Assembly (NCBI RefSeq): GCF_036507355.1
Contig: NZ_AP027877.1
Source: Escherichia coli
GTDB taxonomy: Bacteria > Pseudomonadota > Gammaproteobacteria > Enterobacterales > Enterobacteriaceae
Strand: one strand, 5' to 3'
DNA: 64,000 bases
Of this stretch, positions 1 through 64,000 are shown one piece after another; the stretch's first letter is position 1; every line of letters starts with the position of its first letter. A program made the translations under genes and the position numbers. Below the pieces are notes generated by a model, which ran no database searches, had not been told where the DNA came from, and saw nothing but the letters and a program-made list of their open reading frames with translations.

Positions 1-239
1 CGCATACAAAACGGGTGGTAAAAAAAGCAAACGATTATCCGGCGATCATAGCGGCTTTTTCAACCGAAGTTTGCTGCTTTTTTCTCTTTTATTGTCTTGA
101 CGATGAAAAACCAGGCAATTGATGCGCAAACGTTATCGTCGATGCGCAAGATTGCAGCGTTATCGAGCCGTATACCGTTCTGGATTGCGATAAAAAATCG
201 TCTGAGATGACAAAAATATTGCGGCTAAAAAGTATACTT

Positions 240-420
240 TTGCACTGGCGAAGAAACGCCGGTGACATACAATTAAAGTATCAACACCAACCGGAACCTC
301 CACCACGTGCTCGAATGAGGTGTGTTGACGTCGGGGGAAACCCTCCTGTGTACCAGCGGGATAGAGAGAAAGACAAAGACCTGAAAACAAACTAAAGCGC
401 CCTTGTGGCGCTTTAGTTTT
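240..420 (+). ncRNA. candidate small RNA in the soxR-downstream intergenic region (position where K-12 has RyjA)
   Basis: Non-coding stretch ending in a GC hairpin plus T-run at ~395-420; TATACT -10-like hexamer near 234-239; boundaries inferred by position only, no sequence-level recognition. Confidence 0.2.
394..420. terminator. bidirectional rho-independent terminator at the soxR 3' end
   Basis: Inverted repeat AAGCGCC / GGCGCTT with 5-nt loop, flanked by A-run upstream and T-run downstream, right after the soxR stop. Confidence 0.6.
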
Positions 421-877
421 GTTCATCTTCCAGCAAGCGTGCGCCGGTACCTTCTTCTCCTAAGCGGTCGCCCGGGTTACGCAACGGGCAATCACTGCGC
501 GAAAGGCAGCCACAACCAATACATCCGTCCAGTTCGTCACGCAGCGCCACTAAGGTATGAATGCGCCGATCTAATTCTTCTCGCCATTGCGAAGAAAGCT
601 GCTTCCACTCTTTGGCGCTTAATGTATGCCCTTCGGGCAACACGCCAAACGCTTCACCAATGGTCGCCAGCGGAATGCCAATACGCTGAGCAATTTTGAT
701 AATTGCGACATATCGCAACACATCACGTTTATATCGCCGCTGATTGCCGCTGTTACGGATACTGGTAATCAACCCTTTGCTTTCATAGAAATGCAGCGCC
801 GATACCGCCACACCGCTGCGTTTCGCCACTTCGCCGGGGGTTAGCAGCGCTTTAATGCGGGGTAATTTCTTTTCCAT
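413..877 (-). CDS. soxR: SoxR, MerR-family [2Fe-2S] redox-sensing transcriptional activator
   Basis: 154-aa ORF; N-terminal MerR HTH; C-terminal [12 protein letters not shown] cysteine cluster; divergent from soxS. Confidence 0.95.
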
Positions 878-888
878 AAATCGCTTTA

Positions 889-906
889 CCTCAAGTTAAC
901 TTGAGG
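889..906. promoter_or_regulatory. SoxR operator in the soxS promoter
   Basis: Perfect palindrome CCTCAAGTTAACTTGAGG between the soxR and soxS starts, followed by a TATACT -10-like hexamer. Confidence 0.75.
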
Positions 907-962
907 AATTATACTCCCCAACAGATGAATTAACGAACTGAACACTGAAAAGAGGCAGATTT

Positions 963-1286
963 ATGTCCCATCAGAAAATTATTCAGGATCTTATCGCATG
1001 GATTGACGAGCATATTGACCAGCCGCTTAACATTGATGTCGTCGCAAAAAAATCAGGCTATTCAAAGTGGTACTTGCAACGGATGTTCCGCACGGTGACG
1101 CATCAGACGCTTGGCGATTACATTCGCCAACGCCGCCTGTTACTGGCCGCCGTTGAGTTGCGCACCACCGAGCGTCCGATTTTTGATATCGCAATGGACC
1201 TGGGTTATGTCTCGCAGCAGACCTTCTCCCGCGTTTTCCGTCGGCAGTTTGATCGCACTCCCAGCGATTATCGCCACCGCCTGTAG
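963..1286 (+). CDS. soxS: SoxS, AraC/XylS-family superoxide-response activator
   Basis: 107-aa ORF with two AraC-type HTH motifs. Confidence 0.95.
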   Translation: MSHQKIIQDLIAWIDEHIDQPLNIDVVAKKSGYSKWYLQRMFRTVTHQTLGDYIRQRRLLLAAVELRTTERPIFDIAMDLGYVSQQTFSRVFRRQFDRTPSDYRHRL

Positions 1287-1288
1287 TT

Positions 1289-2875
1289 TTATTGCCCGCG
1301 CGTTAACTCCCGCGCGGGTAATTGCTCCATCCATTGCATAAACACCTGCGGCGGCATCGCCTTCGCAAAGAACCATCCCTGGCAATAGCGCACGCCGCGT
1401 TTGCGCAGCCAGTTTACCTGCTCCTCAGTTTCGACGCCTTCAGCGATCGTTTTTAACCCCAGGCTGTGCGCCAGCTCGATGATGTGTTCCGCAATCAAAT
1501 GACTGGTTTTGTGGGTGGTCAGCGTCTCAACAAACGATTTGTCGATTTTCAAAATATCGACATTCAATGATTTAAGGTTATGCAAGTTAGAGTAGCCAAT
1601 ACCAAAATCATCAATTGCCACTTCGTAACCGGCCTGGCGGAAAGCCAGAATAATCGGCGTCATTTTGTCGACATCAAGAAATGCATGTTCAGTCACTTCA
1701 AATTTAATTTGCTGTGGACGCACCGCGTATTGCTCTGTTTTCTGATTGGTTCGCGCTATCAACCGTGACGTATGAAAATCGGAGGCCGACAGGTTAATAG
1801 AAACATAGCGATCGGCATGTGTTGCCAGGTACGCACCCAGATCGCGGAAGACATTATCAATAACATAATCAGTTACCTGTTCGATCATCCCCTCCTTTTC
1901 TGCCAGCGGAATAAATTCTGCCGGATTCATTACTTGCCCCTGCTCACCAGGCCAACGTAACAACGCTTCAGCGCCGATACATTTTTCTGTTTTGATATCG
2001 ATTATTGGCTGGTAATAAAGACAAAGTTGATGTTTTTCGAGGGCGCGTTGCAATTTGCGTTTGGGAGACAAATAGTTTTGTCGAATACGTAGCCAGAGTA
2101 ATAGCAGAACAAGACTCCCCAAAATACCGGCGGGTAACGCAAAAATAAGATGATTATAAAAATGGGCTATAAGACGTTGATATGAAGTCGCAACAATGGC
2201 TGCAATTGGGCGTTTTGTCGAATAAACTGTCGCATATAAATAGCCATTTCTTTGTACGGTTAAATCCTTCAAATGAATCAGCGGAGAAAACGTTGCTGCC
2301 GAGGCCTCGTTGCTTAACGAGAAAAAGGTTTTCGTCACCGTATCATACACACCCCATTGCAATGTCGGGTCATCAGACATCACTTCACTCCAGAAGAGAG
2401 GGTTGATAACCGCCACATAATTTCCCCGCTGCATATAGGTCATTTTATAGCCAGAGAAAAAAGGCGTATCGCGGTAATAATAGATAGAAACGTTAGGTTC
2501 ACGCTTATAATCGGCCGGTGCAATCGTATAGCCGTTTACAGGCGCTATCAGTGATGAGCATAAAAAATGGTTATCACGGGCATAGATCAATTCATTAATA
2601 TAAAGATAGCCACGAATAATATTTAACATTCGCGTTTGATGGGCTGGAGAGCAAACTTGCCCCTGATAGCGTTCTGCTGCATCGCTCACTAAATCTGCCT
2701 GGCGAATGACCAGCTCGGATTTATCCAGTGCCAGTTGAGCAAAGGTTCGGAGCTGATTATTCACTTCTGATTTTGCCCAAAGGAAGGCAATCCATAGCGA
2801 AAGAATGATGGGAAAGAGAACTAAAAAGATAATGCCCGGCAACGCCAGTAATTGGTGTCGTGCACGATGACTCAT
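1289..2875 (-). CDS. pdeC: c-di-GMP phosphodiesterase PdeC (YjcC), CSS-motif sensor plus EAL domain
   Basis: Track ORF 1289-2884 starts at TTG; first in-frame ATG at 2875 gives 528 aa ([10 protein letters not shown]...); N-terminal TM segment; EAL motif (GAEALLRWP) and QGWFF in the C-terminal domain. Confidence 0.85.
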
Positions 2876-3303
2876 TGCTATCAATTTCCTGCCTGTTTAT
2901 ACCCGGCCATTGCAAGGTGAAACCCTGGCTACCGACGTCTTTAGATAAATCTTACGGTATAAATAGCACTTTTGCCTGATTTGAAATTGATACCTTTTTA
3001 ATCGTCACCTGGATGAAAATAATTCATTGATATTCAAAATTAATTTTCTACAGGAATACAGAGGCGGCGGGAAGATATACCCTTAATGCCACTGAAAAAC
3101 CACATAATCTGTACAGCAATAAAAGTCACGACCTAATCTGGCTAACAAACAATCAATTGTGATATAGTTCACAAAATTAATGAAACAAACAGAGTGTTTC
3201 ATTTTTGTGTTCTGCAAGCCCCGCGATAGCCAGAGTGTACCACGCCTCCCGTGAACAACGCCGCGCTGTCCAGGGCATCGGCTCTTTTCAGAGGAATTGT
3301 TTG

Positions 3304-3585
3304 ATGGCTACCCTCACCACTGGCATGGTTCTTCTTCGCTGGCAACTTCTTAGTGCCGTAATGATGTTTCTGGCCAGCACGCTCAACATCCGTTTTCGTC
3401 GGTCTGATTATGTCGGGCTTGCAGTGATCAGCAGCGGTCTGGGCGTGGTTTCCGCCTGCTGGTTCGCGATGGGGTTGCTTGGCATCACAATGGCGGATAT
3501 CACCGCTATCTGGCACAACATCGAGTCGGTGATGATAGAAGAGATGAATCAGACACCGCCACAGTGGCCAATGATTTTGACCTGA
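3304..3585 (+). CDS. yjcB: small inner-membrane protein YjcB
   Basis: Internal ATG of track ORF 3205-3585 gives 93 aa (MATLTTGMVLLRW...), hydrophobic; followed by a terminator. Confidence 0.65.
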   Translation: MATLTTGMVLLRWQLLSAVMMFLASTLNIRFRRSDYVGLAVISSGLGVVSACWFAMGLLGITMADITAIWHNIESVMIEEMNQTPPQWPMILT

Positions 3586-3591
3586 TACGTA

Positions 3592-3621
3592 GAAGCCTCC
3601 ATAACGGAGGCTTCTTTTTTA
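3592..3621 (+). terminator. rho-independent terminator of yjcB
   Basis: GAAGCCTCC-ATAAC-GGAGGCTTC hairpin followed by TTTTTT. Confidence 0.65.
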
Positions 3622-3683
3622 TGGCTGGCAGATGCTTTAATCATCCACCTTAAAACAATATAACCTATTGTTTTAATGACAAA

Positions 3684-4220
3684 TCAGAACGGAATATCGT
3701 CATCAAAGTCCATCGGCGGCTCGTTAGACGGCGCTGCCGGAGCGGACTGCTGCGGGCGAGACTGCGCGCCGCCGCTGAACTGATTGCCACCCTGCGGCTG
3801 CTGAGGCTGACCCCAACCGCCCTGCGGCTGACCACCACCGATATTGCCACCTGCAGGAGCGCCACCACCCTGACGACCACCCAGCATCTGCATAGTGCCG
3901 CCAACGTTCACCACAACTTCTGTGGTGTAGCGATCCTGACCAGATTGATCGGTCCATTTACGGGTACGCAGCTGACCTTCGATATAAACCTGAGAACCTT
4001 TACGCAGATATTCGCTGGCCACTTCTGCCAGTTTGCCGAACAGCACAACGCGGTGCCATTCAGTCTGCTCTTTCATCTCGCCGGTCGCTTTATCACGCCA
4101 GGATTCGGAAGTAGCCAGCGTAATGTTGGCAACTGCGCCACCATTTGGCATGTAGCGTACTTCCGGGTCCTGACCCAGATTACCAACGAGAATAACCTTG
4201 TTTACGCCTCTGCTGGCCAT
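3684..4220 (-). CDS. ssb: single-stranded DNA-binding protein
   Basis: 178 aa; OB-fold N-terminus; Gly/Gln/Pro-rich tail ending in the acidic DDDIPF tip. Confidence 0.97.
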
Positions 4221-4371
4221 GTTCGTGTCTCCTGAAAAAAAATCGTTCTGAATAAGTGTAAACGCGCGATTGTACCATTACCAATAGCGCTTTTACTATG
4301 TTGTGACCTCGGTTCCGGGAAACAAACCTGGCCAGACATTGTTACACAACACTCCGGGTAATGCATTCCAA

Positions 4372-4391
4372 TACTGTATATTCATTCAGGT
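4372..4391. promoter_or_regulatory. LexA (SOS) box in the divergent ssb-uvrA promoter region
   Basis: TACTGTATATTCATTCAGGT, CTGT-N8-type SOS operator, about 90 bp upstream of the uvrA start. Confidence 0.8.
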
Positions 4392-4474
4392 CAATTTGTG
4401 TCATAATTAACCGTTTGTAATCGCCGGTAGCACCATGCCACCGGGCAAAAAAGCGTTTAATCCGGGAAAGGTGA

Positions 4475-7297
4475 ATGGATAAGATCGAAGTTCGGGGCGC
4501 CCGCACCCATAATCTCAAAAACATCAACCTCGTTATCCCCCGCGACAAGCTCATTGTCGTGACCGGGCTTTCGGGTTCTGGCAAATCCTCGCTCGCTTTC
4601 GACACCTTATATGCCGAAGGGCAGCGCCGTTACGTTGAATCCCTTTCCGCCTACGCGCGGCAGTTTCTGTCACTGATGGAAAAGCCGGACGTCGATCATA
4701 TTGAGGGGCTTTCTCCTGCCATCTCAATTGAGCAGAAATCGACGTCTCATAACCCGCGTTCTACGGTGGGGACAATCACCGAAATCCACGACTATTTGCG
4801 TTTGTTGTTCGCCCGCGTTGGCGAGCCGCGCTGTCCGGACCACGACGTCCCGCTGGCGGCGCAAACCGTCAGCCAGATGGTGGATAACGTGCTGTCGCAG
4901 CCGGAAGGCAAGCGTCTGATGCTGCTCGCGCCAATCATTAAAGAGCGCAAAGGCGAACACACCAAAACGCTGGAGAACCTGGCAAGCCAGGGTTACATCC
5001 GTGCTCGTATTGATGGCGAAGTCTGCGATCTTTCCGATCCGCCGAAACTGGAACTGCAAAAGAAACATACCATTGAAGTGGTGGTTGATCGCTTCAAGGT
5101 GCGTGACGATCTTACCCAACGTCTGGCCGAGTCGTTTGAAACCGCGCTGGAGCTTTCCGGTGGTACCGCGGTAGTGGCGGATATGGACGACCCGAAAGCG
5201 GAAGAGCTGCTGTTCTCCGCCAACTTCGCCTGCCCAATTTGCGGTTACAGTATGCGCGAGCTGGAGCCGCGACTGTTTTCGTTTAACAACCCGGCGGGGG
5301 CCTGCCCGACCTGCGACGGCCTTGGCGTACAGCAATATTTCGATCCTGACCGCGTGATCCAGAATCCGGAACTGTCGCTGGCAGGTGGTGCGATCCGTGG
5401 CTGGGATCGCCGCAACTTCTATTATTTCCAGATGCTGAAATCACTGGCAGATCACTATAAGTTCGACGTCGAAGCGCCGTGGGGCAGCCTGAGCGCGAGC
5501 GTGCATAAAGTGGTGTTGTACGGTTCTGGCAAAGAAAACATTGAATTCAAATACATGAACGATCGTGGCGATACCTCCATTCGTCGTCATCCGTTTGAAG
5601 GCGTGCTGCACAATATGGAGCGCCGTTATAAAGAGACGGAGTCCAGCGCGGTACGCGAAGAATTAGCCAAGTTCATCAGCAATCGCCCGTGCGCCAGCTG
5701 CGAAGGGACGCGTCTGCGTCGGGAAGCGCGCCACGTGTATGTCGAGAATACGCCGCTGCCCGCCATCTCCGACATGAGCATTGGTCATGCGATGGAATTC
5801 TTCAACAATCTCAAACTCGCAGGTCAGCGGGCGAAGATTGCGGAAAAAATTCTTAAAGAGATCGGCGATCGTTTGAAATTCCTCGTTAACGTCGGCCTGA
5901 ATTACCTGACGCTTTCCCGCTCGGCAGAAACGCTTTCCGGCGGTGAAGCCCAGCGTATCCGTCTGGCGAGCCAGATTGGTGCGGGCCTGGTTGGCGTTAT
6001 GTACGTGCTGGACGAGCCGTCTATCGGCCTGCACCAGCGCGATAACGAGCGCCTGTTGGGTACGCTTATCCATCTGCGCGATCTCGGTAATACCGTGATT
6101 GTGGTGGAGCACGACGAAGACGCGATTCGCGCCGCTGACCATGTGATCGACATTGGCCCGGGCGCAGGTGTACACGGCGGTGAAGTGGTCGCGGAAGGTC
6201 CACTGGAAGCGATTATGGCGGTGCCGGAGTCGTTAACCGGACAGTACATGAGCGGTAAACGCAAGATTGAAGTGCCGAAGAAACGCGTTCCGGCGAATCC
6301 GGAAAAAGTGCTGAAGCTGACAGGCGCACGCGGTAATAACCTGAAAGACGTGACGCTGACGCTGCCAGTCGGTCTGTTTACCTGCATCACAGGGGTTTCA
6401 GGTTCCGGTAAATCGACGCTGATTAACGACACACTGTTCCCGATTGCCCAACGCCAGTTGAATGGGGCGACCATCGCCGAACCAGCACCGTATCGCGATA
6501 TTCAGGGGCTGGAGCATTTCGATAAAGTGATCGATATCGACCAAAGCCCAATTGGTCGTACTCCGCGTTCTAACCCGGCGACCTATACCGGCGTGTTTAC
6601 ACCTGTGCGCGAACTGTTTGCGGGCGTACCGGAATCCCGTGCGCGTGGTTATACGCCAGGACGTTTCAGCTTTAACGTCCGTGGCGGACGCTGCGAGGCC
6701 TGTCAGGGCGATGGCGTGATCAAAGTGGAGATGCACTTCCTGCCGGATATCTACGTGCCGTGCGACCAGTGCAAAGGTAAACGCTATAACCGTGAAACGC
6801 TGGAGATTAAGTACAAAGGCAAAACCATCCACGAAGTGCTGGATATGACCATCGAAGAGGCGCGTGAGTTCTTTGATGCGGTGCCAGCTCTGGCGCGTAA
6901 GCTGCAAACGTTGATGGACGTTGGTCTGACGTACATTCGCCTGGGGCAGTCCGCAACCACACTTTCTGGTGGTGAAGCCCAGCGCGTGAAGCTGGCGCGT
7001 GAGCTGTCAAAACGCGGCACCGGGCAGACGCTGTATATTCTCGACGAGCCGACCACCGGTCTGCACTTCGCCGATATTCAGCAACTGCTCGACGTACTGC
7101 ATAAACTGCGCGATCAGGGCAACACCATTGTGGTGATTGAGCACAATCTCGACGTGATCAAAACCGCTGACTGGATTGTCGACCTGGGACCAGAAGGCGG
7201 CAGTGGCGGCGGCGAAATCCTCGTCTCCGGTACGCCAGAAACCGTCGCGGAGTGCGAAGCTTCGCATACGGCACGCTTCCTCAAGCCGATGCTGTAA
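4475..7297 (+). CDS. uvrA: excinuclease ABC subunit A
   Basis: 940 aa; two ABC ATPase modules (Walker [10 protein letters not shown] and GVSGSGKST; LSGGE signatures); CxxC zinc-finger motifs. Confidence 0.98.
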
Positions 7298-7302
7298 TCG
7301 TT

Positions 7303-7329
7303 AAGGCCGCTTTCCGAGCGGCCTTTTCC
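7303..7329. terminator. bidirectional terminator between uvrA and yjbR
   Basis: AGGCCGC-TTTCCGA-GCGGCCT hairpin followed by TTTTCC. Confidence 0.65.
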
Positions 7330-7331
7330 TT

Positions 7332-7688
7332 TCAGAGTTGCACCAGCAATTTACGTTTTTCTTCCGGCAGTAAATTCACCGCCTGCTGATAAGACGCATC
7401 CACCAGATAATAGATTTGCGAATCCGGCAGCGAACCGTCGAGATACACGGTGCTCCAGTGCGCTTTATTCAGATGGCGGCTTGGACGCACATCGCTGTGC
7501 TGCTGACGTAGCAGCTCCGCCAGCTCCGGGCTGGTTTTCAGCGAAACAGCTGGGCGATTTTCTACTTCTTTCACCATCGCAAACAGTACATCTTCCACTT
7601 TGATCTGCGTCGCTTTCCAGTCGTTATGCACGCTCTGTTCTGCGCCTGGTTTTGCCATGCAATATTGTAGCAACTCCGAAATGGTCAT
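7332..7688 (-). CDS. yjbR: YjbR-family (MmcQ/YjbR) uncharacterised protein
   Basis: 118-aa ORF in the conserved position downstream of yjbQ. Confidence 0.8.
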   Translation of the reverse strand: MTISELLQYCMAKPGAEQSVHNDWKATQIKVEDVLFAMVKEVENRPAVSLKTSPELAELLRQQHSDVRPSRHLNKAHWSTVYLDGSLPDSQIYYLVDASYQQAVNLLPEEKRKLLVQL

Positions 7689-7691
7689 TTT

Positions 7692-8108
7692 TTACTCCCC
7701 TTGTAGTGTCGCGATGATGCGACGCGATCCGCCGTGGATGCGATGTTCCCCCAGCCAAATGCCTTGCCAGGTGCCGGTCTGAATACGCCCTTTATGCACC
7801 GGCAATACAAGCGATGTTCCCAGCATTGAGGATTTGATATGAGAAGGCATATCGTCTGCTCCCTCATAGTCATGCTCATAGTTTCCATTATCGGGAACGG
7901 TGCGGAGGAAAAAACGCTCCATGTCGTGGCGTACGGTGGGATCGCAGTTCTCATTAAGTGTCAGAGAGGCGGAGGTATGTTGCAGCAACAGATGCAGTAA
8001 GCCGATGTTAACGCGCGGCATATCAGCCAGCTGATTCAGAATTTCATCCGTTACCAGATGAAACCCACGAGATTTGGCGCTAAGCGTGAGCGTCTTTTGA
8101 TACCACAT
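7692..8108 (-). CDS. yjbQ: YjbQ, UPF0047-family protein
   Basis: 138-aa ORF, 4 bp upstream of yjbR on the same strand. Confidence 0.8.
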
Positions 8109-8218
8109 GTGCTGCTCCTTGATAAAACTCTCTTAATCAGTTTGCAGCAAGACAGCGAAAGGATAAAGGTGTGATTAAAAAAACAGCATTCGGGAGAGTG
8201 TCACGCTCTCCCGCTCTG

Positions 8219-9211
<993 letters not shown>

Positions 9212-9349
9212 TTAATGAACTTAATGATACAGCATTACAAAAACAATCGAAGTTTAAAAAATAAAATTTTTATAAAGATGATCTCTGATTGACCAGAACC
9301 CTACCATACAATGGTGACTAATTTTATTACTCTCGAAGGAGATGATGAT

Positions 9350-9853
9350 ATGAATATATCATATGTGAATAGCAACAAAACGACATCTTTACCTGTTGAG
9401 CTAGATGCACTAAATAATAAAGATATCTCTTATGCCAAAGATTTTTCTTATGCCAAAGATTTCTTTTTATATATAGAAATACAGTTAAAAATTGCAAAAG
9501 ATTTTTGTAGACCTGGAGAAGAAGTATCAAGTTCTATTGCAAGTACAGTTTTTCACGCTTTTATTGATTTAGTTAACAAAATCAGGGGAAAGAAAGATTG
9601 TATGTATATTTGTACGCTTTGCTGTTTTGCCGAGGAGGTTAAAGGTGATTATTCTCATTACAGGACCTTTTCATTTGATATCGGTAATCAATATAAGGTT
9701 AAACTTACACAAAGCGGAAAAGATGAGTTCTCTTTAACTTTAGAATTTAACGATACTATAATTGAATCTCAGAAAGTCACAGGCAATAAGGCAAAGCATA
9801 TTCTTAAGGATATAGCAGAATACTATCGTAACAAACCCGGCACTTATTATTAA
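9350..9853 (+). CDS. hypothetical protein, AT-rich, between aphA and tyrB
   Basis: Track ORF 9311-9853; in-frame ATG at 9350 preceded by a strong SD (GAAGGAG); long open frame in ~30% GC DNA; internal 18-bp tandem duplication encoding SYAKDF-SYAKDF; no recognisable domain. Confidence 0.45.
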   Translation: MNISYVNSNKTTSLPVELDALNNKDISYAKDFSYAKDFFLYIEIQLKIAKDFCRPGEEVSSSIASTVFHAFIDLVNKIRGKKDCMYICTLCCFAEEVKGDYSHYRTFSFDIGNQYKVKLTQSGKDEFSLTLEFNDTIIESQKVTGNKAKHILKDIAEYYRNKPGTYY

Positions 9854-10074
9854 GTTTAATAATGATTAGAAATGCAGAAATTATTACCCCACACAAAAAA
9901 ACAGGGTAAGGAATTCCAGATAATTAGGATAATCTTAACAATAAAAGAACTAACAACGTTTATTATCTCTCACGTAGAACGATGGTATCAAAAAAATCAT
10001 CTATAAAGAAAGTGTGAAAGCGACGACAGTTTAATTTCACTGCAGGCTGGGTAATTCCAGCCTGCTTTACTGCA

Positions 10075-11268
10075 TTACATCACCGCAGCAAACGCCTTTG
10101 CCACACGTTGCACATTTGCCGTATTTAACCCGGCGACACACATGCGACCGCTGGCGATGAGATAGACACCAAATTCTTCACGTAGTCGGTCAACCTGAGC
10201 GGCACTTAAACCGGTATAACTGAACATGCCGCGCTGATTAAGCAGATAATCGAAATTGCGTTCTGGCATCTCTGTGCTCAATACCTTCACCAGTTCCTGA
10301 CGCATTGCCAGAATGCGAGTACGCATCTCTTCTACTTCCGCCAGCCAGCTGGCTTTCAATGCCTCGTCATTCAGCACCGCAGCCACCACCTGCGCACCAA
10401 AATTCGGCGGGCTGGAGTAGTTGCGGCGAACTGTTGCTTTCAATTGCCCCAGTACGCGGCCTGCAGCTTCGGCATCTTCACACAGAACAGAAAGTCCGCC
10501 AACGCGCTCGCCGTAAAGGGAGAAAATTTTCGAGAACGAATTGCTCACCAGAGCGGGTAATCCAGCGCTGGCAATGGCGCGAATGGCGTAGGCATCCTCT
10601 TCCATACCGGCACCAAATCCTTGATAGGCAATATCAAGGAATGGGATAAGCTCGCGGGCTTTGAGAATTTCAATCACCGCATCCCACTGGTCATTAGTGA
10701 GATCGGCACCCGTTGGGTTGTGGCAACATGGATGCAGCAACACAATACTGCGGGCAGGTAATGTTTTCAGCATCGCCAACAGGTCATTAAAGCGCACGCC
10801 GTTAGTCGCTTCGTCATACCAGGGGTAAGTACTTACTTCGAATCCAGCCCCGGCGAAGATTGCTACGTGGTTTTCCCAGGTAGGATCGCTGACCCAGACG
10901 CCTGATTCCGGGAAGTAGCATTTCAGGAAATCCGCGCCCACTTTCAATGCCCCTGAGCCGCCAAGGGTTTGAATGGTTGCTACGCGCTGTTGTTGCAGTA
11001 CCGGATGGTCGGCACCAAACAGCAGCGGCGCAATGGCATGGCGATAGCTGTTAAGCCCTTCCATCGGTAAATAAAGCGAAGCGCCATGAGGCTGCGCATT
11101 CAGGCGCGCTTCTGCATCAGCCACGGCTTTCAATTGTGGAATAATTCCGTCTTCGTTGTAGTACAGACCGATACTTAAATTCACTTTGTCGCTGCGAGGG
11201 TCTTCTTTAAAACGCTCCATAAGCGTAAGAATCGGGTCGCCAGCGTAGGCGTCAACTTTTTGAAACAC
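10075..11268 (-). CDS. tyrB: aromatic-amino-acid aminotransferase
   Basis: 397 aa from a GTG start ([14 protein letters not shown]...); class-I aminotransferase with PLP lysine in [16 protein letters not shown]. Confidence 0.95.
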
Positions 11269-11349
11269 GCGATGGTTCTCCAGGTTTACGGGCAGGTGGT
11301 TAAAACACAATAAACCGGAAGAAGGCGAAGATCGAGTGGATGTTCAAAG

Positions 11350-12354
11350 TCAGTCGGGAAGTTGATGAAGAATTTGCCCCAGTCGCTCTTGCAGCGACCC
11401 CGAAACCGAAAGATAAGGAATGTTCCTGCGCGATAATTCCTGTTCGTACCACGCCTGCTGCCGCGCGCGAAACGCCTCTCCTTGCCGGGTGCCATCCTGC
11501 ACAAAGGGAAATTCCGCGCCGCAAAGCACCACCAGAGAGTATTCCCGCTCCGCCAGCTGGTGAAGTTCTTGCGGGGCATGACCATATTGATCAAGGGTAT
11601 AGAACAAGGTCGTGAGTGGCGATGTGTCACATATAAGATAGCGATTAGCTTCTGCTTGTTGTTCCCGACGTACCTGTTCGCGGGCGATATGCAACAAATC
11701 GTCTGCGGTTAAAACACCATTTTTCTCTTCCCAATAGTCGCGACCAAATTCAGCGACATACGCCGTATCGAGCACGTCCGCCAGTGCTTTTGAAAGTGTG
11801 CTCTTACCGGTTGATTCGCCACCAAGCAGACAGATACGGCGAACGAAACTGCGATAAACGTCGTGCGCCAGCATGTAGCGATAACGGTGAACGTCGGAAC
11901 GAATCAGCGTTCCCGAAGGTGATTTATCGCCAAGTGGACGCTGTAATCGAACGTGTTCAACAGGTTGGGCAAAACGCAGTGCCAACACTTTAGCAAAACC
12001 GTCACCATAATCTTCTGCGGTAAATACAGCGTGTGGGCGGCAACGTAATACCTGCAGGCACAGCGTCGCCACATAATGACGATGGATGTCGGCATCGGCA
12101 TCATTATGCGGTATGGCAGGTAAGTTATAACGCGCGATCAGTTCGGGAGTCAGTACCAGAACCATCGCTCGTGGGAAGCGCACTTGCAGCCACGTCAGGC
12201 GCTTTTCAGGTTCACAGTCAGGCATTTCCGGCACGGAATAACTGATGATGAACAGTTCTTCACATTGTGCCAGCGCGGTATTAATCAACCGTTCATGACC
12301 ACAATGCAAAGGCGCGAATTTGCCAACCACCAGTCCCGTTACGAAAGGCTTCAT
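11350..12354 (-). CDS. NadR-like bifunctional NMN adenylyltransferase / ribosylnicotinamide kinase, no N-terminal HTH
   Basis: NMNAT motif GKFAPLHCGHERLI; C-terminal kinase P-loop LLGGESTGKSTLSKALA and EFGRDY, both co-linear with E. coli NadR; ATG at 12354 overlaps the stop of the upstream pnuC-like gene (ATGA); track ORF extends to a GTG at 12378. Confidence 0.85.
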   Translation of the reverse strand: MKPFVTGLVVGKFAPLHCGHERLINTALAQCEELFIISYSVPEMPDCEPEKRLTWLQVRFPRAMVLVLTPELIARYNLPAIPHNDADADIHRHYVATLCLQVLRCRPHAVFTAEDYGDGFAKVLALRFAQPVEHVRLQRPLGDKSPSGTLIRSDVHRYRYMLAHDVYRSFVRRICLLGGESTGKSTLSKALADVLDTAYVAEFGRDYWEEKNGVLTADDLLHIAREQVRREQQAEANRYLICDTSPLTTLFYTLDQYGHAPQELHQLAEREYSLVVLCGAEFPFVQDGTRQGEAFRARQQAWYEQELSRRNIPYLSVSGSLQERLGQILHQLPD

Positions 12355-12908
12355 GATGCCCGCAGCTCCTTGCGCCACTGATACAAACCATGCCAGGCGT
12401 TAATCCAGAACAGGAAATATAAACCGGCGGTCAGGTTTAAACCGCGAGTCATATACAGTGGAACCGCCAGGGTATTCACCGCTAACCAGACGTACCAGTT
12501 TTCGATCCTTCTTCCCATCAACATGAATTGCGCCAGAACGCTGAAGGTCAAAATCAACGAATCCAGCCAGGGGGCCCAGGCATTGGTAAAGGTGTGGAGC
12601 AAAAAGCCGTAGCCGCCTGCCACGACAACGGCACAGAGTAACAAGAGGAAAAAGTGACTGGCTTGCGTCCGACGCACTGGCAAGACATCGCCACCCTGAC
12701 CTTTCAGCCAGTGGATCCAACCGGTGATGCTGGTCGCGATGAAGAATAACTGGAGCGTGACATCGGCATAGAGTTGCACGGACCAAAAAACCCAGCCATA
12801 AAGCATGCTACCAATTATGCCGATCCACCACGTATGCACATTGTTTCTGGCAGCCAGCCAGACGGAAACCGCGTATGCCAGACACGCGGCGATTTCTGAA
12901 TAAGACAT
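12351..12908 (-). CDS. PnuC-family nicotinamide-riboside-type transporter, short form
   Basis: 185-aa polytopic membrane protein; Trp-rich helices with QLYA..LQ.FF.A....GW..W and ENW..W..N motifs matching PnuC; SD AGGGAGGG 4 nt upstream; only ~22 bp after the alr stop. Confidence 0.85.
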   Translation of the reverse strand: MSYSEIAACLAYAVSVWLAARNNVHTWWIGIIGSMLYGWVFWSVQLYADVTLQLFFIATSITGWIHWLKGQGGDVLPVRRTQASHFFLLLLCAVVVAGGYGFLLHTFTNAWAPWLDSLILTFSVLAQFMLMGRRIENWYVWLAVNTLAVPLYMTRGLNLTAGLYFLFWINAWHGLYQWRKELRAS

Positions 12909-12930
12909 TGTCCCTCCCTGGAGACGGATA

Positions 12931-14010
12931 TTAATCCACGTATTTCATCGCGACCCTTGAAGTCAGGCGCGTAATAAGTTCGTAAGCGCTTACTTTCGTC
13001 ATTTCAGCGATACGTTCTACGGGCAAACCTTCACCCCACAAAATGACCGGGTCCCCGGCTTTATCCTGTGCCTGTGGACCTAAGTCTACGCAGATCATAT
13101 CCATCGCGACTCGCCCGACAATCGGCACTTCGCGACCGTTCACCAGCACTGGCGTACCAGACGGCGCAGCGCGCGGATAACCATCGCCATAGCCCATCGC
13201 GACTACGCCAAGACGGGTATCACGTTCGCTTACCCAGGTTCCACCATAACCAACAGGTTCTCCGGCTTTATGCTCACGCACGGCAATCAGGCTGGAGGTT
13301 AGTGACATCACTGGCTGACAGCCAAAATCGGCACCGGTGGAGCGATCTTCCAGCGGCGAGACGCCATAAAGAATGATGCCCGGGCGCACCCAGTCAAAAT
13401 GCGACTGTGGCCACAGCAGAATGCCACCCGATGCGGCAATGGAACGTTGACCAGGTTTGCCTTCGCAAAAGGTATTAAAGATAGCGAGTTGTTTCTCGGT
13501 TGCGCCGCATTTTGGTTCATCCGCGCGCGCAAAATGGCTGACGATATTCACCGGCTGACGAACGTTTTTGCACTGGGTCAGGCGATGATAAAACGCCTCA
13601 GCCTGTTCCGGCCTTACGCCCAGACGGTGCATACCGGTATCGAGTTTCATCCAGACGGTAACCGGCTCTTCCAGATGCGCCTCTTCCAGCGCAGCCAGCT
13701 GTTCTTCGTTATGTACGGCGGTATGAAAATGTTGCGCAGAAATCGTCGGCAGATCTCTGGCATCAAAAAAGCCTTCGAGTAACAGTACAGGTTTGGTGAT
13801 TCCCCCCGCACGCAGTCGCAGAGCTTCTTCGAGACGGGCTACGCCAAAGGCGTCAGCATCGGGGAGCGTTCGCGCGGTCTCAAGAAGACCGTGACCATAA
13901 GCGTTCGCTTTCACCACCGCAACCATTTTACTGGCAGGAGCCAGTTCACGAAGACGTTGCAGGTTGTGTCGCAGAGCGCGGCGGTTAATCACAACAGTTG
14001 CCGCTTGCAT
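12931..14010 (-). CDS. alr: alanine racemase (biosynthetic)
   Basis: 359 aa; PLP-binding [11 protein letters not shown] near the N-terminus. Confidence 0.97.
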
Positions 14011-14062
14011 TTGTGTTCCTTGATAAGTGTTTGCTTTAATTACCTAATTCATAAAATAATTA

Positions 14063-15478
14063 TTATTCGTCGTCGTACTGCGGCCCCGCATAGTTGTCGA
14101 AGCGCGACCATTGACCGTTAAAGGTCAGGCGTACCGTCCCGATTGGGCCGTTACGTTGTTTACCGATAATAATTTCCGCGATGCCTTTTAAATCACTGTT
14201 TTCGTGATACACCTCATCACGATAGATAAACATGATCAAGTCCGCATCCTGCTCGATGGAGCCGGATTCACGCAAGTCGGAGTTGACCGGGCGTTTGTCG
14301 GCACGTTGTTCCAGAGAACGGTTCAACTGGGACAGCGCCACCACCGGCACGTTCAGTTCTTTCGCCAGTGCTTTCAGCGAGCGGGAGATTTCTGCAATTT
14401 CCAGCGTACGGTTATCGGAAAGTGCCGGTACGCGCATCAGTTGCAGGTAGTCGATCATGATAAGCCCGATGCCGCCGTGTTCACGGGCAATACGGCGTGC
14501 GCGGGAACGCACTTCCGTTGGCGTCAAGCCGGAGGAGTCATCGATATAGATATTGCGTTTTTCGAGCAAAATACCCATGGTGCCGGAAATGCGTGCCCAG
14601 TCTTCATCATCGAGTTGCCCGGTACGGATTTTAGTCTGGTCAACGCGCGACAGCGACGCCAGAGAACGCATCATGATCTGTTCTGATGGCATCTCCAGCG
14701 AGAAGATAAGTACCGGTTTATCCTGCAACATCGCCGCGTTTTCGACGAGGTTCATCGCAAATGTTGTTTTACCCATCGACGGACGCGCGGCGACGATGAT
14801 CAAATCCGACGGCTGCAAGCCAGCGGTTTTTTTGTTGAGATCGTCATAACCGGTGTTTACCCCGGTAACGCCATCGTGTGGCTGCTGAAACAACTGCTCA
14901 ATACGCGCCACGGTTGCGTCGAGCACATCGGCGATGTTCTTCGGCCCTTCGTCTTTGTTTGCACGACTTTCGGCAATTTTAAAGACGCGGGATTCAGCCA
15001 GGTCCAGCAGATCTTCGCTGGTGCGCCCCTGTGGATCAAAACCGGCTTCGGCAATCTCATTCGCAACCGAGATCATCTCGCGAACAACGGCACGTTCACG
15101 CACGATGTCCGCATAAGCACTGATGTTCGCCGCACTTGGCGTATTTTTTGACAGTTCTGCCAGATAAGCAAATCCACCGACGCTATCGAGTTGCCCCTGG
15201 CGTTCCAGCGATTCCGCAAGAGTAATCAGATCGATAGGACTACCGCTTTCCTGCAAACGCGCCATTTCAGTAAAGATATGACGGTGTGGGCGGGTGTAAA
15301 AATCGTCTGCTACCACACGCTCGGCTACATCATCCCAGCGTTCGTTATCCAGCATTAAACCGCCCAACACCGACTGCTCCGCTTCGATCGAGTGCGGAGG
15401 CACTTTCAGCCCGGCAACTTGTGGATCGCGTTCGCGGGGTTCAGCCTGCTGTTTGTTGAAGGGTTTATTTCCTGCCAT
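14063..15478 (-). CDS. dnaB: replicative DNA helicase DnaB
   Basis: 471 aa; RecA-like domain with Walker A AARPSMGKTTFA; C-terminus ...GPQYDDE. Confidence 0.98.
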   Translation of the reverse strand: MAGNKPFNKQQAEPRERDPQVAGLKVPPHSIEAEQSVLGGLMLDNERWDDVAERVVADDFYTRPHRHIFTEMARLQESGSPIDLITLAESLERQGQLDSVGGFAYLAELSKNTPSAANISAYADIVRERAVVREMISVANEIAEAGFDPQGRTSEDLLDLAESRVFKIAESRANKDEGPKNIADVLDATVARIEQLFQQPHDGVTGVNTGYDDLNKKTAGLQPSDLIIVAARPSMGKTTFAMNLVENAAMLQDKPVLIFSLEMPSEQIMMRSLASLSRVDQTKIRTGQLDDEDWARISGTMGILLEKRNIYIDDSSGLTPTEVRSRARRIAREHGGIGLIMIDYLQLMRVPALSDNRTLEIAEISRSLKALAKELNVPVVALSQLNRSLEQRADKRPVNSDLRESGSIEQDADLIMFIYRDEVYHENSDLKGIAEIIIGKQRNGPIGTVRLTFNGQWSRFDNYAGPQYDDE

Positions 15479-15560
15479 AGTGAATGGAGTTACCGAGATA
15501 AAGAATGGGTCGAAACTTTACCATATGAAGCAGACCCTGACGATACGTTCTGGAGGACAC

Positions 15561-16544
15561 ATGGCAACACGAATTGAATTTCACAAGCACGGTGGCCCGG
15601 AAGTACTTCAAGCCGTAGAGTTCACTCCTGCCGATCCGGCGGAGAATGAAATCCAGGTCGAAAATAAAGCCATCGGCATCAATTTTATCGACACATATAT
15701 CCGCAGCGGCCTTTACCCGCCGCCATCGCTACCCAGCGGATTAGGTACCGAAGCGGCAGGCATCGTGAGTAAAGTCGGCAGTGGTGTAAAGCATATTAAG
15801 GATGGCGATCGTGTAGTCTATGCGCAGTCGGCGTTAGGCGCTTACAGCTCTGTGCATAACATTAATGCGGATAAAGCGGCGATTCTGCCTGCGGCAATTT
15901 CTTTTGAGCAAGCTGCGGCATCCTTCCTGAAAGGCTTAACGGTTTATTATCTGCTGCGCAAAACCTATGAAATTAAACCCGATGAGCAGTTCCTGTTCCA
16001 CGCAGCAGCTGGCGGCGTTGGCTTGATTGCCTGCCAGTGGGCAAAAGCCCTGGGCGCGAAACTTATCGGCACCGTAGGAACTGCGCAAAAAGCGCAGAGC
16101 GCGCTAAAAGCGGGCGCGTGGCAGGTTATTAACTATCGTGAAGAGAATCTGGTCGAGCGGTTAAAAGAGATCACCGGTGGTAAAAAAGTGCGCGTGGTGT
16201 ACGATTCCGTGGGCAGAGACACCTGGGAACGGTCGCTGGATTGCCTGCAACGCCGCGGCTTAATGGTGAGTTTTGGCAACTCATCAGGTGCGGTTACCGG
16301 TGTGAACTTAGGCATTCTCAATCAGAAAGGCTCGTTGTATGTGACACGCCCTTCCCTGCAAGGCTATATCACCACGCGGGAGGAATTAACCGAGGCCAGT
16401 AATGAACTGTTCTCTTTGATTGCCAGCGGTGTGATTAAGGTCGATGTCGCCGAGCAGCAGAAATATCCGCTGAAGGATGCGCAGCGTGCGCATGCGATTC
16501 TGGAAAGCCGGGCGACGCAAGGTTCCAGCCTGTTGATTCCATAA
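15561..16544 (+). CDS. qor: NADPH:quinone oxidoreductase
   Basis: Internal ATG of track ORF gives 327 aa (MATRIEFHKHGGPEVL...); MDR-family fold with AAAGGVG nucleotide-binding motif. Confidence 0.95.
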   Translation: MATRIEFHKHGGPEVLQAVEFTPADPAENEIQVENKAIGINFIDTYIRSGLYPPPSLPSGLGTEAAGIVSKVGSGVKHIKDGDRVVYAQSALGAYSSVHNINADKAAILPAAISFEQAAASFLKGLTVYYLLRKTYEIKPDEQFLFHAAAGGVGLIACQWAKALGAKLIGTVGTAQKAQSALKAGAWQVINYREENLVERLKEITGGKKVRVVYDSVGRDTWERSLDCLQRRGLMVSFGNSSGAVTGVNLGILNQKGSLYVTRPSLQGYITTREELTEASNELFSLIASGVIKVDVAEQQKYPLKDAQRAHAILESRATQGSSLLIP

Positions 16545-16553
16545 AAGAAATAG

Positions 16554-16583
16554 GGCTTCCACCTGGGAAGCCCTTTCTTTTTA
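16554..16583 (+). terminator. rho-independent terminator of qor
   Basis: GGGCTTCCCA...TGGGAAGCCC hairpin followed by TTTCTTTTT. Confidence 0.65.
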
Positions 16584-16709
16584 TAGTTCGGCTGTATGTA
16601 GGGTACAGCACGATGAATCTGTTAGAGGCGCAATAGTGACAGGTTTGATTATCAATTCCTATTTTGTTCTAAGGATAAAACCTTAGGTTGTGATCATCCG
16701 CACAATCCC

Positions 16710-16952
16710 TTAGTAACGCCAGCGGTCATAACGCTGATATTTCGGCACTTTTGGTGCTTTAATCGCCTTAATAACCCACACCACCGCAATCGCCAGGAGT
16801 AACCACGGCAGCAACTTAATCATCAATGCCAGCATACCGCCGAGGAACATAATGGCCGTCGCCACAACCAGCGCGGCGATAATGCCCAGCAACGAAACGC
16901 CGGTGACCATCAACATGACAAAAAAGCCAATCACAAAAAGTAGTTCCAGCAT
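16710..16952 (-). CDS. pspG: phage-shock protein G
   Basis: Internal ATG of track ORF gives 80 aa (MLELLFVIGFFVMLMV...), two hydrophobic helices. Confidence 0.85.
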   Translation of the reverse strand: MLELLFVIGFFVMLMVTGVSLLGIIAALVVATAIMFLGGMLALMIKLLPWLLLAIAVVWVIKAIKAPKVPKYQRYDRWRY

Positions 16953-16985
16953 GATGCTCTCCCAAATATGAAATCTCTTGCTGGC

Positions 16986-17003
16986 ATTACAAGAATCATG
17001 CCA
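16986..17003 (-). promoter_or_regulatory. candidate sigma54 (-24/-12) promoter of pspG
   Basis: Minus-strand TGGCATGATTCTTGTAAT, close to the TGGCAC-N5-TTGCA consensus, ~35 bp upstream of the pspG start. Confidence 0.5.
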
Positions 17004-17085
17004 AAAATAATCTATTGATTTAACAGCAAAACGCCCCGCGACGGTGCGCAGGGCGTGGTGAATTTGACTATTTTTTGGTGAAAAG

Positions 17086-18078
17086 TTAACGCTTATCCGC
17101 CACCAGTTTGAGCGCGTGTTCCAGCACATTAATGTCTGCACCCGCTTTATGGGCATTTTCACTTAAATAACGCCGCCACTGCCGCGCGCCAGGAATACCC
17201 TGGAACAAGCCCAACATATGCCGGGTAATATGGCCAAGATACGTCCCCTGGCTGAGTTCACGCTCAATGTACGGATACATGGCGCGCACTACCGCCACCG
17301 GATCGGCATCGGTATCCGAGGAACCAAAGATCTCCCGGTCTACCGCCGCCAGAATACCCGGATTCTGATACGCCTCGCGCCCGACCATCACGCCATCCAT
17401 ATGTTGCAAATGCGCTTTAGCTTCTTCCAGCGACTTGATGCCACCGTTAATGGACATTGTCAGATGCGGAAAGTCACGCTTCAGTTGATACACACGCGGA
17501 TAATCGAGCGGCGGGATTTCACGGTTTTCTTTCGGGCTTAACCCCGAAAGCCAGGCTTTACGTGCATGGATGATGAACATCTCACACTCGCCTTTGCCGG
17601 AAACGGTGTTGATGAAATCGCAGAGAAATTCATAGCTGTCCTGGTCATCGATGCCAATACGCGTTTTCACCGTCACCGGAATCGACACCACATCGCGCAT
17701 CGCTTTCACGCAGTCGGCAACCAGCTGCGCATTACCCATCAGACACGCACCAAACATGCCGTTCTGCACCCGGTCAGACGGGCAGCCGACATTCAGGTTG
17801 ATCTCATCATATCCACGCGCTTCTGCCAGCTTCGCACACTGCGCCAGCGCCGCCGGATCGCTACCGCCGAGTTGCAACGCTACCGGATGTTCTTCTTCAC
17901 TGTACGCCAGATAATCACCTTTACCGTGAATAATCGCCCCTGTGGTCACCATTTCGGTATACAGCAACGTATTGCGGGAAAGCAGACGCAAGAAATAGCG
18001 GCAATGTCTGTCCGTCCAGTCGAGCATTGGTGCAACGCTAAACCGACCACTCCAGTGAACGTCAGTTTTTTCAGGCAT
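17086..18078 (-). CDS. dusA: tRNA-dihydrouridine synthase A
   Basis: TIM-barrel Dus-family sequence; ATG at 18078 gives 330 aa, track ORF extends to 18129. Confidence 0.9.
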
Positions 18079-18485
18079 TGCGCTGGTTTGGTTGATTTTT
18101 TGCATTTCAGAATTACCGTGCATTTTCAAATGTAAAGATTATTTTATCGATATATCATTGAGTTATGTTATTCAGCATCACTGTTCAGGAGGCTCAATAG
18201 CGGGATACTATACCATAACAACAGGAAGCGCCTGTCTCATTGCAAAAGAAAATTGAGATCCTCTCAAGGCATGAAGCTCTCACGAAGTGATGGAAATAAT
18301 CTTATTAGCCGTTAGCTTTGTTAAGGCCAATGATAAACAATCCAGGTTCGACGATAAATAAAAATCACACATTAAACTCCGGTGATATCTCTCCCTGCTA
18401 ATAGCACTGATAGAGAAAAAAAGAACCCAATAAGCATTGGGTTCTTTTATGTAATGCCTTCTATACCATCGAAGAACTTCACATA

Positions 18486-19232
18486 TTATTTCTCCGATTT
18501 AACCCCGAATAAATCATAAATTAATTTAGAAGTGTCTGTAAGTATTTTAATCTTTTCCTTTGAGTTTGGGTCAAACGACTTAGCAAAGTCAATTAATTTC
18601 GGTGCAGCATCTCGCATTTTGCTTAAAATATCAGGTTCGAGCTTTCCTTCATTCACCAGAAGTGACATTTTATCCAGATAGTCATCAAATTTCATTCCCC
18701 CCCGGTCCGCCAGATGCTTCATCTCTCCCAGGTACTTCTTCATATCACGTTGAGATAATTCTTCAAACTGAGCTGTCAGATAGTTCTCATTATATTCATT
18801 AATCTTCACTCTTTCTGCTCCTGCTAAATCTACGTAGGCACTAGAATATGAAAGTGAAATTAACAGCGAAGCGAATAATTTTAAGCTGTTGTCATCATAT
18901 TCCTGACATGCATTAACAAACATTAAAAAACCAGAACCTATTGCTTGTAAATGTATATTTGCTAAAGGTTCATTATCTTTAGATTCTTCATAAAATAACT
19001 GAACCGTGGAGGGAAGGCCATTCTTGGTTTCTACATCAAAAGTATATCGTTCTATGGGCGTTGCATCTTTATTACCCTCAGTATTACATATACTATTAAC
19101 CGCGAAATGAAAAATAGCCCGATCAACAACTGATGCAATAAATTCACGATCGTTTAAGTCCTCATCAGTGCAATCTCCAATATACTCATTGACCCACACT
19201 TTGAGATTATTTATTTGCTCAATTAAAAACAC
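18486..19232 (-). CDS. yjbM: hypothetical protein in AT-rich block (YjbM position)
   Basis: 248-aa track ORF, low GC, no recognised domain; position matches K-12 yjbM between dusA and zur. Confidence 0.55.
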
Positions 19233-19447
19233 ATTTTTTTACGTGCATGCCATAAATTATGAGTGATTCTTTGAATAAACAAATCTATTTTTACAATAAT
19301 TATATCCCGATGACGCAGCGCTGAATAATCAATAGACTTACCATATATATTATCTAATTTATCTTTGATTGCATCTTTATTATCGAATTGATTTGAATTG
19401 AGTGTTTTATTAAAGTATCCTGTTGCACCGGGTATTATCTTCAACAT
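19223..19447 (-). CDS. yjbL: small hypothetical protein (YjbL position)
   Basis: 74-aa track ORF overlapping the yjbM start by 10 bp, AT-rich. Confidence 0.45.
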
Positions 19448-19765
19448 GATTCATCTACCTTTTTTGTCGTACCGTGTCCTCCTTATAAGTGTTTTGCCAT
19501 CTGGTAACTATCAAAAATCGCTCATAATTTTCTGAACTACAGGTATGCGAACAACCCCTGTTAAATAAATAGCGAGTTAACTTGAAGCAATTTATTTAAA
19601 AATGAATTATTAATTATTATCGTGTTGATAATGGTACGACCAGGCAACACAACACCTTACGTACAAAACAGAAAATCAACATTACGGCAACAATAAGGGT
19701 TCTCGGTGTTTTTCCTGGAACATGGTAAAGTAAGGACATTCTTAACCCCCACTTTGAGGTGCCCG

Positions 19766-20281
19766 ATGGAAAAGACCACAACGCAGGAGTTATTAGCGCA
19801 GGCTGAAAAAATCTGCGCGCAGCGTAATGTGCGCCTGACCCCACAGCGCCTGGAAGTGTTGCGCCTGATGAGTCTGCAGGATGGCGCTATCAGCGCTTAT
19901 GATCTGCTTGATTTGCTGCGCGAAGCTGAACCGCAAGCCAAGCCGCCAACGGTTTATCGCGCGCTGGATTTTCTGCTTGAGCAAGGTTTTGTGCATAAGG
20001 TGGAATCCACCAACAGTTATGTGCTCTGCCATCTGTTCGACCAGCCCACCCATACGTCAGCTATGTTTATTTGCGATCGCTGCGGCGCGGTGAAAGAAGA
20101 ATGTGCTGAAGGCGTGGAAGACATCATGCATACGCTGGCGGCAAAAATGGGGTTTGCCCTGCGGCATAATGTGATTGAAGCACATGGGCTCTGTGCGGCA
20201 TGCGTGGAAGTGGAAGCGTGTCGTCATCCTGAACAGTGCCAGCATGATCACTCTGTGCAGGTGAAAAAGAAACCGCGTTAA
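19766..20281 (+). CDS. zur: zinc uptake regulator Zur (Fur family)
   Basis: Internal ATG gives 171 aa (MEKTTTQELLAQAEKICAQRNVRLTPQRLEVL...); C-terminal Cys/His metal-site residues. Confidence 0.95.
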   Translation: MEKTTTQELLAQAEKICAQRNVRLTPQRLEVLRLMSLQDGAISAYDLLDLLREAEPQAKPPTVYRALDFLLEQGFVHKVESTNSYVLCHLFDQPTHTSAMFICDRCGAVKEECAEGVEDIMHTLAAKMGFALRHNVIEAHGLCAACVEVEACRHPEQCQHDHSVQVKKKPR

Positions 20282-20322
20282 GAGGGCGTACATCCTTGTA
20301 CACGTCGGGCAGGAGGGATTAA

Positions 20323-20532
20323 TTACCAGCGATATTCATTGCGGGTTTCCCAATCCACGACCTCTTTTTCTGCCTGATCTTTCTGATAACCATAACGTTC
20401 CTGGATTTTACCGACCAGTTGATCACGTTTACCTTCAATGATCGTCATATCATCATCGGTCAGTTTGCCCCATTGCTCTTTCACTTTACCTTTAAACTGT
20501 TTCCAGTTACCGCCGGCTTCATCTTTATTCAT
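20323..20532 (-). CDS. yjbJ: CsbD-family stress protein YjbJ
   Basis: 69 aa from the ATG at 20532 (MNKDEAGGNWKQFKGKVKEQWGKLTDDD...). Confidence 0.85.
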   Translation of the reverse strand: MNKDEAGGNWKQFKGKVKEQWGKLTDDDMTIIEGKRDQLVGKIQERYGYQKDQAEKEVVDWETRNEYRW

Positions 20533-20647
20533 AATCAAGACCTCATCGTTAGGTTGTGAATGAGAGTACGTTCACTTTTCTTCTGAACGTGAGATTAAGT
20601 GTAGTCAGCAATTTGGCTTAGGATTATTTATTCAGAATTTTTAACCG

Positions 20648-22027
20648 TCACGTTGCGGCAAACCAGGTACCGTTGCGCCAGTGACGCCGCCAGATAGCTG
20701 CCAGAGAAAGCCCGCGCAACGCCAGAAAGACGGTTAACGCCAACCACAAACCATGATTACCCAGCCACGGCAGCGTAAGGAGCGTCAGCGCAAAACCTGC
20801 GGCGGCCACCGCCATACTGTTACGCATTTCGGCGGCACGCGTTGCGCCTATAAACATGCCGTCCAGCAGATAACACCAGACGCCGACCAACGGCAAAATC
20901 ACCTGCCAGATAAGATAGCGGTCGGCCAGCTGCTGAATCTGGGTTAACGACGTCAGCAACGCAATGATGTGTTCCCCTGCCAGCAAATAAACCACCGAAA
21001 ACAGTAACGCTACGATCCCCGACTGGCGGCACGCTGCCCGCCAGACATCCAGCAACTGGCTACCGTCGCGCGCACCGTATGCCTGACCGGAATGTGCTTC
21101 AACCGCGTAGGCAAAACCATCCAGCGCATAGGCGGTAAAGGTGAGTAGCGTCATCAGAACCGCGTTAACAGCGATAATGTCACTCCCCAGTCGCGCACCA
21201 AGTACGGTGATCGCGCCGAAACAGAGTTGCAACAACAGCGAGCGCAGCATGATATCGCGGTTAAGCGCCAGCAAGCGACGGAAGTTTCCTCGCCAGGCAG
21301 CTTTCAGCATTTCGCCGGAGATTCCGCGTAGTTTGAGGATCTTACGCACCATTAGCAGACCAATCAGCAATGTTGCATATTCCGCAATAACCGTCGCCAG
21401 CGCCGCACCCTGCACGTTCATATGCAGCCCCATTACCAGCCAGATATCCAGCACAATGTTGAGGATATTGCCGACCACTAACAAAATTACTGGCGCACGG
21501 GCATATTGCACGCCGAGTAACCAACCGAGTAATACCAGATTCGCCAGCGACGCCGGAGCGCTTAACCAGCGGATTTCAAGAAAGCGCCGCGCCTGTTCCA
21601 GGACCGCTTCACTACCGCCAACAATATGCAGCGCCAGATCGATAATCGGCGTACGCAACAGCGCAATTAACGCCCCAGCCCCCAACGCCAACAGCAACGG
21701 TTGCACCAGCGCACGGGCTAATGCCTGAGGATTTTTGGCACCATAAGCCTGCGCAGTCAGCCCGGTGGTGCTCATGCGTAAAAACAGCAACAGCATAAAG
21801 AGAAAGCTGGTCGCCGTTGCACCAACCGCCACGCCGCCCAAATAAACCGGACTATCAAGATGACCAATAACCGCCGTATCGACCAGTCCCAGCAACGGAA
21901 CGGTGATATTGGAGAAAATCATGGGTAAGGCGAGATGCCAAAGTGCTTTATCAGATGAAGTGAGGAATGCCATGCAGACAAGCCTGATGAAAAGAGATGA
22001 AAAACAAACCGCGACGCCAGGCGGCAT
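20648..22027 (-). CDS. dinF: MATE-family efflux protein DinF
   Basis: 459 aa, 12-TM MATE topology, immediately downstream of lexA. Confidence 0.93.
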   Translation of the reverse strand: MPPGVAVCFSSLFIRLVCMAFLTSSDKALWHLALPMIFSNITVPLLGLVDTAVIGHLDSPVYLGGVAVGATATSFLFMLLLFLRMSTTGLTAQAYGAKNPQALARALVQPLLLALGAGALIALLRTPIIDLALHIVGGSEAVLEQARRFLEIRWLSAPASLANLVLLGWLLGVQYARAPVILLVVGNILNIVLDIWLVMGLHMNVQGAALATVIAEYATLLIGLLMVRKILKLRGISGEMLKAAWRGNFRRLLALNRDIMLRSLLLQLCFGAITVLGARLGSDIIAVNAVLMTLLTFTAYALDGFAYAVEAHSGQAYGARDGSQLLDVWRAACRQSGIVALLFSVVYLLAGEHIIALLTSLTQIQQLADRYLIWQVILPLVGVWCYLLDGMFIGATRAAEMRNSMAVAAAGFALTLLTLPWLGNHGLWLALTVFLALRGLSLAAIWRRHWRNGTWFAAT

Positions 22028-22045
22028 CGCGGTCTCAGAGATATG

Positions 22046-22654
22046 TTACAGCCAGTCGCCGTTGCGAATAACTCCAACCGCCAGCCCTTCAATGGTGAAG
22101 CTCTGCTGACGAAGGTCAACGACAATTGGTTTAAACTCGCTATTTTCTGGCAACAGTTCGACTTTATTGCCCTGTTTTTTCAGGCGCTTAACGGTAACTT
22201 CGTCATCAATACGTGCGACAACGACCTGACCGTTACGTACATCCTGAGTTTTATGCACTGCCAGCAAGTCGCCATCCATAATGCCGATATCTTTCATCGA
22301 CATCCCGCTGACGCGCAGCAGGAAATCAGCATTCGGCTTGAACAAGGAAGGATCGACCTGATAATGACCTTCAATATGCTGTTGCGCCAGAAGCGGTTCA
22401 CCGGCAGCCACACGACCTACCAGTGGCAACCCTTCTTCCTCTTCCTGCAACAGACGAATCCCGCGTGATGCGCCGGAAACAATTTCAATTACGCCTTTGC
22501 GTGCCAGCGCCTTCAGATGTTCTTCAGCCGCGTTTGGGGAACGGAACCCCAAACGCTGCGCGATTTCCGCACGCGTCGGCGGCATACCTGTCTGGCTGAT
22601 GTGATCACGGATGAGATCAAACACCTCTTGTTGCCTGGCCGTTAACGCTTTCAT
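22046..22654 (-). CDS. lexA: LexA repressor
   Basis: 202 aa; N-terminal winged HTH; Ala-Gly autocleavage site (VAAGEPL); S24 peptidase Ser/Lys dyad. Confidence 0.98.
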
Positions 22655-22662
22655 TCCGCCCC

Positions 22663-22699
22663 CTGGGTGTATATACAGTTATGCTGTGAGTATATACAG
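22663..22699 (-). promoter_or_regulatory. two tandem LexA boxes in the lexA promoter
   Basis: Minus-strand CTGTATATACTCACAG and CTGTATATACACCCAG just upstream of the lexA start. Confidence 0.9.
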
Positions 22700-22763
22700 C
22701 AAAAGGCGATTTTGGAACCATAAACTGCACAATAAACCAGAGATTTATCGAATTCTGGAAGGG

Positions 22764-23132
22764 TTATCCAAAATGCGACCATAACAGGATGCACCAGGTA
22801 ATCACGGCGACGATAATCGCAATCAGCACCGCGGCGGATCCCATATCTTTAGCGCGTCCGGAAAGCTCATGGTATTCAGAGCCAATTCGGTCAACCACTG
22901 CTTCGATGGCGCTATTGAGGATTTCCACAATCATCACCAGCATCACGGAGCTGATAAGCAGCACGCGGGTAATCGCGTCCACATCCAGCCAGCAGGCGAT
23001 GACCACCGCCAACAATACCGCTACGCCTTCCTGACGGAATGCCGCTTCGTTGATCCATGCAGCGCGTAAACCTTTCCAGGAATAGCCAGCAGCTTTGATA
23101 ATTCGGGTGAATCCAGTGGTATTATTGGCCAT
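22764..23132 (-). CDS. dgkA: diacylglycerol kinase
   Basis: 122 aa, three TM helices. Confidence 0.95.
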   Translation of the reverse strand: MANNTTGFTRIIKAAGYSWKGLRAAWINEAAFRQEGVAVLLAVVIACWLDVDAITRVLLISSVMLVMIVEILNSAIEAVVDRIGSEYHELSGRAKDMGSAAVLIAIIVAVITWCILLWSHFG

Positions 23133-38198: not shown

Positions 38199-39674
38199 AT
38201 GAATACCCAGTATAATTCCAGTTATATATTTTCGATTACCTTAGTCGCTACATTAGGTGGTTTATTATTTGGCTACGACACCGCCGTTATTTCCGGTACT
38301 GTTGAGTCACTCAATACCGTCTTTGTTGCTCCACAAAACTTAAGTGAATCCGCTGCCAACTCCCTGTTAGGGTTTTGCGTAGCCAGCGCTCTGATTGGGT
38401 GCATCATCGGTGGTGCCCTCGGTGGTTATTGCAGTAGCCGCTTCGGTCGTCGTGATTCACTTAAGATTGCTGCTGTCCTGTTTTTTATTTCTGGTGTAGG
38501 TTCTGCCTGGCCAGAACTTGGTTTTACCTCTATAAACCCGGACAACACAGTGCCTGTTTATCTGGCAGGTTATGTCCCGGAATTTGTTATTTATCGCATT
38601 ATTGGCGGTATTGGCGTTGGTTTAGCCTCAATGCTCTCGCCAATGTATATTGCGGAACTGGCTCCAGCTCATATTCGCGGGAAACTGGTCTCTTTTAACC
38701 AGTTTGCGATTATTTTCGGGCAACTTTTAGTTTACTGCGTAAACTATTTTATTGCCCGTTCCGGTGATGCCAGCTGGCTGAATATTGACGGCTGGCGTTA
38801 TATGTTTGCCTCGGAATGTATCCCTGCACTGCTGTTCTTAATGCTGCTGTATACCGTGCCAGAAAGTCCTCGCTGGCTGATGTCACGCGGCAAGCAAGAA
38901 CAGGCGGAAGGTATCCTGCGCAAAATTATGGGCAACACGCTTGCAACTCAGGCAGTACAGGAAATTAAACACTCCCTGGATCATGGCCGCAAAACCGGTG
39001 GTCGTCTGCTGATGTTTGGTGTGGGCGTGATTGTAATCGGCGTTATGCTCTCCATCTTCCAGCAATTTGTCGGCATCAATGTGGTGCTGTACTACGCGCC
39101 GGAAGTGTTCAAAACGCTGGGGGCCAGCACGGATATCGCGCTGTTGCAGACCATTATTGTCGGAGTTATCAACCTCACCTTCACCGTTCTGGCAATTATG
39201 ACGGTGGATAAATTTGGTCGTAAGCCACTGCAAATTATCGGCGCACTCGGAATGGCAATCGGTATGTTTAGCCTCGGTACCGCGTTTTACACTCAGGCAC
39301 CGGGTATTGTGGCGCTACTGTCGATGCTGTTCTATGTTGCCGCCTTTGCCATGTCCTGGGGTCCGGTATGCTGGGTTCTGCTGTCGGAAATCTTCCCGAA
39401 TGCCATTCGTGGTAAAGCGCTGGCAATCGCGGTGGCGGCCCAGTGGCTGGCGAACTACTTCGTCTCCTGGACCTTCCCGATGATGGACAAAAACTCCTGG
39501 CTGGTGGCCCATTTCCACAACGGTTTCTCCTACTGGATTTACGGGTGTATGGGCGTTCTGGCAGCACTATTTATGTGGAAATTTGTCCCGGAAACCAAAG
39601 GTAAAACCCTTGAGGAGCTGGAAGCCCTCTGGGAACCGGAAACGAAGAAAACACAACAAACTGCTACGCTGTAA
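38199..39674 (+). CDS. xylE: D-xylose:H+ symporter (MFS sugar porter)
   Basis: 491 aa; 12-TM MFS with sugar-porter motifs (GRR..., PESPRWL). Confidence 0.97.
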   Translation: MNTQYNSSYIFSITLVATLGGLLFGYDTAVISGTVESLNTVFVAPQNLSESAANSLLGFCVASALIGCIIGGALGGYCSSRFGRRDSLKIAAVLFFISGVGSAWPELGFTSINPDNTVPVYLAGYVPEFVIYRIIGGIGVGLASMLSPMYIAELAPAHIRGKLVSFNQFAIIFGQLLVYCVNYFIARSGDASWLNIDGWRYMFASECIPALLFLMLLYTVPESPRWLMSRGKQEQAEGILRKIMGNTLATQAVQEIKHSLDHGRKTGGRLLMFGVGVIVIGVMLSIFQQFVGINVVLYYAPEVFKTLGASTDIALLQTIIVGVINLTFTVLAIMTVDKFGRKPLQIIGALGMAIGMFSLGTAFYTQAPGIVALLSMLFYVAAFAMSWGPVCWVLLSEIFPNAIRGKALAIAVAAQWLANYFVSWTFPMMDKNSWLVAHFHNGFSYWIYGCMGVLAALFMWKFVPETKGKTLEELEALWEPETKKTQQTATL

Positions 39675-39684
39675 TCTTCCTGTC

Positions 39685-39720
39685 CAGCACGCCGCGCCAG
39701 TTCGGCGTGCTGTCTTTTTA
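39685..39720. terminator. bidirectional terminator between xylE and psiE
   Basis: CAGCACGCCG...CGGCGTGCTG hairpin followed by TCTTTTT. Confidence 0.65.
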
Positions 39721-40128
39721 CTCCCGCTTCAGCCGTTTCGAATTACACAGCCACAGGGTGATCACCAGTAACAGGATCGCAGCCGAGTAGATCAACACAT
39801 CCAGTGGCGATTTATGATCGACGATGATCAAGCGCACAATGGCGGTGATCCCAATATAGACAAAGTAACGTAGCGGGAAGTGAAAACCGGACTGAAAGTA
39901 CTTCACAATCAGCGCGATAAATTCGAAATAGAGAAAGTAAACCACCAGTCCTTCTACCAGCTCATATTTGCTGGTTTGTTCTGGCGCGAACAGCACATCA
40001 GCCAGATGCACCGTTTCTTTGCCGAGGAAGACAACCAAAATCAGGCCGAGGCACAACAGGCCAAGATTGAGTACGGTCTGCAAAATGGTGGAGATAAACT
40101 CCACGCGCGGACGAGAGAGTGACGTCAT
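39718..40128 (-). CDS. psiE: phosphate-starvation-inducible protein PsiE
   Basis: 136 aa, four TM helices. Confidence 0.93.
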
Positions 40129-40204
40129 AGCAGTACCTCCTTCACAGTGGCGAGCTTCCTGTATAACGCAAAAATGTGACGGAGATCTATATTTTTTGTG
40201 TATG

Positions 40205-40330
40205 TTTTGTTCAACCTGGATTTGGAGCGCGCCTCCACCAAAGCCGGATATACCTACCCGTAGGCCGGATAAGCCGCGCCTGGCGGCGCATCCGGCAAGA
40301 CAAACCGCACCAAAGCCGGTAATTCAAAAA
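40205..40330. repeat. REP elements
   Basis: ...GTAGGCCGGATAAGCCGCGCCTGGCGGCGCATCCGGCAAG... Confidence 0.6.
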
Positions 40331-40397
40331 TCACCCATTCAGGTGATTCCCAGCCACCAGCAATGCGCGAAAAATCGACAATGTTCCTCTGGAACAA

Positions 40398-40676
40398 ATG
40401 AAACGTAACCTGATAAAGGTGGTAAAAATGAAGCCTTATTTTGCTGCTTTGATGTTATCAGTCTCTGTTCTTCCTGCTTATGCTGGTCCGCTCGGTACTG
40501 CTGATAAAGCCGACCTACCGCAAAGCAATGTCTCCAGCCCAATGATGGCCCAGTCGCTCAGGCAACCAGACCTGCAACCGATATCGACGGACAGGAAGAC
40601 AGAATGTTTTCGCCTTTACACACCAGATCGCAAACCGGGGGTGAACTGCGTTCCTGATGGCTCGACAGGCCATTAA
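40398..40676 (+). CDS. yjbT: small secreted protein (YjbT position)
   Basis: 92-aa track ORF; alternative ATG at 40428 with SD GGTGG gives 82 aa starting with signal peptide MKPYFAALMLSVSVLPAYA; followed by a terminator. Confidence 0.6.
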   Translation: MKRNLIKVVKMKPYFAALMLSVSVLPAYAGPLGTADKADLPQSNVSSPMMAQSLRQPDLQPISTDRKTECFRLYTPDRKPGVNCVPDGSTGH

Positions 40677-40682
40677 GAATGA

Positions 40683-40716
40683 AGGTGCCAGTGAGTGCGA
40701 AAACTGGCACCTTTCC
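40683..40716. terminator. bidirectional terminator (yjbT / yjbH 3' ends)
   Basis: AGGTGCCAG...CTGGCACCT hairpin followed by TTT. Confidence 0.55.
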
Positions 40717-40722
40717 CATGAC

Positions 40723-42819
40723 TTAGCGGAAATTGACGCTACGGTCGCTGGTCATGTCATACAACTGGAACTTACGCCCAAGTTGCTGACCACCGTCACG
40801 CGTCAGCGGCGTCCAGCCAATCGCCGCACGGCTGCGTGTCGGGCCAGACGAGAAGAGATCCAACGGTACCGAGACATACACGCCTTTGGTGAAGTCCCCT
40901 TCGCCGTACTCCTCTTTCGAAACATTCGTGATCGTGGCATAGCCACCCACCACCACACCACTGTCAAAGCGTTTGGCGATCTCCAGCGTGCCGCCTTTAT
41001 CCCCTGCCAGATACTGCCCGACGCTGGCTTTAACTAACACATCCTGAGCGAAAGATGGCGTCCAGTAGGCGGTCAGATGTCCGGTTTTCACGCTGTAATC
41101 GGTGAATTTCATCATATCTTTCGCGCTACGCCAGTCGCGCTGTTTAACGTAGTTGGCATCCAGACCAAACGCCCAGTTGCTGTCCAGCGGGCGATACAAC
41201 ACCTCAGCCCCCGCACCGCCAAACATGGTTTCGAGATAGCCGCCGTAGACCTGACCGTAGAAGCCGTTGCCCAGATGCTGGAAGTAGTTGGCTTGCAGGT
41301 TATTCACATAGACATCATTCTGCACATACTCGCGCACATGGGTACGCACGCGCGGTAAGTGCGAGTCCTGCGGCGGATTGGTGTAGTTAAACTTGTCGTA
41401 GTTGTTAGCCAGGTTAGCAAACAGGCTGCCGGTGGTCAGCAGATGGTCCGTCAGCCACAAATCTGCCGTTCCCATCACGCCCAGCTGATACATGTAAAAG
41501 TTTTCCGGGCCACCGACCGACTGGTTCAGCACCGGATCGATATGGAAATCAAAGCGTGATTTGTCGATATACCAGCCCTGCTCGGTGGACTGCGGAACCA
41601 CTGGCTCGACGCGTTTTTGCGCCAGCGTCGTTTCGTGGCCCAACGGCTCTCCGGCGAGATGATTTTTCAGGCTGGCGACATCGGTTTCCGTCGTCACCTG
41701 CGGCATGTTAAGGCGATTTTCCGTAATGCGGATCGTTTTGATCCCATCCGGCAGATCGTTCATCACGATCCGATTAGCACGGATGATCCCTTCGAGCGAA
41801 TCACGATATTTCACCTGCTCGCCGGTAACATACAGCGTATCGCCTTTCGCCTGGATCTGTGGATCGGCAAGTCCAGCATTGTATTTCAACAGCGTTAACT
41901 GATTCGCCACCACCGAATGCTGCAAAATGGCATCCTGCGGCTGCGGTTGATATTGCGGGCGGGCGTTATCGTTGTAAGACGGGCGCAGATCGTTAAAGTT
42001 GGTGCGCAACGTAACGCCAAACATAAAGGTGTTGCCACGTTCATAGCTAAGGTTAACGTCGGCCCAATCGGTAACGCGATAAATCGCCCCGACGTTAAAC
42101 TTACTTTTTTGCTCCAGCTTCCCGGCAAAATCCTGCTGATAATTATTGCCTTCATACTCCAGTTTCAGGCGCAGCGGTTGCCAGGGCGTCTGGTATTCCA
42201 CGCCGCCAAACAGTGAGGCAGGACCGTGGAACATCTGGCTACCGTCGATAGATCCCGCCTGTTTGTAGCTGTTATCGCGATAGCAATATTTATCACTGGC
42301 TGAACAGAGCGGATTTTTCACATTACCGCTGGTGCCCAGATATCCCCAGCCCAGGCCGAGCGTAAAATCGAACGGCCCCCAGGCTTTGCTGGCAACAAGA
42401 TATTCCGCATCAAACAGCCCCGTACCGCCGATATCCCGCGCACCAACCGCCACTTGCGGCAGCCAATAACTCTCTTCCCACAAACGCAGTTTGAGATCGA
42501 AGGCTTTATCTTTATACGTTTGATCGCCAGAGAACGCTTCGACGCTGCTGTACTGCCGGGTGCGCACGTCGGTGTAGCGCAGCGTTGTTTCCAGCCACGG
42601 GAAGAGTTGCACTGAAGCTGAGTAATAACGGTACTGATCGTTATCGCGATAGTTCAGACTCAACTCCCCTTCCCGTGCCATACGCGCGGTGGGCGTTTGT
42701 AATAATCCTACGCCCCCGAAATCCGACTGCGACGGACCAATGGGCGCAGGATATGTTTCGCCGTAGCAAGCTGTGCTAATGCCCAGCGCCAGTAAGCTAA
42801 GCAGATGTCTTTTTTTCAT
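40723..42819 (-). CDS. yjbH: YjbH, outer-membrane beta-barrel protein of the yjbEFGH exopolysaccharide operon
   Basis: 698 aa; signal peptide [20 protein letters not shown]. Confidence 0.9.
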
Positions 42820-43556
42820 TATTGAGGTATCCGCTGCGTCAGAGTCTGAAGAATGTCGGCGTTAAGGGCATCAGGCGTCTCACTCCAGACGGAGTCCGCG
42901 AGGCCAACATAAATAATGCTGCCGGGCATCGGCTCTACGTGACGCTTGTTCCAGTAAGCCACCGGCGCTTTTTGCGTGCGTCCGTCCGGGTAAACCACCC
43001 ACGCGTAGCTGCGATCCGCACCGCTGAGCAGGCTCTGGTCAGAGAGATAGCTCGCCACGTCGCGACCTGGAGTGAATGGCTGCTTGCCAGGACGGCTGAT
43101 AAGCCCGAACAACGTAACCGTGGACGGCGGTGGTCCGACCCACAGCGTGTAGTTGCCCTGCAACGGCGGGTTACCGCGTTCGGCAACGCGGACGATATCG
43201 GGATCAAGATTGATTTTTTGCCTACCCGTCACTTTCAACGCCTGAATTTGTTGGCGTAAGGCGTTAATCGCAGCGGCATCGTCAGCGCTGGAGTCTGCGG
43301 CCAGTTCTGCCAGCCGTGTCAGCAACGCCTGCTGCTGACGCAATGCTGCCGCCGTTGCCAGCTCTTCGCTGATCACCGCACCGGGCCACCAGCTGTTTGC
43401 CAGCCGCGGTTGGCCTACCAGATCGATTAAATGCTCTGCGCCTGTTAGTGTTTTGGCCTCACTGCTGCCATTGCTGAACACCTTGACGGTTCCTGCCGCG
43501 AAGACCGATGACGCTCCCACACTCAAAAGCAACGCGACAAAAGTTTGTTTGATCAT
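42819..43556 (-). CDS. yjbG: YjbG, periplasmic protein of the yjbEFGH operon
   Basis: Internal ATG gives 245 aa ([20 protein letters not shown] signal peptide). Confidence 0.85.
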
Positions 43557-44191
43557 TGTTTTGCCGCCTTGATGAGGGTGGTTTTCACCGGGAAATAATC
43601 CGCGCCGAGATACTGTTCCGACTGGCGAATTTGCCCTTCGCTGTCGATCCAATAGCGGTTATGCCAGCGCGCCTGGTTGGTGGAGACTTCTTCGTCCAGC
43701 ACGCGAACCGGGGTTTCATCGCTGCCGACTTTGACGGTATCGGTGCCATCCCATTTGAAGACTGAGCGTGCGGTGGCGTAGCGTACCTGCTGGTATTCGG
43801 TCCAGCCCATCGTGCGCGTCCAGGTTGCACCATCAATGATTTGTGCGGGTTTAATCAGCGGGTCGGCGGCAAGGTTATTCACCTCAATCAAGTTGTCGCC
43901 GCCAAGCAGAGTCTTCACCAGACGACCATGTTGTGTGACGAGAGTGGCCTGATCCTGAGTGACCCATTTTTGTTGTCCGTCTTCAGCGAAGGCCAGCACC
44001 ACAAACAACTGCGGCCCGCCATTAAGCTGCATGTACTGGCTGGCGTAGGGCATATTTTGAATATCATCGTCCGTCAGCTGTACACCTGGCGTACCGAACA
44101 GACTGTCCCACAGTGAATTGCCCAGCTCTTTAGTCGTGGCTGAACAGGCCTGTAATAGCAGGCAGATAAGAATGAGTGCAGGTCGCTTCAC
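43553..44191 (-). CDS. yjbF: YjbF, lipoprotein of the yjbEFGH operon
   Basis: GTG start gives 212 aa (KRPALILICLLLQAC lipobox); overlaps the yjbG start by 4 bp. Confidence 0.8.
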   Translation of the reverse strand: MKRPALILICLLLQACSATTKELGNSLWDSLFGTPGVQLTDDDIQNMPYASQYMQLNGGPQLFVVLAFAEDGQQKWVTQDQATLVTQHGRLVKTLLGGDNLIEVNNLAADPLIKPAQIIDGATWTRTMGWTEYQQVRYATARSVFKWDGTDTVKVGSDETPVRVLDEEVSTNQARWHNRYWIDSEGQIRQSEQYLGADYFPVKTTLIKAAKQ

Positions 44192-44304
44192 GACTCTTCT
44201 CCAGAGGGGCAGAATAACCACACCGGAGTGTGGTTATGGTAAATCCCTTCATACTTCAAGCCACAGATGCGATGACTCGAATTATTTTGGGGATACATAC
44301 TTTA

Positions 44305-44547
44305 TTACTGGGTACTGGTGGTCGTGGTTGTTGTGGTCCCGGTATTAGAACCATCACCGCCACCGGTTGCCGCGAGCGCGACACCCACCGCCGAGCTTAC
44401 GGTGCTGACGCTGGTCGCGGAGGAACTCCCCGCCGAAACCGACGTTGCTGCCGACCCTGCCGCTTCGCCCACCTGTACAGGTGCAGCCCACGCAGAAGTC
44501 GCCGCAAGCGCAGATATGGCAAAAATGCCATACAGAACTTTTTTCAT
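44305..44547 (-). CDS. yjbE: YjbE, small secreted Gly/Ser/Thr-rich protein
   Basis: 80 aa; signal peptide [21 protein letters not shown]; low-complexity tail with [10 protein letters not shown]. Confidence 0.9.
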
Positions 44548-44854
44548 AACAATTTCCCTTCATTGAATGAATGGAGATTTACCCAAAAACATTTCGGGCG
44601 GGATCGAGTATACACAACTAAAGCATGCGAATTACGGCGCGGGGAATTAGAGATGGGGTTTTAGGATAATTGGAATGAATATCAAATATAAGCTACATCT
44701 TATATATAAATAACATTAAAAATCATAATGTTAAAATAAAAGTAAAAGTAATTAATCTGAGTATTTTCCGAAATCAATCACGATTAAAAATCTATTTTAG
44801 GATTAACCTCACGGTATGATTTCCGTTAAATCACAGACAAGGGGATTTATCTGA

Positions 44855-44882
44855 TAAAAAAATGCCGACATAACGTCGGCAT
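44855..44882 (-). terminator. rho-independent terminator downstream of pgi
   Basis: Minus-strand ATGCCGACGTTATGTCGGCAT hairpin followed by TTTTTTT. Confidence 0.6.
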
Positions 44883-44929
44883 TGTTATTAAGGTTATTTA
44901 ATCAATCGTGCTATGTATTAATTGCCGAA

Positions 44930-45055
44930 TACGATGTACATATCGGCATCGACCTGTAGGCCTGATAAGACGCGACCGCGTCGCATCAGGCATCGGTTGC
45001 CGGATGCGGCGTGAACGCCTTATCCGGCCTACATAGCGGCATCAGGCATGAACGA
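44930..45055. repeat. REP / BIME cluster after the pgi stop
   Basis: GTAGGCCTGATAAGACGCG...CGCATCAGGCATCGG and TGCCGGATGCGGCGTGAACGCCTTATCCGGCCTACA units. Confidence 0.65.
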
Positions 45056-45058
45056 TGA

Positions 45059-46708
45059 TTAACCGCGCCACGCTTTATAGCGGTTAATCAGACCATTGGT
45101 CGAGCTATCGTGGCTGCTGATTTCTTTATCATCTTTCAGCTCTGGCAGAATACGGTTCGCCAGTTGTTTACCCAGCTCCACGCCCCACTGGTCGAAGGTG
45201 AAGATGTTCAGGATCACGCCCTGAGTAAAGATTTTGTGCTCATACAGCGCAATCAACGCACCCAGGCTGAACGGAGTGATTTCACGCAGCAGGATGGAGT
45301 TGGTCGGGCGGTTACCTTCGAACACTTTGAACGGCACCACGTAGTCAAGCGTTGCCGGATCTTTACCCTGATCGCGATATTCCTGCTCAACCACTTCGCG
45401 GGATTTACCAAACGCCAGCGCTTCGGTCTGAGCAAAGAAGTTAGACAGCAGTTTCTGGTGATGATCAGAGAGCGGGTTATGGGTGATAGCCGGGGCGATG
45501 AAATCGCACGGTACCATTTTGGTTCCCTGATGGATCAGCTGGTAGAACGCGTGCTGACCGTTAGTGCCTGGTTCACCCCAGATAATCGGGCCAGTCTGGT
45601 AATCCACAACGTTACCGTTACGGTCAACATACTTACCGTTGGACTCCATATTGCCCTGCTGGAAGTACGCCGCAAAACGGTGCATATACTGGTCATACGG
45701 CAGAATCGCTTCAGTTTCCGCACCAAAGAAATTGTTGTACCAGATGCCAATCAGCGCCAGCAAGACAGGCAGGTTTTTCTCGGCAGGCGTGGTGGAGAAA
45801 TGCTTGTCCATCGCGTGTGCGCCAGAAAGCAGTTCAACGAAGTTATCAAAGCCGATGGAGAGAACAATCGACAGGCCAATCGCTGACCACAAAGAGTAAC
45901 GGCCGCCGACCCAGTCCCAGAACTCGAACATGTTGGCAGTATCAATACCAAACTCGCCAACGGCTTTGGCATTGGTTGAGAGCGCCGCAAAGTGTTTCGC
46001 AACGTGTTTTTCATCACCTGCCGCTTTCAGGAACCAGTCACGCGCGCTATGGGCGTTGGTCATGGTTTCCTGAGTGGTGAAGGTTTTAGATGCTACCAGG
46101 AACAGCGTGGTTTCCGGGTTTACTTTTTTCAGCACTTCCGCGATATGAGTCCCATCGACGTTAGAAACAAAGTGCATGTTCAGGTGATTTTTGTACGGAC
46201 GCAGTGCTTCGGTCACCATGTACGGGCCGAGGTCAGAACCACCGATCCCGATGTTCACTACGTCAGTGATTGCTTTGCCGGTATAACCCTTCCACTCACC
46301 GGAAATAATCGCTTCCGAGAAGGTTTTCATCTTCTCCAGCACCGCGTTGACTTCCGGCATTACGTCTTTGCCATCAACCAGAATCGGGGTATTGCTACGG
46401 TTACGCAGCGCTACGTGCAGCACGGCGCGGTTTTCAGTGCGGTTGATCTTCTCGCCAGAGAACATCGACTTAATCGCGCCCGCCAGATCGCACTCTTTCG
46501 CCAGATCTTGTAATTTCGCCAGCGTCTCTTCAGTGATGCGGTTTTTGGAGTAATCCACCAGCATCTGATCGTCGAAGGTTGCGGAGAACTTAGAAAAACG
46601 ATCGCCGTCTTTAGCAAAAAGATCGGCGATCGTAACGTCTTTCATTTCATCGAAGTGTTTCTGTAGTGCCTGCCAGGCAGCGGTCTGCGTTGGATTGATG
46701 TTTTTCAT
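45059..46708 (-). CDS. pgi: glucose-6-phosphate isomerase
   Basis: ATG at 46708 gives 549 aa ([23 protein letters not shown]...). Confidence 0.98.
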
Positions 46709-46939
46709 TAGCAATACTCTTCTGATTTTGAGAATTGTGACTTTGGAAGATTGTAGCGCCAGTCACAGAAAAATGTGATGGTTTTAGTGCCGTTAGCGTA
46801 ATGTTGAGTGTAAACCCTTAGCGCAGTGAAGCATTTATTAGCTGAACTACTGACCGCCAGGAGTGGATGAAAAATCCGCATGACCCCGTCGTTGACAACC
46901 GCCCCGCTCACCCTTTATTTATAAATGTACTACCTGCGC

Positions 46940-47232
46940 TAGCGCAGGCCAGAAGAGGCGCGTTGCCCAAGTAACGGTGTTGGAGGAGCCAGTCCTGTGA
47001 TAACACCTGAGGGGGTGCATCGCCGAGGTGATTGAACGGCTGGCCACGTTCATCATCGGCTACAGGGGCTGAATCCCCTGGGTTGTCACCAGAAGCGTTC
47101 GCAGTCGGGCGTTTCGCAAGTGGTGGAGCACTTCTGGGTGAAAATAGTAGCGAAGTATCGCTCTGCGCCCACCCGTCTTCCGCTCTTCCCTTGTGCCAAG
47201 GCTGAAAATGGATCCCCTGACACGAGGTAGTT
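46940..47232 (+). promoter_or_regulatory. lysC 5' leader / lysine riboswitch (L-box)
   Basis: ~300-nt structured leader upstream of lysC containing AGAGGCGC and GGAGGAGCC-type L-box segments; boundaries approximate. Confidence 0.7.
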
Positions 47233-48582
47233 ATGTCTGAAATTGTTGTCTCCAAATTTGGCGGTACCAGCGTAGCTGATTTTGACGCCATGAACCGCAG
47301 CGCTGATATTGTGCTTTCTGATGCCAACGTGCGTTTAGTTGTCCTCTCGGCTTCTGCTGGTATCACTAATCTGCTGGTCGCTTTAGCTGAAGGGCTGGAA
47401 CCTGGCGAGCGATTCGAAAAACTCGACGCTATTCGCAACATCCAGTTTGCCATTCTGGAACGTCTGCGTTACCCGAACGTTATCCGTGAAGAGATTGAAC
47501 GTCTGCTGGAGAACATTACTGTTCTGGCAGAAGCGGCGGCGCTGGCAACGTCTCCGGCGCTGACAGATGAACTGGTCAGCCACGGCGAGCTGATGTCGAC
47601 CCTGCTGTTTGTCGAGATCCTGCGCGAACGCGATGTTCAGGCACAGTGGTTTGATGTACGTAAAGTGATGCGTACCAACGACCGATTTGGTCGTGCAGAG
47701 CCAGATGTAGCCGCGCTGGCGGAACTGGCCGCGCTGCAGCTGCTCCCACGCCTCAATGAAGGCTTAGTGATCACCCAGGGATTTATCGGTAGCGAAAATA
47801 AAGGTCGTACAACGACGCTTGGCCGTGGAGGCAGCGATTATACGGCAGCCTTGCTGGCGGAGGCTTTACACGCATCTCGTGTTGATATCTGGACCGACGT
47901 CCCGGGCATCTACACCACCGATCCACGCGTGGTTTCCGCAGCAAAACGCATTGATGAAATCGCGTTTGCCGAAGCAGCAGAGATGGCAACTTTTGGTGCA
48001 AAAGTACTGCATCCGGCAACATTGCTACCCGCAGTACGCAGCGATATCCCGGTCTTTGTCGGCTCCAGCAAAGACCCACGCGCAGGTGGTACGCTGGTGT
48101 GCAATAAAACTGAAAATCCGCCGCTGTTCCGCGCGCTGGCGCTTCGTCGCAATCAGACTCTGCTCACTTTGCACAGCCTGAATATGCTGCATTCTCGCGG
48201 CTTCCTCGCGGAAGTTTTCGGCATCCTCGCGCGGCATAATATTTCGGTAGACTTAATCACCACGTCAGAAGTGAGCGTGGCATTAACCCTTGATACCACC
48301 GGTTCAACCTCCACTGGCGATACGTTGCTGACGCAATCTCTGCTGATGGAGCTTTCCGCACTGTGCCGGGTGGAGGTGGAAGAAGGTCTGGCGCTGGTCG
48401 CGTTGATTGGCAATGACCTGTCAAAAGCCTGCGGCGTTGGCAAAGAGGTGTTCGGCGTACTGGAACCGTTCAACATTCGCATGATTTGTTACGGCGCATC
48501 CAGCCATAACCTGTGCTTCCTGGTGCCCGGCGAAGATGCCGAGCAGGTGGTGCAGAAGCTGCATTTTAATTTGTTTGAGTAA
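47233..48582 (+). CDS. lysC: lysine-sensitive aspartokinase III
   Basis: 449 aa; MSEIVVSKFGGTSVADFDAMNRSADIVL...; two C-terminal ACT domains. Confidence 0.98.
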   Translation: MSEIVVSKFGGTSVADFDAMNRSADIVLSDANVRLVVLSASAGITNLLVALAEGLEPGERFEKLDAIRNIQFAILERLRYPNVIREEIERLLENITVLAEAAALATSPALTDELVSHGELMSTLLFVEILRERDVQAQWFDVRKVMRTNDRFGRAEPDVAALAELAALQLLPRLNEGLVITQGFIGSENKGRTTTLGRGGSDYTAALLAEALHASRVDIWTDVPGIYTTDPRVVSAAKRIDEIAFAEAAEMATFGAKVLHPATLLPAVRSDIPVFVGSSKDPRAGGTLVCNKTENPPLFRALALRRNQTLLTLHSLNMLHSRGFLAEVFGILARHNISVDLITTSEVSVALTLDTTGSTSTGDTLLTQSLLMELSALCRVEVEEGLALVALIGNDLSKACGVGKEVFGVLEPFNIRMICYGASSHNLCFLVPGEDAEQVVQKLHFNLFE

Positions 48583-48726
48583 TATTTCCCTACTGGCGTA
48601 TAACGCTCACCAATTGTTATACGCCATCCTCACTGAAAACATAGATTAAATAATATCTGAAAAGCAAAATCACTCCTGTAGAACAGTATTATAACCACCG
48701 AAAAATATCATTTAACAGGAGTGTTA

Positions 48727-49656
48727 ATGGCTACTTTAATGGAAAAGGATGCACTTTTAAACGGCGCCAGTCAGTGCATCGCGTTTTTATCAAATATCGT
48801 CGACAGTTGTTTTTCCTCACAAGTTCAGGACTCAGACGATGAGCTATCACAATTAGTCAGCTATCGCGACAATCTTTATTCCACTCCAGCAGAAATTGTT
48901 GATTTTACACAGGGAATGTTACGCCTCCAGCAGGTCAGAAAAAAGTATCAGCGTGAATTTAATAATACTGCGCATTCAGAAAATAAAGCGTCTTTTGATT
49001 CTATTTGGCAGCGTCTGACAAACCATGACGTCACATCCCAGCAGAGTCCCATTGGTTTTGTTTTAGGTGGACAACCAGGAGCCGGAAAATCCATCCTAAT
49101 CGAATTAGCAAAAAGGGAAACAAAGAATAATATAATGATTATTAATGGTGATGATTTCAGATTTCTACACCCTGATTTTAATTATATATATCAAACTTAT
49201 GGCGACGATTTTGTTACCCATACGGCAAAATTTTCCGGCGAAACGGTCGAACGTGCAATAGAGAGGGCCATAGCCAATAAACTCAATATTGTTGTCGAAG
49301 GAACATTTCGTAATGCCGCTACGCCGCTACAAACATTAAAAAAACTCAAAGATGCAGGCTACCGAACAGAAGTCATGATAAAAACCACCTCAGCGGCATT
49401 AAGCTGGGAAAGCACCAACGAACGGTATAATAAGGACAAAGAGGCGGGAAATATCGCCCGCAAAGTGGATAAAAATCACCATGATATCGTCACCGATTTG
49501 CTAGCAGAAAATGCCAGCAAGGTGTTTGCTTCAAACCTGGCAGATAAGTTTGCGGTGTATTCGCGTGAGAAGATGATATTTAGTTCACAAGCGGCAACCA
49601 ATTGCGATATTGCAACGCTTATACAAAATGAAATCAGCGGAAGTGCACAAGAATAA
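48727..49656 (+). CDS. ezeT: EzeT-like zeta-toxin family kinase with N-terminal cis-inhibitory extension
   Basis: ATG at 48727 with SD AGGAG 6 nt upstream gives 309 aa (track ORF starts at GTG 48721); Walker A GGQPGAGKS matching zeta/PezT GGQPGSGKT, preceded by ~110 aa non-kinase domain; name assigned from memory of the E. coli EzeT description. Confidence 0.7.
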   Translation: MATLMEKDALLNGASQCIAFLSNIVDSCFSSQVQDSDDELSQLVSYRDNLYSTPAEIVDFTQGMLRLQQVRKKYQREFNNTAHSENKASFDSIWQRLTNHDVTSQQSPIGFVLGGQPGAGKSILIELAKRETKNNIMIINGDDFRFLHPDFNYIYQTYGDDFVTHTAKFSGETVERAIERAIANKLNIVVEGTFRNAATPLQTLKKLKDAGYRTEVMIKTTSAALSWESTNERYNKDKEAGNIARKVDKNHHDIVTDLLAENASKVFASNLADKFAVYSREKMIFSSQAATNCDIATLIQNEISGSAQE

Positions 49657-49679
49657 TAAAAGCTGATGACCTGAAATAA

Positions 49680-49700
49680 CGCCGGGCATCACGCCCGGCG
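49680..49700. terminator. bidirectional hairpin between convergent ezeT-like and nucleotidyltransferase genes
   Basis: CGCCGGGC-ATCA-GCCCGGCG inverted repeat between the two stops. Confidence 0.5.
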
Positions 49701-50480
49701 CATTACCGTCTGGTACAGTAAGCTATCCAGTTTCTTAACGTCCCCTTCTCTACTATCCGGTAACACAGGCGGAATTTCCCCACGCGCCAGTTCCGCATGG
49801 ATAAACGCATGTAGCAATGGACGGCGTGGGCCATATTCCGCTTCACCCGCACGCTGTTTACGTTCCAGTAATTCATCTATTTCTGCGCGTAAGGCCGCAT
49901 CCAACTCACTTCCCGCCAGCAATTCGGAAAAACGCATTGGCGGTACGCCTTTTCCCGCTTCAACCCAACGCACGGCCAGCAACGGACGCAGCACGTAAAA
50001 GTATTTTTTCAGTCGAACTTCATCGCCCTGCAAATATCCGCGGAAGTTTTTCTGCGCCATCGAATAGTAATGCCAGCGCGCACGCAGCGGAGAAAACCAC
50101 GTTGGGACCATTGCCTTAAGCGCCGTTATCGTTTCTTCATCTTGTTGATAGACCACCGGAGAATCCAGCCATTCTATCAGCGTCGGGTTCGCGCCTTTCA
50201 ATAATCCCAGCGCCTTACGCCACTCCCAACCGGAAACATCTAACTCGTCGTCGATGGGCAGCTCAATAACATCGCGCGGTGACTCTACTCGCAGATACCA
50301 TTCCAGCGGGTGAACATACAAAAACCGTACATCGTAGTCGCTGTCGGGCGAGGCAAATCCCCAACCGCGACTCCCCGATTCACAGGCGTACAGTACTTTC
50401 ACATCATACCGCCGTTCAATTTCTTTTAACTGCTGCGATACCCTTTCGCGCATCGCAGCACTGACTCCATTTAATGGCAT
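49689..50480 (-). CDS. Pol-beta-superfamily nucleotidyltransferase, uncharacterised
   Basis: 263 aa from the ATG at 50480 (track ORF starts at GTG 50489 overlapping the upstream stop); GS-x10-DxD motif in VLYACESGSRGWGFASPDSDYDVRF; second gene of a two-gene operon. Confidence 0.7.
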   Translation of the reverse strand: MPLNGVSAAMRERVSQQLKEIERRYDVKVLYACESGSRGWGFASPDSDYDVRFLYVHPLEWYLRVESPRDVIELPIDDELDVSGWEWRKALGLLKGANPTLIEWLDSPVVYQQDEETITALKAMVPTWFSPLRARWHYYSMAQKNFRGYLQGDEVRLKKYFYVLRPLLAVRWVEAGKGVPPMRFSELLAGSELDAALRAEIDELLERKQRAGEAEYGPRRPLLHAFIHAELARGEIPPVLPDSREGDVKKLDSLLYQTVMRRA

Positions 50481-50485
50481 GTTAC

Positions 50486-51613
50486 TCACCCTTTGATATT
50501 AACCAACCCGTGCAGAACCTGATCCAGACCGCCAAATACAGAGATGTTATCAATCCGCTCAGCCACTCTCTCCAGCGTTTCCAGCTCTTTTAAACGCAAC
50601 GCTACCGGATTGTTCTCCATGACTTTGGCGGTGTTCAGTAACGAGCGCGTCGCTGCCGTTTCTTCACGTCGGCGAATCACATTCGCCTGCGCAGATTTCT
50701 CTGCCTCAACCAGCTGCGCAAGGATATTTTTCATATCGCCAGGCAGGACGATATCTTTCACCCCTAATGAAGCAATCTCCATACCGAACGGCTTCATGCG
50801 CGATTTCACCTGTTCGCTGACAACGTCATCAATGACCTGTTTATCTTCCAGCAATTCATCCAGCGTACGCGTACCTACCACTTCACGCAGTGCAAATTGC
50901 AATTCCCGATACAAATGATCAATCGGCTTCGTTAACTGACTAAATGCTAATAACACGTCGCTGTAGCGCCAGTTAGCCGCGAGGTTAATCCGCAGATTGA
51001 CCTTATCTTTCGTTAAGATTTCTTGCCCGCTGACTTCCAGTACCTGCAAGCGGGTGTCAACCACTTCAGCTTCAACCAGATGGTTAATTTTCCAGTACGC
51101 GGTAAGCCCCGGCGGTAACAGCGCCTGCGTTTCACCATCGATTTTCAGCACGCCTACATGCCAGGCCGGAACCTGCACCGTCAGTATCGCATCGCGGCCT
51201 TTAACAACTCCTTTGCGCCGTGGCTGTAATACCGCATTCATCACCTCCGTTTGTACCGGGACTTGCTGCGTATTCATCCGCACCAGCGTCAAATCATCCT
51301 CTACACGCCAGTACAAACGACGCGTTGATGGCGGCAGGATCTCCAACAAAATACCGTCCATATACAACACCCCGGCTTCAGTCTCCGACAAGTCTGCCAC
51401 CAGGCAATATTTCTCCACCCAATCAGGCTGAAAGCGGCGCAAATAATCCGCAAGCACGTCGGGAACTTCGCTACCATCCAGCGTAATCAGCAACACTTCC
51501 GGGGTATTTAACCAGGGTAAAATATGCTCGCCTGCATGCAGCACTTTGTAGTAATCGCCGTTTCTGGAGAGTAATGCCAGCTGATCTTTTCTTACGCTTA
51601 TTTTTTTAATCAT
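50486..51613 (-). CDS. SPFH/band-7 (stomatin-like) domain protein with unique N-terminal domain
   Basis: 375 aa; C-terminal half carries SPFH signature (DKVNLRINLAANWRY..., ...LVEAEKSAQANVIRRREETAATRSLLNTAKVMENNPVALRLKELETLERVAERI...); N-terminal ~185 aa lack a hydrophobic anchor; ATG at 51613 with AAGGA SD. Confidence 0.75.
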   Translation of the reverse strand: MIKKISVRKDQLALLSRNGDYYKVLHAGEHILPWLNTPEVLLITLDGSEVPDVLADYLRRFQPDWVEKYCLVADLSETEAGVLYMDGILLEILPPSTRRLYWRVEDDLTLVRMNTQQVPVQTEVMNAVLQPRRKGVVKGRDAILTVQVPAWHVGVLKIDGETQALLPPGLTAYWKINHLVEAEVVDTRLQVLEVSGQEILTKDKVNLRINLAANWRYSDVLLAFSQLTKPIDHLYRELQFALREVVGTRTLDELLEDKQVIDDVVSEQVKSRMKPFGMEIASLGVKDIVLPGDMKNILAQLVEAEKSAQANVIRRREETAATRSLLNTAKVMENNPVALRLKELETLERVAERIDNISVFGGLDQVLHGLVNIKG

Positions 51614-52141
51614 TATCTATTCCTTGCTTAATAGCCGTCGCGGAAGCAGACACGAAGCGACAGGGGAATTCCCTTTTGCCTGTTACCCGGCATCTTTATC
51701 GGCGACGTTATCGGGGACCGCAGACTGCGCAATCCCTCATTTTTTATTTAATAAGTTACAACCAGTATTCATTTCAGGAATGAATGTGGGAATCGAACCC
51801 GTAATTGGCGTCAAAGGCTGATGGAACACGCCCGGAAAACAGCCTGGCCGTTCCTGGTGTGCCGACGGGGTTTAACCCCCTTTGTAATTCAGTATCAACG
51901 CAAAAGTGTTATTGCGAGAAGCGTGCCAGAAGTGATAAAAAATTTTAATTACATGAAAAATAAAGATTTAATAAATCATTATTGTTTGTAGGGGGAGATT
52001 TTTTCGCTAAATTTGTATCTGTATTTATCGTCAATTATCAAGAAAGATAAATATTTAAGAAGAGAACAAAGGAATATTATCAGTTCTGCTTGCAAATAAA
52101 TTCCCGTACACTGAACTATCCGATTAACAGAGGGCACCATC

Positions 52142-52414
52142 ATGGCACTCCCCCGTATTACTCAAAAAGAGATGACTGAGCGTGAACAGCGCGAACTGAA
52201 GACGCTGCTGGATCGCGCGCGTATTGCACATGGTCGCGTGCTGACCAACGCCGAAACCAACAGCATTAAGAAAGAGTACATCGATAAATTAATGGTCGAG
52301 CGTGAGGCTGAAGCGAAAAAAGCCCGCCAGTTAAAGAAAAAGCAGGCTTATAAACCGGATCCTGAAGCGTCATTTAGCTGGTCAGCAAATACGTCGACGC
52401 GCGGCAGGCGCTGA
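52142..52414 (+). CDS. yjbD: YjbD (DUF3811-type small protein)
   Basis: 90 aa; MALPRITQKEMTEREQRELKTLLDRAR... Confidence 0.85.
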   Translation: MALPRITQKEMTEREQRELKTLLDRARIAHGRVLTNAETNSIKKEYIDKLMVEREAEAKKARQLKKKQAYKPDPEASFSWSANTSTRGRR

Positions 52415-53287
52415 TTAGCGCCCCTTCTTTTTACGCCCCGGCGAGGTAAAACGCTTACCGTTGGACGCCGGGCGACCGCCTTTTTCCGCCGTTTTTTCCA
52501 TCTTAACGACTGGACGTTTGATGCCCGCCGTTTTCGGTTTAGCCTTCGCTTTAGGTTTTGCCTCGGAAGAGGAATTTTCAATGAGCTTAAAGAGGTCGAT
52601 TAACTCATCGTCGGTTAAATCGCGCCACTCCCCCAGTGGAATGCCGTTTAAGCTGACGTTCATAATGCGCGTACGTTCCAGCTTTTTCACTTCATAGCCG
52701 AAATGCTCGCACATGCGCCGGATCTGACGGTTCAGCCCCTGCACCAGGGTAATGCGGAAGACAAACGGCGCTTCTTTTTTGACTTTGCACTTTTTAGTCA
52801 CCGTCCCGAGGATCGGCACCCCCGCCCCCATACCACGAATAAATTCATCGGTAATCGGTTTATCGACCGTCACCAGATACTCTTTCTCATGATCGTTACC
52901 CGCACGGAGGATCTTATTCACCAGATCGCCGTGATTGGTGAGGAAAATCAGCCCCTGGGAGTCTTTATCCAGGCGGCCAATCGGGAACACGCGTTTGCTG
53001 TGGTTAACAAAATCGACAATGTTATCGCGCTCGCCATCTTCGGTGGTGCTGACAATACCGACGGGTTTGTTCAGGGCGATAAGTACCAAATCTTCGGCTT
53101 CCCGAGGCTCAATCAACTGACCGTTTACTTTCACAACGTCGCCGGGTTTCACCTGATCGCCAATGGTGGCTCGCTTGCCATTAAGGAACACATTGCCTTG
53201 CTCGATATAGCGATCCGCTTCGCGGCGTGAGCAAATTCCGCTTTCGCTGATGTATTTATTTAAACGGACTGATGAGTCGGGCAGCAT
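52415..53287 (-). CDS. rluF: 23S rRNA pseudouridine synthase RluF
   Basis: 290 aa; S4 domain plus RsuA-family catalytic motif ([17 protein letters not shown]); basic C-terminal tail. Confidence 0.93.
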
Positions 53288-53634
53288 AAATTCTCCTGTA
53301 AAACGCGGAATATACCGTACCTCTTAGCGGGGAAAAACAGGGTTATGCGGCAACGTCGAAATTAAATGTGATCTGCCACGCCTTTTATCACAAAAGTGTC
53401 TCCGGAAGTACAATGCAAATTTGCCTGGCAAAATAAGGATAATCAACATATTACGAATCGCTGCACACCTGTGCTGATGACTACTGCGCAGAGAAACAAA
53501 TGTGCAAGAGAAAGCGCTATTTCTCCCCATGCAAAGAGTGAAAAATCGCTTTGAAAGGCCATCATGATGGGGTTATATCAGATCAAGCGGTGAGAAAGCG
53601 TATTTGCACAAATGTGCAGAACCAGGAGGCGGCA

Positions 53635-54582
53635 ATGGAAAACAGTGACGATATCCGTTTGATTGTGAAGATTGCCCAACTCTATTACGAACAGGATATG
53701 ACGCAGGCGCAAATCGCGCGCGAACTGGGTATTTACCGCACCACCATCAGCCGCTTGCTTAAACGAGGCCGCGATCAGGGAATTGTCACCATCGCCATCA
53801 ACTATGACTACAACGAAAATCTCTGGCTCGAGCAGCAACTGAAGCAAAAGTTTGGCCTGAAAGACGTTGTGGTGGTGTCGGGAAATGATGAGGATGAAGA
53901 GACTCAACTGGCGATGATGGGGTTACACGGCGCGCAACTGCTGGATCGCTTGCTGGAGCCTGGCGATATTGTCGGTTTTTCCTGGGGTCGCGCGGTGAGC
54001 GCACTGGTTGAAAACTTGCCGCAAGCGGGGCAATCGCGGCAGTTAATCTGCGTGCCAATTATTGGCGGACCGTCCGGTAAACTCGAAAGCCGCTATCACG
54101 TAAACACATTAACCTACAGCGCGGCAGCGAAGCTGAAAGGGGAATCGCATCTCGCGGATTTTCCGGCTCTGCTGGATAACCCCTTAATTCGTAATGGGAT
54201 CATGCAGTCTCAGCACTTTAAAACCATCTCTGCCTACTGGGATAATCTGGATGTCGCCCTGGTGGGAATTGGCTCACCGGCCATTCGCGACGGCGCTAAC
54301 TGGCATACGTTTTATGGTGGTGAAGAGAGTGACGACCTGAATGCCCGCCAGGTTGCTGGCGATATTTGCTCGCGCTTTTTTGATATTCACGGCGCAATGG
54401 TTGAAACGAATATGAGCGAAAAAACACTCTCTATCGAAATGAATAAATTAAAGCAGGCACGATATTCAATTGGCATTGCCATGAGTGAAGAAAAATACAG
54501 CGGAATTATTGGTGCACTGTGTGGAAAATATATTAATTGTCTGGTAACGAATAGCAGCACAGCTGAACTATTACTGAAATAA
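53635..54582 (+). CDS. sorC: SorC-family transcriptional regulator of the sorbose operon
   Basis: ATG at 53635 with SD AGGAGG gives 315 aa (MENSDDIRLIVKIAQLYYEQDMTQAQIARELG...); N-terminal HTH plus sugar-binding domain; track ORF starts at an upstream TTG. Confidence 0.8.
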   Translation: MENSDDIRLIVKIAQLYYEQDMTQAQIARELGIYRTTISRLLKRGRDQGIVTIAINYDYNENLWLEQQLKQKFGLKDVVVVSGNDEDEETQLAMMGLHGAQLLDRLLEPGDIVGFSWGRAVSALVENLPQAGQSRQLICVPIIGGPSGKLESRYHVNTLTYSAAAKLKGESHLADFPALLDNPLIRNGIMQSQHFKTISAYWDNLDVALVGIGSPAIRDGANWHTFYGGEESDDLNARQVAGDICSRFFDIHGAMVETNMSEKTLSIEMNKLKQARYSIGIAMSEEKYSGIIGALCGKYINCLVTNSSTAELLLK

Positions 54583-54651
54583 AAATCTTCCCGATGTTTA
54601 TCGTAATAAAAATTACGGCGGGTCCCTATTATCTAAAATCAGGAGTCTGTT

Positions 54652-55458
54652 ATGCAAACGTGGTTAAATTTGCAGGATAAAATCATTATCGTCACCGGCG
54701 GCGCATCCGGTATTGGTCTGGCGATTGTAGAGGAATTATTAGCACAAGGCGCGAATGTACAGATGGTCGATATTCACGGTGGCGATGGACAATATGAAGG
54801 TCATAAAGGCTATCAGTTTTGGCCGACCGATATTTCCAGCGCCAAAGAGGTAAATCATACGGTAGCGGAAATTATCCAGCGTTTTGGTCGCATCGACAGT
54901 CTGGTCAATAACGCCGGGGTCAATTTCCCGCATCTGCTGGTCGATGAGAAAGCGCCTGCCGGGCAGTATGAACTCAACGAAGCTGCATTCGAAAAAATGG
55001 TCAATATCAACCAGAAAGGCGTTTTTCTGATGTCGCAGGCGGTGGCGCGACAGATGGTCAAACAACATGATGGCGTGATTGTGAATGTTTCCTCAGAAAG
55101 TGGACTGGAAGGCTCAGAAGGACAAAGCTGTTACGCCGCTACCAAAGCCGCGCTCAATAGCTTCACGCGCTCCTGGTCGAAAGAATTGGGTAAACACGGT
55201 ATCCGTGTGGTCGGTATCGCGCCGGGGATTCTGGAAAAAACAGGACTGCGCACGCCGGAATATGAAGAAGCGCTGGCGTGGACGCGCAATATCACCGTCG
55301 AGCAGCTGCGTGAAGGCTATACCAAAAACGCCATTCCTATTGGGCGCGCCGGTAGATTAGCAGAAGTCGCTGATTTTGTTTGTTATCTGTTGTCTGAACG
55401 CGCCAGCTACATCACCGGAGTAACCACTAACATTGCGGGCGGCAAAACGCGCGGCTAA
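54652..55458 (+). CDS. sorD: short-chain dehydrogenase, D-glucitol(sorbitol)-6-phosphate dehydrogenase-type
   Basis: 268 aa; SDR TGGASGIG nucleotide-binding motif and YxxxK active site (YAATKAA). Confidence 0.75.
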   Translation: MQTWLNLQDKIIIVTGGASGIGLAIVEELLAQGANVQMVDIHGGDGQYEGHKGYQFWPTDISSAKEVNHTVAEIIQRFGRIDSLVNNAGVNFPHLLVDEKAPAGQYELNEAAFEKMVNINQKGVFLMSQAVARQMVKQHDGVIVNVSSESGLEGSEGQSCYAATKAALNSFTRSWSKELGKHGIRVVGIAPGILEKTGLRTPEYEEALAWTRNITVEQLREGYTKNAIPIGRAGRLAEVADFVCYLLSERASYITGVTTNIAGGKTRG

Positions 55459-55467
55459 GGAGGCTTT

Positions 55468-55875
55468 ATGGTCAACGCCATTTTTTGTGCCCACGGCAAA
55501 TTAGCTTGCGCCATGCTGGAATCGGTTCAGATGGTTTACGGCAACGCCAATGTTGAAGCCGTTGAATTTGTGCCCGGTGAAAACGCCGGAGACATCGTAG
55601 CAAAGCTGGAAAAGTTAGTAAGCATTCACAATCAAGATGAGTGGCTGATTGCCGTGGATTTACAGTGCGGCAGCCCGTGGAATGCGGCAGCGATGCTTGC
55701 GATGCGCAATCCTCGTCTGCGGGTAATCAGCGGCCTTTCTCTGCCGCTGGCGCTCGAACTGGTTGATAACCAGGACAGCATGAATGTTGATGAACTGTGT
55801 GAACACCTGACGCAAATCGCAAAGCAAACCTGCGTTGTCTGGAAACAACTGGCAACGGCAGAGGAGGATTTCTGA
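55468..55875 (+). CDS. sorF: PTS mannose-family EIIA component (sorbose)
   Basis: 135 aa, EIIA-Man fold; stop overlaps the sorB start (ATGA). Confidence 0.75.
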   Translation: MVNAIFCAHGKLACAMLESVQMVYGNANVEAVEFVPGENAGDIVAKLEKLVSIHNQDEWLIAVDLQCGSPWNAAAMLAMRNPRLRVISGLSLPLALELVDNQDSMNVDELCEHLTQIAKQTCVVWKQLATAEEDF

Positions 55876-56369
55876 TGAACATTACGCTCGCCCGCATTGA
55901 TGACCGCCTGATCCACGGTCAGGTCACTACCGTCTGGTCGAAAGTGGCTAACGCCCAGCGCATTATTATCTGCAATGACGAAGTTTATAACGATGAAGTT
56001 CGCCGGACATTATTGCGTCAGGCTGCGCCACCGGGAATGAAGGTTAACGTGGTCAATATTGAAAAAGCCGTCGCGGTGTATCACAACCCGCAATATCAGG
56101 ACGAAACCGTTTTTTATCTTTTCACTCGCCCACAGGATGCCTTAGCGATGGTTCGCCAGGGGGTAAAAATAGACACCCTGAATATTGGCGGCATGGCCTG
56201 GCGGCCCGGTAAAAAACAGTTAACCAAAGCGGTTTCATTAGATGATGATGATATTAACTCATTTCATGAGTTAAATAATCTTGGCGTCATACTGGATTTA
56301 CGCGTCGTAGCGTCAGATCCCTCAATCAATATTATCGACAAAATAAACGAACAGTTAATCGCAAATTAA
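55875..56369 (+). CDS. sorB: PTS mannose-family EIIB component (sorbose)
   Basis: 164 aa; MNITLARIDDRLIHGQV... EIIB-Man signature with phospho-His. Confidence 0.78.
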   Translation: MNITLARIDDRLIHGQVTTVWSKVANAQRIIICNDEVYNDEVRRTLLRQAAPPGMKVNVVNIEKAVAVYHNPQYQDETVFYLFTRPQDALAMVRQGVKIDTLNIGGMAWRPGKKQLTKAVSLDDDDINSFHELNNLGVILDLRVVASDPSINIIDKINEQLIAN

Positions 56370-56434
56370 ATAATAGCGCCTGTGTACATATGCTTTAACA
56401 GGCAGGGATGACGACACTTAAAAGGTGACAAATC

Positions 56435-57232
56435 ATGGAAATAAGTACCCTACAAATCATTGCTATATTTCTTTTTTCCTGTATTGCCGGAATGGGCAGC
56501 GTGCTGGATGAATTTCAGACTCATCGCCCGTTAATTGCCTGTACGGTGATTGGTTTAATTCTCGGTGATTTAAAAACCGGAATAATACTCGGTGGTACGC
56601 TGGAATTGATAGCTCTCGGCTGGATGAACGTCGGCGCGGCGCAATCTCCGGATTCTGCACTCGCCAGCATAATCTCCGCCATTCTGGTTATCGTTGGTCA
56701 GCAAAGCATCGCCACCGGAATCGCCATCGCGTTGCCTGTGGCTGCGGCAGGCCAGGTGCTGACGGTGTTTGCACGTACCATCACCGTAGTGTTCCAGCAC
56801 GCGGCGGATAAAGCAGCGGAAGAGGCACGGTTTCGCACTCTCGATATTCTGCATGTCTCCGCGCTTGGCGTGCAGGCGCTGCGCGTCGCCATTCCGGCAC
56901 TGATTGTCTCGCTGTTCGTCAGCGCCGATATGGTCAGCAATATGTTAAACGCCATTCCCGAATTTGTGACCCGAGGTCTGCAAATTGCTGGCGGTTTTAT
57001 CGTGGTGGTCGGTTACGCCATGGTGCTACGTATGATGGGCGTGAAATATTTGATGCCTTTCTTTTTCCTCGGTTTCCTCGCAGGTGGCTACCTCGATCTC
57101 AGTCTGCTGGCGTTCGGTGGCGTCGGCGTGATCATGGCCCTGGTCTACATCCAGCTAAATCCACAGTGGCGTAAAGCTGAACCTCAACTCCTGGCCCCCG
57201 CTTCCACCGCCCTTGACCAACTTGACGATTAA
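56435..57232 (+). CDS. sorA: PTS mannose-family EIIC component (sorbose)
   Basis: 265 aa polytopic membrane protein. Confidence 0.75.
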   Translation: MEISTLQIIAIFLFSCIAGMGSVLDEFQTHRPLIACTVIGLILGDLKTGIILGGTLELIALGWMNVGAAQSPDSALASIISAILVIVGQQSIATGIAIALPVAAAGQVLTVFARTITVVFQHAADKAAEEARFRTLDILHVSALGVQALRVAIPALIVSLFVSADMVSNMLNAIPEFVTRGLQIAGGFIVVVGYAMVLRMMGVKYLMPFFFLGFLAGGYLDLSLLAFGGVGVIMALVYIQLNPQWRKAEPQLLAPASTALDQLDD

Positions 57233-57242
57233 CGGAGCCATC

Positions 57243-58067
57243 ATGGAACAGAGAAAAATTACACGCGGCGATCTGGTGAGCATGTTTCTGCGCTCCAACC
57301 TGCAACAGGCGTCCTTTAACTTTGAACGTATTCACGGGCTGGGTTTTTGCTACGACATGATCCCCGCCATCAAGCGACTTTACCCATTAAAAGAGGATCA
57401 GGTTGCGGCGCTCAGGCGACACCTGGTGTTCTTCAATACCACGCCAGCCGTATGTGGCCCGGTCATCGGCGTCACTGCCGCCATGGAAGAGGCGCGGGCC
57501 AACGGCGCGGAAATTGATGACGGTACCATTAACGGCATCAAAGTCGGCCTGATGGGACCGTTGGCAGGGGTTGGCGATCCACTGGTCTGGGGAACGCTGC
57601 GCCCGATTACCGCCGCGCTCGGCGCATCTCTGGCACTTTCGGGCAACATTCTCGGCCCGCTGCTGTTCTTCTTTATTTTCAACGCGGTGCGTCTGGCGAT
57701 GAAGTGGTATGGCCTACAGCTCGGCTTTCGCAAAGGGGTGAATATCGTCAGCGATATGGGCGGGAATGTGCTGCAAAAACTCACCGAAGGCGCGTCGATT
57801 CTCGGACTGTTTGTGATGGGCGTGCTGGTCACCAAATGGACGTCAATCAACGTACCGTTGGTGGTTTCACAAACGCATGCCGCCGATGGCTCCACCGTCA
57901 CCATGACCGTGCAGAACATTCTCGACCAACTTTGCCCTGGTTTGCTGGCGCTCGGTCTGACGCTACTAATGGTTCGTCTGCTCAACAAAAAAATTAACCC
58001 GGTATGGCTGATTTTCGCCCTGTTTGGCTTAGGGATTATCGGCAATGCGCTGGGCTTCCTGTCCTGA
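57243..58067 (+). CDS. sorM: PTS mannose-family EIID component (sorbose)
   Basis: ATG at 57243 preceded by SD (ACGGAG), 274 aa; track ORF starts at TTG 57213. Confidence 0.75.
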   Translation: MEQRKITRGDLVSMFLRSNLQQASFNFERIHGLGFCYDMIPAIKRLYPLKEDQVAALRRHLVFFNTTPAVCGPVIGVTAAMEEARANGAEIDDGTINGIKVGLMGPLAGVGDPLVWGTLRPITAALGASLALSGNILGPLLFFFIFNAVRLAMKWYGLQLGFRKGVNIVSDMGGNVLQKLTEGASILGLFVMGVLVTKWTSINVPLVVSQTHAADGSTVTMTVQNILDQLCPGLLALGLTLLMVRLLNKKINPVWLIFALFGLGIIGNALGFLS

Positions 58068-58118
58068 TTCTTCGCCCCGGCACGACTGCCGGGGCCATCG
58101 CTCAACATGAGGTGGTTT

Positions 58119-64000: not shown

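Follow-up and report, generated by a model that had tools for sequence, protein, structure and literature searches.

In the 64-kb stretch of Escherichia DNA that we analyzed (the window), the gap that separates an SPFH/Band-7 gene from yjbD is quite probably the control region and 5′ leader of a decayed RNA-repair operon of the RtcR type, and a tRNA-like fragment within it is, with the same likelihood, a T arm of the b7a-tRNA lineage. A conserved sigma-54 promoter is oriented toward the SPFH gene, and the predicted leader behind it contains, in order, a three-way junction, a T hairpin, a closed hairpin, the motif ACUGGUUGU, a short hairpin and a long 3′ hairpin (Table 1). Because the same RNA lies between rtcR and the Band-7, rtcB and rlaP genes of relatives, we infer that the fragment is the T arm of the RNA partner of Band-7 operons. 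By comparison among these sequences, the Escherichia form appears to be reduced to the T arm and a closed acceptor-like stem, and the feature as a whole looks like a reduced and permuted version of an RNA type that had been predicted, set within a larger leader without a match in Rfam.

Table 1. Genes, control elements and predicted RNA elements around the gap, in window coordinates.
Feature	Positions	Strand	Remarks
RlaP nucleotidyltransferase gene	49689-50489	minus	Pfam RlaP (PF10127) 1e-96, full length
SPFH/Band-7 slipin gene	50486-51613	minus	Pfam Band_7 2.5e-27, full length
Operon behind the leader (SPFH and rlaP)	49689-51613	minus	
yjbD	52142-52414	plus	
Enhancer (UAS)-like block TTTATC-N6-GATAA-N4-CGATA-N5-AGATA	52013-52056	minus	by-eye comparison
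A/T-rich spacer with IHF-like site	51943-51960	minus	conserved block, alignment A1
Predicted sigma-54 promoter CTGGCACGCTTCTCGCA	51913-51929	minus	-24 GG at 51927-51926, -12 GC at 51915-51914
Predicted 5′ leader RNA of the SPFH-rlaP operon, ~290 nt	51614-51902	minus	start inferred from the -12 element
5′ three-way junction: P0 (CUGA/UCAG), P1 (GGGG-GUUAAA-CCCC) and long P2-P3 hairpin	51817-51892	minus	alignment A3, RNAalifold
T hairpin ACGGG-UUCGAUU-CCCAC	51786-51802	minus	loop with U54 U55 C56 R57 A58 pattern at 51797-51793
Closed 7-bp hairpin AUUCAUU-CCUGA-AAUGAAU in acceptor-stem position	51767-51785	minus	directly abuts T stem
Conserved ACUGGUUGU, candidate D-loop mimic	51758-51766	minus	2-4 flanking pairs
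Hairpin GGGAUUGCG-CAGUC-UGCGGUCCC	51714-51736	minus	stem sequences differ in other genera, by alignment without formal count
Long irregular 3′ hairpin, outer helix CGUCGC/GCGACG	51635-51708	minus	alignment A5, RNAalifold

A T arm in the gap upstream of the SPFH gene

The window is ordered pgi, a lysine riboswitch, lysC, a zeta-toxin-family ORF, the RlaP gene, the SPFH gene, the gap, yjbD, rluF and the sorbose operon. The gap itself (51614-52141; 528 bp) is bounded by two start codons, that of the SPFH gene (ATG at 51613, minus strand) and that of yjbD (ATG at 52142, plus strand), and neither of its ORFs (51624-51821 and 51821-51991) has a match in Pfam. A sequence-only reading of the window had described these 528 bp as non-coding and as the leader of the SPFH operon, and both descriptions stand, with the leader proper taking up ~290 nt behind the predicted sigma-54 promoter. 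The operon consists of the SPFH and RlaP genes only, the gene for the RtcB ligase being absent from it, and PADLOC defence models returned nothing meaningful for the three proteins of the segment. Among 5426 complete E. coli genomes, 1636 (~30%) carry the 528-bp gap.

The same reading had singled out GTGGGAATCGAACCCGT (51786-51802, plus strand) as the complement of a tRNA T stem-loop, and the correspondence is exact: on the minus strand, which is also the strand of the SPFH gene, positions 51802-51786 read ACGGG-UUCGAUU-CCCAC, i.e., a stem enclosing a 7-nt loop of the pattern U54 U55 C56 R57 A58 N N. In the window, the stem comprises three G-C pairs and one C.A, and the SPFH ATG comes 176-186 nt downstream of the loop on the minus strand. 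The accompanying claim that no cloverleaf can be built around the fragment was borne out by the tRNA-finder search that had been suggested as a check: ARAGORN called no tRNA gene in the whole 64-kb window, and permissive Rfam searches (E≤10) of 44000-54000 and of 51614-52141 were without a match to RF00005, the gap itself matching no family. A tRNA gene or pseudogene was rejected on this basis, with only noise returned by ARAGORN for the window and by Rfam for the 10 kb and the 528 bp.

Taken alone, the T-loop motif is weak evidence. The 64 kb contain a single match to the consensus GGTTCRANTCC where 0.20 would be expected, and at least one match turns up in 18 of 100 shuffles; judged on the window alone, coincidence is a fair option. 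To the evidence of the window can be added that of its relatives, for which we scanned one genome per species with the SPFH protein: at least 600 stretches were matched, 573 relatives were confirmed, and 80 loci were kept. At nearly every Enterobacterales locus, a T loop (GTTCRANYC) is located 180-260 nt upstream of the SPFH start and on the same strand, with flanks that differ, and this placement is the same in ~50 relatives. The loop is invariant in all 36 of the enterobacterial sequences that we aligned (alignment A3), and the block GGTTCGA.TCC accounts for 10 of the 14 invariant columns in an alignment with a mean column identity of 60%. The third pair of the stem is G-C in 26 of these sequences, A-U in 8 and G-U in 2, and the fourth pair, which is C.A in the window, is U-A in EC16, C-G in B1 and U.G in MOD1. 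Because the T arm is conserved across genera with compensatory changes in its stem, it is not a coincidence, as the sequence-only reading had allowed, and we rejected a chance match.

Promoter, structured leader and tRNA-like module

The core of the predicted promoter, TGGCACGCTTCTCGCA (51913-51928), has the -24 GG and the -12 GC at the correct spacing, and the sole match to TGGCAC-N5-TNGCA in the 64-kb window is at 51913-51929. The position of this sigma-54 element is conserved in more than 50 loci: all Enterobacterales loci have TGGCAC-N5-T(G/C)GCA at 310-390 nt upstream of the SPFH start and ~130 nt upstream of the T loop, and Gilliamella and Methylococcaceae have the same element farther upstream. 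The enhancer-like block, recognized by eye from the upstream regions of more than 30 loci and from the K-12 rtcBA promoter, is centered ~130 bp upstream of the predicted start site. In relatives, this GATA-rich block abuts the start codon of a divergent rtcR; a related block occurs at the K-12 rtcBA promoter, and K-12 also retains the block upstream of yjbD. By this resemblance, 52013-52056 is a candidate binding site for RtcR. The A/T-rich spacer reads TTTTTCATGTAATTAAAA in the window and AATCAATnnATTAAAA in most relatives, and its IHF-like site, which is degenerate in the window and in E. coli, is a candidate site.

The E. coli rtcBA promoter reportedly has both a UAS and an IHF site (PMC9650030). 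The promoter in the window resembles it in the -24 GG, the -12 GC and the AT-rich spacer of IHF type, as well as in an upstream block with CGATAT and TATCC-type repeats at ~-130. The two differ in that the leader in the window is ~290 nt long and structured, whereas the K-12 rtcB leader is ~40 nt, and in that the operon in the window comprises Band-7 and RlaP, as opposed to RtcB and RtcA, and has no adjacent rtcR. Since rtcR is not adjacent in the window, the promoter would depend on a putative activator acting in trans. All but two of the 5426 complete E. coli genomes (5424) have a match to rtcR, which in 4838 of them is near full length; between E. coli RtcR and that of the Citrobacter locus, identity is only 62%. 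Scanning the gap on the relevant strand for sigma-70 promoters and terminators detected none; its sole terminator-like match (51867-51879) is on the plus strand and is the complement of hairpin P1.

The whole leader (~290 nt, from the promoter to the SPFH start) aligns across Enterobacterales. Applied to the 36 sequences, RNAalifold recovered P1, P2-P3 and the T hairpin, to which the P0 closing helix and one T-stem pair were added by hand. For the 5′ domain and T hairpin, 26 of 31 pairs show compensatory changes and 93.2% of cells are paired, a level reached by none of 500 column-shuffled alignments (80.5%) and compared with ~46% in slid controls; for the 3′ hairpin (22 sequences), compensatory changes affect 12 of 22 pairs and paired cells make up 95.4%, versus 88.1% when shuffled and ~45% when slid; and these counts were made on the same alignments that yielded the structures, such that the contrast with the slid controls is overstated. 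A large number of the double changes lie between clades whose helix sequences are wholly different (e.g., Providencia versus Escherichia). Covariation thus supports the predicted junction, T hairpin and 3′ hairpin.

A covariance model of the 5′ domain and T hairpin (R1) matches the window with 83 bits (E 3e-18; 51783-51904, minus strand). Across loci, the model has exactly one strong match each, always upstream of SPFH, and it has no match at the K-12 lysC and rtc loci. The window leader contains two private pair-breaking changes (51822 and 51801) and has the lowest R1 score among Enterobacteriaceae matches. Thermodynamic folding of 51700-51900 alone gave no signal (z = 0.03), and the structure of the leader appears to be visible only by comparison between species. 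A pairing of the 5′ end with the Shine-Dalgarno, possible in the window, was dropped since it is not conserved. On the alignments, the ~300-base leader appears to be a structured RNA without an Rfam match, and the T arm its most conserved piece.

The closed hairpin that follows the T arm was parsed in 19 sequences of Escherichia/Citrobacter/Klebsiella type, in which its stem is 5-7 bp and begins always 0-1 nt after the T stem. It occurs in compensatory variants (UUCAUU/AAUGAA, UUCACU/AGUGAA and UCACC/GGUGA), and it may be coaxially stacked on the T stem. Within this window-type group, ACUGGUUGU is nearly invariant and its flanking stem varies (AC/GU, ACAC/GUGU, UAAA/UUUA); the order of elements, which is that of YrlA, suggests that the motif could mimic a D loop. 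When the sequences flanking the T, acceptor-like and D elements were examined for pairings that could stand in for an anticodon stem, E. coli had none. Citrobacter and Pseudocitrobacter could form one such helix, CGAUGA/UCAU(C/A)G, but since E. coli cannot, we make no claim for it.

Relatives of the locus and likeness to known RNAs

The RNA differs in form among relatives. A covarying open acceptor stem (e.g., UGCGAA/UUCGCA, AUCAGUG/CACUGAA or GUAGGUG/CACCAAA) encloses the T arm in Kosakonia, Erwinia, Mangrovibacter, Lonsdalea and Proteus; together with the linker AGUCGGUU and an ACC(A) tail, it makes what appears to be a mini-tRNA that has neither D stem nor anticodon arm. One or two tRNA genes, with odd and variable anticodons, are called by ARAGORN at the equivalent position in Gilliamella and in beta- and other gammaproteobacteria, and the tRNA genes at the syntenic place in distant loci (e.g., L041, L054 and L061) score 51-59 bits with RF00005. 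The window and all Enterobacterales loci are negative for such resemblance to authentic tRNA by ARAGORN and Rfam. Two betaproteobacterial loci have a 40-bit match to R1 with a complete tRNA within ~10 nt after it, and this adjacency indicates that the junction/T-arm module and the full tRNA are two neighboring elements. From their distribution, it appears that Enterobacterales retained the junction/T-arm module and lost the full tRNA, and that the element in the window is the former; the RNA partner would occur in three forms, namely a full tRNA, an open mini-tRNA and a closed permuted form.

An RNA of this kind, b7a-tRNA (Band-7-associated), was predicted by Burroughs and Aravind in 2016 next to Band-7 and RtcB, and a preprint states that it ‘strongly resembles’ authentic tRNA and was unvalidated as of 2018 (bioRxiv 10.1101/312249). 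Our literature search found no later validation of b7a-tRNA and no explanation of the function of either the RNA or Band-7. As with b7a-tRNA, the RNA in the window is immediately upstream of Band-7/SPFH, on the same strand, and has a canonical T arm; its context is likewise one of RNA repair (RtcR/RtcB/RlaP), and the position is occupied in distant relatives by tRNAs recognized by ARAGORN and RF00005. It is unlike b7a-tRNA in having no cloverleaf, anticodon arm or free acceptor end, in that its T arm is situated inside a ~290-nt leader, the 5′ junction and 3′ hairpin of which are outside the b7a-tRNA description, and in the absence of RtcB from the window operon.

YrlA offers a second comparison, being in its solved structure a circularly permuted tRNA mimic with a T stem-loop, a closed acceptor stem-loop and a D stem-loop that is encoded in an RtcR-controlled repair operon (bioRxiv 10.1101/312249). 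What may be the same order of elements is seen at 51802-51758, where the T hairpin directly adjoins the closed 5-7-bp hairpin and both show covariation, and the RNA in the window is similarly a non-coding RNA in an RNA-repair operon of RtcR/sigma-54 type. However, the window contains no Ro60/Rsr gene (the neighbors being SPFH, RlaP, a zeta-like kinase and yjbD) and no recognizable Ro-binding stem, and Rfam models of Y-RNA type had no match in the gap at E≤10. Moreover, the D element in the window is a ACUGGUUGU loop with 2-4 flanking pairs, with no anticodon-stem analogue in E. coli, and the RNA is a leader joined to the mRNA and not a separate gene between coding genes. We regard the resemblance to YrlA as a lead, and not as evidence of membership. 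With canonical tRNAs (RF00005), the RNA has in common a G-C-rich stem topped by the 7-nt loop UUCGAUU and, behind it, a 7-bp helix where an acceptor stem would be; a D stem of usual length, an anticodon arm and the 3′ CCA are all missing.

In relatives, an RtcR gene (525-548 codons, with the domains PF06956 RtcR/CARF and Sigma54_activat) is divergent from the promoter, as in Citrobacter, Kosakonia, Gilliamella and others, and yjbD sits at this place in the window. The operon downstream of the leader encodes Band-7, RtcB and RlaP, and in Xenorhabdus also KptA; RtcB is between Band-7 and RlaP in Kosakonia, Providencia, Xenorhabdus, Gilliamella and one Citrobacter. Four Citrobacter species have the locus at the same lysC-yjbD site, but they differ in gene content: rtcR is there, one species has rtcB and two do not, and rlaP has been lost in one. 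Because these four species share the site, what the sequence-only reading had called an islet is ancestral DNA that was lost by K-12.

That reading had also suggested aligning the junction with genomes lacking the islet, and K-12 is one of these. In K-12, lysC adjoins yjbD, and homology to the window stops at the lysC stop codon (48582) and resumes at ~52012; K-12 is missing 48583-52011, including the promoter, leader and genes, and carries 122 unrelated nucleotides between the homology ends. The only part of these 122 nt that can be traced is a 26-nt remnant of the 3′ hairpin of the leader (22 of 26 identical), and the enhancer block is still in place. This block and the leader remnant imply a deletion, rather than the absence of an insertion, and the K-12 lysC-yjbD junction appears to be the deletion scar of an RNA-repair locus. 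The E. coli segment, in turn, appears to be the ancestral locus in decay, with rtcR and rtcB gone and yjbD now abutting the enhancer block. The locus is chromosomal: matches designated as plasmids are chromosomes, chromids or very large replicons, and matches to phages cover only part of rlaP.

Possible function, rival readings and present use

RtcR is known to be activated by tRNA fragments bearing a terminal 2′,3′-cyclic phosphate (PMC7790460). A possible mechanism for the locus is that tRNA damage would activate RtcR, supplied in trans from the rtcR-rtcBA locus, and that activated RtcR would bind 52013-52056, allowing sigma-54 RNA polymerase to transcribe the operon. In the resulting leader, the T hairpin, the acceptor-like hairpin and the UGG loop would form a mimic of the tRNA elbow on a 12-bp stacked helix, by which the leader, or a piece processed from it, could be recognized by tRNA-binding proteins. 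In this way, the leader RNA might be to Band-7 and RlaP what Y RNA is to Ro60: a cofactor, a scaffold or a decoy. Induction of the operon by RtcR in trans is probable. More tentatively, the leader may be cut to yield a stable, free RNA of ~130-170 nt, made up of the junction and the permuted elbow mimic, that would be induced by RtcR on tRNA nicking and would form an RNP with a Band-7 oligomer and RlaP. If this were true, the RtcR stress regulon would include a second ‘Y-RNA-like’ particle, independent of Ro, that natural E. coli have and K-12 does not.

The main rival to such a mimic is a leader that is purely cis-regulatory, of the riboswitch or protein-binding type, and that affects mRNA stability, translation or elongation; the T loop would then be merely a structural block, as in RNase P and some riboswitches, with neither tRNA mimicry nor a free RNA. 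Several features of the leader speak for it: there is no terminator-like site on the minus strand between the RNA and the SPFH start, the 3′ hairpin stops just (~10 nt) ahead of the Shine-Dalgarno (51620-51625), conservation spans the whole leader and not only the T arm, and the closed acceptor stem has no free CCA end. At the same time, the Shine-Dalgarno is outside every conserved helix, no ligand-type pocket or known family was recognized, and the position is held in relatives by open-acceptor ACC(A) mini-tRNAs or complete tRNA genes, which resemble processed free RNAs. We view a purely cis-regulatory leader as conceivable, if not the reading we would choose, and it is compatible with our interpretation of the gap as the control region and leader of an RtcR-type operon. 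Of the DNA next to yjbD, the sequence-only reading had said that it is very AT-rich and probably silenced by H-NS. The AT-richness is real (27% GC over 51900-52099), and the absence of a sigma-70-like promoter from the scan of this stretch would be in keeping with silencing; but the AT-rich part is upstream of the promoter and outside the leader, which is itself 44-49% GC, and its blocks, conserved across genera at fixed distances from the sigma-54 promoter, have the usual layout of enhancer, bend and promoter, with which H-NS binding, even if real, is compatible. From its sequence, the spacer and enhancer of a conserved sigma-54 promoter seem a better account of the stretch, and H-NS silencing is unlikely to be its main role.

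The remaining proposal of the sequence-only reading, that the T-arm 17-mer is an attachment-site scar left by a tRNA at the edge of the islet, or else a chance match, does not survive the comparisons made above. The expectation of 0.2 matches per window to the 11-nt T-loop consensus, its occurrence in 18% of shuffles and the absence of 48583-52011 from K-12 are what give it plausibility, and the attachment sites of integrative islands at tRNA 3′ ends do likewise place T-arm-like sequence in strain-variable DNA. Nevertheless, the fragment is 210 bp inside the K-12 breakpoint, no direct repeats join the two ends of the segment (48582/48583 and ~52012), and the fragment has no repeat partner and no parent tRNA gene; nor is there an integrase among the three ORFs of the segment (zeta-like, RlaP and SPFH). 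Furthermore, synteny in Citrobacter indicates that the segment is ancestral, the locus is on chromosomes and not on mobile plasmids or phages, the enhancer block and leader remnant of K-12 point to deletion, and the motif, flanked by covarying stems, is unchanged from genus to genus. The scar was rejected on these grounds, and we attach almost no credence to either a scar or a chance match. A different possibility is that the leader is a functionless relic in E. coli, its promoter dead after the loss of rtcR and rtcB and its sequence decaying. Both genes are indeed missing from the locus, about two-thirds of E. coli genomes, K-12 included, are without it, IS1 and prophages have disrupted it in other strains, and the window copy has the two private pair-breaking changes. 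Against this, among five Escherichia alleles the leader differs by 3.7-7%, compared with 9-27% at SPFH third codon positions and 9-26% in upstream non-coding DNA, and is thus 2-4 times better conserved than either; SPFH differs by only 1-3% at codon positions 1 and 2, both SPFH and RlaP are full length, and the T-stem variants of E. coli fall along a compensatory path (U-A, U.G, C-G). These levels of divergence suggest that the leader is under purifying selection within Escherichia. Its conservation, the intact genes and the near-universal match to rtcR argue for continued use, presumably with RtcR in trans, and we find a relic quite improbable.

The RNA partner of Band-7 appears, from this locus, to be much larger than a tRNA and to have three further covarying domains, and the locus supplies a structured RNA with strong covariation and no match in Rfam. 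About 30% of sequenced E. coli carry the RNA, in each case with a sigma-54 promoter ahead of intact genes for Band-7 and RlaP, and the likely activator is present in almost every E. coli. As such, this question of bacterial RNA repair becomes tractable by the ordinary genetics of E. coli in natural isolates.

Deletion and substitution in the lysC-yjbD interval

In E. coli K-12, two pieces of the locus persist in the spacer between lysC and yjbD: the enhancer block, rich in GATA, and 26 nt from the 3' hairpin of the leader RNA (22 of 26 positions identical). Because both pieces persist, the K-12 arrangement is a deletion scar; for about 95 nt of this spacer no source could be traced.

In the window, the leader itself is retained, and two substitutions private to its lineage, at 51822 and 51801 (-), disrupt conserved pairs. 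At the first site, the base of P2 carries A in the window versus G in all 35 other sequences; G also stands there in O145 RM9872, which is 99.4% identical to the window over the gap between the SPFH gene and yjbD. At the second, a C creates a C.A in the T stem.

The zeta-like kinase ORF and other window elements

The Citrobacter loci lack the Zeta_toxin/AAA_33 P-loop kinase ORF, which in the window lies between lysC and rlaP and is convergent with the latter. In O145 RM9872 the ORF carries a frameshift, in 14EC033 (L003) it is interrupted by IS1, and in strain B1 (L086) phage tail genes stand in its place. The ORF may encode a polynucleotide kinase that partners the repair genes, or may be an unrelated insertion. 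Rfam matches in the window to STnc430, naRNA4 and the lysine riboswitch are, as expected, normal content for that part of the chromosome.

Features of the window and of compared loci (coordinates local to each)
Feature	Locus	Coordinates	Strand
lysC-yjbD spacer, K-12	L001	2633-2884	
STnc430 (Rfam)	window	44744-44893	
naRNA4 element, REP-type (Rfam)	window	44959-45029	
lysC lysine riboswitch (Rfam)	window	46945-47141	
Zeta_toxin/AAA_33 ORF	window	48721-49656	+
SPFH gene, Xenorhabdus	L039	5929-7566	
KptA/Tpt1 gene, X. hominickii	L039	9688-10212	
SPFH gene, Gilliamella	L041	5950-7578	
tRNA array	L060	1911-3188	as Band-7 locus
tRNA array	L064	3863-5457	as Band-7 locus
tRNA array	L065	1691-5721	as Band-7 locus
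tRNA array	L079	1373-5440	as Band-7 locus
tRNA array	L082	861-5719	as Band-7 locus
tRNA array	L083	215-2455	as Band-7 locus

Outlying records and variants among relatives

On a 3.7-kb contig assigned by binning to 'Collinsella sp.' (JAIJJM010000308.1, L004), the encoded SPFH protein is about 98% identical to that of E. coli, and the same leader is present; the contig probably entered this bin as a contaminant. Partial rlaP-like DNA occurs in Pseudomonas and Brevundimonas jumbo phages (H44-H51), where it is annotated as nucleotidyltransferase or YcgL.

In Xenorhabdus and Gilliamella, the SPFH protein has about 545 residues instead of 375 and contains an additional, weaker match to the query; part of the protein has apparently been duplicated, or a segment inserted. 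In the Xenorhabdus hominickii operon, a gene for a KptA/Tpt1 RNA 2'-phosphotransferase follows rlaP on its 3' side, adding to the RNA-repair character of this locus. Among the beta- and gammaproteobacterial genomes and MAGs, several have 7 to 21 tRNA genes arrayed directly 5' of the Band-7 locus and on the same strand; a spare tRNA set may sometimes travel with the Band-7 RNA-repair module.
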